Shown: positions 1-64,000 of the stretch, in pieces
Layout: every line of letters begins with the position of its first letter
How positions within the stretch are numbered: the stretch's first letter is position 1
Assembly (NCBI GenBank): GCA_951406725.2
Contig: OX597816.1
Location: 92,814,001-92,878,000, forward strand
From: Octopus vulgaris
Taxonomy: Eukaryota
DNA length: 64,000 nucleotides
Reading direction: 5' to 3'
Notes under the pieces: generated by a model
Database searches by the model: none
Seen by the model: the letters and a program-made list of their open reading frames with translations, nothing else
What the model was told of the DNA's origin: nothing
Made by a program: the position numbers and the translations under genes

Positions 1-290
1 CAGGTTAATGAGGGATCGACACTTTTGAGAGAGAACGCATCCAGCATGAAGAACTTAAGCGAGCTGCGCGAAAGCGCACGGCTCGTATAGTGAATGGGGA
101 AAGCTTGGTCTGCAATGTTTGCAGTTGTGTATGCTTGTCAAGAGCAGGGCTCATTAGCCACCAACGGAGCCGCAAATGCAAAATATAAGTTAGTCCTAGA
201 GCGCACAATGTTCCTGAAGGTCGGCAATGGTCTTCCTCGGTCACGAGTGGACGGCCATCATGTATGTATGTATGTATGTATGTATGTGTG
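1..290 (+). mobile_element. 3' end of an RTE-clade LINE (C-terminal zinc-finger-like motif, 3' UTR, (TGTA)n tail)
   Basis: Frame 3 from 15 reads IDTFERERIQHEELKRAARK...LVCNVCSCVCLSRAGLISHQRS...*(186-188), joined by a 1-nt frameshift to QVNEG. The CxxC...GLxSHxR terminus is typical of RTE ORFs. It ends in (TGTA)n at about 261-285. Confidence 0.7.
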
Positions 291-780
291 TGTGTACACT
301 CACACAGAAAGCAGCGAATTGGCCGAGTCTTTAAAGAATCGGATTGAATGTCTTGCTGCATTTATTCCGGTTGTCTATCTTTTGATTACAAATTTCACCT
401 ACGACAACTTCCCTTTTCATCATTGGAATGGATAAATAGAGTATCAGTCAAGTGATGGGGTTAATTTCCCCCTCTCCGTCTCTCTCTAAATTTTAACTCT
501 CTCACAATCGCCTTTCGCTGACAACAATATTCGACAAAGATTTCATCATGTGCATATAGTACTTTTATTTGGAAAATTTAATGTCTAATTTTCCCCATTT
601 CCTACGGGAAATTTATTTGCAATATCTTCTGACGACTATTTCTTGTATAGCGTTAGATTTAGAGTTCATTCGAAAACTTTTTCAAGTTAAAGGCTGCTGT
701 TTAACAAATGTATAAAAGAATTATTTCATATGAAATCTTATAATAATTCTGCTTGTCATTGCGTTACTTAGCCCGTCGGT

Positions 781-1030
781 AACGCTTTCACGGGATTAGA
801 GAAAAGGGGGGAGAAGAAAAAGAGGAAAGGAGAAAAAAAGGGAGAGGGAGACGTCCATGACATAAGATAGTGGGAAAGTAATTGCAACGCTTTCACGTGA
901 TTAGTTGATGGGAAAGAGAGGAGAAAGAAAGAAGAGAAATGAGGATAAAGCGAAGACTGAGACAAAAAGAAGGAGAAAGAAAAAGTGGGAGAGAGAAGCG
1001 TCCATGACGTGAGGTGGGGTATCGTAATAT
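781..1030. repeat. Diverged purine-rich tandem duplication (about 105-145 bp units)
   Basis: AACGCTTTCACG(G/T)GATTAG occurs at 781 and 886, each followed by an (AG)-rich tract and CGTCCATGAC. Confidence 0.6.
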
Positions 1031-1260
1031 TTATTACTTCGTTAAAAAGGTTAGTTGAAGGTAGAGGAGGAGAGTTAGAAATATAATTTTAGCAGAGGGG
1101 TGATGTTCTGATGGTGAGGTTAAAGAAAGGCAGAGAGAGAGGAAGAGGGGAGAGGAGAGTGAGAGATGATGATGGTTGTGGTGATTGGATAGGGAAAAGT
1201 GTATTTTTTATCACCTATTACTTAAAGCATGCATTTATGTGCGAATCTCTTTCTCTCTTT

Positions 1261-1663
1261 CTCTCTTTTACTTGTTTCAGTCATTTGACTGCGGCCATGC
1301 TGGAGCACCGCCTTTAGTCGAGCAAATCGACCCCGGGACTTATTCTTTGTAAGCCCAGTACTTATTCTATCGGTCTCTTTTGCCAAACCGCTAAGTGACG
1401 GGGACGTAAACACACCAGCATCGGTTGTCAAGCAATGCTAGGGAGACAAACACAGACACACAAACACACACACACACATATATATATATATACACATATA
1501 CGACAGGCTTCTTTCAGTTTCCGTCTACCAAATCCACTCATAAGGCATTGGTCAGCCCGGGGCTATAGCAGAAGACACTTGCCCAAGATGCCACGCAGTG
1601 GGACTGAACCCGGAACCATGTGGTTGGCTAGCAAGCTACTTACCACACAGCCACTCCTGCGCC
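1261..1663 (-). mobile_element. Full-length tRNA-headed SINE, family A (bipartite, internal (CA)n(TA)n)
   Basis: The minus-strand head GGCGCAGGAGTGGCTGTGTGG...GGTTCAGTCCC carries Pol III A/B boxes. Near-identical copies lie at 47550-48897 and 51643-52036. Confidence 0.9.
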
Positions 1664-2409
1664 CAGTGAAATATTCATGTTTATTTACGTGGCAGATATA
1701 AGCAATTTAACTAAAGGTTGTATCATATATACGGGATATTTTGTTTGTTTGTTTATGGGAAAAGGGGGAAATAGTAGTGAATACTTATTCTATGAGTGCT
1801 GTGTATTAAGTCTATAAGATTGTGCATAAAGTATATAAAGTGAATTAAGTAATCATCGTATTCCAATTCCCTTCACTTTTCAATTTTTAGCAGATGAGCA
1901 ACTACCTTTCCATACAGACACAACACGGGCTTTGCTTTCAGCTTTTGCGGATAAAATTTTCAGAAATAACCCAATAGGTTTACCATTAAATCCGTGAAAT
2001 ATTCACGGGTCCCGCTATTTTATATAATACAAATAAAACATACCTGAACTATTTCTTCTACGTTGGAATCAGTTTGTTTTAAAATGCATAGAGGTAGTAA
2101 TTTGACAATTGGTAGCCGTAATTAAAAAACATCTGTATTTTGATCCATGAACGTTTATATTTTTCATTTAATAACTTCTTGAAGAAATTTGCTGTTCCAG
2201 GAATACGCAAAATTTAGCTTTACCTTAGAAACGAAAATGTTCTTCTACAAGAATATTTGGGTTTAATACATCTGGATTTGCTGGAAATTGCAACCTAATA
2301 TCACTCAAATCACATTCTGTCAAATTTAAAAAGGATTCGTTGGTTAATTCTGTCCTACATGATAAAGCTTTTGTCAGCATCTTGTAACATACACACCTAC
2401 ATACATATA

Positions 2410-2445
<36 letters not shown>

Positions 2446-3076
2446 GCACACACACAATCAGAACATACGCAACGAAGAAAAGAGGACTTGTTTATAGACA
2501 ATACTAAGCAAATAGCAAAAAATATACTCTACGCAAAGGAAAAACACAGAATGGTCTTGATAAGAATACTTTTCATCATAAATAAGCTCGATTAGGTTTT
2601 CGTCCTGAAGTAAAACTCACACACAGCAAAAATTAATATCCCTCACACCACCAAGTACCTGCTCAACTTGCTAAGAATAGCAGCCAAATCTTCCCAAACC
2701 ACACTCTGCTCTTTTAAAATTTCACGTTAGATAATGCAGTCTTGATAAATAGTAGTAACAACTAACCCCAAATGACAGTCAAAGGTAGCAGACGACACTA
2801 GCTAGAAACAGGAACTAATTCTCTCAAAGTACAAATAGGAATCTTGAATTTAAAAAGGTGGTCCTGTGTTTCTTTATCTAGAGAAGAAAACGGGATAGTT
2901 ATGTGTCTTCCCTATTAGAATAACAAGCATCGATACAACGCACGCAGATACACACTAGTGGTCTCTCCACCTACATTAATTAATCACCATATATAAACTC
3001 AATGTCATTGATGAAAACACCATCTCCCCTGTCTCTGACTTCCACACTCTCCTGAACGTCCTACCTCTCTCTCAGT

Positions 3077-3111
<35 letters not shown>

Positions 3112-4569
3112 AACACACTGACTTATCCACTCGTTTGCTCTGTCGAACTGCCAAGTATGCTTTAAATATTTATATATGAAAAGGAACATTTTATATTTCT
3201 CAACGTTTCTAAAATACGATCTAAATGCAAATGCGTATGCATATATGTATGTGTGTGTGTACATGTATACAAGCTATTTATTTAATGCAGTATATAAAGC
3301 ATAGCATGTAACCAATGCTCTTTTATATAACTTGATAGACGTGTCCGTAAAGAGAAATCTGTTGCAAAGATGCTGGTTAATGCGCACTATTTGAATGAGT
3401 GCGTGTCAGAAGGCTAGTAACATTTAAATATATGTTAACAAACCGGAGAATTTATTCTGGCGCAATCAAGATATTACCGGAGTTTGGCAGGTAAGCCTTC
3501 ACGATAATCGGGAAGGAATCAAGCGTTTATTCATTAGTAATTGTGCAATCTGTGTATCGTAGATATCAGCCTTCCCGTCAATCGGGAGAAGCAAAAAAAT
3601 GTTCATTCCTTAGTATATTCCCATAAGTTGGGAAAAAAATCAGTGCATTAATGTACAAGTCCTTCCGTCGATGAGTGCTAATTTCTGATCAAAGTCCTGC
3701 CAGGCCGAAGCTCATCTAACCTGCTTACTATCCAGTCTACTCGACTACTGGCTTTTCTTTTTAAAGCTCGCGCTTCAGTGCCCGGGCCGTGTGTGTCCTT
3801 CCGCGGCCAGCAGTGATTGGTTAGTTTAAGCAAAATGACTAAATTAAGCTTCCATCGGAAAGTAGTGCTAATATGACTTGCTACATTTATATTTCGAAAT
3901 ACCTTGTTGTTGGTGTCCATCGATATCCAAAATACAGAATCACCGGAATATACAGAGATAGAAATATGTTCATACGTTTAGTCTCTATATCCTTTAACGT
4001 GTTTCGTTGATAACTAGAACTACTATGCGAGGATATATCTTACAATCAAGTGACATTCTCATATCGTCAGAGTTACCATAATAAACGAATAATCTACACA
4101 CAATGGATCTATTCATCGATGAAACACGTGTAAGGTTGTAGTAAGAAAAGATATGAAAATATCTCCACTATTGTTATACATACACGCGTACTCACACATA
4201 AGCATGAATATATCTCAATTAATAAAGAAAATGAATGTTCAAAAATATTCAGAAATGGAAAAAGACTTAATTCAATTTATACTGACAAGACCAATCCATT
4301 TGAGAATACATAATGATCAAAAATGATCAAAAATCGTAAATAATTTAAACTTTTATATAGTTTACTTTTTGCATTTTAACTGCATTTATATGATTCCTTA
4401 CGTGGTCATTCGATCTGATAGAAATCTTTATCAAATCTCCTTCAAAACAAAGAATCTCATCTTTAAAAAAGTAGGAAATGTTGGAAGATATATTCTTAGA
4501 TGTGCTGTTGTGCTGTGCATCAAAAGAAAAGAAGAGACGTCATGATGTGCAGTAATTTTAACAAAGTAT

Positions 4570-4793
4570 GTGGGTTTCAAAATTTGGCAAAAGACCAACA
4601 ATTTCAGGAGAGAGGGTAATCGATTACATCGATCCTAGTGCTCGATTGGCTGGTACTTATTTTATCGACCCTGAGAAGATTAAAAGTCAAAGTCGACCTT
4701 GGCAGAATTTGAACACAGAACGTAAAGATGAACAAAATACAGCTAAGCATTTTGCTCGGCGTGCTAGCGATTCTGCCAGTTCACCGTCTTAAG
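4570..4793 (-). mobile_element. SINE, family B (head AAGGCGGCGAGCTGGCAGAA...GAGTTCAAATTC)
   Basis: Homologous copies lie at 8882, 20946, 43040, 53425 and 57797. A B-box-like GTTCAAATTC is present. Confidence 0.8.
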
Positions 4794-6031
4794 TTTTAAC
4801 TCTATATTAAAACCTAATCAAGATGCTTTCTATTGGCAGTCGAGAATATATGTTGTTACTGTTACTTGAAAATCAAGTTTCAGACATGTTCTTCACAAAG
4901 GAAGGCATATGAAAGAATCTGCTCACTTCGACAGCAAGCTTGCCAGTATCTGACAACCCATACAAAAGAAACGAAATCAACTACATCGATTGCAAAGGAA
5001 ATTCAAAATTACTACCACTTTAGTCATGAATCTCCTTCATTAGGTCTGACTTGGGGCTTAACAATAAAAAATAGTGTCTAATTCCGAACACCAGTGTTTG
5101 ACGAGTACTTTATCTCCTCGATTGTGAAAGGATGAAACGCCTTGCAGACTTGGCAGGATTTGAATCTAGAATGAAAAGTCCAGAAGAAATACCATAAGAC
5201 GTTTTGCCCGACACTCTAATGATTCTGCCAATCCAAAAACCGATGAAGTTCAGGAGCATTTGTTGGAGTGGAACAACAACAATGGATATCAGACCGCATA
5301 GGTAGGTGGCCTAGTGGTTAGGATATTCAGCTCATGATCACAAGGCTTTAAGTTCAATTCCATGACCAGGTAGCGTATTGAATTCTTGAGCAGGACTCTT
5401 TATTTTATATTGCTCTAGAGTATTCATCTTTTATAAGTGCCAACATGTTACTAGTTCCACCCTCTCTTCCTCTAGCTCTCATATCTTGGATGTTCTTCTG
5501 GATCCAGGGTGACTATGTTTGCTCGCGAGTACACACATTCCTAAGGCAATTAGCGTAAATATGGCACGTTACTCAGTCTATACGCAAGTAAATGACAACA
5601 AGAATATATTATTTACAGACGACATTCTTTGTAACGTTTGGTCCCATCAGCTTTCGAGTCTGGGGGTTCTCTGAATGTTCTTTCTTCTAATCGGCCTTAA
5701 AATATTCACTTCGTTTTGATCAAGTCAAGAGGAGTCGAAATGATGTCAAAAGTAAATCCTTTGTACCATCATTAATATAAGCGTTGTCGGCTTTGATATT
5801 ATTGTTTGTGCTGGTATCTCTTACCATCAATAGAGTCATGTTGTTGTGCAGGTTATATTCATAAAGATGCTATCTCAGCTTCTACTCTTCACTTTGATAA
5901 TGATAGCATGAATAACGTTGAAGTTTCTGTCGTTTTCCGGGGTTAATTTTATTGTTGATGAAATACTGTAGCAGATTCAAGATAGAATCGCTTGATAACC
6001 AAATGAGCATCACAGCTAAGCCACTGTCGTT

Positions 6032-6105
6032 TCACGTGATCAGCCAGTTAGCCGAGCAATCACATGAATCAACTTTCTAGAAGCTTCGCGTTGAGCTCTA
6101 TATAA
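6032..6105 (+). promoter_or_regulatory. Candidate Pol II promoter: E-boxes, heat-shock element and TATA box
   Basis: TCACGTGA at 6032-6039, TCACATGA at 6060-6067, TTC-ta-GAA-gc-TTC at 6075-6087 and TATATAA at 6099-6105, all in apparently unique CpG-retaining DNA. There is no transcript evidence. Confidence 0.35.
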
Positions 6106-6852
6106 GCAGGTGTTTTGGCGGCAACTCCAGAATGTTGAGGCAGCCACTTGAAGTATCCATTAGACAGATTTTGTCATCATGGATAGAGCACGATTATTTT
6201 CCAGTTATGGTGGGTCATCCACAGATTGCTATATACCAATTTAACTACTATATATCTATTAGATTGTCGTAGACCTCAGTAGTATGTCTCTCCCGCTGGT
6301 TAAATGTCGCTGTTACTTTTCATCAAAAGTCAAACACAGAAAACACTGTGAATAAATAAGCTTCTCTTAACTGTTCGAGACTTGTTAATCATTTTTACAC
6401 GCAGCCCTAGAAAAGCATTTTCGTTTTCCTCCAGCATCAAGTACCGAACGATACCTCCCGACAATACTATTTCGGACTATCACTACTAACTCTATTCTGG
6501 CTCTCTTCCACTGCATCTTTTACCTTGATTACTTTCAACGTTATTGTTGACATTTTCTCTCTGCTCTCTACTTTATGACTATTTTTATTTATTGCTATAA
6601 TTTGTGTGTTGTTTTTTTTAAAAATTTTTTGTTGGTGAAAGATGATTGTCAACAGCTTTCTTGACATTATTGACGATTGTTTCTGTCCACTCAGGCAGAC
6701 ACTACTATAAAATACCTATATTTCTCTCTCCCCACACCACCACCGCACACAAATATTCTTGGTCACCCCTTCTAGAAAATAAACCAATAATGATTCCAAC
6801 TTTTGAAATACGAATACAGCACACGAAGTACATCGTATGTTCTTTATAGGTA

Positions 6853-6894
<42 letters not shown>

Positions 6895-7189
6895 GCTACT
6901 ACTGGGAATACGTAAAGCATGTAAAAAGAAGGATAAGAGGAATAAACAAAAAATTCGAATCAGTTATAATTCCCCCCCCCCAAAAAAAAAGTGGAGGGCC
7001 TATGAGGGCTTTTATTAAAAATCCAACACAACTACTGTCACCCTAATCACTAAGGTACGTACCCTTTTCCAACAGTCCTTCTCTAATCTACAAGCATATA
7101 TTCAAAGCACGCCTATTTATTTGCATCATGCCTGCCACTCGCATCCTCCAATCAAAAACTACATTCAGTTCCATCAATCTGTCTACACT

Positions 7190-8160
7190 TTCAAATTATC
7201 ATTTTATTGATTAATAAGTGATCTTTTGTTGTCCTACTTTCTGTTTTTTTTCCTGCAACCTTTCTGTTCTTCTGGAAGTGGACTGTTACTTTCCAGATCA
7301 CTGTATAACTCTTCTGCCAAGACACCAGCATAAGCAGTAAACAGGTTATAGGTAAAAAAATTTGATGCCAAATTCCCTTTAAAGAGATCCTTGAGGCATA
7401 GCAGCATTTGTCCACTTGTCATCCAGGATGGGAAGTGACCTTGCTGCAGGCAGTCATCCAGATATGTAACGATCCTTTCATGAGCTGTGTAAATTTCTTC
7501 AGCCAATAACTCTGTACTGTTTCCAGGCCTAATCCTTTCCAATTTGCTATTTTTTAACTTCTGTTTCACTGTATATGGATTAATTCTGACGTCCTTTTGT
7601 CTTGGTACAGTTGCAAGTCTCACTGGCCTGTACACCAACCTTCTCAAAATTCTTTACTTTCTTCCTCAAATAGACGCCTTCTATTTGATTGGAACAGTTT
7701 ATTCTGTTTGAAACCTTTGCATCTAGTATCATATCTTTTCAATTTGGCCCTTAATGCTGTCACCATTTGTGTCAATTCTTCATGTACTATTTTTCTCCTT
7801 TCTTCTAACCTGTATTGTCCATTCAATTTTCTGATTACTACCTTATTCTTGAACTCTCCTCTCATTATCCTATTCAATTGCCCCAGTTCTTTCTATCTCT
7901 TTTTAAGCTTCATACATATTCTCTTCCTCCAGTTTGATTGTTTCTTTCCATTTCCTTTAATATCTTCCATTTTTTATTTGTAGTCTACTAAGTCAGCAAT
8001 GACATTAGCAGCAGCAATATTTAACTGGTTTGTTTCACTGACGTTTTTTTGTTTTAATCAAGCTTGTTTTCTGTTCGTATATCTTACATTTTGTGTTACT
8101 TCACTGTTTCCATGACATATTACCTCGTAACATTTCTAAAATCTCCTTCTCTTCATCATT
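7190..8160 (-). mobile_element. Decayed RLE-type (R4/Dong-like) non-LTR retrotransposon fragment, pre-RT region and RT start
   Basis: ORF pieces read TALRAKLKRYDTRCKGFKQNKLFQSNRRRLFEE, HERIVTYLDDCLQQGHFPSWMTSGQMLLCLKD...GNLASNF, LPEEQKGCRK and TKDHLLINKMII, with frameshifts. The fragment abuts (ATT)n. Confidence 0.75.
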
Positions 8161-8167
8161 CAAATCT

Positions 8168-8182
8168 TATTATTATCATTGC

Positions 8183-8239
<57 letters not shown>

Positions 8240-8294
8240 TACTATTATCATTATTATTATTATCATTATTATTATTATTATTATTACTATTATT
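8168..8294. repeat. (ATT)n microsatellite
   Basis: Seen directly in the sequence. Confidence 0.95.
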
Positions 8295-8826
8295 AAGAGA
8301 GCACTGCATGCCTTCAAAGTGACACTCGGGTAAAATATACGAAGCTGAATATATCCATCATGGCTACCCATCTGATAAGGGTACATCAGACACATGCATC
8401 ATAACCATATGTCTGTGACATGGTGGTCTCATATCAAAATAAACAGTGCATGCAGCTAGAATTTTCTTCAGGTTGAGTAGCCCATCCTGCTCAAAAGGTC
8501 CCTGAATAAGGTTTGTCTAAGGATGTTGAACAAAACACCCATGTTTCTAAAGGTGAATTATCCAAACCCCAAAGAATTCCTCTGAACACACATCTATGAT
8601 GCTCCTCCACTACTTCTGCTCATGACCAGAGATGTAATATCGTCAGCCTCTAAGTGACATGGTCAACTGGTTAAGGTCAAACAACTGACAAGCAAACATG
8701 TGGTATTGAGCAGAGAATTTGCTGTAGCCCATCTTTTATATCAAGATAAAACAATGTACATGATAACACTTCCTATCTGTTAAGATCAGAAGCCATGAGA
8801 GAGACTGCCTGGTACTGCATCAAGGC

Positions 8827-8830
<4 letters not shown>
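8295..8830. mobile_element. About 535-bp non-coding insertion bounded on both sides by (ATT)n
   Basis: It has sharp boundaries with (ATT)n at 8168-8294 and 8831-8862, higher GC than its flanks, and no credible ORF. Confidence 0.5.
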
Positions 8831-8866
<36 letters not shown>

Positions 8867-8881
8867 AATAATAATAATTAT

Positions 8882-9085
8882 ATGGTGAGTCAGCAGAATC
8901 ATTAGCATGCCAGATAAAATGCATAGCAGCATTTTGTCCATCCTTATGTTTTGGGTTCAAATTCCACTGAGGTTGACTTTGCCTTTCATCCTTTCAGGGT
9001 TGACGCCTTTCATTCTTTCAGTGCCAGTATCGATGCAATCGACTGGCCTCTTCCTCAAATTTCAGGCATTATGTGTATAGTAGAA
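8882..9085 (+). mobile_element. SINE family B, CpG-decayed copy
   Basis: GGTTCAAATTCCACTGAGGTTGACTTTGCCTTTCATCCTTTC is shared with the other family B copies. Confidence 0.75.
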
Positions 9086-12000
9086 AATATTATTATTATT
9101 ACTATTATTATTATCATCATTATCATCATCATAACTATCAAGTTTCTTTCCATTATTATCCTTATCTTCAACATCAGCATCATTGCTGTCTTCATCATCA
9201 TTTTTGCCACCTTCATGCACATGATGATAATGATAACCAAGGAGCTATATGTACAAAAAGACATTCATCTCTTCCAATTCCCCAAAATAAATCCATCCTA
9301 TCCATGCTAGCATGGAAAATCGTGTGTGAATTAGCAAATCCAAATTCATTCGATTCACCAAAGATTAATAATTGAAGCACTGAATAATATTAATGGACTT
9401 AACTCAAATATGTTAGTGGTACTTATAAACTTTGGAAGGATAAACAGCAAAGTTGAACTCATCCATCATTTCACCTTAAAACTGAGTGTCAGGACTAAGT
9501 ACTTTAATGTATTTAATCTGATGATATAGTGTCTTAAATATTCCTTTCGGTAAATACAAGATGGGAAATTTCTTATACTGGCACCAAGTCCTATAAATCT
9601 GTTGGATAGGGACATATTTAAACGTCACAATTTTGTAGAGTGAAAATATAATTACTTAAGTCTATCCAGTGCTTGCCTGGTAATTATATTATCAGCTACA
9701 GGGTCCTGAATGGTAGGGTCAGTGTTGTGGTGCTTGACTTCAGGATTAAGGAGTAAGGTAAATATTCTGAATACAATTATCCCATTGCTGTGCCCTTTCT
9801 ACTTTTCTATTAACCTGTAAATCATTTATCATAAGTCTGTTGATATGATAATAGAGTTAACAATGATTTTGATGGTAATGATAATGATGATGATGATGTC
9901 TATGATGGTGCTGATGATCATGATGGTGGTGGTGGTGGTCTTGGGTCATTATGATGATTGTTGCCATCATCCTCATTACCGTGATAAATAAAATGAAATT
10001 AGGATATGTGGTAATCATTTTAATTATAAAGATTGTCCTTACTGTCTAACACATATATTGATCCAACCACAGTCAACTGTTCAAATATCTTCACAGATTA
10101 TAAACTGTCTCCATGACAAAGATATTTAATGCTCTGTGAGTCAATCCATCTATGATAATAGTAGAAGATAGAGAGAATGTGTGAAGGATCACATCAATGC
10201 TGTGTGCCAAAGATCTGTTACTGAAATGTGACAGTAAAGTTTGAAGAGTGGATTCAAATCTACTCATGAATAAAGCCAGCCATGAAAAATATGTCTGCTA
10301 ATTCTTTAATAGCAAGAAATATGGGATGTGTTTTAGGGTATATTTCCAACAATAAGTAATATATTTCAGGAATAAGAGGCATAAACAAGAATCTCAAGCA
10401 AATCAGATTTAATCAACAGATTAAACCTCTCTAACTTTTCAATGCTTATTCCCCACTTCTAGCTAACTGTGTTGGAGAACAAGGAAAAATAGATTTATGA
10501 CGATGCAGTCATGAGATATAACATAATCTAACTTTAAATATACAGATATATCTACTTAAACCTGATTTTCCAACTCTGTATTTTGGATTGGTTGAAGCCT
10601 TGTGTCCAAAGAATTTAGAAAGATTTGTGATATTTCTGTCTACTTAATTCTGGCTTTCCATCAATATATTTTTCATAGGTAAGTCCTTATGTCCAAAGTT
10701 TTTAAAGTAATTCTTGATAGCAATGAAACAGTGGGAGATGTGATTGTATGAGTTCAATTCTACTGTAGGTGCTTCAAACCCATCATATGATAACGAGGAT
10801 TCAGTGGTTTGAGCAACTGAATTATCTGTTCATTGAATGGATATGTAATTGATTAATCATTCCAAAGACATAAGTACACTTAACACAGAATCAGCATGGC
10901 AATCACTTACTAACACTTTTCCACATTGAAAATATTCAGAGAGCAACATCTTATCTCCAATTTTCCATGAAATTATGCTAATGAGAAATAAATCTTCTAG
11001 TCTATTTCATGTAACTTTTCCATAGCTAAAATTTAACTCTTTACTATAAAACCTATAAAATTCTAAGAGTGACCTATGCTATTCCTTGGTGGTAGTCATT
11101 CCTTGGATTATACAAACTCATAGTAACTAGTTATATCTACAAAAATAGTGCAATTCAGAATGAAATAACTTTGTCATAAACACTATGTTGTGCTAGTGGT
11201 AAACTGCATAATCAACTTCATATCTGTGTCCGGAACCCTATCGTCTCATATGGTACCCCTTATTATCTCTATGTCTGCTACTCTATTCACTCTACTACTT
11301 CTTTGATTATGGCTTCATCCAGCGTAGCTCAATAAATCTGCTTGCTGGGAATAAGTAACTGAACTCATAGGTAAGGATTAGTTTTCCTTCAAGATAAGTT
11401 TAGATTTTGTCACTTCGTGATATTTTAAAGACACGTTACTTTTACATAAAATTTTAATGCTACTGCTGGCTAAATGAACAGAGATCCACTATATCCACCT
11501 CAAATACAATTTAATGTTCACAACTCAATGTTACATAGAGTCTCTTCAATTTTCAATGGCCCAATCTGCTTAATCATCAGGAAAAATTACAAGGAGATAC
11601 ATTTTCTCCAATTATCATAACAAAAATGATGAAGCTTGGATTTTATTTCTAATGTGATGAATATTGATATAAACTAATACTATCATGTTTCCACTTATAT
11701 TACCTTAACACAGAATCAGCATGGCAATCACTTACTAACACTTTTCTACATCGAAAATATTCAGAGGGCATACCTTTAATATGCACATATGATTGGCTTG
11801 CTGGAAATAGTAACAGAATTTCCCTCAAATTACACAGTTGTTTTTAACACAACAAAACTATGAAGAGATTTTATATCAGATAATTCCACAGCCTTTTACC
11901 TTCTAATAGTGTGTATATATTTAGAATGATATATGGATGGCAATCTTTATTCAATACTGTTTCAATTGTATATATTGAGTTTTTTTTTTCTACAATCGGG

Positions 12001-12744
12001 CATGCTTCTACAATACTAGTGACTGTTTTATTCACAGTATTCTGTATATTGATGTTGTCATCATCATGTATTGAACACTTTTGCAGTGCATCAATGACAC
12101 TACAATGCAAGTCATCCCAATTAAGTATGACTTCTTCCATTGGATAAAGCCATAGCATCATTTTACTCTGACTTTATCATAGTGCTTTATTGATATTGGG
12201 GTGGTTTGCCATTGACTTCCTCAGCTAGAGGCCATTGGCCCATTAGGAGCTCATCTACCCATTGACAGGTGTAGTTTTTAGTCCTCCTACGCATTCAGAA
12301 ATTCTCCTCACAAAAGTAGCAAGCTACTCAACTTAGGGAGCCAGTTTAATTGCTAACCATTTAACTATGAAGCAGGTAGTACTGGTTTACATGGTACCAG
12401 TAGCAGGTCCCATCAGCCTGTGATGAAATCCCCTTTCTGGCTCATACACTGATGTACAAAATTTTATTTAAGCAAATAACAATTGAGTGCATGGCATTGA
12501 CAAACGTCCAAAAAGATGAAAAGCAATTGTTGAATTTGTGAGTCACTGCAGCTCAATAGTACATTTCCCTCTAGTATATACTGCATTTTTAACACAATAA
12601 GTCCATGAAAAGATTTTATCACAGGCAATTTCCACAGCATCTTGCAATCTAATGTTGCGTATACATTTAGTACAATACACAAGGCAACACAGATGCATGT
12701 ATATATACAAACACACACACACACACACTCACACACACATATAT

Positions 12745-12908
12745 TCAACAGGCTTCTTTCCTTTTCTTTCAGCCAATTTTTCTCACAAGTCTTTGATCAA
12801 TTATGGCTACAGTAGAAGACAGTTGCTGAAAGTGTCGCACAGTGGAACCAAACTGAAACCATGTGTTGGGAAGTGAATTTCTTAACTATACAATCATGCT
12901 TGCACCTA
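12745..12908 (-). mobile_element. SINE family A head half
   Basis: Similar to 1500-1663 (ACAGGCTTCTTTC...AGTAGAAGACA...CAGTGG). Confidence 0.7.
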
Positions 12909-13974
12909 TATTTATACATACAAATGCACACACACACACACTCTTTCAGTATTGATTAACAAACTTATCAACAACTTTGTGATTTGTTCATTCACATATG
13001 AACATATGATGAATAGTTGCAAGTATGTGTTTCTTGCCCAAAGCTGAAATTTTACACAACATCCGTGTACAGGTAAAACCTAACCCAAATGGCCTTCAAA
13101 ATGCAGAAATATTTGCCAGGTGAATGCATTCAAGGGTATGTGTAAAACTATATTTCAGATCTCTATATAGAAGAACTTATTAGTAAGAGAGTGTAGAGAT
13201 GATTAATAAGTTGGCACCTCACATATAGCACAGAGAAGCAATCAGTGCTAAATGCATGAATATGAGTAGCAACATGATACAAAGAAAAGCAGGTTAGGAC
13301 AATGGTGTTTCACTGATTTACACCATTTTCAACAGGAATGGGTCTAGATCTCATATATATTTTTACTGAACTGGTCTATATTCACATTTCATTGTGAAAG
13401 GATTTCATTATTGATACAAAGTGATCTGCATAAATAAGTTTGCAACTTACTTTCTTGTGGATTTCCGCTATTCACACTATTGACGGTTTCTGTTGGATGA
13501 ATGGAAATCTGAATAAATCTGCTCTGAGCAATTTTCTTGCATCTGTCTTCTTGTGCAAAACATATTCCTTGTTCCTATATCAGAATGAATACCACTCTGA
13601 GATTCAAGGATGACATCAAAACGCAAAAAAAGAGATTTATCTAGTTAACAAAAGAAAGGTTGCCAGAATCTAACAACTGACAGTGGAACAGTATGTCTAT
13701 GGTTATCACACTTTATTCTGAGAACATTTTCTTTATACAAAGAAAGCACAACTGCATTTTTTCTAGTCTTTGAGAACACTGCTGTTATCTCTCTAATCTA
13801 TACTTAGACATTCAGCAAGATACTATGGGACATGTAAAATCTCAGTTCAGATTCTTACTTTACCAGGAGACCTACATAGATTTTAATTCCTTTATCGTCC
13901 TTTCTATCTCCTCTCTCTCTCTCTCTCTCTTTCTTTGTATATATCATCATCGGCAGCGTCATTATCATCGTCAT

Positions 13975-14145
13975 CCTCGTCATCATTTAATGTCTGCCTT
14001 CTATGCTGGCATGTGTTGGGCAGTTAACAGGCAAGCCAGCAGACTGTGCCAAATTCCACTGTCTGCTTTGGCATGGTTTTTACAGCTGGATGCCCTTGCT
14101 AACACCAACCACTTTACAGAGTGGACTGGGTGCTTTTAACATGGT
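13975..14145 (-). mobile_element. SINE family C 3' part (RTE-like tail ending in (GAT)n)
   Basis: Reverse complement of the AGTGGTTGG...GGGCATCCAGCTGTA...CATGCCAGCAT...ATGATG module also seen at 22080-22234 and 45490-45633. Confidence 0.7.
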
Positions 14146-14974
14146 ATGTATGTATATGTATTTAATTTGCTTTCAGAATTATTACTCATTTGACTTTCAT
14201 TCTTCATGTCTGTTACTTGTATGATTCAAAAGTACTCAGACTCTTTACCCATGTTGCATGATTTTTTTAGCTAGACCCTGCTTACTGTGTTCTCTTTACT
14301 GAGGTTCTGGCTGAGTTGACAGCTCGTACAGTTTGATTGCATGTCACATGATCACAACAGAGGTATCTCATAGGGATGGGGACTGAGTGAGACTCTGCTC
14401 GTGTTGCCTAGGAGAACCTGGGAATACATCAACAAATGGTGAAAGCAACAATGCACTGCAACAGTGCATTCCTTCATGCCTGACCCAATTTGACTTTCAT
14501 TATTCATACTTGTTGTTCCTTATATTTTGAAACTGTTGTCTAATTCTAATATTATACAGTTCCATGTTAGTTTGTGTTTTTTTTTACCACATGTTCTACT
14601 ACTCTGGAGATGTTTTTACTGCAGCAGAGATGAGTATTTCTATTCATTTCAGCGATTTTCTACTTCAATCCATTTCAAATGGTGATCAAGCTCAAGCTGT
14701 GTTGTGCTTCAAGAGTAATTTCATTTAACTGCATTTGTTGGAGCTTAGTGATGAAATTATAGTTGTAAGAGTAGTTAGCAAAAGCACGTTCTATCCCAGT
14801 GCTAAATAGATAGTTTCAAGTGTGTTTTCTTAGTTGATTAACTCAGATCAATCTTTATATAATGTACAATAATGTTGCAGGTCTCAGTAACCTAACATGT
14901 TGTTAATCATTTATCAAAGACTTTGTTCTTTAATACTTTGGATGAAGTAAGTTGGAATGTGCTGCATTCATCAG

Positions 14975-15016
<42 letters not shown>

Positions 15017-15539
15017 GTGTATAAATCATATGCATACATTCACATATGGACAGATTTATCTGTCTATATATATAGACAGATAAATATATGCACTATATAC
15101 ATACATGCATACATATGATTACATGCTATTTTTATAATATAATGTGTGTGTATGTGTGAAAAGATTTAATAAAATATCTTCATATCTGAAAATATTTGTA
15201 ATGTTTTGACATAAAACTACCTACCCAACAAAACCGCTGTCTATACACACCTAAAACCTGATGTAAACATAAAACCTACAATACTAATAGACAAAAATCA
15301 TAGCTACTCAGAAGTTATATCCACATATGTATACAGAAGCTATTTTGTTCTTTTTCCTTTTTTGCATACCAAATTTATTTTCTTAAAAATTTTCTTCATT
15401 ATTTTTACTTCACTCTTTCTTCCAAGATTCATAAAACACTCTACACTTATTCTTGTCAAGTTTTGGCTTTTTCTGGAATTTAAAAGAAAATTCTGCATTT
15501 CCCATGCATTCTGAAATGTACTTGAAATCTCTCTTCATG

Positions 15540-15778
<239 letters not shown>

Positions 15779-15852
15779 ATTCATACATGATGCACACACT
15801 CATGTATATGCATATATATATATGTGTGTGTATGCATATGAATGTGTATCTG

Positions 15853-15887
<35 letters not shown>

Positions 15888-16210
15888 CTCATCCTATTTC
15901 TCTCTAAAGATATCTCCCTCTTTATCTACATTATCTACCTATCTGCAGTTTGCTTTCTAAATTACCATTTCTTTTTCTCACTTTCATTCCCTGTGCTTAT
16001 CATGTTCATTTCATGCAGTTTACAATTTTTGCTTGTTTCCTTTCTTTTTCTCTTTCCATTCATTCTGTCTTATTCATTCCTCTCACCATTCCTTTTTCCC
16101 TTTATATTTTCCCACCTCTTCTTTTCTTCACTCTGTCCCTCTTTCTCTCCCTTTCTACATGTACATCATACATAATACATACATACATAATACATGCATA
16201 CATACATACA

Positions 16211-16246
<36 letters not shown>

Positions 16247-16294
16247 TATATGATGATGATGCATTACATATGTGCAACCATATTTGCATAAATA

Positions 16295-16345
<51 letters not shown>

Positions 16346-17497
16346 CATACATACATTCATTCTCTCATATCTCTCTGTTTATCTGTGTGTCTCTATATCT
16401 TGCTTTGGATATTATATTGTTTTGCTCAAGAGCAAGCAAGTAATTGGAAAGTCTACAAGTAGTTTACTTCTTTTAGTGTGATTTATTTATTCATTTTTTT
16501 GCTCTTATTTCAATATAAATACTTTTTTTTTTGTTTGTCTCATTTGTGTTATTTTATTCATTTTTTTTTGTAATTTAATTTTCTTCATGAATTGTTTGTT
16601 ATTTTACCAGCCACCCAAATCCCCCTTCTACTACACTCTGTCAAAATATACAGAATATTTCATGCCAACAACAGCAATAACAGCAATGAAAAATAACAAC
16701 AGCAACAACAATAATAGTAACAACTACAACAACAATATCAACAATAATAGTGCTAGCAACAACATCAGTAATAATAATAAAAATATTATCAATAACAACA
16801 ACAGCAGCATCAACAATGAGAGAATTTAAAGACAAATATACTTTTAGGCCTCAACTGCCACAACTTAATACTCAATATCGTAAATATCAAATCATAGTAA
16901 AATCTAGTTTTTCATTCCTAATGACATTTCAAAAACTTTTACCTGATTCATTCCTTTTCCTTTACGTCTTTCTGAAATTCAATTTATTTTGCTTTTAGTT
17001 TCAAGGGTGACTACTTGGTTATAAACATTCTAAATGTTTATAGTGAGATTTTTACAGAAAATTACTAGATATGAATGAAAAAAAAAGAAAAGAAAACAGA
17101 GACAGAGGAAGAAGAGGACGAAGAAGAAGAAGAGGAAGAAGAAGAAGAGGAAGAAGAAGAAGAGGAAGAAGAAGAAGAACAACAACAACAACAAAAAGAA
17201 GAAGAAAAAGAAGTACAACAACAACAAGAAACCTGAAAGATTTCCTATACTTATCTTTGATGGAAAACAGGTTTTCAAATGTAGACACTTTCTAAAATTT
17301 GTATTATCTAGAGTTATTTGTCACTTGTAAATTATAGAATTTAGCCATTTGAATCAAAATAAGGAAATCAGTTTAATGCATGCATGCACACAGCTGCACA
17401 CATACATGTAGAACCACACAACTAGTCATACATAAATGTTTATGTGTGCATGCATGTGTTGGCATGTATGCACATATGTTCATACTTACAACCATGC

Positions 17498-17546
<49 letters not shown>

Positions 17547-17775
17547 TGTGTGTGAGTGTGTGTAGATATGATTATATATAGATATTGATATATATGTACA
17601 TATGTGTGTGCATGTATGTATAAATATATGCGTTTATATCTGTGTAAACATATTTCTGTTTCCTATTTTAGGTATTATGCATTTAAATGATATTGCTAGG
17701 CATACATAATACATATGTAAATGTATGCATGGTTTTATATATATATACATACAGGTATCTATCTATCTATCTATC

Positions 17776-17836
<61 letters not shown>

Positions 17837-20800
17837 TACCTATATATGTGTGTGTGTGTATGTTTGCACAAACACACACATGCACACATTATCTTACTGG
17901 AAGCTGAAGCTTCACAAATCATTGCTTTGAGAAACTCATTACCATTTGTGAATTTTCAGGTTGCAATAGACTATAACATATAACTCTACTTTTGGTATTG
18001 AGTACTCTGTTTTCTCTTTCTTCTTCTTCTTCTTTATACTTATGCGTTTGCACACATAAATATGTGTACATGTGTTTAGGTGTGTATAAGTGCACAGGCA
18101 TTTATGTATATGCACACACTCATGCATAAATATGCATAATTATATCTATGAATGTTTTATTACAGAAAGATAAGTACACATACTTAAATCTATACTTGTA
18201 TGTAGTCATGCATATGTTTATTTATATATTTTATACATAAATAGAAGTGAGCTTTCATGTTGCATTGTATGGATGTGTGGATGTCGGTCGATTGGCTGGT
18301 TGGCTTGTTGATTTGTTTGCTGGTAGGCTGTAGAGGTAGAAAGATGTAGTGGCTAGGTGGGAGAGTGAATGAGATTTTTGATGAGTAAAGGAGATAGAGA
18401 GAGAGAGGAGTGGAGAAAGTGAGAGAAAGAGAGAAATGGTAAAAGGAAAAGCAGGAAAATGAAGAGATGGTGGATAAACTATTGGATGAATATTTGAAGA
18501 GAATAAGAGGGAAGAAGAAAAAGACAAAAAAAGCAAAAGATAAATGATGAATGGAAAGAAAAGGGATTTAAAATACAGATGGAGTGCTGGCAGAAGATGG
18601 GGTAGAAAGGATTGTATGGATGCAGTACTGAAAGCAATCCATCAATGATATGCCAGAACAATCATTGATTTCTGCTTTTGCCATATAATGTATTAATTTT
18701 ATTACCTTCAAACCAGTGCTAACCAGTTCTGGTCTTTTTTTGAAGCAGCTATCATATTTGAAAATTCAAACATGAAAAGCTGTCCCTTTTGTGTACATTC
18801 CAGAATATTCCACCAGTTTCATTCTTGTTTGCCATGAATTAACCTTGATGCATTCAATTGTTTTTGTCTTTTTGTTGTAGATTTGTGTTCTTTCCTAATT
18901 AAAATCTTATTATTGATTTTCACATTTACAAATAATCAAGATAGCTTTCCTATAATTAATGTTGTTATTCCATTTGATAATTTGCTGACATTTTTAATGT
19001 CATTCTCTCCTCTCTTCACCAACATGGCTCAACAAAGCCAAGTTTGAAGCCACAAAGAGAAAAATCAATATAATAATTGGAAAAGTTGTTAAAGTTTCTT
19101 TGTAAATAAAATATAAATAAATGAATAAAGCCCCAGGTTACAAATACGATTCTTTAGAGAAAGGGTGGAGTTAAACTTTAGTATATTCAGGTCAGTAGTT
19201 ATATCATGGTTTCCAGTAACTCATTTCTTACCATAGTGTTATATTCTCACATTTAGACTAACAATAAACTTTTGCCTTTTCCTTGAGCTTCTGTAATATT
19301 ATGGCTCTGGGTCAACAACAACATTACAGTGTGACAGTAATCTTATTGTTTGGGATTGACAATAATCCATAGTTCTCTGTTGATTGTCTTTGCATTGGCA
19401 CAAGATGTATCTATGATAAATATATTTCTTTATTGCTCACAAGGGGCTACACATAGAGGGGACAAACAAAGACAGACAAACAGATTAAGTCGATTACATC
19501 AACCCCGGTGCATAACTGGTACTTTATTTATCGACCCCGAAAGTATGAAAGGCAAAGTCAACCTTGGCGGAATTATAAACCAACAAAACACACCTCCACT
19601 CTACAATATTGTAACTGCTTCCAGTGGTGAACTAAGCTACTGATGTCTTGCTACAAGCAGCATCTCTATGGTTACTTCATCTAGAAATACAAACTAAATT
19701 TCCTTTAAGTCACATGTCACCATCTAAAAACACAAGAAAGACACAATAGACATCATAACAGACAATCAGGATTAGAAAGCTAGAAATGTTTAGATCTGGA
19801 GGTAGACAACAACAACCACAACAACAAAACTTAGGAGCCAAGGAATTTTGCCACTGAGAAATCGTTGACTGGGATTGTTAATAATTATATTTATAATTAT
19901 AATTTTATTGGCAAACTGACACTCAAGATACAGCAACATCTGTGTCAAATCATGATTTCATATCAAGAATACTGAAAAACAAATAAGAAAGCGAAATAAT
20001 TATAAAGCTAAATCAAAAAGGTGAAATAATGTGGAGAAAATTCAGTGCAGACAAGTCACTGTAAAGTTGTATTTAAGAGACTAAGAAAACATTGCCAAAA
20101 TTCTAAGTAGTAAACCAAAACAGAGGCCTAATATAATGGCATTTCCAGGACTATATTTGTTGCTAGTCCAGTGACTTCAATCAGTGCCTGAATTCAGGAG
20201 ATATTTTGTTTAGTAACACTTTTATATCAACAGTACATTGTCTGTTGATGTGTCAAATAAAGTATCACGCTTGTCACTTGATTTAATCACCATAGTCGAA
20301 TTGTTAATGGTTGACTAATTCATAGTGAAGTACTCATTGTTCTGACCAAATCAGCTTCTGTCTCAAACACAATTACATTCTCTCATATTCAAGTGACTTG
20401 CAGGCCATCACTTTGTTTATCTAATTGATATGAAATCTACTGTAACTGTGGAAAGCATATATCTATTTTTTTTAAAATCTCCTAATGAATTCATATTGTT
20501 GCAAACAAAGAGTGTTGCAGGGAAACAAGTTGGTTTCATTACCCTTTTATTTACAATTAGTATCAAGTTATTTGGAAATAACTTGATTGAATATAACTTA
20601 TTGAATATAAATATTTTTTATTGGAGACAACATTCGCAGTCAGCTAGTCAATATTTTATTTATTTTCTTTTTATATTATAAATATTTGAATAAACTATTT
20701 TCTCCAATATAATCAATACATTTTGAAAATCTAAAGGAATTAGTGGCAGTAATCTAATGCTTTATGGCTTTACTACACATCAAAAGAGTGCAGATGTGTC

Positions 20801-20945
20801 AAAATATTGTAACAACATGGTATTCAGGTTTTGAGTTCAAAACCCTCTCATGGCTTAAATATGTGTGTGTGTGTGTACGTAAGCAGATATACATACATCC
20901 TGTCTCTCCAAAGAGTTTTCTTTCTATCCAGTATTTACATGCTAT

Positions 20946-21163
20946 AAGATGGCAAGCTGGCAGAATTATTATAAATCTGGGCAAAATGCTTAGCAGTATC
21001 TCATCCATCTTTGACTTCTAAGATCGAATTCTGCTGAGGTCAACTTTACTTTTCATCATTTAAGGATCAATAACACAAGTACCAGTTGAGCACTGGGTTC
21101 GGTGTAAACAACCTAACCCTTCCCCTGATCTTGCTGGCTTTGTGCCAGAATTCAAGATCAATA
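20946..21163 (+). mobile_element. SINE family B
   Basis: AAGATGGCAAGCTGGCAGAA...AAATGCTTAGC...GAGGTCAACTTT...AAGTACCAGTTGAG. Confidence 0.75.
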
Positions 21164-21215
21164 TTTACCTCCTATCATTTATAACTTTACTTTGAGTTTT
21201 ACTGTTAAAAATGAA

Positions 21216-21259
<44 letters not shown>

Positions 21260-21749
21260 GACCCAAAAGTGGCACACGAATAAAAACATTGTTTGGGGTT
21301 GAGCAAGCTTCAACCCCCCACGCCACCACCACACACTAGCTACATTACTGGGGGTATATTGGTGTTGTGAATGCAGTACCATCTAAAATGTGGAAGAAGT
21401 ATTCCATTGTGGGTTTGCCTCATACTTTGTAGGTAGTCAACAACTGATTGAGTTAAAGTATTTTGTAACTCTGAAACGAAGAATATAGTGAATAGGATAC
21501 ATACTTTTCAATGTTATCACAAATGAAAGATGGTTTATTAGATCACCATTGAAGGTTTGATTTACAAATTGTTCATGAAGAACAAGCAAGTGTAAAGATA
21601 TTTATATTTAAGTGTGACTAGTAAATGATAGTTCTATCACCTTCAAATAGAAATAGTTTGATGTCACTAAAATAAATACCTTCTAGAAACAACAGTCATT
21701 TAGTCATTTCAAATACAGAAATATTTTTTCTTTATATTGAAAGTGAATG

Positions 21750-22234
21750 TTGAGCCTCATGGAGGCAATGACAAGTGACTCAGACCTTTGACGATATACT
21801 GTGCTTGAGAAGACCGATCAAGGCAAGTGAGATTGTAGTCAGGTAGATTGTAGAAATGCTAGTTTCATGTAACTGGCACATAAAAATCACTCCTCAAATG
21901 TTGGGTGATATGTTGTGCTTGAGAAGACCTGTAAAGCTAAGTGAAATCATTGCCATGACCGATGCCAGTGCCAGTTGACTGGTATGTAAAAAGCACTGTT
22001 TGAGCACATGGCTGATGTCAGTGTCACATCAATGGCACCCATGCTGGTGCTTGTAAACACTACCCACTTCACTCTTAGAGTGGTTGGTATTAGGAAGGGC
22101 ATCCAGCTGTAGAAACCATGCCAAAGCAGACTGGAACCTAGCATAGCTCCCCAACTTGCCAGTTTTCAGACAAACCATCCAACCCATGCCAGCATGGAAA
22201 ATGGACATTAAACGGCAACGATGATGATGATGAT
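21750..22234 (+). mobile_element. SINE family C with internal diverged repeats and (GAT)n tail
   Basis: TGTGCTTGAGAAGACC occurs twice, followed by the family C module ending CCAACCCATGCCAGCATGGAAA...GATGATGATG. Confidence 0.75.
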
Positions 22235-22984
22235 TGTTATCCTGTATTACTATATATCCTATATGGTGTATTCGTCATATATCAAAAGTATGAGAATTGT
22301 AACTATAAATGTAGCATCTATTTCATGAGTCATGTGGTGTACTTAGTATACGTTCCAGCTAACAGTATTTCAATTAAGCTGATTATTTTGCTGCAAACCA
22401 ATTCTTGTAATATATTTCACACATATGCATTCAATAAGGAGAGCTTTATTATGTATTATTGTTTTCCTTTTAGGTGCTTTATTTCATTTACATGCATATT
22501 TAAAGATGTGTAGAAGCTTTACAAATAGAACAATTGATCTATATTATACACTGAAACATTATACATTGAACTGTATGATATATTAATGTTCTTCAGCAGA
22601 ACAATGTTTTAATTCTGACAAAGTAATTTAATATAAGATACAGAGTCTACATTGTTAAAAATAACCATTTCTTAGATATATAAGACTATATTCTTATACT
22701 TGTGATAGTAGGGAAAATGTGGGTGTGACAGTAATTATATTCTTAATTAGTTGAACCAAGAAAATTACAGGACAAAAAGTAAAAGTGTAAAAGTATTGCT
22801 GGTGAAATTGGAATTAGAATTGAATTGTCTGCTTTTTACGTGGATTTCAGATAAAAATAATGCAGGGAAAAGCTTAAAAAGAGGACTAGTGCATGTTTGA
22901 GCAGCATGTTGGTATTATTGTTAAAGCCGAAAGGTTACTTTCTTTCCTGCATAGCACCCTTTAATGAGCATGTCTAATTTATAT

Positions 22985-23900
22985 TCTTTTATTGACCACA
23001 AAGGCTAACATAAAAGCAACATGAAATGACAAAACAGGACGATACAAAGGGTTTTAGAACATGTAAATAAAATAACAAAGAAAAAACAAATAAAACTCCC
23101 AATAAGGGGAGGTGCTTTAAGGCTACTCGTGGAAAAGACCCAAAGTCATGGGTGCCTGACCAACAGGGCAAGAGCCCTTCTTTTATTTTTCATAAATGTA
23201 TACTCGGAATTGGTCTTTTCAGATTAGTCATTCTCCCAACATTCACTCATCTTTCAATAAACTTGCTAGAAGGTAACACTTACCTCCCCACCCTCACTTT
23301 CCTCTTCAAGTGAAACTTGAAGAAGTTGATGAGGGCTTGGTCGAAGAGGAAAGTGTCTGACTTTAGCCCTTTCAAATGAGTCCACCATACTACCTCTTTC
23401 GTTACAGCTACCAGACAAAACAAATTGCCTGCCCCTCCCGGCCAAAGGAGGGCAGTGGGGCAAGCTGGATCCATCCTACGCATGACAGCAGGTGTTTGAC
23501 ATAAACCTACAAGTCAGCAATGCTCGGGCACTGGATGAGTGTGTACAGAATGGTTTCTTTGCTCTACATGCACCTTGGGCAGGCCTGGCTGATGGCACTT
23601 CTGTGCCTGTAAAGTTTATCCCAAATGGGCAGCGCCTCTCAGTAGCACTGCCAGGCAAGGCATTTCTGAAGGTTATCCATAGGCCCAGGCCTGGAATTTC
23701 TTTGAAAAAGACCAGTAAGTTGATCCTCGTCAACACCCAAAGTTTCCCCAAGAACGTTGTTGCACTTTTCTTCCACTAACCCTCTATAGAACGCTAGAGA
23801 GGAACTACCACTGATCACATTGCCTGCCTGGCAGAGGGCTTTGAGTACTTGATGACACTCTAGGTACTGAGCATCCCTCCTTGGTCTACACCTAATCCAA
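22985..23900 (-). mobile_element. Decayed Tx1/L1-like LINE 3' end (zf-RVT region and 3' UTR)
   Basis: The minus strand reads LAWQCY*EALPIWDKLYRH...ACPRCM*SKETILYTLIQCP (zf-RVT-like CxxC...ET...C), then AVTKEVVWWTHLKG...LINFFKFHLKRKVRV. The 3' UTR ends GGTCAATAAAA. Confidence 0.8.
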
Positions 23901-24348
23901 AATTGTATGCACATGTTTAATTTCAATCATGCCCACTGACTTATGCAGCATCTGAAGAAGATAAATGTTGTGCACTCTGTGAAAAGGTTTGCAAATCAAG
24001 CTTTATATAAGATATTTATTAGAGAGGTTGGAGCTTCTATACATCAGAGACCAATGAGAGTAGCATTTCTAGAGTTTCATAGGCAAAAGTTTCAAATCCT
24101 TTGTCTCTAGTGAGGCTGAGTTTCCATTTTCCAAGGAGGAAACATAGATCACAATAAACTACCACATCATTTGTATTATATTATTTATGAGCCAACAAGA
24201 TGCTATTGCCAATTGGACTGTTACTAGACAACTTAAAGTAAATCCTAGTCTTTCTTCCCATGTGGATAAACTCAAATATTTGCCTGCCTAAATGTCAACT
24301 CAGCTATAGATGGGAGAATGTGAAAGGAAAGTAACTGAACATTTTTAA

Positions 24349-24530
24349 CCCTGGCCCAAATATTCTACCTGTTCTATATTCAAACTGACCAAATCTGACC
24401 TCTCACACCAACCTAACAATGGCATTCTAAAAACAAACAATCACAAAACTATGAGATAATGAATGATTAATTCAAAACAATGGGAATAAATAAGAATCAT
24501 ATATAACAGAGTAATCTGAATGCAAATGGG
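24349..24530. mobile_element. piggyBac-type MITE
   Basis: TTAA(24345-48)|CCC ... GGG|TTAA(24531-34), 182 bp, non-coding. The TIR similarity beyond CCC/GGG is short. Confidence 0.55.
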
Positions 24531-24747
24531 TTAAATTCTGAAAGACAATCTATATTTCCCTTAATACGAGTGCTTCAACTGCCTCCCATTATCTACCATA
24601 CTTTATTTTACAGGGAGCAAATATAGGAATTGTTGTACTTCGGGATGGGGCATGGTCAGGTTTTTTCTTTTTTTTTCCATAAAGACATGCACTATATATT
24701 CGTTCTTCACTCATTTATTACTGTTCTTATTTTAACTCATGTCCATT

Positions 24748-24945
24748 GTCCGGAAATCTTTCTTCACACATCTGTAACCTCTTCAGCAACACTTTCTGTC
24801 CTCATGTGTGCTCCTGCTCTGCTTAATCCCTGAAGAGGTCACAGATGTGTGATGAAAGATTTGGACTAAGCAGAGCAGGAGCACACATGAGGACAGAAGG
24901 TGTTGCTGAAGAGGTTACAGAAGTGTAATAAAATATTTGACAAAT
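24748..24945. ncRNA. Inverted repeat containing three degenerate hammerhead-like motifs
   Basis: The arms are 24766-24829 and 24863-24926. The motif CTGAAGA-GGT(C/T)ACA-N4-TGT(G/A)A-N-(G/A)AAA occurs on the minus strand at 24748-24786 and on the plus strand at 24830-24862 and 24906-24940. Confidence 0.55.
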
Positions 24946-25876
24946 AAAAATAATAATAAAGACCATTTTGAAGTACAACAATATATGTTGCAACACAAGA
25001 TTTCACATCAGGAATCTTGCTACAAAATTCATAAACATAGGCAGTTTCTTATATAATTTCCTTCATAAGGAGAGTTAGAATCTAAAGAAATTGTAAACAT
25101 TTATGTTTTAATGAAACTAAAAATTTCAATTTCATTGTAAAATGCAACATTTTTAAGCTTTCACTTCTTACCCTGTAATTTTCCAGATTCACTTAAGAAT
25201 ATTTTCACTCTTGTGCCTGTATTTTTCCTGTTAGTCCACTTTTTTAATTACAGAATAGAATACTTTACACAGTCTAAACATAATTGTCATTGAGACAAAA
25301 CTCAAAAAGTATTAAGGATAAAATAATTTACTCTTTTGCAAAATGTTTAAAGTAGAGTGAAAATGTAAATTTTATAAATTGGTAAATTATTTAAAAATAC
25401 TAATTAGGAACTAAAGACAAAAGAAAATATGTCAATAAAGTAGAAGCAGATTAATTTAAATGGCACCAGGCAGAAAATGGTACAGAAATTATGAGTTGAA
25501 CAGTTTGAGGTAAAAATGGTTTGATCATGTTCACCTTTTTAAGAAGCACCAGTGGTGACACTCCTTATCACCATGGTGTTAAACAAGGAATGTTTGAATA
25601 TTTCAATTGATTATAGTCATATAAAGATACTTTGGAGGTGAGACTCATAAAATCCATTATTAAAACATGATTCTGAAAAAATTTTTGAAAAACAAATGTA
25701 AAAATCCCCAAAATAAACAGGTAAGTTGCATATTTGCCATATCTGTCTAAATTTCAACCCCTTTTTAACTGTTTATTGTCACTGATTACTGGTACAGATT
25801 ATCATTATTTGATTGGATCCTACTGATTATTTTAGTCTATATTTGTGGTTTGTGTGTATATACACATACACATATA

Positions 25877-27147
25877 CGAGGGACGTTCAATAAGTAATGC
25901 CCCTGACCCACTTGCATTTGTTTGATCTAGCTGAAATTTTGCATGTGCAATCATTTATATCTCTATAGATTAAGCGGCAAATTACAGCTCTGAACCAATT
26001 GTGGTTTCTGATTTACAGGTGTTTGAACTGAGCCAAGTGTGAAATGGAGCCTGTTGAGTGATCCAGTTTTTGTATTTGAAAGGACGCACACCACGCGAGT
26101 CTTTTGATGAAATGAAAGTAACTTATGGTGATGATGCCCCATGTAAAACGTTGGCATCATGAATTCAAACATGGTCGGAACTCTGTGGAAACAGCTCCCA
26201 GATCTGGTCGCCTCCCTTCTGCCATTGATGAGGCATCTGTCCATCAAGTTGAGGCTGCCATTTTCGAAGATCGACGCACAACTATTCGCCAAATAGCCCA
26301 TGAGGTCAAGATTAGTACCGGGTCTGTGGAAACTATCATTCATGACCATTTGCATATGCAAAAGGTGTCTGCCAGATGAATTCCCAGGTTGCTCACACCT
26401 TTCCAGAAGCAAGAACGTGTCGAGTGCTCAAGGATGAATTTGGAAATGTGCCAAGAAGATGAGTCAAAATTTTCCAAAAGACTGATTACACAGGATGAAA
26501 CCTGGGTCCATCACTATGATCCAGAGACCAAAGCCCAGTTAATGCAGTGGAAGCACCGTGACTCACCTCCTCCAAAGAAGGCAAGAGTGCAGCCCTCCGC
26601 TGGCAAGGTCATGCTCACAGTCATCGGGACCAGGATGAAGTAGTGATGACAGATTTCCTGGCAAAGGGTACCACAATTACAGGAGCCTATTATGCTTCAC
26701 TTTTGAAGAAATTAAGAGAAGCTATCAAAATCAAGAGGCGGAGCAAGATCAGCAAAGGCATCCTCCTCCTGCAGGACAACGCTCCGGTTCACAACTCGCT
26801 TGTCGCCAGATCAGAAGCACAGGCGTGTGGCTATGAACTCCTCCCCCCATCCCCCTACTCGCCTGACTTTGCACCCTCTGATTTTCACCTCTTTCCAGCC
26901 ATGAAGTTGTTTTTGAAAGGAAAGCGTTTCCCAGATGATGCAGCCTTGATTTCTGAAGTCATGTCGTGGTTGGAGGACTAAGCTGGGGTCTTCTACAAAA
27001 ACGGTCTCCAGAGCTGCATCAAACGATGGGAGAAATGCGTAACTCTGGGTGGTTCCTATGTAGAAAAAGACTAATAACTGTGCCAAGTTTCGTTGCTCTA
27101 CTGCTATGGGAAGTGGGTCAAGGGCATTACTTATTGAACGCCCCTCG
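25877..27147 (+). mobile_element. Full-length mariner (DD34D) DNA transposon
   Basis: 37-bp TIRs CGAGGG(A/G)CGTTCAATAAGTAATGCCC(C/T)TGACCCACTT with 2 mismatches. TA lies to the left (25875-76) and TT to the right. Length is 1271 bp. Confidence 0.97.
26044..27074 (+). pseudogene. Disrupted mariner transposase
   Basis: Motifs PRSGR, ITQDETWVHHYDPE, LLQDNAPVH, YSPDFAPSDFHLF (34 residues between the last two catalytic D) and GSYVEKD* are present. In-frame stops at about 26377 and 26979 and frameshifts disrupt it. Confidence 0.95.
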
Positions 27148-27239
27148 TTGTTATATGCATGTTCATGTATGTGTGTATGTATAGGCATAGCCAGTTTGGT
27201 GCCTTAGTGATCGCTCCCAAATCTGATGACTTTTTGCTA

Positions 27240-27860
27240 CATAAGTATTCTTCTATTGCACCAATCTTAACATGGTTCTCAGTATTAGATACCTCTCTTT
27301 TATATCTTTTAAGAAAGGTTAATCACACTTCTGATTTTTTCTAAAATAATAGAGATATAAGGGCTTAAAGGATAATGCATGCCTTACTTTCTTTCAGATT
27401 TGACAACTTTTTGTACCATAAGCATTTCTACAGCACCAATTTTGATGCAATTTGTTGAATTACAGAATAGAATTATCTTGTTTAAATCTTTTAAGAAAGG
27501 TTAACTCTACTAAATTGTTTTATAAAATAACAGAGATATAATGATTTGAATACGATATTAGGCATTACTTGCCTTCTAATTTGGCCGCTTAGGCTTCATA
27601 AGTTTTTTTCTATTACACCAATTTTAGTGAAGTTTATAGAATTAGATTCCTCTCAATGAGATCTTTTAAGATGGTTTAACTATATGAGATTGTTTTTTAA
27701 AGTAACAGAAATATCATGAGATGAATACAATATCAGGCATTATTCCCTTTCTGATTCAACTGCATTTTCCTCGTTGCTTTTTCCTAATGTATCAATATTA
27801 ACGAGTTTAGAACTAAATTCCTCTCATTTAGATCTTTTTTTAAAAGTGTAACTAGAATAA
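27240..27860. repeat. Diverged tandem array, about 3.5 units of 171-182 bp
   Basis: The anchor ATCTTTT(AAG...TAA) occurs at 27304, 27486, 27661 and 27832. Confidence 0.75.
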
Positions 27861-27945
27861 AATATGAAAGAAATAAGGAAACCATACTACTTAGATGTTG
27901 CAATTATGCATCGTTTTCCCATTTTTTAAAACTGATTACATCCTT

Positions 27946-29357
27946 TATCTTTTAATTGTTTCAGTCATTTGACGGCAACCATACTGGGACACCACCTTAA
28001 AGAATTTTAGTCGAACAAATCAACCCCAGAACTTATTATTTGTAGAACCTGGTATTTATTCCATCAGTCTTTTTAATCCAAATCACTAAGTTACGAGGAT
28101 GTAAACACACCAACACCAGTTGTCAAGTGGTAGTAGGAGACAAACAGACACAAAGACACACACACACATGCATGCACGCACACATATGCACACACACACA
28201 CTCATATATATATATATATATATATATAATGCAAAAATGGGACAAGAACGCAAAACATCCATACAATTAGGTGATACAAAAAAGGGATAACAAAACATCT
28301 AGACAGATGAAACAAAGAAAACAAGGACGGGTCATTCAGAATTTTCTTTCCTCATTTGAGTTCCAGACTATCTTTGCAATTTTGGCTGGTTATACTCAAG
28401 ATTGCTCCAATCTGGCCAGCCCCCCAAAAAACTAAGCTAAGAAGATTAGATTCCTTGGAATGAAGCAGCGAATGTATATCAAAACAAGGACAAGAAAAAA
28501 TGGAGAAATGTTACACAAATACAATTGCAAGTAACAGAACATAACAACAGGTGTTTTTCGACTAATGACGAATTAAATTAAGCTGGCGTGTGTGGAAGTA
28601 AAGCCTTACGGCAGGGACATAAGATTTGACTGGTACAGGGGGGAATATAGATGTTGCAGGGATGGTAGTTGAACCAAGAAAGAAAGGCCAGGCTTGACTG
28701 AAGACCGGTCACGTGGGGAGAGAAGAGTGAGAGGTAGAAGCAGGGGATAGAAGAATTAAGGAGGGGCAAGAAAAAATGAAAGGGAAAGAGTGAAGTGAAA
28801 GAGGACGGAAATGATCATGAAGAGAAGGTCAGGAAATGTGAGAGATGGCGAACGAAAGAACAAAGAGTGGAATGAAGGAGGTAAGTGTGGAAGAGCTGAT
28901 AGAAAGAAGGAAAGAATAGAAAGAATAATAGAGTCGTACAAAATTTAGATATACATATACTTACATATAAGAGACCAAAGTGTACATATGCCACTATATT
29001 CTTATATATAAATAATACAAAAATGGAACAAGAACGCAAAACATCCAGACAGTTAGGTGATGCAAAAAAGGGACAGCAAAATATCCAGACAGACGATACA
29101 AAGCAAACAAGGATGGATCATTCGGAGCTTTCTTTCCTCAGTCGAGTTCCAGATTATCTTTGCAATATATATATATATATATATATATATACGACTTTTT
29201 CCTTTCAGTTTCTGTGTTTGTTCCTACCAAATCCACTCAGATGGTTTTTGTCAGCCTGAGGTTATAGTAGAAGATATTTGCCCAAGGCGCTGTGTAGTGG
29301 GACTGAACCCAGAACCATGTTGTTAGGAAGCAAACATTTTACCACATAGCCATGCTT
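27946..29357 (-). mobile_element. SINE family A split by an insertion in its central microsatellite
   Basis: The tail half is at 27946-28200 and the head half at about 29190-29357, matching the two halves of 1261-1663. Confidence 0.8.
28228..29166. mobile_element. Non-coding repeat inserted in (TA)n, with a 153-bp segment present twice (possibly Penelope-like)
   Basis: 28228-28380 and 29014-29166 are diverged direct copies, each preceded by (TA)n, with a purine-rich middle. The Penelope assignment is inference. Confidence 0.55.
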
Positions 29358-31259
29358 GTGTCCCCTAAAGCCATAACCATGATTTTACTTGCATCTAATT
29401 TGGTCTGGAATTAGATTATCTGGACGGTGTGGAAGTGGTTGTGTAAAAGTAAATGTTGACCTTAAGAATATTATTCAACCACAGCCATTTGTGAATGGTA
29501 TAGATAACTTGAAACTAGATACTTTGTTTCTAACTTATAACACAATTACAATGGTTCTTTCAAGTTTTTGGAATTCTCTGCAAGAAAAATTCTTTCATTA
29601 TCTAATTAATGTATATAAGTGGAACTATTATAATATTTTATATGTACATAGATACACACACACATGCACACCCCACTGCCACCACTGCTACGGCCACTGC
29701 CACCACCACTGCACCACTGTCGATGCCATCGCCACCTCCACCACTGCAGGACTGTTTTCCATGGTTGCATGGTTTGACCTGAGTTGGCCTGTCAGAGAAC
29801 TGTGCCATACTCTATTGTTTGTCTTGGCATAGTTTCTGTGGTTGAATGCCCTGCCTGACACTGAATGCTTTACAAAGTGTATTGGATGCCTTTTTCATGG
29901 CACCATCACTTGTGGGGGTGGGGTGTCACCAAGTACATTTGTAAGACAAAGTCACCTTGACTTGGGGGACAGGTATTCAAGGAGATGGCTTTGTGCCAGT
30001 TGGTGAGCTGCTAAAAGAATAGAGAATAATGGAAACAATTCAAGGATAGTCCAGTTGGAAAAGAAGGGAGAGAAAAAGAAACTGAGGGAGAAAGACAGAG
30101 AGGGGGAGAGTGAGAGAGATGATTGCGGATATGTGTCAGGGACATCCTCAAGATACAGTTAGGAATGAATATAGGTGGACTGAAACAGAGGCTTGGACTG
30201 GGCGAATGAACAGGGGGATATGTGTGTGTGTGTATGTATTATCCCATGTTTTTACAAATTGCCACCTATTGCCTCCTCTTCCCTGATCAACTGACCCACT
30301 CCTATATATATACAAATATATATATATAAGCAAAAATTTAGATTCAGATGAAAATGGTACTTAAGTTGAGGCACCAGAATTTAGTACAGTATTATCCTGT
30401 GCATATGTGTGTGTGTATAGACATGCATCTGATGAAATGGATGTCATATGCACCTACAAAATTTTAAGTCCTGTGGAGCAGTGTCAAACTTATTAAATGC
30501 AACCAAATGTGTTGAGGGCAGTTTTTGTTTTTCATTTATTCACACAGAAAAAAGCATTTGGGTTGGCATACTCAACTAAAATCCTCTACTGTGCCCCAAT
30601 ATAGCTACAGACATATGACTGAAGCCAATAATAAATTAAAAGACAATATGAGAGGGTTACAGTCACTACCTTTATATTCTGAGCTATTACTGCTATTTAT
30701 TTCATTATATAATATTTATGAAATGATTTGATATTATGAACAAAAAATTATAAATAACAGAATAGGCCACTACTAATATATTGCAGTATATTTAAAACAA
30801 AAATAGTCCACTTTATTTGTTTAGTTTAGATTGATATCTGAAGTTATTGTTTTTTAATAAAGTTATTTCTTAATACTACAGAAGTTTGTGTAAATTAATT
30901 TACCCCTTCAAAGGAAAACTTTAGCTGCAGCAATTTAAAATACCTTCATCTTCAGCTTAATTTAAATAAATATTTGCATTTAAAAGACAAAATGAAACAA
31001 GTAAGTCTACATTTTCCACACACCCACTCTCACTCCATTCTATAGCAGAAATGAGAAAAACACCCCCACCAAAAAAAAAAAAACATTTTATGAAATATAA
31101 ACCAAAAATGATAGTTAATAGAAACAAAAAAGAATTATTTTTCCGTTATATCTTTGTATATGGTCAGTCAGTATTGGAATGTACTATGCACATCTAACAA
31201 TTATTGCTATCAGTCACTAAATAAGTATTATTATATGTGCTTTTATGTATCTGTCTATA

Positions 31260-31345
31260 ACCATTCTCCAAGCCACAATTACAGGAGGGCAAAGAAGAGA
31301 CAAGCAAAGCAAGTCCAAGTCTGATAATATCAAGTTATATCTGTT
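31260..31345 (+). mobile_element. Short LINE C-terminal relic (RTE-like)
   Basis: Reads ILQATITGGQRRDKQSKSKSDNIK, resembling ILQGTxEGxRxRGRxRKxWxDNIK. Confidence 0.5.
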
Positions 31346-31706
31346 TGAAGAAAACAAGGACAGCAATGATTGCTGACTATCAGAGTATCCAGAATGCTGT
31401 GACACCTCTGTTAAGGAATAAAGAAAGAAGGGAATTTCTCTATTCATATTTATTTACCTATTATAATTCTTTCTTGTAGGTTGGAGCTGGTTTCTAATAA
31501 AGAAACACAGCTTCATCACTAGAATTTCAATATTAACAATGATAAGTGTTTTATGCTGAGTTTCAGAAAAATCTTGCAAATTTTTACTTTCCCACTTACA
31601 AATTTTGCTTGTCAAGTACATGTTAGCTGGTCTCTTTCTTTGTCTGAAAACCTAGCTTTTCCAGATTATCTTGTAGGCATTTACTAAAATAATTATCTGC
31701 ACCAGT

Positions 31707-32219
31707 TTAGTTGTGACCCCCTTTAATCACGAATGACCATGGGATTGCACCTAGAAAGTTACCCTCCGAGGCACAAGTCTGGGCAAGGTTGTTTATGGAA
31801 GACCAGCAGTTGCCCATGCATACAAACCTCCCCTCTCCACGCCACCAATGTTATCCAAGGGAAAGGCAAAGGCACATACAACTTGGCACCAGTGACATTG
31901 CAGCTCATTTATTAACATGCAAGTGGCTGAGCACTCCACAGACACGTGTACCCTTAACATAGTTCTCAGGGAGATTCAGCATGACACAGAGTGTGACAAG
32001 GCTGGCCCTTTGAAATACAGGTACAATAGAAACAGGAAGAAAGAGCTTGAAAAAGTTGTGGTGAAAGAGTACAGCAGAGTTCCCCCCCTCTGCTGTAGCC
32101 TTGTGGAGCTTTAGGTGTTTTTGCTCAATAAACACTCACAATGCCCAGTCTGGGAAGCGAAACCATGATCCTACGGTCGCGATTCTGCTGCCCTAACCAC
32201 TAGGCCATTGCACCTCCAC
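31707..32219 (-). mobile_element. Full-length tRNA-headed SINE, family D, with a 12-bp target-site duplication
   Basis: A box TGGCCTAGTGG and B-box-like GGTTTCGCTTCC lie on the minus strand. The TSD ATCTGCACCAGT occurs at 31695-31706 and 32220-32231. The central domain is shared with 52170-52490 and 53150-53415. Confidence 0.9.
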
Positions 32220-32502
32220 ATCTGCACCAGTAATTACTTAGATAAATGTTAATTTATAATCAGGTTAGTGTGGTTTTCAGGTTTCAAAGCAGTTGTTCAT
32301 AAATATTCTTCTTGATTATTTTGGAAGATATATTCACATCTGCAGGGCAGCTGATGTCTAGGACTATGTGTGATTTTTTTTTCTCAAATAACTATATAAG
32401 GCAGATTCTTTGCACTTGAAAGGAGTTTTGTAGAATATCGCACAAATATTCCTTGAATTTGTTGTTTGTTTGTTTGTTTGTTTGCATGCATGTATTGTGT
32501 CA

Positions 32503-32603
32503 TTATTCAGTTTTATTTCAAGATTTCCTGCCAATAGCAAAAGAGCTGGTTTCTAACCTAGATCCATGGCTCCTTCATTAGAATTTCAACATCAACAACA
32601 GGC
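32503..32603 (-). mobile_element. 3' UTR fragment of the RLE LINE family seen at 45866-46308
   Basis: Reverse complement of 46207-46306 (TTCAGTTTTATTTCAAGA...CTAGAT...GAATTTC), adjacent to a (TGTA)n-type array. Confidence 0.75.
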
Positions 32604-33429
32604 TGTGTATGTTTGTATGTATGAATATATGTATGTGTTTATGTGTGAGTGTATGTGTGTGTGAATGTATTTATGAATGTATGTATACATGCATGTATGT
32701 ATGTGTGTGTGATTGCAAGAATGCATGTATGTATGTATCTGTGCGTATGTGTGCGTGATTTTATGTATGTAAGTATGTATGCATGCATGTATGTATGGAT
32801 CCATCCATCCATCCATCCATTAATTAACAGGTGCGTTGTCCATATTTATATATAAGACATGTTTTCTATGGAATAAGATAAATACCAGTTGAGTAGAGGA
32901 GTCAATATAATCGATTTACCCTGTGCCCTAACTTGCTGTCTTTGAAACCATTATTATCATCCGCCCCAAGTTTACAGGTCACATGCCCATATATAACCTT
33001 TTTATGGTATGCAAAGTGTTTCTCTTCCAAGTCTTGCTATGATATGCTGGTCTTGCATTTCTGTGCTCACATATGAGGTCATCAAAAAATAGATATTTTC
33101 TTGCTGAGGTCACCACCAGTCCATAGAATATATTCACTTCACTTTTGAGCACTCATATTTATTTTTGCTATTGCTCTTTGGTATATCATATAGTACTCAA
33201 AGCTGTTTGTACTGGTCTTAAGCTCTTCTTCTCTTTTATTTTCTAAGATAGTTTGTCAATATCACTGTTTGTGTGTAAGTTTACAGTTCGCTAAAAGACA
33301 AATCTTTTTGAGTTCAGAGAGTAAATACGTGGTTGAGTTGATGTGCTATGCTTGAGTTGGTGTAGGGAGAAGGATATTCGATTACATCAACCATAGTGCG
33401 TAACTGGTACTTATTTAATCGACCCCTAA

Positions 33430-35590
33430 AAATGCTTCTGACATAAATTTCACAGACACAATTGACATTTTATGTAGGATATTTAGTGAGAAAACATTGT
33501 TACTCAACACACATTGCATGTGTTTGAACACAGAAAAGCAACGACGAAGACTTTACCATATATGCAGGTAGAATGAACAAAGAGTGCTAGAGATTTAAAC
33601 TGGATAAACGAACTCCAGTCTCGTTCATGTGCCTGATTTTGGGGACGCAGAAGTCAGAACGAAAATTCTCACATAGCTGGAGATGAACCAGGATATAACT
33701 CTCCAGAAACTGAAGAGTGATATTAAAGTAAGCCACGACACAGAAAAGAAAAACGCAGAGATTGTTTACAGATAAAAGAGGTGTCGAAGAGTCAGAAGGC
33801 AGGTTAAGTATTTCACAAAATTCACGATAAAAAGTAGGAGATAAACCCCTGTATTGCTTGCGGTGGTAGACACCTGAAAAAAGAGTGTTCGTTCAAAAAA
33901 ACAAAGTGTTTTCATTGTGGGTATATAGAACACATTAAACCGAATTGCAGAACTAAGATGACAAAAAATTGGACTAAACGAGAAAAAAAAGAATAGTTTG
34001 TCATCAGAGAAAAAAAAAGTTTGTACAACGAACAGAAAATTTATAAAGGTGTGAATCGAAACCACTAGTGTCAAAATGCAATTAGACACAGGTAGTGGCA
34101 TCACTACCATAAATGAAGGAACTTGGCGACAAATCGCTAAGTCGAAATTATTTAAATCAAATAAAGTAGCATATGGTGTTACAGGAAAGAAATTATATTT
34201 TATTGGCGTATATATTTGCAATGTAACTTTACGAGATGAAACGAAAAGGACAATAATTTATATGTTGAAAAAAATTACTAAACCTATTTGGCACAAAATG
34301 CATGGAATTATTTAAAATGTGGATAGCCCCATTAGTGTTCTCTGTGAAAATGTAGTCGGCATAGTTAAAATTTCGAACTGAGACAAAAAAATTAAAAAAT
34401 TGTTTCCAAATGTTTTTTTTAAAGTATTAGGCTGTTGCACTAAAACAAAAGCGAGGATCGCGGTTAAAGAAAAGGCGATGCGTGTTTTTAGGTTCAAATG
34501 GAACGTACGTTTGCGGTGTGGGACCAGGTCAATAAAGAGCTAGAAAGACTAGAAAGTCTAGCTATAATTGAAAAAGTCGGCCATTCAAACTGGGAAGCTC
34601 TGACATGTAAAAAAAAAAAAGTAATAAAGTGAGAGTGAGCAGACTTTTCCACTGGATTAAAAGACTTTTATTGAACATAATTATCCATTACCAAGCCCAG
34701 AAGTTTTCTCAAAACTTTTCCTTCATTTAGAGGAAAACTTTTTCTTGAAGTTAGACCTCTTGGGGAGCTATCTATAGATACAGGTAGAGGAAGATTGCAC
34801 ACACTTTTTAACAATCAACACACACCGTGGATTGTATAAATTCAAGCGGCTTCCTTTTGGAGTAAAAGTGGCAACTGCCATATTCCAGCAAGTGATGAAG
34901 CAATGTTAAATGACTGCAACTTCACTATCACTTATCTCCATGATATTTTGATAAAGAGTGAGTCAGTAGAGCAACACTTCGAACATATTAAAAAAGTATT
35001 CGGAAAAATAGATGAACACAGGTTTAGACTGACAGAGGAAAAGAATGAATTTTTGATGAAAAAAATCAAATATTTATGTAAGTAATTGACAAAAGGGGAC
35101 GAAGGCCAGACCCATCAAGGGCAATGATGGCAATATGGAGTATGCCTCCCCCAACAAACGTCAAATTATTACAAGTATTTTTAGGTTTGGTAAATTACTA
35201 TCAAGTATATATTCTAAACGTACAAAACACAAGGGCTCCATTAAACGAGCTGTTAAAAAGGGATGCCAAATGGTTTTGGTCAAAATATGCCAGAAGGCAT
35301 TTGAGGAACTAAAAAGCAGGTTAACTTCAGACTTGTCGCTTACACACTTCAATCCGAAGTTGGAAACGATACAGGCAACAGATGCTGGTGAATACAAGGT
35401 AAGTTCCGTACACCTACACAAAGCTGAAGATGGCAGCCAAAAAGTTATAGGTCACGTGTCAAGGACGCTATTGCCAGCAAAAAAGAATTATAGCTAAATT
35501 GAAAAAGAGGCATTGGTGATTATATTTGACATAAAAAAGTTTCACAGATTTATACATGGTTGACTGTTTAGACTACAAACAGACCATTAT
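33430..35590 (+). mobile_element. Decayed Ty3/Gypsy LTR retrotransposon gag-pol fragment
   Basis: Knuckle relic CFHCGYIEH, protease MQLDTGSGITTI (34076), RT YKFKRLPFGVK and YLHDILI, FLGLVNYY, and RNase H TDAGEY...HVSRTLLPAKKNYS*IEKEAL...TDH. Domain order is PR-RT-RH with many stops. I saw no integrase or LTRs. Confidence 0.92.
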
Positions 35591-38500
35591 CAAAGAAAGA
35601 ATGCTGCTCCAGGAGCTGCTTTTCAAGTCTTATGATGTTATCAGCCTCATGTATGTAAACTTGGTCAAGGGATGCGCTTCAACACTTGGTGGTTAATAGA
35701 TGTTGCTGAAGGGATATAATACAACATTCAAAGGCATTCTGGATCAATGATGAGTCTTTGCCACCCTGTTTTTATTAGGTAGAGGTAGTCTGCATCATGG
35801 GTGGATGGATGGAGGGACGGATGGAGGGACAGACATTTGGATGGATGGATGGATTATTGTGTGCATGTATGTACGCATTTTTATTATTTTGTTTTCTTAC
35901 ATGTCTGCTAATCTTGTTTTTATATGACCCTTCTATTACATTTTGTTTATAAGTAACTGGTTTTGTTTTACCATTATAATCACCCCAGCTCACCCAGAAT
36001 AAATTAAAGTAACTTCCTAAATATATCAAAATCTAAATACTTGAAAACAGAGTTACTTCATTTTTCATTAAAAACATAATTGAACTTCTTAACTTTAATA
36101 GTTTCTGAGATATTCAAGCAAGCAGCAGTATAAAAACTAAAGTACCTAATATTTTAGTGGCTGGATAATTTGGAGAGATTTGAATGGAAGAAATGCTAGC
36201 AGTTAATCAAAATAAATTTAATTATTACAATAAAATTAACAAACATATCAGTTGAAATCACTTTAACTAAAGTAATTTCTAACCCCACCCCTATCTTGTC
36301 AGTTACATGGAAGTTTAAATCATGCTCATTGATATTTCCTTTTAGTAAAAACTAAAAAAGAAATAGAAAAAGCACAAGTTAGTTTAAAATAATGCAAAGC
36401 AATATAAACACGTCAGACTATCTCAAAGTAGTTAAATAATACTGTTTAACTGAAACGCATATCTCTATGCATAACAGAATGCTCTGATAAATATAATGTT
36501 TCCCAAAGGAGATAAAAACAGAGAGAGAAAGTAACCACATTATATATAAATAATAACAGCATTATGTTATACACTTATGATAAAGAGAATGGAACTTCTA
36601 CTACATCACACAGACTTAGTATTATAGAATAAAAATATTGTAAACTGATTGTTACAAAAATATTCCCCATAACTAATAGATTGAACAAAAATAAATTGCA
36701 AGAACTATGACACATAAGCAAAAAAGAAAAACCCGAATAATGATCATGGTGGTGGTGGTGGTGATGATAATGATGATGATGAAGATGATGATGCTAACAA
36801 TGATGATGATGACGATGATGATGATGATAATTGGAGTCAATGAGATAAGGCCATAGTTAAAAACAAAAGATAAGTTATATCATTACAAATAATTTAGAAA
36901 TATGGGTAAGTTATTTTGACTAAACCATAATCATATGGATCAGAGCAACAACAACTTAAATAATCTAAACTGTATGATGTTGAAAAAGTCCAAATTAAAA
37001 AAAAAATAAAATGATAAAATGATTTTAAAAAAAAGGGGGCGTTACTGGTAACAAAATCAAGTGAGATGGAATGGAAAAAATATTTACTACAAAGAAAATC
37101 AATAAAATGCTGTTGAGAACAATAGCAAATTATTGTTACCTTGAAGATATCTTCAGTAAAAAAAAGAAGAAACTGATTTATGTAATCTAAATCAAATGAT
37201 ATATATTTAGTAGGCAATGTGTTATAAAAAATAAGATGGATAAAAATCTTTGAATGAAAAATCTATCTCACAAAATAAATACATGGATAAAATTTTGAAA
37301 AATGATCATGACATAAATATACATTTTAAAGAGAGGAAGAAGTACATAACACCTCGAGACATTCTGTGTCATAAGTCATTAACACAGTCTTCTAACAGAC
37401 AGAAACGTCCTTTTCCTGTCACCAAAAATGACATGACTCGGTGTAAATATCTAAAATGATATCAAATACTGGTGTATTACATCTTTAATTGATATATTAT
37501 TGGCTATCAGTAGCAGTAATTTGATGATCAGTTAAAGGTATTTTAATAACATTTTTTTGCTTTTCTTTATTTAATCTGTAACTTATACAACTGGAAAAAT
37601 GTGATCTCTTTCATTCTTAGAAAATTAACAAAGAAAAAAAAATGCTTATCAGCTGACTAGAGCTACTTTCCTCATGACTTATTAATATTGATGATACTTT
37701 CATCATTATATTTCCAATGCACTGAATATCTTCAGTGCACTTAATGTTTTCAGCACACTGAACACTTTGAGTGCACTCAACATTTTCAGAAAAATTGATA
37801 TTTTCAGTGCACAGAGAATATGAGTGCACTTCTCCAATGAACTAGATTATATTTTAAATGGTTGACCTTCAAAGAAGTTCTAAGCATGCACAATGTTTTA
37901 CTTGAAATCCTAGTTTATATGGATCATTTCATTTCCCTTGCTAGTTAAGTCCACTGTTTTAAAGAACAACCAGATCACTGTCACAACTATGAACATCACT
38001 GACAACATTAGTTTCATGTATTTGAACAGTCCTCTAAATTTCAGATCAGCTTGTTTAAAATTACTTATATAATATGGACCTGTATTTGATTAAGCATACC
38101 TAGCACGAGACTTGAAACTTACTTGCTACAGTGAAATAGAAAGCAATTTTATTCAACTAAAATTATTATTTTTATGTAGTTACAGAATATTAGATATGTA
38201 GAGGAGACTAAAAAGCTGACACGCCATAATTTATACAATACATAGCAATAAACTCATATCTCAATGTAATCTTTGTTACTGTTAAAGGAATACTAACAAG
38301 GTAATGTTTGATGTTATTAAAGAAATATATGGTAAACATTGAAACGTTTCAAATGTGCTAGCTTCTTCATATATTTATATTGACAAAAGAGAAGGAAAAC
38401 TGTCATTGATTTTTTAGTAGAAATCAAATATTGAAGAATAAGATGTAATGTATTTTTTAGCAAACAGAATTAGAATGATTGCTTATGATACTGCTTTTGT

Positions 38501-39399
38501 GAATCATCACAGAATGATAAAAGGTAAATACACACAGAAAAATCAATTATGAAGCATAAAGATCTATTGAATGCCAACTCATTTCTCTTTGCTGAAACAT
38601 TGCCCTGTATTGTCATTATAATTTTCCATAAACACATCAAGCTTTGCAGAGTTCTATCACCAATTAGGAAAACTAACGTAAGTTATCAATTAGAGCAATT
38701 AAGAGAAGATATTGATAAATGCATATAATTGTACCTTTTTGATGCCATTTTTTAGGGTGAGCAACATTTGATTAGGAAACTGCAATGATTTTTGCATTAC
38801 CTGCTTCAGGGAAACAACTGGAAAGTTTTGTAGGAAGTAGAATACCTGTACCATAGCTTTTCTCTTCTGTACAAAATAATGGTAGTTGTGTATCTTTACT
38901 TGTTAACATGTTCAAACATTAGGATCAACAAAAAAATATCATCTTTGTTCACATGATCCATATTGATTTTCAAACAAAGATAAGAAATTTTATTAATTTT
39001 TTTCATATTGCCAAAGCCTGGATCATGGAATTACTTGTATCATACTTCTAGCATGGTACTCTCTTAATTACTGTTAGGCCTCATGAGATAAAAACAGAAC
39101 TTTTATTCCTGAATATGGTGAAAGTTTGTTAAGTAAAGTACATGTATACACTTATTCATATATTTTGTGCATATTAGCTAAAGGGTTAGATGTTAACTAT
39201 TTCACACAAATTAAGGATATTAACGAAGGCTAGTTCCTTTATTCTTATCTAATTCTGCTCTATTTTTCATCTAACAAGAAGCATTACAAAGTCAAATTAA
39301 GCTTAATTTTTATAGTGATGAACTTATGAAAGATATTCCAATAGAACTTCTCAGTCAAGTTGATCATTATCTTTTAAACAAGTATATAAATGTATCTGA

Positions 39400-39875
39400 C
39401 CATGGTCAATGCTAATGTCCCCTGACTGGCTCCTGTGCTGGTAGCATGTAAAAAGCACCATCTGAACATGGTTGATGCCAGACCCACCAGACTGGCTTCT
39501 GTGCTGGTGGCACATAAAAAGCACCATCTGAATGTGGCTGATGCCAGTACTCTCAGGTTGGCTCCCGTGCTGGTGGCACATAAAAAATGTGATTAATGCC
39601 AGGCCCACCTGACTGACTCCTGTACTGGTGGCACATAAAAAACACCATCCAAAAGTGATCGATACCAGTTCACCTAACTGGTTCCTGTGCCAGTGGCACG
39701 TAAAAAGCATCCACTACACTCTCAGAGTGGTTGGCTTTAAGAAGGGCATCCACCTGTAGAAACATTGCCTGATCAGACTGGAGGCTGGTGCAGCTGCTGG
39801 CTCTCCAGATCTCTGAGAAACTGTCCAACATACCATCCAGCATAAAAAACAGATGTTAAACAATGATGATGATGG
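39400..39875 (+). mobile_element. SINE family C with five tandem 54-66-bp internal units
   Basis: The unit GACTGGCTCCTGTGCTGGTGGCACATAAAAAGCACCATC... has anchors at about 39450, 39516, 39580, 39635 and 39701, followed by the family C tail and (GAT)n. Confidence 0.85.
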
Positions 39876-39964
39876 TATTCATATAATTAGTTCCCAATCA
39901 CTTGGTTTCAAGTTCAGCCTTACTAAACCAAGTGGACAGACACTCAAAGCAGCCTGCTGTACAA

Positions 39965-39992
39965 ACATACATACATACATACATACATACAT

Positions 39993-40027
<35 letters not shown>

Positions 40028-40087
40028 TACATACATACATACATACATACATACATACATACATACATACATACATACATACATACA

Positions 40088-40117
<30 letters not shown>
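39965..40117. repeat. (CATA)n microsatellite
   Basis: Seen directly in the sequence. Confidence 0.95.
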
Positions 40118-40118
<1 letters not shown>

Positions 40119-40250
40119 GATATGTAACACACTGCCTAAATACCAATCTTGAGAAATTAGGCATCTCAAAACCAGAGAGGAGAAAGCTAATTTGAAGATT
40201 ACAGATCCACTCCATCACTTGAACTGTAAAAATCTGTAAAATTTTAAAAT
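40118..40250 (+). mobile_element. RLE-type LINE C-terminal fragment
   Basis: Diverged copy of 45964-46095 (GATATGTAA...CTGCCTAAATACCAATCTT.AGAAATTAGGC.TCTCAAAACCAGA), starting at the edge of (CATA)n. Confidence 0.8.
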
Positions 40251-41087
40251 GCCGTTTTTTTTTTGGGGTTTTTTTTTTTTGCAAAATCAGTATCTCCGTA
40301 CTCAAAAATGAGGGATTCTCTAAAAAAAAAAGAAAACACTGAAAGGGAGTGCGATCCACATTCTTTACATCCGCCTTAAATATGAACACCAACTTACTTA
40401 TATAATCATGTTGGACGTTTGTAGCAGCAGCAGCAGCAGTAGTAGTAGTAATAGTAGTTATAGCAGCAGCTAGTTGGTAGCAGTTATGGTTGTAATAGTT
40501 GTAGTTATGACAGTACTACAGATGGACAGAAATACCTTTATAAGTATGTTGGTGTGTAAGAAGATGTATACAGTAGATGTGTGGCAATAGCAATGATAAT
40601 AGTGATGGTTATGATGTTATCAGTGCATGTTGAATTGCTTGCTTGACTGCTGGCAATTATTGTGGATAGTATAATTATAAAGAAAAAATATTCTTTTATA
40701 ATTTACAAACAAAAGAAAATAGAAAAAGTGAGAGATAGTTGATTGTAGTGACTTTAGTGTCTGATTATCATATTAATCCAAATCTATATTACATTGTAGT
40801 GTATTGACAACATTACCAATTTTTGTTTACATTAATTCTTTCTTTTACTCTCTTACTCATTTCAGTCATTGAATTGCAATCATGCTGGTGTATCCACCTT
40901 CAATAATATATAGTTTTAAACATTGTCTTTCTTTAAACTTTGTATCACATATATTTTATGTATTATTTACACACTGACAAACAGACAGACAGGCAGGCAG
41001 GCATACATACATACATACATACATACATACATACATACATACATACATACATACATACATACATACATACATACATACAGATAGACA

Positions 41088-41330
41088 GGTTTCTTTATTG
41101 GACATGCAGGGCTAGACACAGAAAGACAAAATACAAAGTAGAGCTTTTCTTTTGAGAAGAAGAGAAGGGAAAAAGTGGGGGGGGGGGGCAATTCTGATCA
41201 AAAGGGATCGTGAAAAAAAGTGGGGCTGATCAATAGGGATTGTGTATCACAGAAATGTCAATGTAAAAAGGGAAAACAGATTAGGTTTGTCTGTGGATAG
41301 AAAAGCCTATGGAAAAGACCACAGGAAAAG
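41088..41330 (-). mobile_element. Probable Tx1/L1-like 3' UTR fragment
   Basis: The TTT(C)TTTATTG end and GGAAAAGACC are shared with 22985-23145. Confidence 0.45.
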
Positions 41331-41359
41331 ACAGATGGATGGATGGATAGATGAATCTA

Positions 41360-42035
41360 GAGGAGAATTAAAGAAGAAATTCCAGGTTTGGAACCTAAAC
41401 CTAGAAACAAGAGTTCTTAAGGTAAACTTAGCAAAAACAAAGGTTTTAGTGAATAGGAGAGAAGACTAGATGCTGGTATCCTCAGGAAAATAGCCTTGCT
41501 TGATATGTAAAAAAAGAATAGGCATAAATTGCATATACTGTGTCCTTTATAAGCTATGAGTATACAAGAGGTGTGGACTAACAGAGAATGTAAGCTTTAT
41601 ATATGATAGATGCTCTGGAGCAGTATATACTATGAGCATATGGGAAATAGATTTGCTTATATGGCTGGATGGCTTACTAGAAGTAGCTGATAGCTATTGT
41701 TATGTAATTAGCAGGGAAGGTGGTTGCTCTGAAAGTATAGCAGCCAGAGTAAGAACAGGCTGGTGAATGGTCAGGGTGTTACAGAGACTTTGTGTCTGGC
41801 AACAAAGGTCTCTTCTCCAGAGTGAAGGGCAGATTTATGATGCTTGTGTTAGAACTACCATGCTGCATGATAATATAACACAAGCTTTGAATGCAAATGT
41901 CTTCAGATGACTGCTTCATTGAATCTACATTCTAAGTGTGCATGAATGACAAAGTACAAATATGCTTGGTAAAACACACTAGGTATAAGAATCAGATCTT
42001 ATATGATAGAAGACTGTACTGGTATGGACATGTAA
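41360..42035 (+). mobile_element. Decayed RTE-clade LINE, C-terminal part
   Basis: Reads ELKKKFQVWNLNLETRVLKVNLAKTKVLV, and later RVKGR.YDAC and RLYWYGHV. It is homologous to 61815-63122. Confidence 0.8.
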
Positions 42036-43039
42036 TGTGTATGGACAAGGACACCACTAAAATGTCTTTGATCATAAATGTGCTGGATTAGGGCTGAATT
42101 GGACGAAACAACAAAAGCAACATAGCAGAGAGGTTGATTGATAGGCATTGGATCAGCACTTATGATGCATATATATGATGAAAGGTATTTCAGCTTTGAC
42201 AATCTTGTCTTTTATTCAGTCAAAATGTATCGAAGATGTTGCTATCCAAAGTGTCCTTCTTTTTGAGTACAGTAGAGAGTAATTTCAGTGAGATGGAGGT
42301 TTTGTAGGTCAGGTTTGCTCACTAGCTTGATGTAGCGGAATAGTTTATTTCAGAGAGATGCAATGCTGAGAAAGGATAGTATAAATTGCATAGTATAAGG
42401 TTTGGGAGATAAGCCATAGTAGGGAAGATATGAAAAAATGAGACAGGTATAACAGATCAGAGTGGTTGAGTGGAGGAACAGAGTGGGTGAGTTTGATTAA
42501 GTAGTATGGAGAAAGAAAACAGCTTGATGGCCTGCCTTTAAACGAATTGTAACAGCAACTAATCAGTGGCTTGGCTATTTTTTAATGTATTTGAAATGTT
42601 TGTGTGTGGAAGGTTAACTGAATATAAAAGTCTATAGAACTTCAAATCTACTGGCTAAGTTATACAGGAGAGAAAAACAATATTTGTTTTATTTAGCATA
42701 AAAAATAAATGATACATGCTAGATGAAAAGTGGATAAGAGTTGACATAGTAAGTAAGTTACTGGGATAGAAATAGATCAAGGTAAATTTAAAAAGCAGCT
42801 GTTAGATCTGATCATAGAATTTTGGGTCATCACTCTTGGGAGGAGATGATACAGAAACAATTCTTTAACCTCAAGTAAGCATTGCTGCATTGCAGATACC
42901 TCAATATCATGCTGGAGTGAGTGAACTAAAATGATATTAATGGAGATTATTATAATAGTACTTACGGTCAAGTTAAGAATTATAAATATAAAGTAGTGGT
43001 AGCAGTAAAAGTGGTACATTGATGGTCTTGATGATAATC

Positions 43040-43248
43040 ATTTCTACTAAAGGCACAAGGTCTGAAATTTGGGATGAGGCAGTGAGTCAATTAATTAACC
43101 CTAGTGTTTCACTTGTATTTAATTTATCGACCCCAAAAGCATGAAAGGCAAAGTCAAGCTCAGTGGAATTTGAACTCAGAACAAAGACAGACAAAATGCC
43201 ACAAAGCATCTTGCCTGGCTTGCTAATTATTCTGCCAGATTGCTGCTT
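43040..43248 (-). mobile_element. SINE family B
   Basis: TTTATCGACCCC...ATGAAAGGCAAAGTCAA...GGAATTTGAACTCAGAAC. Confidence 0.75.
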
Positions 43249-44259
43249 TAATGATCTTGATAATAATGATGATCATTACCGTCATGATAGTGAAAATGTT
43301 ATAAAGTTACCTACCAATTCAGGTGTAACATTAACAGTTGCTAAGGCTGGATGCCCTTTCCGCCAACAACCCTTACTTGTTGGGGAGTATCATCTAAGCA
43401 AGGTGATACTCACCAACAGCTAGACACATTTTTTTACAGAACATTGGAAATGAGCAAACAATTGTGAAGTGTTGAGGGTCATTTACAACTATTGCACAAT
43501 GTCAAGACAAGACACACACACAGACACATACACACACACACACACATATATGATGGGCTCAATTCTATTTCTGGCTACCAAATCCACTTTCAAAGTTTTG
43601 GTTGGCCTGAGGTGATTGCAGAAGACACTTTCACAAGATGAGTTTCAAGCAGTTGGATTGAAACCAAAACTATATACCTGGGGAGCAAAATTCTCAACCA
43701 TGTATATACACGTGCATATATATGTGCATATTAGTTTAAGTAACTTCAAACTGCTGTACAATAACACCTTGCACCTTCCAACTCACCAGTTGCTATTGTC
43801 ACTCTAGGCTTCACCAATTAAGTTTTTTTCCTGATAAAAAACGAATAAGCAACTAATGATGTTCAGCAGTAGAACATAAGTTACTAAGACCTTTGACAAA
43901 AACAATGATGTATGCAGAGAATCAACCAATCAGAGCATTGGATCTCTACAGGTCAAAAACAAGTGATCAAAACAGTCAATGAACAAAGGACATCTCCAAG
44001 AAGTCAACCAGCAAGAATGCTGGATTTCTGCAAAGGCAGAATATGTGACAAGAACTTCCAGGAATTATCCAGCTAAAATGCTAGAGACTACAGGCAGACA
44101 AAGCAAGTGACATCATTAAATTTACAACCAATCAGATCTTGAACCTTTGCCTTAAAAACCCATACATCCAAAGCAATTTTACCTGAAAACTGATCAAGCT
44201 CTTACCAGCAAAACCAATGACAAAGAATCCTCCTTCATGCACTACTCTTTTATTCCTTT

Positions 44260-44840
44260 ATCCTTTTACTTATTTCAGTCATTTGACTGTGGCCATGCTG
44301 CAGTACTGCATTTAGTTGAACAAATCGACTCCAGGACTTATTCTTTGTAAGCCTAGTACTTATTCTATCAACATTCGAAGATCATGCTCCACCACCCTGT
44401 CCCATGTCTTCCTGGGTCTACCTCTTCCACGGGTTCCCTCCACCATTAAAGTGTGACGCATCTTCACACCGCTGTCATTGTCCATTTGCATCACATGACC
44501 ATACCAGTGCAGTCGTTTCTCTTGCACACCACATTTGATGCTTCATATGTCCGACTTTTCTTTCAGGATGCTTACATTCTGCCATGCATGCACACTGATA
44601 TTACACATCCAGCAGAGCATACAAGTTTCATTTCTTACAAGCCTATGCACATATATATATATATATGCATATATTTATGACAGGCTTTTTTCAGTTTCCA
44701 CCTATCAAATCCTCTCATGAGGCTTTGGTCAGCTTGAGGCTATAGTAGAAGACACTTGCCCAAGGAGCCATGCAATGAGACTGAACTCGGAACCATGTGG
44801 TTGGGAAGCAACCTTCTTACCACACCGTCACTCCTGCACC
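44260..44840 (-). mobile_element. SINE family A whose middle is replaced by an RTE LINE fragment
   Basis: SINE tail at 44260-44370 and head at 44678-44840. The interval 44372-44640 reads on the minus strand IKCGVQEKRLHWYGHVMQMD...EGTRGRGRPRKTWDRVVEHDLR. Confidence 0.8.
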
Positions 44841-45382
44841 TATTACAGAAATTGTAAAACAAAAATACCTTTTATTATATGTTTTATTTTCTTATGCTTT
44901 TAAAAACTTCATTGTATTTAATTGTTGCTATAACTCAAACTTAATGAACTTACAATCATGTATGATGAATGAAATTCATCAAGCAGTTGAACTTATATAA
45001 TTGCCTACCTCTGAGAAAATTACTGATACTGGAATTTATATGAACATTTGATCTTGTAAGGAAATTTTTCCTAATTATCCATTGTACCTTCAATCTCTCT
45101 TCAAATTGTTTTATTTACCACTGTAAAGCAAAAATTTGAAAAACCAGTTTGGTATTTTATTAAATCAGTAAGAAAATTTTAAAATTACAGCACATTTTAA
45201 AACACAGGTGCATTTTCAACCCCCACCCACAAACAAACTCTCTTATATATATATATATATAGCAAAGTAAAGTTGTAAGGTACCGCACGAGTGGAAATAT
45301 ATATGAAATATATGTGCATTTTCAAACCTTCTTTCATTTATGTATATATATATATATATATATGTATATAAATATAAATATA

Positions 45383-45633
45383 GGCCTCGTGCCGGTGGCA
45401 CGTAAAAAGCACCATCCGTTCGTGGCCGTTTGCTAGACTCATCTGGGACCTGTGCCAGTGGCACGTAAAAAGCACCCACTACATTCATGGAGTGGTTGGC
45501 ATTAGGAAGGGCATCCAGCCATAGAAACATTGCCAGATCAAACTGGGCTTGGTGCAGCCTTCTGGCTTCCCAGACCCCAGTTGAACCGTCCAACCCATGC
45601 TAGCATGGAAAGCGGACGCTAAACGATGATGAT
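45383..45633 (+). mobile_element. SINE family C, young CpG-rich 5'-truncated copy
   Basis: GGCACGTAAAAAGCACC occurs twice, and the tail is CCGTCCAACCCATGCTAGCATGGAAAGCGGACGCTAAACGATGATGATG. Confidence 0.85.
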
Positions 45634-45865
45634 GTATGAATATACATACATACATACATATGTGTGTATGATAGGCTTTTTTCAGTCCCCATGCACCAAG
45701 TCCACTCACAAGTTCTGTGCTATAGTACAAGAAAATGGAGCAAACTTCTTACCTCACTGCCATACCTTTACCCATATACATACATACACACACACACACA
45801 TATACACACACACGCACACACACACACACATACACACACATACATACATACGCACATACATACAG

Positions 45866-46308
45866 TGAAAAACAGAATACCTTTGCTGAACTATTGAGAA
45901 ATTTGCAGTTACTCTATCAAGATTACAAGTTCAGGTTTATACTTGCAAATATTGGGGCACAGGGATATGTAATATACTGCCTAAATACCAATCTTTAGAA
46001 ATTAGGCTTCTCAAAACCAGAAAGGAGAAAGTTAATTTGAAGACTGCAGATCCAAGCCATCACTGGAACAGTAAAAATCTGCAAACTTTTCAAGATGTTT
46101 ATCATCTAAGTATATACAAGTATGTCTAGATATGCAAGTATATAAATGAGAAGACACACATAAAACAAACATACAGATCTGCACATATACTTACAAACAA
46201 AAATAACCTATTGTCGATGTCGAAATTCCAGTGAAGAAGTCTTGAATCTAGGTCAGAAACCATTTCTTTCTCTATTGGCAAGAAGTCTTGAAATAAAACT
46301 GAATTATG
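45866..46308 (+). mobile_element. 3' end of an RLE-type (R4/NeSL-group) LINE flanked by (CA)/(CATA)n
   Basis: Reads FAELLRNLQLLYQDYKFRFILANIGAQGYV...KLG...RLQIQAITGTVKICK, resembling the C-terminus of restriction-like endonuclease domains. The 3' UTR runs into (CATA)n at 46309. Confidence 0.7.
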
Positions 46309-46351
46309 ACATACATACATACATACATACATACATACATACATACATACA

Positions 46352-46404
<53 letters not shown>

Positions 46405-46502
46405 ACGTAGATACACACACACACATAATATAGATAATATATACATGTGTTTTTCAGAAAAATTATATTAATGTGTCCAACTGATTAAAATTCTGTTTAT
46501 TT

Positions 46503-46590
46503 GTGCGGCTGATGATGGCTCTTCATTTAAATTGATGTAATGATTGCCTTGTTCAATTAAATGGAGCCGCTTGAAACGGGTGTACTGCAT
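46503..46590 (+). ncRNA. Type I hammerhead ribozyme candidate within an about 175-bp repeat (46456-46627)
   Basis: Stem I GUGCGG/CUGCAU, core CUGAUGA (46509-15), long stem II UGGCUC..CAUUUAAAUUGA/UCAAUUAAAUGGAGCCG, GAAA (46573-76), stem III ACGGGUGU, and a GUA cleavage triplet ending at 46584. Confidence 0.7.
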
Positions 46591-46633
46591 CATTTCTTGA
46601 TATCCTGTTGCTTATCTTGATTTTGTATGTGTG

Positions 46634-46688
<55 letters not shown>

Positions 46689-46699
46689 GTGCATTTATA

Positions 46700-47450
46700 G
46701 GTACAGGACGTCACCAACTGTATAAGCAACATGAAGTACAGGAACAAACGAATTAAATACATAAACAATGACAGAAAAATTGAAAACGGGACAAGTAAAC
46801 ACAGAAAACGACCCTTCATCAGTTGTTGGCTGTCTATCTACTCCTCATTTCGAGCATTCACTGACAATATGAGTCTTTAAAGACAGTTGCTCCCATATGG
46901 GTACATGGAACATGAACTATTCTTTCGAACAACGAAAGACACAAATGGAAAACAAAACAAACATAATGAACGACCCTTTATCAGTTGTTGGCTTTCTCTC
47001 TAGTCTTGTATTTCGAGCATTTAACAACAATATACGTTTTCGATAAAACAGTTGCTCCTGCAAAGCAAATTAAATAAAATTTGGGATTTTGCAGAGGGTC
47101 AAAATAGGTAACACAAGCAGGACAATGAAAACATAAACGAGGTTGTGGTGGTGAACGCGTAAATCAAGCTAGGACAGGAGACAAACAAGAACACGTCTTC
47201 CTTGCTCCAGCTACAGTGGAGAGAAAGAAAGAAAGATGGCCGATGGTCACGTGGGAGTCACATGAGTAAGAGAGGAAGAGAGTGACAGAGTAATAGAATT
47301 GAATAAGGGGAGAAGAGGAGGTAAAAGAAGACGAGAGAAAAAAGAGAGAAAAACGAAAGAGTAAAAAGATCGTATAGAGTGGGCATTAGAATTATTAAGA
47401 TAAAACTTACTTGGAAAAGGATTCGTGGTGTTCAATCATATAATAATATA
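46700..47450. mobile_element. Non-coding repeat between microsatellites with an internal about 90-bp duplication (possibly Penelope-like)
   Basis: AACGACCCTT(C/T)ATCAGTTGTTGGCT...TTTCGAGCATT...ACAGTTGCTCC occurs at 46807-46894 and 46969-47057. A purine-rich tract starts at GGTCACGTGGG, as it does at about 28707. Confidence 0.5.
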
Positions 47451-47506
47451 AATAATATGTATGCATGCATATATACATATATATATGTACATACTTACAT
47501 CTATAC

Positions 47507-47544
<38 letters not shown>

Positions 47545-47549
47545 TCTTA

Positions 47550-48665
47550 CTCTTTTACTTGTTTCAGTCATTTGACTGCGGCCATGCTGGAGCACCGCCT
47601 TTAATCGACCCCGGAACCTATTCTTTGTAAGCCCAGTACTTATTCCATCGGTCTCTTTTGCCGAACCGCTAAGTGACGGGGGACGTAAACACACCAGCAT
47701 CGGTTGTCAAGCAATGCTAGGGGGACAAACACACACACACAAACACACACACATATACACATATATATATAAATTTATATATGAGGATAATATCGATATT
47801 TAAGTGTCGAAATTATCAAGTGGCCAGCATGAAAGAAATACCTTACAAAGGTAAAAAAATTTTTAACAATTAAAAATGAGGGTGTCTAAAAGACACCAAC
47901 ATGCCGAAATAGCAGTCGAAACTCTGACTATAAAACCACGTTAAATGTTCATATCGCACCATGAGGTAAAGCGGAGGGACAAAACATACAGGCAAAAATT
48001 ATTGAATAATTCAAGATCCAAGGATTTCTGGTTCTGCTTTAGATAAGCTTTACCGTCATCAATTGAATATATCAAGGGTACATAAATACAGATATATATA
48101 TGCACAGCAAACGATATACTTACATATACGAGCGTCGTACATACATACATATGCACGTATGGACACAGCCAGTTTGAATCGCCCGCCAAATCACCGCATT
48201 TTTTTTACCTTTGTAAGGTATTTCTTTCATGCTGGCCACTTGATAATTTCGACACTTAAATATCGATATTATCCTCATATATAAATTTATATAATTCGTT
48301 ATTATATTCACTGCGGTGCTTATTTTAACCATATCGTACTTATGCGGTGATTTGGCGGGCGATTCAAACTGGCTGTGTCCATACGTGCATATGTATGTAT
48401 GTACGACGCTCGTATATGTAAGTATATCGTTTGCTGTGCATATATATATCTGTATTTATGTACCCTTGATATATTCAATTGTTGACGGTAAAGCTTATCT
48501 AAAGCAGAACCAGAAATCCTTGGATCTTGAATTATTCAATAATTTTTGCTTGTATGTTTTGTCCCTCCGCTTTACCTCATGGTGCGATATGAACATTTAA
48601 CGTGGTTTTATAGTCAGAGTTTCGACTGCTATTTCGGCATGTTGGTGTCTGTTAGACACCCTCAT

Positions 48666-48732
<67 letters not shown>

Positions 48733-48897
48733 TACGACAGGCTTCTTTCAGTTTCTGTCTACCAAATCCACTCACAAGGCATTGGTCGGCCCGGGGCTAT
48801 AGCAGAAGACACTTGCCCAAGATGCCACGCAGTGGGACTGAACCCAGAACCATGTTGTTGGTTAGAAAGCTACTTACCACACAGCCACTCGTGCGCC
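47550..48897 (-). mobile_element. SINE family A (young) split by the interleaved inverted-repeat insertion
   Basis: The tail half 47550-47730 and head half 48733-48897 are near-identical to 1261-1663. Confidence 0.92.
47766..48669. repeat. Interleaved double inverted repeat A-B-A'-B'
   Basis: A (47766-47859) is the exact reverse complement of A' (48200-48293), 94 bp. B (47872-48199) is the reverse complement of B' (48342-48669), 328 bp, with 3 mismatches found by eye. Confidence 0.95.
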
Positions 48898-48929
48898 TAT
48901 ATATATATATACGTGTATATATATATATA

Positions 48930-49455
48930 CACACACACACACACTTATACATACTAATACGTACTAATACATACTAATACATACTAATACATACACCAAC
49001 CCCATACATACGCACGTCCAGACCAATCCTACGCACTAATACTCTCTCATACACACACACACACACACACACCCTTATACATACTAATACATACACCAAC
49101 CCTATACATACACACGTCCAGACCCCTCCTACGCACTATTAGCTGGTCCTTCAACCCTATTATCAACCCTATTATCAACCCTATTATCTCCCCTTATTTC
49201 GCTCTCGCGTCTCATGTTTGATCTTTGACCTCTGGCCGAAATCAGATCGCCATGTTGATTCGTTAGCTACTGCACGCATTTTTTTCTCTCCTTTCTGTGT
49301 TTTTTTTCTCTCTGTGTATCTTTCTGTTGAAGAGCGTAGGCTCGAAACGTTAAAGACTTGTTTTATTTATATTTCCTGAGCGCCATACTAATACAATTGT
49401 TCGTTTGTTTTCCACCTGCCTTCGTCTTTTGTCTATTTTCATAAAGCTTCCCGTT
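48930..49455 (+). mobile_element. Short non-coding element in (TA)n with internal tandem repeats and a hammerhead motif (Penelope pLTR-like)
   Basis: Bounded by TA-rich microsatellites. It has a duplicated block (48944-49040 / 49074-49140), (TCAACCCTATTA)x3, a pyrimidine-rich 3' part and retained CpGs. Confidence 0.6.
49319..49356 (+). ncRNA. Minimal type I hammerhead ribozyme candidate with a variant core
   Basis: UCUUU-CUGUUGA-A-GAGC(GUAG)GCUC-GAAAC-GU-U-AAAGA gives a 5-bp stem I, a 4-bp stem II and a palindromic ACGU stem III. Confidence 0.65.
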
Positions 49456-49487
49456 ATATATATATACGTGTATATATATATATATAC

Positions 49488-49530
<43 letters not shown>

Positions 49531-50916
49531 GGTGATGATATGCTAAAATATGATAAAGGGACAGAAATAGGTGTCCCAATGTAGGGAAGATACTTTGCTG
49601 GTAGTAATGAGGTGTCAGGGCATATCTACAAGGCACAGGAAGATGAATATAAGAGCAGTGAGACAGAAGTTTGGATAGAGTGAGTGAGCAGCTGAATTCA
49701 TGAGAGTGTGAAAGGGGGCAGGTCAACATCCAGAAGTCATTCTTCACTATTTTGACTCTCATCTACCCGGGTTTCTCTGTTCCACAGGTTCCATCCAGAT
49801 TTAGCAATTGATACTTCTTTATACAGCTGTCTGTAAATTCTATTAAATTTTGAAAATGATATGTATTATAATAAACATTGACTTAATGTTCATTCAATAT
49901 GTGTATACACTCTATAAGACATCAGATGTATATATACATAAATAAACTTAGAGAGAGGGAGAGATACATGCACACACACGTGCATGTACATGAAATGCTT
50001 GTGTTTATATATATGCATACAAATATCCAGAATGCATTCATATACACCACCTATATGAAGATATGACTGCTTAGCTAATATTGATATTTATTTCACTTTC
50101 TTTCTAATATCACTTGTAGAAGACCATGACTTGCTGTCCTGAAATTATTGGGCACTAATTATCTACTGAGCAACTACTTGATGCAGACTCCAGGAATTTG
50201 ATTTAATATGAAAATAATTAATATGTTTTTAAGAGGTTATCCACATTTACAATCAGAGGACATAAATTGTTGTCAAAATCCATAATTATAGAATAATTTG
50301 ATTAAGGAGTAGCAATATAAACTTTGTTGACCTCAATACTAGATGTTCAGCTTTCTCAACAGCACTCAGTGAATGTCAGATAACTAAAGACTATGAAATG
50401 AAGCCAGCTTAAGAAAGTCATAAAATCATTGTTACTAATAATTAAAACCAGCCACTGTCAGCAAAACATGACATATGTCTCTGACAGGAACCAGTGAAAT
50501 ATTTCTTCAAGCTAATTGGCTTAACAATGTGTTTATCATGAAATATAGTTTTTATATTCACTTGAAGATTTTACTGTGGCATCAGTGTAACACACTTTCT
50601 CAAATATTTTACAGTATCGGGTTCTTATAATTCAGGTGTTTTACTGGCTTTTAATCATTAATGGGTCAATTTGATGCAATTTTTCATTTTATCTTTTACA
50701 TTTTCACTTATTGTTTTGTTATGATGTTTTTGCTTCATTTCATATCTAAACTATTAAAAATTTGATGTTTTTATAAACTGAAATTAAGAGGAACAAAATG
50801 TGATGTTCAAATTTGAACTTGAATAAGAATTTCCAAGTAAAATATTAATTTGCTGATTTATACCTAAGTTACACCTTTTATTCATTTTCTGTCAGAATTA
50901 CAACTAAGCTGGGTTT

Positions 50917-51275
50917 TATTTTCAATTTTTATTTTCTCTTTGGATTTTTCTTTTACCTCATCATCATCATCATCATCATCGTCAAATTTTCACTAGCTTC
51001 CTCATTTTCACACCAGTCTGGTTATGAAAATATTCATTCTATTAATTTTAAATCCCTAACTAAAATATCTTAAATTGAAATTCCCTTTACTGTATTTAGC
51101 ATATCAAGTTTGAAAGTATTTTTAATTTGTTTCCCCTTTTGATTTTCACCTCAACATCAATTTATTTTTTATCTGTCTCCTCATCTTAACACTACTAATC
51201 TGATTTATGAAAATATTTGTTCTATTAATTTTAAATTCCAAACTAAATAATTTTTACTGAAATTTCCATTAAGAT
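50917..51275. repeat. Diverged tandem duplication (about 185-200-bp period)
   Basis: TTATGAAAATATT...TTCTATTAATTTTAAAT..AACTAAA...TGAAATT occurs at about 51022 and 51205. Confidence 0.7.
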
Positions 51276-51642
51276 TGAGATGTTCAAAATAATAAAAAAG
51301 AAATTTGGAGGAAAAGCATATCTAGATGGTTTGATATCATGTCAATGACATATCTTCTTTAAAACCTACATTGTACTATAATCTGAAATATGCTGAAAGA
51401 AGTAAATAAAATATCTTGATGCCTGTGGTTTATAAGATTTCTGTAAGACACGGAAGCAACATAGTTTAGCTATGCTGATTATGATGGTGAAATATTTACA
51501 ATATGCAGCTCCTGTTTGGTTCAGTTAATTATTTTCCTAGATAAAGTGATTACTGTAAGTACAGTTTAAGAAATAAAATCTTACTTTAGAATAAGTTTTC
51601 TCAGAATTCATTTATTCATTTTATACTTAATTTATTCTGTTA

Positions 51643-52036
51643 CTCTTTTACTTGTTTCAGTCATGTCATTCTGGCCATGCTGGAGCACCGCCTTTAGTCG
51701 AGCAAATTGATCCCAGGTCTTATTCTTTGTAAGCCTAGTACTTATTCTATCAGTCTCTTTTGCCAAACAGCTAAGTTACGGGTATGTAAACACACCAGGA
51801 TCGGTTGTCAAGCGATGTTGGTGGGGACAAACACAGACACACAAACATATACACACACACATACATATATATACGACGGGCTTCTTTCAGTTTCCATCTA
51901 CCAAATCCACTCACAAGGCTTTGGTTGGCCCAAGGCTATTGTAAAAGACACTTGCCAAAGGTGCCACGTAGTGGGACTGAACCTGGAATCATGTGGCTCG
52001 TAAGCAAGCTACTTACCACACACCCACTCCTATGCC
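51643..52036 (-). mobile_element. Full-length SINE family A
   Basis: Colinear with 1261-1663. Confidence 0.9.
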
Positions 52037-52169
52037 TATTGTAAACTTTATTTTTAAATTTAAATTTCATCTTACTAGATGTTAAATTGATAAAAACCTC
52101 ACTTATTAAAAAATACAAAATTTAATATCCTAGTGCATGAACCAAAACTAATCTATTCCATGGCAATAT

Positions 52170-52490
52170 TAACCCTAGCACTCCATCGGTTATGACAACG
52201 AGTGTGCCAGTTGATCCATTCAATGGAACAGCCTGCTCATGAAATTAACATGCATGTAACTGAGCACTCCACAGGCATACGAACCCTTAATGTAGTTCTC
52301 AGGGAGATCCAGCATGATACAGTGTGACAAGGCTTGCCCTTTGAAATACAGGTTCTTTCCATTTTCGACAGCTGAGTGGACTGGAGTAATGTGAAATAAA
52401 GTATTTTGCTTAAGGATACAATGCACTGTCAGGAATCAAACCTACAGCCAAACAATGATGCGTTGAATATCCTAACTACTAAGCCACATA
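52170..52490 (-). mobile_element. SINE sharing the family D central domain
   Basis: CTGAGCACTCCACAG...CCCTTAA.GTAGTTCTCAGGGAGAT...GTGTGACAAGGCT...TTGAAATACAGG matches 31927-32021. A tRNA-like head lies at 52420-52488. Confidence 0.8.
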
Positions 52491-52493
52491 ATA

Positions 52494-53126
52494 TCTATAT
52501 ATATAGAGCTGACGTTGTCTGTGTGTGTGTGTGTGGCAGGTTTGGTAGCCTTCAACTAACACTATCTCCTCTGAGATCCTGCAGCGCAAGTTGACCAAAA
52601 TTGAGAGTATGATAGAAGAAGGTTTGCTCTTCATTCCGTAGCAGAAAACATTCAAATCGGACCGTGTTAAGACCAAAAATTATTTACATAAAAAGGTGCT
52701 TTTTTTTATGAAAATCCCTATTTTTTACAATTTTTTGACTGCTGTGTCGTTATTTTTTGGTGTATTTCAACCAGAAAAAGTGTGATTTGGGGATTTTCGT
52801 GTACTTTTTCTTAATGAATACTGTTGCAGTGTTAACTTCTTAACAGATTTTCAGTGCAGTTCGAAACTTGAGCTTCATTTTGCTTTAAATCTATGGGTAA
52901 TTTTTTTCTCCATAATGTTACTAGAAGGAATATTAACCAACAGTACCAACAATTGAAGTCGGCATTACACATTTGCCGCACATTCAGAGCAAACTTGAGC
53001 ATCGTCACACTATACTTTTATTCATAGACTGAAACTATGTCAAAACTTTGTTAATGCAACATCAAAGTCTGCTGTTTTAAGCACAACTAAAAAACAAACC
53101 CGATCAACGCCGGGCTATACTGCTAG
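52494..53126 (+). mobile_element. Non-autonomous Helitron
   Basis: 5' end A|TCTATATATATAG, 3' hairpin CCCG-ATCAACGC-CGGG (53099-53114), then CTAG|T (53123-53127). Insertion is between A and T with no TSD. Length is 633 bp. Confidence 0.8.
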
Positions 53127-53149
53127 TAGAAGATAAAGGAAAACGTGAA

Positions 53150-53415
53150 AGCAAGTGACTTAGTGGCCAGGTCAGTATTCAGCTCACAATTGCAAGGTCA
53201 TGAGTGTCCTTGAGCAAGACACTTTATTTCTTGTTGCTGCAGTTAGCTTGTAAAAATGAGTTGTACCTGTAGTTCAAAGGGACCAGTTTTTGTCATATCT
53301 GGTGTGTCATGCTGAATCTCCCTGAGATCTACATTAACAGTACATGTGTCTGTAGACTGCATGTACCATTAATGTACCACTAATGTCACTTGCACATTAA
53401 TTTCACAAGCAGGCC
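53150..53415 (+). mobile_element. SINE sharing the family D central domain
   Basis: Degenerate head GTGACTTAGTGG..., then GTGTCCTTGAGCAAGACACTTTA and GTGTCATGCTGAATCTCCCTGAGA. Confidence 0.7.
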
Positions 53416-53424
53416 TTATACTTT

Positions 53425-53640
53425 AAGGTGGCAAGCTGGCAGAACCTTCAGCACACTGGGCAAAACGTTTATCAGCATTTTGTTTGTCATTATGCTCTGA
53501 GTTCAAATTCTGCTGAGGTTAACTTTGCCTTTCATACTTTTGCACTCAATAAAATAAATACCAGCTGAACACTGGAGTTAATGTAATCAACTTATCCAAC
53601 ACCCTAAAATTTTGGCCTCTGTGATAAAATTTGAAACCAA
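53425..53640 (+). mobile_element. SINE family B
   Basis: AAGGTGGCAAGCTGGCAGAA...GAGTTCAAATTCTGCTGAGG...TTTGAAACCA. Confidence 0.8.
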
Positions 53641-54525
53641 CATGGAAAATAAAGGCATGTACACATGGTCGTTTTTATCCTCAAACCTCAGCAGAATTCA
53701 ACTAATGTGTAAGTTATTTTTAATTTTCTATTTTTCCTTGTTTTAGCCACTAGACTTTGATCATGAAGGAGCACTGTCTTGAAGAATTTTAGTTGAAAAA
53801 AACCAACCCCAGTATTTTTTTTAGCCAAGTTCTAATTCTATCAGTCACTTTTGCCAAATTACTAAGTTATGGGGACATAAACACAGTTGTCAAGTTAGTG
53901 TTAGCTAATTTAATACATTAAGAAGCTAATAAGAAATTAAAAAAATCTGCAGTTAAAATGAATTCATAGCAGTCAATAACAAATAGTATTTCCATATTTC
54001 TATCAAGTATGGTATATAACTCTGTCATGTTGCAATCATATACTGTAGCCTTTTCTGCAATTGCCAAAGTAGCAATTAAAGAATCGGTATGCAAATGTAC
54101 TAAGTTACGCATTGATAAGAGCAAGAAAATTAGTAATTCACATGTGTTATTTGCAAGGAAAATACTCAACTTTTTAATGCAAGGGAAATTGAGAAAGCTA
54201 ATTAGAAATAATTATGAGGTGACAAAATGAAATATTATAAAGTGGCTTGTTGATACATGTTTGCAAAGAGACAATTGAAAATACTAAAAGAAAAAATTTA
54301 AGAATAAAATACCATTGTATTAGAATCCTTATAATTTAGAAACAAAAGTTTTTTTTTAAGTGTTTTAAGCTAATAGAGAATAAAAAAGATATTAAGTGGC
54401 TAAGAAAATTTCACATTTTAATTGATACTAAGACTCCTAAATCTGTTGTTCCTAAAACTTACATCATAAACACTGGACTCTCACAAGATGCAGTGGAAGG
54501 GCATCAAGAAAACATCAAAATTTAT

Positions 54526-54730
54526 CATCATCATCATCATTATCAACATCGTCCTTTAACGTCTGTTTTTCCTGCTGGCATGGGCTGGAAAGTTTGACCA
54601 GAGCTAGCAAGCAGGAGAGCTGCACCAGGTTCCAGTCTAATTTGGCTTAGTTTCTATGGCTGGGTGCCCTTCCTAACACCAACCCCTTTACAGTGTGTAG
54701 TGGTTGGTTGCTTTTAATGTGACACTGGCA
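54526..54730 (-). mobile_element. SINE family C 3' part
   Basis: (CAT)n, then TTTAACGTC...CTGGCATGGG...TGCCCTTCCTAACACCAACC. Confidence 0.75.
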
Positions 54731-57103
54731 TGTATACATAAAAATATTAAAAAAAAACAAAGATGAAATGAATATATGATTATCTCAAATATTTCCAAAC
54801 ATAAAAGAATGGTTACAAAAACAAAAAGAAATCAAACTTCAAGCTCTCTCTCTCTTTTTTTTTTTTTTTCTTGTCATTCAAAACTGTTTCACAGAAGTGA
54901 AAACTTGATAATTTTCTGTTGTTTAAATTCTTCATATTTAAAGATTCAAGTATATAATATCAGTTTTTGATATGCTTTATAAATTTTGGGTGTATAGCAA
55001 AATATAATTTGTTTAAAGTGCAGTACAAGTAAAGAAAAATATTATTGGGAACCACTGCATCAGATTTATGAGTGTATAGTAAAGTTTGCTTTCATGTTCA
55101 CAGATTCATTTAATAAACACTTCAAACTCTGATAAATAACCTTGTACCCAGGAAAATGAAATCCTTATTATGCTGAATTTAAATGTAGCCTTTTCTGTTT
55201 GAAATAGCAATTTCATTTTATTCCCTATATAATTCAATATATACACTAGTCAGCTGGGTTCTACAAGCAATAATAACACCATGTCTAGTTGAAAACTCTT
55301 TTAGAAAACACTTTTAGTTACCAATTACCAATAATAAACTAGATTCAGGGAATGGTTGAAATAAATTGGAAAAAAAAGTTTGTTTAAAAAGTCTTGTAAA
55401 TAGAATGAGGCAGCTTAACAAGGTATAGCTTTTCAGAAAACTTCCTTCCATTAAATTGACATTCTAGTCTGACATGGATTAAGGAAGTGATCACTGGGAT
55501 GATAGAATAGAGAAAAAAAAAATAAAGTTGGTCTGTCATGTGTTATAATGGAGTTGGGCATGAAAGAATTTGTTGCAGAGATGATTACCTGAAAGTGACT
55601 TTACTTATCTGGAATCTGTCCAGTTCTATCAATGGAAGTGCTGACAAAATACTGGTCTTGACATGTTATTTAAAATAGCAGTTCTTCAGTGATCTCAAGG
55701 TCGTTGCTAATCAAATAAATGAAAGTGTCTTTCCCCTTTTCTTGTTTTCAAGTCAACCAACTCTCTAGGTGCATTCTTTATCATACAGTGTTTGAGGAAA
55801 AAAAAAATTAAAATAACAGTATTTTGATAGTGAGCAGAAAGCCCAACATTCTCGAAAAATCAATTAGAAGTAAATAAAACTATTATAACTAACCATAAAT
55901 ATCTCTTTTATGTCTTTATGCCAAGTTTTCCATTTTTCTCCTGCAACACACTGACCCTGATAATCAATTACTCCCATTTGAGACTCCATCTTTTCAAATA
56001 TTACCTTCCCTAAAAGAATACATTATATATACTTGTACACACCCACGTACATACAAACATATAGGCATATGTGTACACACACACATATCAACATGTGTAT
56101 GCATATATGTATGTGTGTGTCTGTATGCAATAAGATAGAATAAATAAGTTATACACTTCAGTCTCAAAAGACTTACACTTTAGATTATAGAGCTGGGTAT
56201 GAAAATAAGTTACATAAATGAAATTAATAGGCATAGCCTTGTGGTAAAAATTTTGCTTTATAAACATGTTTTTCTGGATTTGAGCTCACTATGTGGCACG
56301 TTTGACAAATGCCTTCCACTGAAGACTAGGGTTTTCTTTTGAGAAAAAATGTAGTAGATATAAACAGTGCAGGAAGTACTCCTGTATATAGCTTCATCAT
56401 TTTCCTCATTGTTGTTGTTGTCATTGTTTTATATGTTTTCCTTGCTGGATGACCTAATAGGACATGATAAATTGGAGGATGATGTCTTGCTCTAATGTTT
56501 TAGTTTTTACATGATTTCTGGGGTTGGGTATCTTTCCTAACATCAACTACTTTACAGAAGATACTGGGTGCATATCTTCATGACACCAGCATTATAGAGT
56601 CTGTCTTGTTCTCAACACGATGAAACATGTTTCTTTAGCCCTGCTTTTCTACAGCTTGATTTAATTTACTAATTGCTTACACAGAATATACTGGGAGATA
56701 TTTGTGACACTAGCACTAGTGTGATAACTTTGTAGCTCACAGAGGAGAAAAGAGAGGCCCTGTGAGTGAAAGAGTATAAGTTAAAATATTATTAAAGAAA
56801 CAGATTTATCATTGTTGGAAGATGGTAGAGGAAAGAGTAACATAGGTAACAGTTTTGGTAGTTGTGGGAATGGATAAGACAGGTATAGTAAAAATGCAAG
56901 AGTAATGTCAGAGTTTAGTGGGAAAGGGAGGAGGTGGACAAAGTGATAAGGATAGTAGGTGGGATGTGTAGGGGGAAATCAGTGAGGGGTGTGGGTTTGC
57001 TGTAATAGCAAAAATATGAATTTCTTCCATCTTCTTACTCTGTTAAAATATTTAAGAAAAATTATATTAATGTGTCCTACTTGTTAAAAAAACTCTATAT
57101 TTT

Positions 57104-57191
57104 GTGCAGCTGAAGATAGTACTGCATTTAAATTGATGTAATGATTGCATTGTTCAATTAAATGGAGCCACTTGAAACAGTCGTACTGCAT
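57104..57191 (+). ncRNA. Second hammerhead ribozyme candidate of the same repeat family (57056-57230)
   Basis: Stem I GUGCAG/CUGCAU, CUGAAGA (57110-16), long stem II, GAAA (57174-77), stem III ACAGUCGU, and a GUA triplet ending at 57185. The flanks are homologous to 46456-46627. Confidence 0.7.
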
Positions 57192-57244
57192 TACTACTTG
57201 ATATCCTGTCACTTATTTTGATTTTATACATATGCATATATATT

Positions 57245-57246
<2 letters not shown>

Positions 57247-57295
<49 letters not shown>
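57247..57295. repeat. (GA)n microsatellite
   Basis: Seen directly in the sequence. Confidence 0.95.
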
Positions 57296-57298
<3 letters not shown>

Positions 57299-57796
57299 GT
57301 CATTTTCATTTTATGTCCACTTTCCATGCCTGCATGGGTTGGACATGACAGTTCAAGTCAGTTCTTTGTAAAGTAACACAAATTTATTGTTGAGAGAGGA
57401 CAGTGGAGGATAAACTAAAAGAAGCAATATTAAGAAAGGAAAGAAAAAAACAGTGTCAAGAGGTTAGCAAAAGAAAGTAAGAGGGACATAGGGATGGAAG
57501 GGCAGGTTGAGTAAGAGATGCAGTGCTATCCCACATTATATATGATTCAGTAGAAGAGTTAGAGTGCATGTAGAAGAGATGAGGTGATAATGATGAGAAC
57601 TCAGTGTATCTTCAAAGTAGCACATTAAAAAGGGTGTGGTAAGGGAGAGTGAGCAAAAGTTGCTAGAGTTCAATCGCTCCTCATTCAAGCAATATGATTC
57701 AGAAAGATAGCAAAAGGAGAGATTACTGAATATGGACAGTGGAAGCAGGAGATTTATACAGAATGAATAATTACCTTTTAATATGATAAACAGTGA

Positions 57797-58010
57797 AAGG
57801 CAGCAAGCTGGCAGAATGGTTAGTAGGCCAGGTCAAATGCTTAGCGGCATTTCGTCCATCTTCACATTCTGAATTCAAATTCCAGCATGGTCAACTTTGC
57901 TTTCATCCTTTTGGGGTCAATAAAATAAGTACCATATGAGTACTGAGATTGATGCAACCGACTTACCTCCTCCCCCAAATTGCTGGCCTTGTGCCAAATT
58001 TGAAATCAGT
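57797..58010 (+). mobile_element. SINE family B
   Basis: AAGGCAGCAAGCTGGCAGAA...AAATGCTTAGCGGCATTTCGTC...GGGGTCAATAAAATAAGTACCA. Confidence 0.8.
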
Positions 58011-58214
58011 ATGAGAAACATAGTGCAGTGAGTGAGAAAACAGATGATAGATGGGAGGGAAATGTGAAGGCACAGAACAGGTGTAGTGGGTGGGAGGAAA
58101 AGTGGCGGGGAGATGTGAGGGTATAGAGTAGGCAATTGGTAATGGGGCAAGTGTACTAAAGCACTACTTTACTGAATATTTTGTCAAACTGGCACAAAAG
58201 TCAGGTATTTTACA

Positions 58215-60405
58215 ACACTAAATATGACCTTCTGAGATTTCCTTGTCATCTCCTTTGTCAGATTCAATATCTTGAGATCATTTTGCACCACTTCTCCCAC
58301 TTCCTTAGTACCATTCATTCTGCATATTCACCACTTGCTCATGTCATTGTCATCCTTCATCCACATCATGTGCCTATACCATCACAGTCTTCTCTCTACA
58401 GCTGATTCCTCTTATACCCAGTTTGTATTCATACTTTGTCATTCATGCATACTAATGTAGTACAATTCAGCTAAGCATGTTCATCTCTTCCCTTTGTAGG
58501 CCAACCACATTCGGGATTCATCTCTTACTTCACACAAAGGCATCATATGATCTGCTCTTGATGTTGAGGAAAAAACCTTTTATTTCCAGTAGTGTTAACG
58601 ACTCCCTGAAATTCCTACATTTTTATTCTGATTACCACACTTTCAGAACATCTTCCCTCACTGCTAATTTCACCATCTAGGGAACAAAATTATCAGCTAT
58701 GAAGCTTTCCAGGCATTTGAAAGAATCTGTTATCTGAGCATTCATCCTGAAGGTTGCCTTTGTACTGTTGTTGCATGTGAAACCTACCTTTATTGGTAGC
58801 TTGCCTGCAATCCCGCTACATCTCATGCATGCCCATTGTTAGCACACCTATGGAATTTCTACTGACTATTTTTCTGCCAACATAGCACTGCAATTTTCTT
58901 GCTGCTATAAGGGTTTGGTTTCCTTTTTATATACTAAAACCATTGTTTTTGCTAAGTTTGCTTTAAAGCCCATCAATTCCAGGTTTTAGTTTCCAGTCTG
59001 AAATTTTTGTTTAAATTTTTCTATAGATTTTGTCATAAGGACTAAATCATCATAGGAGTTCTGAAGTATAACCAGTATTAAACACCTCTGTTATGGCTTG
59101 GAGAATTATAATAAACAAGAAAGTGTTGAAGACTGAGCTCTGATGAAACCCTACAGGCACACTGAAATCATCACTAAACTCATTGCTGATTCTCACATTG
59201 CTGACTGAACCTCTTCACATGATTTATTTGCCCTTCACAAGCTTTTCATCTGCTTTTAGTTTCCTCAGTGACTGTCAGATCACAAAGCAAAGAATTCTGT
59301 CAAAGGCCTTCTCCAGTGAACACTGAATATGGAGGCTTACTCCTAGCTATGTACTTCTTTTTGAGTTGTCTCCCAAGATATATAATATCAGTGGTACCTT
59401 TCTCTAAGCTGTAAAACATCTAGGCAATCTGGTTTCTGATTACTTTTGCAACAATACTTATTCTAACCTTCATAATCTGGACCAACAGTGTGATACCCTT
59501 GTAGCTTCCTCTCCCCAATCCATCTCCCTTGTCTCTGCTGTAGGCATATGATACTATAATGCTAATTTTTGTGTATGGCACCTTCCTCTCTTGTCTTATT
59601 TACTATTTGAGTGACTATCTTGTATCCTACTTTACAAAATATTTTAAGCAACTCAGTGACTATCTCTGATAACTCAGCAGCTTTTTCTACCTTCTTAACC
59701 CAAATCATTCTATCTACCATACTGCCGTCAACTTGGATGGAAAGTCCCATTGGTGGATCTCAATGGGTTAGACACTTCCTCCTTCATGTATCTTCCACTT
59801 CTGGCAGCCTCTCACTATTAAACTTCCATATCTCTTACTCATTTTGTATGAATTTCTTCCCCACCCAAAATCTCTATTTTTCTCTAGTTCATTGTCTAGC
59901 ACTACAGAACATTTCTTATCCTCACAATGCAAAACGTGCAAACTTCTACTTCTCTGCTCCTTTCTTGCCTTGCTTTGTAAACCTGATGTTTAGCTTCTTT
60001 TCTAGTTATTTGAGATTCTTCTCTACTACCCAATCTCTACTATCCCTTTTCTACACTTGATTCTGTTGTTATGACACTGTCTTTAATTGTTCCACTGCTA
60101 CATCACATTGTATTTGTCTGGGACCTTGCACCAAACATAGGTTTGGTCTGTAACCTCCAGCAGATCATCCCATAAAAACTATCACTTTTGCTCTCCCCCC
60201 CCCTTTCTACTGTTATAAGTGTCAGTTGAGACCTTTTTTTTTTCTCTATGACTAAGAGAGGGTGAAGTAAGATTTTTTTAAACTCCTAGATCTTCCTTCT
60301 TCAAAATGCCTTTGTTTCTGAGTCAGAGTAGCCCTTATTTTGAAGTCACCAACTACTAATTTATGTTGGGAGGTACCTTCTTCGTTAGGGAATGACTTGA
60401 CCTTT
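58215..60405 (-). mobile_element. Heavily decayed RTE-clade LINE (endonuclease end, RT and C-terminus)
   Basis: Minus-strand relics read VKSFPNEEGTSQHKLVVGDFKIR (APE endonuclease end), KAAELSEIVTELLK, GSYKGITLL, LEKAFDR and GFKANLAKT. Confidence 0.75.
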
Positions 60406-61814
60406 GTGTTGAGTGCATGTGTGCTTGTGTGTGTATGCTTGTGTTTCAGTGTGTGAAACATGCATATGTTGAGCATGTGTGTGCTTGAGTGTGTGTGTGT
60501 GTATGTGTACATGTGTGCACATGTGTGTGTGCATGCATATATGTGTGTGTGTGTGCAAGCATGCTTGTGTGTTTGTGTGTATCTTGTATAAGTGTGTTTA
60601 TGTGCATGGTCTGTGTTTGTATACATTAGTAATTAAGAAACAGTAGAGATTGTGTGCCCTTATATAAAAAGTTAAATTAATCATTCAATAAACAAAGAAT
60701 GATAAAAATTAGTAACAGACTGAAATAAATATTGGGACTGATATGGTTGACAAAACCCTTGATGATGTTGCCTCACTATGGCCGTAATAAATGTCTGAAA
60801 CTAGTAAAAGAGAAAAACAGTATACAGGTACCATGAAAAAAACTCCCCCTAACTATTCCATGTAGAATTTTCTAATGTATTTCCCTTATAATTATTGAAT
60901 TTAAATTCTTCTCTGACTTTTCAGTGTTTTGACTAATTAATTTACATTTTTTATCAATCAGTTATGGTGCGAAAATCAAATACCATAATTTGCTTTCAAG
61001 TTCATCTAAAAACAAGTTCCAGGTCATTGCTATGCCAGAAATATTGCATACAATCATAAAAACAAAGAGTGGATATGTTTCTCTTTTCTCTCACTGGTTG
61101 ATGCTTATAAAATCTGATAACACTTTACAAACAAGATTGGTTCTTTGTATATATTTATAATAAACAAAATATAAGAGATAATCATATCACTAATGCAAAT
61201 AATACTGATGCAATTATATTACACAAAATCAATGCAAAAGTAATATTATGCCAGACACATTATGAACAAGGGATCAAAAAAATATCTATATAGCAATAAG
61301 TGGTTCTTGTTTTTTGACCAAAGTAGTTGAGGTAGTACAGAAAGTCTTAGCAGATCTTGCCTAATTTGCAATATTTATACGATAGATGTTCAGCTTTTTA
61401 AGGTCAATACCTGTAATGAAATCATGAGTACATGAGCAGAGATAGGGCTCCAGAAGGAAACATCTCTGAGGAGGAAAGAGGGGTTAAAGTGTTCAGTATG
61501 AGATTGAAAGAAATGACACAAAGTGACAATGACAGGGGGACAAGAGCTAAACCTCTTGTTGGTTCAGATGAACAAGAACTGTTGCAGTGGTAATAAAAGA
61601 AACAAGAAAGGCCGCAGCCAATCAGTGGCTTGCTGGTTGTAATACATCTGATTTGAAAATTTGCCAGCCAGATGGATTTTGTATTTGGATGAGATCTAGA
61701 ATGCTTGGGTGTAGTAGCTGTTCTATCTTAGTCAGGGTATCACAAAGCTAATTAGGAAGAGAATAAGCATAGAGGGAATGCAGTTTACGTTTATGAGAAT
61801 AGGGGTATTATCTG

Positions 61815-63122
61815 TACCTTCTCCTTAGTTAGACAACTATAGAGGCTTTTAGTTGAGAGAATAGAACTACATGCATTTGTTGATTTGAAGAAAGCTTTTG
61901 ACAAAATTCCACAAACTGCAATCCTGAAGACACTAAGAAAACTGTGTGTAGATGAATGGCTAATGAGAATAATGAATGCCACATACAGGGGTGGTGTCCA
62001 CAAAGCAAAATTTATCAATGAGTTCAAGCAAAGAATTTAGTGTTCAATTAAGTGTCCATCAGGGCTTGGCTCTCAGCCATCCAATTCATTATAATTCTCC
62101 TAGCCACAACAGACAAATTTCATGTCTAGGTATCTTTGATAATTCCTGTAAGCCACTATCCTAGTTTTATCAACTAAATCAGTTAAAAAGTAAAAGGAAA
62201 TGTTCCAGATATGAAAGGGGAGAACCAGGAAGTCTAAACGTAAAATGAGCAAAAATAAAACTTAGCTGAGAAAAAAAAATGCAAAACACCTGCTAATACC
62301 TGGGAAAATAGCTGTGCTTGATATGTAGAAAAGATATTGGCAGTGATTTTATACTGTGTGCCCTGATTAAACTATAAATGCCTAAGAGATTCAGTGGAGC
62401 CTCAGATAGGTTGAAAGAGAATGATTTTATATGTAATAGGTACAGAGGTGTAGTTAGCAATTTGAGCAACCTTGAAATTAATTCTTTCAAATACCCAGGA
62501 TATTCCCTAAAAGTAGATATGGCTTCTGTTAACTGGGTGACTTATTCAACTATGAAGGTGATGTTCTAAACATGTAGCTAAAGAAAGGACAGAGTGGAAA
62601 AAGTTGAGTCGCTTGTTGCCTCTGCTTCCAATGAATGTATTTTTCTCTGAGTGAAAGGCAAATTGTATGATACTTGAGCACAAAATATTATTTAGTATGG
62701 TAGCACAACATGGCTAATTAATGGGGAGGATGTGCGAAGGCAGCAAATAAATGAAGCAAGCATGCTCCTCTGGATGTATAATGTTAGTGCATGAATGGTG
62801 GAGCACAAGTGAGCAAAAGGAAATACTAAGACTAGGTATAAGAGAAATCAGATGTAGTGTGCAAGAAAGGAGACTGTACTGGTTCGGCCAAGGAATGGAA
62901 AGGAAGGGTGACAGTTAGGTAAAGGAGTCCCAAATGGAATGAACCTGCAAAAGATGAAGACCAAGGAAGATATGAAAGACATAGTGAAAACTGATCTTCA
63001 AATGTTGAACCTCATTAAGAGGACACTGATTGATTACAATAAGCAGTGAAACACTGTGTTGGAAAATACCCATGCAACTCATACAAAAATGGTAAAACAG
63101 ATGAAAAATATTGATGATGATG
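61815..63122 (+). mobile_element. Decayed RTE-clade LINE (RT to 3' end)
   Basis: Reads AFVDLKKAFDKIP, EFSVQLSVHQGLALS, RCSVQERRLYWFGQ and RPRK, and ends in (GAT)n at about 63113. Confidence 0.85.
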
Positions 63123-63344
63123 TATTTTCTAGTGTTAGAGAGATAGGCTAGTCATTGGGAGGTAATTTTGGTTATGTTATAGCTGTATTGTCACTGTATA
63201 AGGTTATCAGATGTTGTGTAAATGCAGTGATTCAATCATTTTTATTTCACAGCACACTGGAAATCAAACAAAATTACTGTCACACGTGGCATGGATGATT
63301 AAAATTTATATTGCTACACTTTGCATGAGAAATTAAAAATTATA

Positions 63345-63551
63345 CAAGGAGGTGCTGAAAAGTTCCTGGCTTTAAGGATATTGTGAAAGGCCTGGTTGGG
63401 GGCCTGACCTTCTGAGTTCTTTTACAGAGTTTAGAAAAACTGAAGGACCACCATAATGAGTGTGTAAGCCTAGAGGGGAACAAAATCATAATTAACTGGT
63501 CTACCTCTGTTTTCTTATATGCAAAGCTAGGAACTTTTTAGCACCACCTTG
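63345..63551 (+). mobile_element. Mariner-derived MITE inserted in an about 32-bp minisatellite
   Basis: TA|CAAGGAGGTGCTGAAAAGTTCCTGGCTTT ... AAAGCTAGGAACTTTTTAGCACCACCTTG|TA, 207 bp. The interior resembles a mariner C-terminus (LEKLKDHHNECVSLEGE). The flanks repeat CTACACTTTGCATG..AAA.T.AAAATTATAC. Confidence 0.85.
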
Positions 63552-64000
63552 TACTTCCACACTGCATGCAAAGTTAAAATTATACTTCTACACTTTTCAT
63601 GGAAAGTTGAAAGTTACTGACATATTTTACATGTAAATTTACAAATAAACTGTGTTTTGAAGTTAAAAATACAAAAAATAAATTAGTTTACCTTGTTTGA
63701 TTAATTACAGTTGTGTATAACAAAACATAACTTGTTTTGAAGATACTCAGCTATTTGTATCAATTTTCATGTCTTAAATGATATTCTTGAAAATCTACTG
63801 CACACCTAAATTCCTTTTGAATATTACCATTGCACAACTATGCATCATTGCATAGCAGTGTACCATCACACTGAATTGAACCAATGTAGTCAGGCACATC
63901 ATTTGAAAACCTCTATAGTGTCTCTTGACAGTATCTTAGCACTGATGGAAAAAATGAGACTGTCACTCTCCCTTAACAAATGTTTGTAAGTTCTCTATTC

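Follow-up and report, generated by a model that had tools for sequence, protein, structure and literature searches.

The window, by which we mean the whole stretch of 64,000 nucleotides of Octopus vulgaris DNA that was analysed, contains two diverged copies of a dispersed repeat. These are quite probably the decayed 3' ends of a Penelope-like retroelement (PLE) near or of the Hydra clade, with a hammerhead ribozyme that would cut after GUA only in dimers paired through stem III. A preliminary description had proposed a dispersed family with a type I hammerhead at its centre, of the dimer type known from Penelope-like elements, and this proposal is supported by the variation across the family and by the match of the stem II junction to published PLE hammerheads. 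The repeat family is of a known kind and apparently undescribed, its odd feature being an arm of 57 nt between the two halves of the ribozyme core.

Two Copies of the Repeat in the Window

The two copies (Table 1) both lie on the + strand and share 83% identity across about 190 bases (BLAST, E 4e-52) at an offset in register of 10,601 bases, in agreement with the diverged pair about 10.6 kb apart that had been recognized before. Each copy is solitary within the 64-kb window. Their shared 3' end lies 40 nt past the predicted cut in both, and the TA-rich microsatellites previously noted beside the copies are found at both 3' ends. Of the non-microsatellite positions of the window, 4.2% have a TA-rich run within the next 12 nt. 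Among the loose ends of aligned contigs that were listed (runs X1, X2, X10 and X15, described below), those of X1 and X15 past 46622-46624 are TA or CA runs, and those of X1, X2 and X10 continue 5' of 46452. The consensus of the X10 loose ends agrees by eye with copy 2 at 57021-57050 in 28 of 30 letters. Because the loose ends before 46452 match copy 2 in this segment, copy 1 is 5'-shortened, and the repeat unit is at least 205 bp, longer than the about 175 bp first given for the element. Each of the two window copies has changes of its own, and selection probably no longer acts on them.

Table 1. Coordinates of the repeat copies, their hammerhead parts and their flanks in the window.
Feature	Position	Strand	Basis or remark
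Copy 1	46452..46624	+	Alignment to copy 2 by BLAST, and loose ends; 5' end short relative to family
Stem I, 5' strand	46503..46508	+	Pairs with 46585-46590
Core C3-A9 (CUGANGA)	46509..46515	+	Sequence; N7 is 46513
Stem II arm, 57 nt	46516..46572	+	U opposite U, three pairs, 1x2 internal loop, AU-rich helix, apical hairpin
Core G12-A15.1 (GAAA)	46573..46576	+	Sequence; absent from listed variable sites
Stem III self-complementary segment, 8 nt, dimer type	46576..46583	+	Majority letters and common variants
A17	46584	+	Predicted cut on 3' side; hammerhead numbering
Stem I, 3' strand	46585..46590	+	Pairing
3' tail, copy 1	46591..46624	+	After stem I
TACA/TA run	about 46313-46401		Upstream of copy 1
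TA/TG microsatellite	46625..46692	.	Adjoins copy 1 at its 3' end; a likely target site
Copy 2	57021..57225, at least	+	BLAST and X10 loose ends; true 5' end may be further upstream
Copy 2 hammerhead	57104..57191	+	Core 57110-57116, stem II arm 57117-57173, GAAA 57174-57177, stem III 57177-57184, A17 57185
TA-rich run and GA microsatellite	57226..57296	.	Adjoins 3' end of copy 2

The Hammerhead Core and Stem I

All 12 core nucleotides of the hammerhead (C3, U4, G5, A6, G8, A9, G12, A13, A14, A15.1, U16.1 and H17) are present in order in both copies, and stem I has 6 bp in both and is open-ended, as in type I. A pattern scan bears out the CUGANGA, GAAA and GUA segments and the 6-bp stem I described for the two copies, and the difference at N7 (U versus A) and the change between G.U and A-U in stem I are as stated. 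We take A17 to be 46584, with cleavage on its 3' side, from established hammerhead numbering, and the cuts predicted after 46584 and 57185 agree in position with the sequence. Only copies 1 and 2 match the type I pattern (stem I of at least 5 bp and a 15.2-16.2 pair) when both strands of the 64 kb are scanned; a looser type I pattern has two further isolated matches, at 629 (+) and 11580 (-). In 200 order-2 simulations the number of matches expected by chance is 0.17 per window with a stem I of at least 6 bp, and 0.045 when a short palindromic stem III is added.

When the monomers are folded, the hammerhead of each copy is about 8 kcal/mol less stable than the minimum-energy structure, and a non-hammerhead hairpin is favoured. 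The probability of stem I in the folded monomers is 0.01 and 0.11-0.16, and the folding z-scores of the repeat are unremarkable (-1.07 to 0.56). The Rfam search that had been proposed was run, and the hammerhead models gave zero matches at E up to 10, both over 44-60 kb and with each copy alone. Rfam microRNA matches in the window proved to be microsatellites. A weak match to the C/D snoRNA model snoU105B (E 3.6) was rejected, the D box being unmatched and the C box being broken by the G that most of the family has at N7.

The Stem II Arm and Its Junction

The unusual length given for stem II, about 57 nt, holds at 57 nt in both copies, and its base requires another register. In the earlier register GGCUC was paired with GAGCC and CUU was bulged out before GAAA. 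This bulge is unneeded, since three direct pairs under U46516/U46572 (46517-46571, 46518-46570 and 46519-46569) fit both copies. At the junction U faces U, and the N-G-C next to it pairs with G-C-N'; above these pairs 46520 is opposite 46567-46568 in the internal loop, and the AU-rich helix that follows is long. In this corrected register copy 2 differs from copy 1 by the changes from G.U to A-U and from C-G to U-A. Folding of copy 2 gives the three corrected pairs probabilities of 0.92-0.97 and the earlier register 0.00, so that the base of stem II, thought to be eroded in this copy, is intact; folding of copy 1 alone gives 0.63 for the earlier register versus 0.37 for the corrected one. A G10.1-C11.1 pair beside the hammerhead core is usual, not universal. 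Its absence had been correctly noted, U being opposite U there, but a G-C pair stands two positions out from the core and shows no variant among the 40 of 44 variant rows listed.

Within the arm, the polymorphic sites of the family fall on 4 of 15 unpaired versus 2 of 42 paired positions in the corrected register (P 0.04), and on 2 of 13 versus 4 of 44 in the earlier one (P 0.6). In the corrected register the polymorphic positions 46520, 46567, 46568 and 46543 are all unpaired, and the two polymorphic paired sites, 46517 and 46571, are each other's partners. The covariation in stem II is suggestive only, because the shares of these partners are unequal (U at 46517 in 58-63%, A at 46571 in 12-33%) and because the C-G to U-A change of copy 2 may be due to chance, 46569 lying in a CpG and 46519 being absent from the listed variants. 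In each of the four runs the summed depth is greatest at 46530-46561, and no other stretch is shared as well among the subfamilies as the long arm.

Stem III and the Dimer Arrangement

The stem III segment of the family majority, ACGGUCGU, pairs with itself at all eight positions, and the common single variants ACGAUCGU (13-20%) and ACGGCCGU (6-17%) also self-pair at eight of eight. The loopless near-palindrome of the preliminary description is a near one in the window, where each copy self-pairs at six of eight positions, whereas the palindrome of the family majority is complete. In the monomer, stem III would have 2 bp with a loop of only 2 nt; in the majority dimer it would have 8 bp. The segments 46576-46583 and 57177-57184 cross-pair at seven of eight positions (-6.0 kcal/mol), against six of eight for each with itself, as is expected if both decay from one palindrome. 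A dimer arrangement through a palindromic helix III is described for PLE hammerheads in the available parts of PMC4209133 and PMC6765202. The source RNA is likely to cleave as a dimer or with protein; cleavage of copies 1 and 2 themselves in vivo is rather unlikely.

Size and Variation of the Family

The family was surveyed with Logan contigs from 4 of 24 runs, aligned to 46402-46630 at 80% likeness. Three runs, X1, X2 and X10, with three organism labels, are presumed DNA and X15 is presumed RNA. The contigs aligned to copy 1 number 3,477 in X1, 3,386 in X2, 3,018 in X10 and 336 in X15, and with thousands of sequence variants aligned under three species labels, the family must be large. The maximum of the summed depth, 1.06-1.37 million, lies at 46546-46553; divided by the 30-60 of a single long contig, it corresponds to about 18,000-46,000, which is a rough figure and not a true copy number. 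The family size is roughly 10^4 copies, as an order of magnitude only.

Variation was counted over the 88 ribozyme sites from the 40 of 44 variant rows listed, and 11 of these sites have a minority share of at least 10%. Such sites make up none of the 12 core positions and 10 of the 31 non-core positions within 6 nt (P 0.02); any listed variant row is found at 1 of the 12 core positions versus 17 of the 31 non-core neighbours (P 0.006). The preliminary description had made its reading depend on a core more conserved than the flanks, and the sparing is found in the family (P 0.02), but the two copies alone, with 11 differences in 88 sites, give only P 0.18. N7 (46513) is G in 54-73% and A in 18-27%, with U also present; C3 is changed to U in 0-8%, and the other core letters of CUGANGA are absent from the listed variable sites. 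That the motif is a true hammerhead by descent is hardly in doubt.

In stem I, 46503 is G or A in the family and each pairs with the opposing U. Because 46507 is A in 97-100% of depth, the G.U pair of copy 1 is a private change. Two variants, each reaching 15% in X1, break pairs of stem I: G to C at 46503 and G to A at 46505. In a diverged subfamily the 5' loose ends keep CUGANGA and have U before the core where the window has G, and the 3' loose ends keep GUA and have A after the cut where the window has C; 46585 C to A occurs at 3-7% in all four runs. This suggests a swap of a G-C pair of stem I for U-A, the two halves having been seen on separate molecules. The X15 contigs show no pile-up of starts or ends by which expression or cleavage would be evidenced. 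Eight X15 contigs run past the usual 3' end (46624) into about 50 non-microsatellite letters that are absent from the window; this extension could be the optional 'tail' of 30-40 nt found in PLEs. Exact-pattern scans gave 0 matches in viral contigs and 0 in metagenome contigs, and two matches in GTDB genomes were rejected as the same 22-letter chance match, with bacterial sequence on either side that is unlike the element.

Relationship to Known Elements

The comparisons that follow draw on the available parts of the cited sources. File S2 of Craig et al. 2021 (PMC8557442) tabulates Hydra-clade PLE hammerheads, with rows Penelope-1 to -18_HM, Hydra-1/2_Ajap and Hydra-1_Crog. Counted by eye, 14 of the 26 Hydra-clade rows (25 families), called canonical by the authors, have a U facing a U where stem II joins the core; the second stem II pair is G-C in all 14 and the form N-G-C/G-C-N' is found in 12 of them (PMC8557442). 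The octopus repeat shares with the Hydra-clade PLEs the type I core, the U-U junction, the palindromic stem III, the 3'-terminal position and (TA)n, into which nearly all Hydra-clade families insert (PMC8557442). It differs in the spacing of the core halves, 57 nt, which exceeds the 12-26 nt of the Hydra-clade rows by more than a factor of two, and in the stem III segment, which has 8 nt and not 9-10 nt (PMC8557442). Ten of 24 Hydra-clade families end 30-60 nt past the cut, with a median of 70-88 and a range of 30-355 nt, so that the 40 nt of both octopus copies are inside the range and below the median (PMC8557442). The octopus has a Hydra-clade PLE, Hydra-1_Obim, whose ribozyme is different in sequence from that of the repeat (PMC8557442). 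The motifs of the repeat family are absent from the available part of the PMC8557442 supplement, and the source element was not located there. A PLE origin of the repeat is very likely, and membership of its source in the Hydra clade is somewhat favoured.

[quoted passage not shown] The search for an RT or GIY-YIG partner, which had been asked for, found none within the window: Pfam gave no such frame beside either copy (all 147 frames at 40-62 kb), and the 30 short frames on the + strand 5' of copy 2 likewise contain none. This absence is not decisive because truncated copies would lack such a frame. Pfam coverage came to 297 of the 433 frames (at least 45 aa, low complexity removed), namely every frame (147) of the 40-62 kb region plus, from the 286 elsewhere, the 150 longest. 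The copies may be intronic, as had been suggested; no host exon was found in these 297 frames, where the only matches were to mariner, gypsy-type RT/RNase H and weak ones. Two weak matches, Syndetin_C (E 0.005) and C2orf69 (E 0.009), were rejected because by eye they have no exon-like borders.

Other hammerheads share single features with the repeat. PLE-X1_sMoe of Selaginella also has a long insert in stem II, with 54 nt between the core halves by eye, but this is an endonuclease-less plant element with a 28S rDNA target and unrelated sequence, and the table marks its hammerhead as deviating (PMC8557442). The minimal metazoan PLE hammerheads (Cervera and de la Pena 2014, PMC4209133) are likewise of type I with a palindromic helix III and a dimer model, and occur mostly as solitary copies in variable families, as here. 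In their consensus helix II is short and only one extra base precedes G10.1-C11.1, whereas in the octopus repeat the G-C pair is two positions out and the arm is long (PMC4209133). The repeat departs from the descriptor of these minimal ribozymes, CUGANGAH G...C GAAA with a short helix II, by the 57-nt arm and the U before GAAA, and has the palindromic 15.2-16.2 and loop 3 of the same descriptor. The axolotl retrozyme HHR_Amex2 has U.U at the base of helix II, as does the octopus repeat.

PLEs make up 6.83% of the O. vulgaris genome according to PMC13282606, in the available part of which ribozymes are unmentioned. Cephalopod hammerheads in print are the 235 Rfam matches in giant squid (PMC6962438) and otherwise the octopus rows of Craig et al. 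(PMC8557442), as far as these sources were available. No published description of the repeat family was found; Repbase, Dfam and the O. vulgaris Zenodo library may list it, as could Lunse 2017 and the supplements of PMC7229834 and PMC4209133 (file 1), which lie outside this search.

Proposed Origin and Alternative Explanations

PLEs carry such hammerheads close to their 3' end, and those of the Hydra clade target (TA)n (PMC8557442). In most cases a PLE insertion is truncated at its 5' end and has a single terminal repeat; retrozymes are derived from pLTRs (10.64898/2026.07.22.740005). The PLE protein nicks AT-rich DNA and reverse transcription starts inside the RNA (PMC11167929). Under the proposed mechanism, a Hydra-like source element, either coding or a short passenger, would be transcribed as tandem RNA, in which two hammerheads would pair via stem III and cut after GUA. 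The RT/GIY-YIG protein of a PLE would then nick TA-rich DNA and begin to copy the RNA close to its 3' end; copying would stop early and leave many short 3' ends bearing the ribozyme. Selection would act on the source elements. Published PLE hammerheads show weak cleavage, a need for protein, or dispensability in vitro (PMC4209133, PMC11167929): the anole hammerhead cleaves only with protein and is dispensable for insertion in vitro (PMC11167929). In Xenopus, eight of nine hammerhead dimers failed to cleave (10.64898/2026.07.22.740005).

The best surviving alternative, though improbable, is that the copies are monomers of a tandem non-LTR retrozyme, spread through self-cleaved and circularised RNA. 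Animal non-LTR retrozymes are also non-coding, a few hundred bases long and provided with a type I hammerhead (PMC7229834; 10.64898/2026.07.22.740005), and their families hold many dispersed monomers and derive from PLE pLTRs (10.64898/2026.07.22.740005); the type I core, the dimer-type stem III and the unit of at least 205 bp agree with this. However, retrozymes are defined by tandem arrays and circular RNA, whereas both window copies are solitary and no head-to-tail tandem joint is present among the 13 joints listed, a weak test in view of a unit that extends 5' of the aligned stretch. The 3' end of the repeat is also fixed at TA-rich runs and is not permuted.

Less probable again is derivation from the octopus Naiad PLEs, as their short passenger or relic, in place of a Hydra-like PLE. 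Naiad_Obim and Naiad_Ovul insert in (TA)n, and by eye their 3' ends share GCAG-CUGAUGA-UGG and GUA-CUGC with the repeat (PMC8557442). Seven of the shared letters are the hammerhead core itself, however, and in the Naiads the GUA and GAAA segments precede the CUGAUGA segment; six further motifs of the repeat are unmatched in the available Naiad sequences, with one match elsewhere in an unrelated context (PMC8557442).

An elaborated version, in which the family is non-autonomous, its long arm docks the PLE reverse transcriptase, and same-strand copies pair via stem III and cut host transcripts to yield a 10.6-kb piece, is given little credence. A protein-binding role of the arm is a guess, and neither a new mechanism nor an effect on host RNA is indicated on present evidence.

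It is highly improbable that the repeat is a SINE-like element in which an internal pol III promoter is followed by a hammerhead, as in the Schistosoma Sm-alpha repeats. Such elements are described (PMC6765202), and the repeat is like them in being short, dispersed, high in copy number and free of an ORF. The window has no tRNA gene, no match to the consensus of the A or B box of pol III was found in either copy or in the 350 bases upstream of copy 2, and copy 2 shows no target-site duplication of at least 8 bases. A chance likeness, in which an ordinary hairpin or a snoRNA-derived repeat would lack any ribozyme history, could appeal to the absence of Rfam hammerheads, the unremarkable z-scores and the snoU105B match, but is scarcely credible given the concentration of variation on N7, unpaired sites and palindrome-preserving changes, the snoRNA boxes that are broken or unmatched, and a stem II junction identical to that of published PLE hammerheads (PMC8557442).

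Significance and Other Features of the Window

With this repeat, octopus genomes gain a large hammerhead family that is apparently undescribed. Such families are missed because the 57-nt arm defeats the Rfam models and the short spacers of published hammerhead searches (7-17 nt, or as much as 50 nt where half cores are sought). Identification of the source element would make the family a natural set in which to study covariation at the U-opposite-U junction, and would allow the still debated purpose of PLE hammerheads to be tested.

By eye, the 3' ends of Naiad_Obim and Naiad_Ovul contain every letter of the hammerhead core and three perfect stems in a non-circular order, and that of Naiad_Ovul is marked merely 'HHR_half_core' (PMC8557442). 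The order is a 6-nt 5' strand of stem II, the cut-site segment (UGGUA, CUGCCC), one base, GGUGUC GAAA CCA, and then GGGCAG CUGAUGA (PMC8557442). G10.1-C11.1 is present in these ends, A9 is unjoined to G10.1, and the order is outside the six of Eckert et al. 2023, as far as available. Judged from their letters, the Naiad ends may represent a hammerhead in permuted order, in a clade that is said to have none, which, if cleaving, would be more surprising than the octopus repeat.

Several other repeats are present in the window. A peptide translated from one of its common repeats matches three proteins, two of them named Octopus bimaculoides, as suits an octopus sequence. Right downstream of copy 1 and inverted to it, another repeat on the - strand occurs as two direct copies, 46764-46893 and 46928-47058, with 74% identity. 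In each copy CGAAA stands about 27 nt ahead of a word resembling CUGAUGA, which is intact at 46822; this repeat is possibly the terminal repeat of another PLE. At about 58200-60200 on the - strand, decayed frames of a non-LTR reverse transcriptase are recognizable by eye, which we take to be RTE-like; their fragments have no Pfam match. Pfam identifies a broken mariner-type transposase at 26122-26978 (+), a broken LTR-type RT/RNase H at 34840-35494 (+) and a weak RT fragment at 61843-62037 (+). In a recent inverted duplication at 47766-48669, the matching segments are 47872-48199 with 48669-48342 (99%) and 47766-47859 with 48293-48200 (100%); a fold-back insertion or an artefact of assembly could account for it.

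What the first reader, a model, noticed from the sequence alone, without database searches (positions are those of the whole stretch)
47766..48669. Very young interleaved inverted repeat (A-B-A'-B') inserted in a SINE's (TA)n
Seen: a 94-bp pair that is identical and a 328-bp pair with about 3 mismatches, arranged A, 12 nt, B, A', 48 nt, B'. The two possible stems cross like a pseudoknot instead of nesting, so this is not a simple MITE or foldback element. B contains a small hairpin (GGTGTCT-AAA-AGACACC) and GCC-GAAA-TAGCAG-TC, which resembles a hammerhead 3' half. Inference: a product of repeated template switching during reverse transcription of a Penelope-like RNA. If transcribed it gives over 300 bp of near-perfect dsRNA, a substrate for ADAR or Dicer.
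Basis: partly seen in the sequence, partly recalled or inferred. Interest (0 to 1): 0.7.

Follow-up and report, generated by a model that had tools for sequence, protein, structure and literature searches.

The report
Head-to-head Penelope-type insertion in a SINE
Two shortened copies of an abundant repeat sit in opposite directions inside a SINE, and their inverted repeats likely cross only because the copies cover different stretches of one tandem 482-base unit, so this is probably an ordinary one-step insertion by a Penelope-type jumping gene.

Summary
The layout is real in the window. A/A' (94 bp) are identical, B/B' (328 bp) differ at 3 sites, the spacers are 12 (x) and 48 (S) nt, and the insert splits a SINE at its (CA)n(TA)n linker. 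The element belongs to a high-copy family. Contigs from four public runs show A'|S, S|B', B'|x' and x'|A' as family junctions, so the parent is likely a tandem or circular 482-nt unit. The right arm is unit positions 0-470. The left arm, inverted, is 142-576. Those two registers alone give both crossing repeats, with one new junction (48199|48200), so repeated template switching is not needed. TA target, head-to-head arms, a tail on one arm only and partial tandem match published Penelope-like element (PLE) insertions. No cognate RT was found. No listed contig bridges the centre junction, so an artefact is unlikely but not excluded. Transcription of this locus is untested. The host SINE's Pol III-like boxes point into the insert and would give a 204-bp duplex. 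Verdict: new member of a known kind.

The parts
47545..47725 (-). Host SINE, 3' (tail) half
   Evidence: 92% to 1263-1446 and 82% to 51640-51825; alignment
47726..47765 (.). (CA)n/(TA)n linker of the SINE, left part of the target; a target-site duplication cannot be resolved in the microsatellite
   Evidence: uninterrupted paralogue linker at about 1450-1500
47766..48199 (-). Left arm, 434 nt, sense order B'-x'-A' (unit positions 142-576); inferred 3' end at the TA target, 5' end at the centre
   Evidence: family contigs run into TA at the equivalent end, after 48293 (table 7)
47766..47871 (-). 'Tail' x'+A' (106 nt), present at the outer end of the left arm only; ends in hairpin + CTCAT + TA-rich palindrome
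   Evidence: x'|A' and B'|x' seen in other copies (tables 5, 5c, 7, 8)
48009..48068 (-). Hammerhead-like motif, left arm: 6-bp stem I, UUGAUGA, interrupted stem II, GAAA, short stem III, UC; predicted cut after 48015
   Evidence: only descriptor hit in 64 kb on both strands; 2 of 2000 shuffles hit (descriptor written after seeing the motif); not found by Rfam
48199..48200 (.). Head-to-head junction, the only junction not seen elsewhere in the family; flush, at most 1-2 nt microhomology, no palindrome
48200..48669 (+). Right arm, 470 nt, sense order A'-S-B' (unit positions 0-470); ends in hairpin + CTCAT + T-run at the TA target
   Evidence: one 295-nt contig holds B-S-A in one piece (record 14)
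48473..48532 (+). Hammerhead-like motif, right arm, with a private core change (UUGUUGA) at 48482
   Evidence: position 48059 is not listed as a family variant at >=2%
48670..48734 (.). (TA)32 tract, right part of the target, longer than in the uninterrupted paralogue
48735..48895 (-). Host SINE, 5' (head) half with A-box-like (48887) and B-box-like (48844) motifs pointing into the insert
   Evidence: 95% to 1501-1661; 1 and 2 mismatches to the Pol III consensus, 32 nt apart

Best explanation
The 904-bp insert is two truncated copies of one high-copy repeat, placed in opposite directions in a SINE's (TA)n linker and likely made in one retrotransposition event by a Penelope-like element's enzyme acting on the RNA of a probably tandem 482-nt unit (A'-S-B'-x'). 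Proposed steps (inferred): the enzyme nicks both strands of the TA target. One cDNA starts at the end of A' and the other 106 nt upstream at the end of B'; both sites are a hairpin followed by CTCAT. The cDNAs stop after 434 and 470 nt and are joined head-to-head. The right cDNA ran back into the previous unit's A', so the arms overlap twice (B within one unit, A one unit apart), and the two inverted repeats cross. Shown: arm geometry, interrupted SINE, family junctions, TA-bordered family ends. Inferred: sense strand, tandem or circular template, enzyme, single event.
For: Family: 20 of 24 listed runs hold the stretch, 17 with half the words or more, in 10 studies; 827, 736, 1061 and 47 contigs laid in the 4 runs tested. 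S|B' joint in 4 of 4 runs (depth 28, 5198, 14148, 14). A'|S crossed by records 14 and 15 (31 or more letters each side) and record 31 (30 letters on one side). Record 14 holds B-S-A in one piece. x|B in record 9 with no differences. x'|A' as an opposite-strand joint in 1 of 4 runs (depth 141), plus x'-like letters in two skip joints and in loose ends before 48205 in 3 runs. TA-bordered ends: after 48293 in 4 of 4 runs (23, 16, 15, 2 contigs); before 47871 in 1 run (3 contigs). Seven other B-to-A' junctions at variable positions (47910-48101 joined to 48199-48259; depth 22-272) show that the head-to-head join recurs and is variable. The arms agree at 14 of 15 family-variable positions in the duplicated parts, and the exception is private to the left arm. 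Period 482 reproduces overlaps of 328 and 94 (arithmetic once the junctions are accepted). Hammerhead-like motif on the inferred sense strand. A sibling SINE has another hammerhead-like, terminally repeated insert in the same linker. Literature: partial tandems, adjacent inverted 5'-truncated copy, one-sided tail and (TA)n targeting (PMC8557442); both strands cut and extended, two RT start sites that define the tail, predicted dimer (PMC11167929); permuted halves in inverted orientation (PMC3846280).
Against: No RT or GIY-YIG ORF is linked to the family, so the PLE link rests on anatomy. The tail is 106 nt, against 30-40 bp in the papers read. The hammerhead is non-canonical (U at position 3, extra bases on both sides of stem II) and Rfam does not find it. 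The closed unit is pieced together from short contigs; no single record covers all four junctions, and the last 28 letters of record 14 were not shown. The x'|A' junction is the weakest. Reads were laid at 88% likeness, at which the tool warns that joints can come from related repeats. The seven other B-to-A' junctions do not show that those loci have the crossing layout. The centre junction is not bridged by any listed record. PMC3846280 explains head-to-head junctions by self-priming on an antisense template rather than by two primers.
Confidence: 0.68

Rival explanations
1. Same PLE-type family, but the layout was made by one polymerase that switched templates or self-primed, once or repeatedly, on sense and antisense RNA or cDNA.
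For: PMC3846280 proposes self-priming on an antisense template for head-to-head junctions. A single switch from sense RNA onto an antisense strand would leave the same sequence as two primers.
Against: Only one junction is new, so several switches are unnecessary. There is no palindrome at the centre, which self-priming predicts. x is only in the left arm and S only in the right arm, so neither arm is a fold-back copy of the other.
Confidence: 0.12
2. Two independent insertions of the family landed in the same TA tract in opposite directions, and a later deletion fused their inner ends.
For: The family is abundant and ends in TA. The same SINE linker holds another insert at 28229-29166. 5' truncation and later deletion cannot be told apart from sequence alone.
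Against: No TA remnant at the centre. The arms share the same letter at 14 of 15 family-variable positions and differ by only 3 of 422 bp. Direct B-to-A' joins recur at seven other positions.
Confidence: 0.07
3. Assembly artefact: two loci of a young repeat family were mis-joined, or a read chimera was assembled.
For: No listed contig bridges 48199|48200 (31 records shown, 2718 pieces not shown). PMC8557442 notes that such inserts cause assembly problems. PMC3846280 allows that its permuted copies may be fused identical copies, while arguing elsewhere that they are real.
Against: The flanks are the two halves of one SINE, in order and orientation. Each arm ends at or within 2 nt of a natural family terminus. 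The arms carry three private differences and different unique segments, which a fold-back chimera would not give. In two runs a depth of 33 and 48 at 47991 does not carry the family letter, which would fit the window's private letter at single copy (weak: the letter is not given).
Confidence: 0.07
4. A DNA-level event: local replication-fork template switches duplicated part of one inserted copy in reverse, or the unit is a pair of nested TIR elements or a DIRS-type element with an internal complementary region.
For: Crossing inverted repeats can arise from two local template switches (recalled). A centre made of the complements of both termini recalls the DIRS internal complementary region (PMC8969392 passage).
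Against: Both x and S are parental family sequence, yet each is in one arm only, so neither arm could be copied from the other. The centre joins the inner ends of A and B', not the outer ends as a DIRS internal complementary region does. The arms cross rather than nest, and S-B and A-S are contiguous in the family.
Confidence: 0.04

Closest known systems
Insertion units of endonuclease-bearing Penelope-like elements (Penelope/Poseidon, Neptune, Nematis, Naiad); PMC8557442, PMC3846280, PMC11167929
   Same: Partial tandem; adjacent inverted 5'-truncated copy in head-to-head orientation; extension on one end only; (TA)n target; two start sites that define the tail; hammerhead-like motif; permuted overlapping halves in inverted orientation reported for Pen3 of Adineta vaga.
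   Different: No ORF. Tail is 106 nt, not 30-40 bp. The unit is so short that the arms overlap twice, which gives crossing repeats. No palindrome at the inverted junction. No resolvable target-site duplication.
Metazoan non-LTR retrozymes (PMC7229834; bioRxiv 10.64898/2026.07.22.740005)
   Same: Non-coding unit of a few hundred nt, 35% GC, predicted self-paired (z -7.2), type I hammerhead-like motif, junctions that close into a circle, probable PLE dependence.
   Different: Unit is 482 nt, against 150-450 bp reported. The motif is not a canonical type I hammerhead. No genomic dimer with two motifs in direct tandem, no self-cleavage and no circular RNA were shown.
L1 twin-priming 5' inversions (recalled; only search listings seen)
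   Same: Both target strands prime cDNA; one inversion junction.
   Different: As recalled, L1 twin priming splits one RNA with little overlap and leaves a poly(A) tail. Here the arms overlap by 328 nt, which needs two RNAs or strand displacement, and there is no poly(A).

Membership tests
Penelope-like element (or derivative) | RT of the PLE clade with GIY-YIG endonuclease, in the element or in an autonomous partner sharing its end | tested here: inconclusive
   No such ORF in the insert. 105 window frames gave no GIY-YIG hit and only weak generic RT hits far from the insert. No genome was available to look for a partner.
Penelope-like element (or derivative) | Partial tandem / pseudo-LTR organisation | tested here: met
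   A' occurs both before S and after x' in family contigs
Penelope-like element (or derivative) | Adjacent inverted 5'-truncated copy, head-to-head | tested here: met
   Arms meet at 48199|48200; fixed TA-bordered outer ends and variable inner joins in the family. The strand assignment is inferred.
Penelope-like element (or derivative) | Tail of 30-40 bp on one end only | tested here: inconclusive
   A one-sided extension is present but is 106 nt long
Penelope-like element (or derivative) | AT-rich / (TA)n microsatellite target | tested here: met
   (table 7)
Penelope-like element (or derivative) | Minimal type I hammerhead motif near the 3' end | tested here: inconclusive
   Descriptor hit, 2 of 2000 shuffles, but non-canonical core; no Rfam match; the MFE fold does not give the hammerhead topology
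Penelope-like element (or derivative) | Target-site duplication (variable, optional) | tested here: inconclusive
   Both flanks are TA/CA microsatellite
Non-LTR retrozyme | Direct tandem repeats, dimers or more, each with a type I hammerhead | tested here: inconclusive
   Junctions close into a 482-nt circle, but no record spans two units; this locus holds less than one unit per arm
Non-LTR retrozyme | Monomer of about 150-450 bp, low GC, self-paired | tested here: inconclusive
   482 nt (slightly over), GC 35%, fold z -7.2
Non-LTR retrozyme | Self-cleavage and circular RNA in vivo | not testable with these tools
   Only contigs were available; the run laid as RNA is a guess by the tool
MITE / nested TIR elements | Terminal inverted repeats that nest, with fixed target duplication | tested here: not met
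   The termini are A and B', which are not complementary to each other; the repeats cross
DIRS-type element | Internal complementary region that joins the complements of the two outer ends | tested here: not met
   The centre joins the inner ends of A and B'; the centre is not a fixed family junction

The most novel reading that the evidence does not exclude
The family is an active retrozyme-like 482-nt circular or multimeric RNA with a non-canonical hammerhead and two matching RT start signals (hairpin + CTCAT) 106 nt apart. The crossing repeats are the genomic footprint of a dimeric Penelope enzyme copying two RNA molecules at once, one from each start site, onto the two strands of a TA target. 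Landing downstream of a SINE's Pol III promoter, the insert turns that SINE into a source of a 900-nt RNA with a 204-bp near-perfect duplex for ADAR or Dicer.
Probability: 0.2. Interest if true: 0.58.

Novelty: new member of a known kind. Interest (0 to 1): 0.3.

Why it matters
As one locus it is a tidy example of a known insertion type. Its use is as a readout. The unit is short, so each insertion records both start sites and both stop points within 1 kb. With many near-identical copies in the genome, the family could test in vivo whether PLE inverted arms come from two primers on two RNAs (suggested by the in vitro work in PMC11167929) or from antisense self-priming (PMC3846280); PMC8557442 names the origin of these tandem/inverted structures as unresolved. 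Such inserts would also be a steady source of new near-perfect dsRNA in an animal that, from recalled SINE sequence, looks like an octopus, a group known for heavy A-to-I editing (recalled).

Tried and rejected
No whole genome was held, so copies could not be mapped directly. Exact-pattern scans found nothing in metagenome contigs (two patterns) or viral contigs. No second copy of A, B or S lies in the window; the only non-simple hit, 37 nt at 24915-24951, is weak. Rfam gave only microsatellite-driven or chance matches for 46000-52500 and 47860-48075. The search for a host gene failed: Pfam on 9 + 96 frames (the 96 chosen from a ranked list of 427 candidate frames) returned transposase and RT fragments and weak noise; the frame at 23486-23776 had no homologue among longer proteins and only sub-0.9 Atlas hits. 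So intronic or intergenic status is unknown. ARAGORN found no tRNA. The energy evaluation of a forced hammerhead fold failed because the loop of stem III is only 2 nt, so no energy is claimed. Neither arm starts at the predicted ribozyme cut site (left arm 184 nt upstream), and 0 of 7 other B-side junctions do. Earlier scan notes by sequence and by place were empty. Paper searches returned no description of this family; Repbase, Dfam, subscription journals and supplementary files were not seen, so it may already be catalogued.

Full report
Observation. The layout is as described. A (47766-47859) is the exact reverse complement of 48200-48293. B (47872-48199) matches 48342-48669 with three differences. 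The spacers are x (47860-47871, 12 nt) and S (48294-48341, 48 nt). The two pairs score 3e-165 and 2e-42. The flanks are the two halves of one SINE, contiguous in paralogues at 1263-1663 (90% and 95%) and 51630-52039 (82-83%). The insert sits in the SINE's (CA)n(TA)n linker, with (TA)32 on its right. A target duplication cannot be read in the microsatellite. The SINE looks like those of octopus genomes; that is recalled and comes from no call.

The family. No genome was held. Of 24 public runs listed, 20 hold the stretch and 17 hold half its words or more, across 10 studies and four coded organisms plus one metagenome. The best share is 0.83, near the ceiling of about 0.87 expected if all but the private sites and the centre are family sequence. 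I laid contigs of 4 of the 24 runs on 47860-48341, where each segment occurs once, at 88% likeness. 827, 736, 1061 and 47 contigs were laid, of which 213, 246, 450 and 4 were 99% or more alike. The family is abundant and includes young copies. One of these runs may be the source of the window; this was not examined.

Parent order. One search shows each internal junction in other copies. S|B' is an opposite-strand joint 48199-48341 in 4 of 4 runs (depth 28, 5198, 14148, 14). A'|S is crossed by records 14 and 15 with 31 or more letters on each side, and by record 31 with 30 on one side. Record 14 (295 nt) holds B, S and all of A in one piece; its last 28 letters were not shown. x|B is continuous in record 9. 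x'|A' appears as joint 47860-48205 in one run (depth 141), as x'-like letters inside two skip joints, and as loose ends before 48205 in three runs; it is the weakest junction. Together these close a unit A'-S-B'-x' of 94+48+328+12 = 482 nt. It may be a tandem array, a circle or a 576-nt element with A' at both ends; the short contigs cannot tell these apart. Family contigs also run into (TA)n after 48293 in 4 of 4 runs (23, 16, 15, 2 contigs) and before 47871 in one run (3 contigs). So both outer ends of the insert are at or beside natural family ends.

Why the repeats cross. On tandem coordinates the right arm is 0-470 and the inverted left arm is 142-576. They overlap at 142-470 in the same unit (B, 328 nt) and at 0-94 one unit apart (A, 94 nt). 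x and S are simply what each arm lacks. Only the centre, 48199|48200, is new. It is flush, with at most 1-2 nt of microhomology and no palindrome. Seven other joints link B (47910-48101) to A' (48199-48259) at depths of 22-272, each in one contig. Head-to-head joins therefore recur with variable inner ends, as expected for 5' truncation. These joints do not show that those loci have crossing repeats. The arms carry the same letter at 14 of 15 family-variable positions in the duplicated parts; the exception, 47991, is private to the left arm. The other two arm differences are private to the right arm. This fits one event from one source copy, followed by three mutations in 422 bp. An absolute age cannot be given.

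Strand and hammerhead. On the opposite strand, 48068-48009 reads 6-bp stem I, UUGAUGA, an interrupted stem II, GAAA, a short stem III and UC. It is the only hit in the 64-kb window, and 2 of 2000 shuffles of the 482-nt stretch hit. The descriptor was written after I saw the motif, so that rate is optimistic. The core is non-canonical, Rfam does not find it, and the MFE fold takes another shape. The right arm has a private change in the core (48482). Both arms span the motif uncut and neither begins at the predicted cut site. Fixed TA-bordered outer ends, variable inner ends and this motif all make B' the sense direction. Both sense 3' ends are a hairpin followed by CTCAT and a T/A-rich run.

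Mechanism. Most likely (0.68): a PLE RT/GIY-YIG enzyme acting in trans nicked both strands of the TA tract. It primed one cDNA at the end of A' and one 106 nt upstream at the end of B', on multimeric RNA of the unit. The two truncated cDNAs were joined head-to-head. The geometry, family junctions and ends are shown; the enzyme, template form and single event are inferred. The 328-nt overlap requires two RNA molecules or strand displacement. Rivals: one polymerase switching or self-priming on an antisense template (0.12), two insertions plus deletion (0.07), assembly artefact (0.07), DNA-level duplication, nested TIR or DIRS-type element (0.04). The artefact cannot be excluded, because none of the 31 records listed bridges the centre and 2718 pieces were not shown. 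Against it are the matched SINE halves, the natural ends and the private differences.

dsRNA. The whole insert folds, without pseudoknots, into 326 B-B' pairs and no A-A' pairs (-639 kcal/mol). A full pseudoknot is implausible, since 12 nt cannot span a 328-bp helix (inference). No host exon was found, and locus-specific transcription was not tested. One route exists. The SINE head has A-box-like and B-box-like motifs at 48887 and 48844 on the minus strand, 32 nt apart, with 1 and 2 mismatches to the consensus quoted in PMC8969392. There is no run of four T on that strand until 47998. A read-through would be about 900 nt with 204 B-B' pairs. This is a prediction only.

Comparison with known elements. 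PMC8557442 (passages) describes PLE insertions as 5'-truncated partial tandems, often with an adjacent inverted truncated copy, a 30-40-bp tail at one end and (TA)n targets. PMC3846280 (passages and Discussion) reports head-to-head junctions and permuted overlapping halves in inverted orientation, with mixed views on whether the latter were assembled correctly. PMC11167929 (parts 1-2 of 4) shows cleavage and extension of both strands, two internal RT start sites that define the tail, a predicted dimer, and no need for ribozyme cleavage. PMC7229834 (passages) and bioRxiv 10.64898/2026.07.22.740005 (part 1 of 5) define non-LTR retrozymes. PMC6155905 (passages) notes minimal hammerheads in PLEs. 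No supplements were read. The insert works like a PLE insertion unit and meets the structural tests for tandem order, inverted copy and target. The enzyme link, tail length and ribozyme are inconclusive, so it is filed as a probable non-autonomous PLE derivative, not as a proven retrozyme. Six paper searches showed no description of this family; repeat databases could not be searched. Earlier scan notes from other genomes report similar inverted PLE stumps; they are unchecked AI notes and not support.

Verdict. Real, young, and explained by a known insertion type plus the arithmetic of a short tandem unit. New member of a known kind; interest 0.3. The family, rather than this locus, could be a good test of how PLE inverted arms are made.

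Noticed in passing
window 24766-24926: Small fold-back with near-perfect arms of about 56 bp (z -17) around a hammerhead-like core (CTGAAGAG...GAAA); probably another PLE-type inverted stump.
   Followed up: partly
window 28229-29166: A second insert in the TA linker of a sibling SINE, with diverged direct terminal repeats of about 150 nt and a hammerhead-like CTGAGGA...GAA motif on the minus strand. The same SINE linker is a repeated target.
   Followed up: partly
window 49300-49455: pLTR-like piece with TGAAGAG-CGTAGG-CTCGAAAC that folds as a three-way hammerhead-like junction and ends in (TA)36.
   Followed up: partly
window 46700-47040: Two diverged repeats 162 bp apart with CTGATGAAG on the minus strand, next to a (TG)n tract; possibly an old PLE-type partial tandem.
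   Followed up: no
window 48228-48293 and 47928-47978: These parts have several-fold higher summed contig depth in some runs and loose ends into unrelated sequence, which suggests end modules shared with other repeat families. Common variants at 48248 and 48253 would perfect the A'-end hairpin.
   Followed up: no
window 48061-48062: Two family variants at similar depth change the hammerhead-like core from UUGAUGA to CCGAUGA in 14-30% of summed depth in three runs: two subfamilies with different cores.
   Followed up: no
window 25876-27148: Mariner-type transposon remnant: 38-bp inverted ends with HTH and Transposase_1 matches.
   Followed up: no
window 34840-35494: Reverse transcriptase and RNase H-like fragments of a probable LTR retrotransposon.
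   Followed up: no
window 23486-23776: A 97-aa open frame that looks coding but has no Pfam, Atlas or longer-homologue match; a possible host exon, unresolved.
   Followed up: partly
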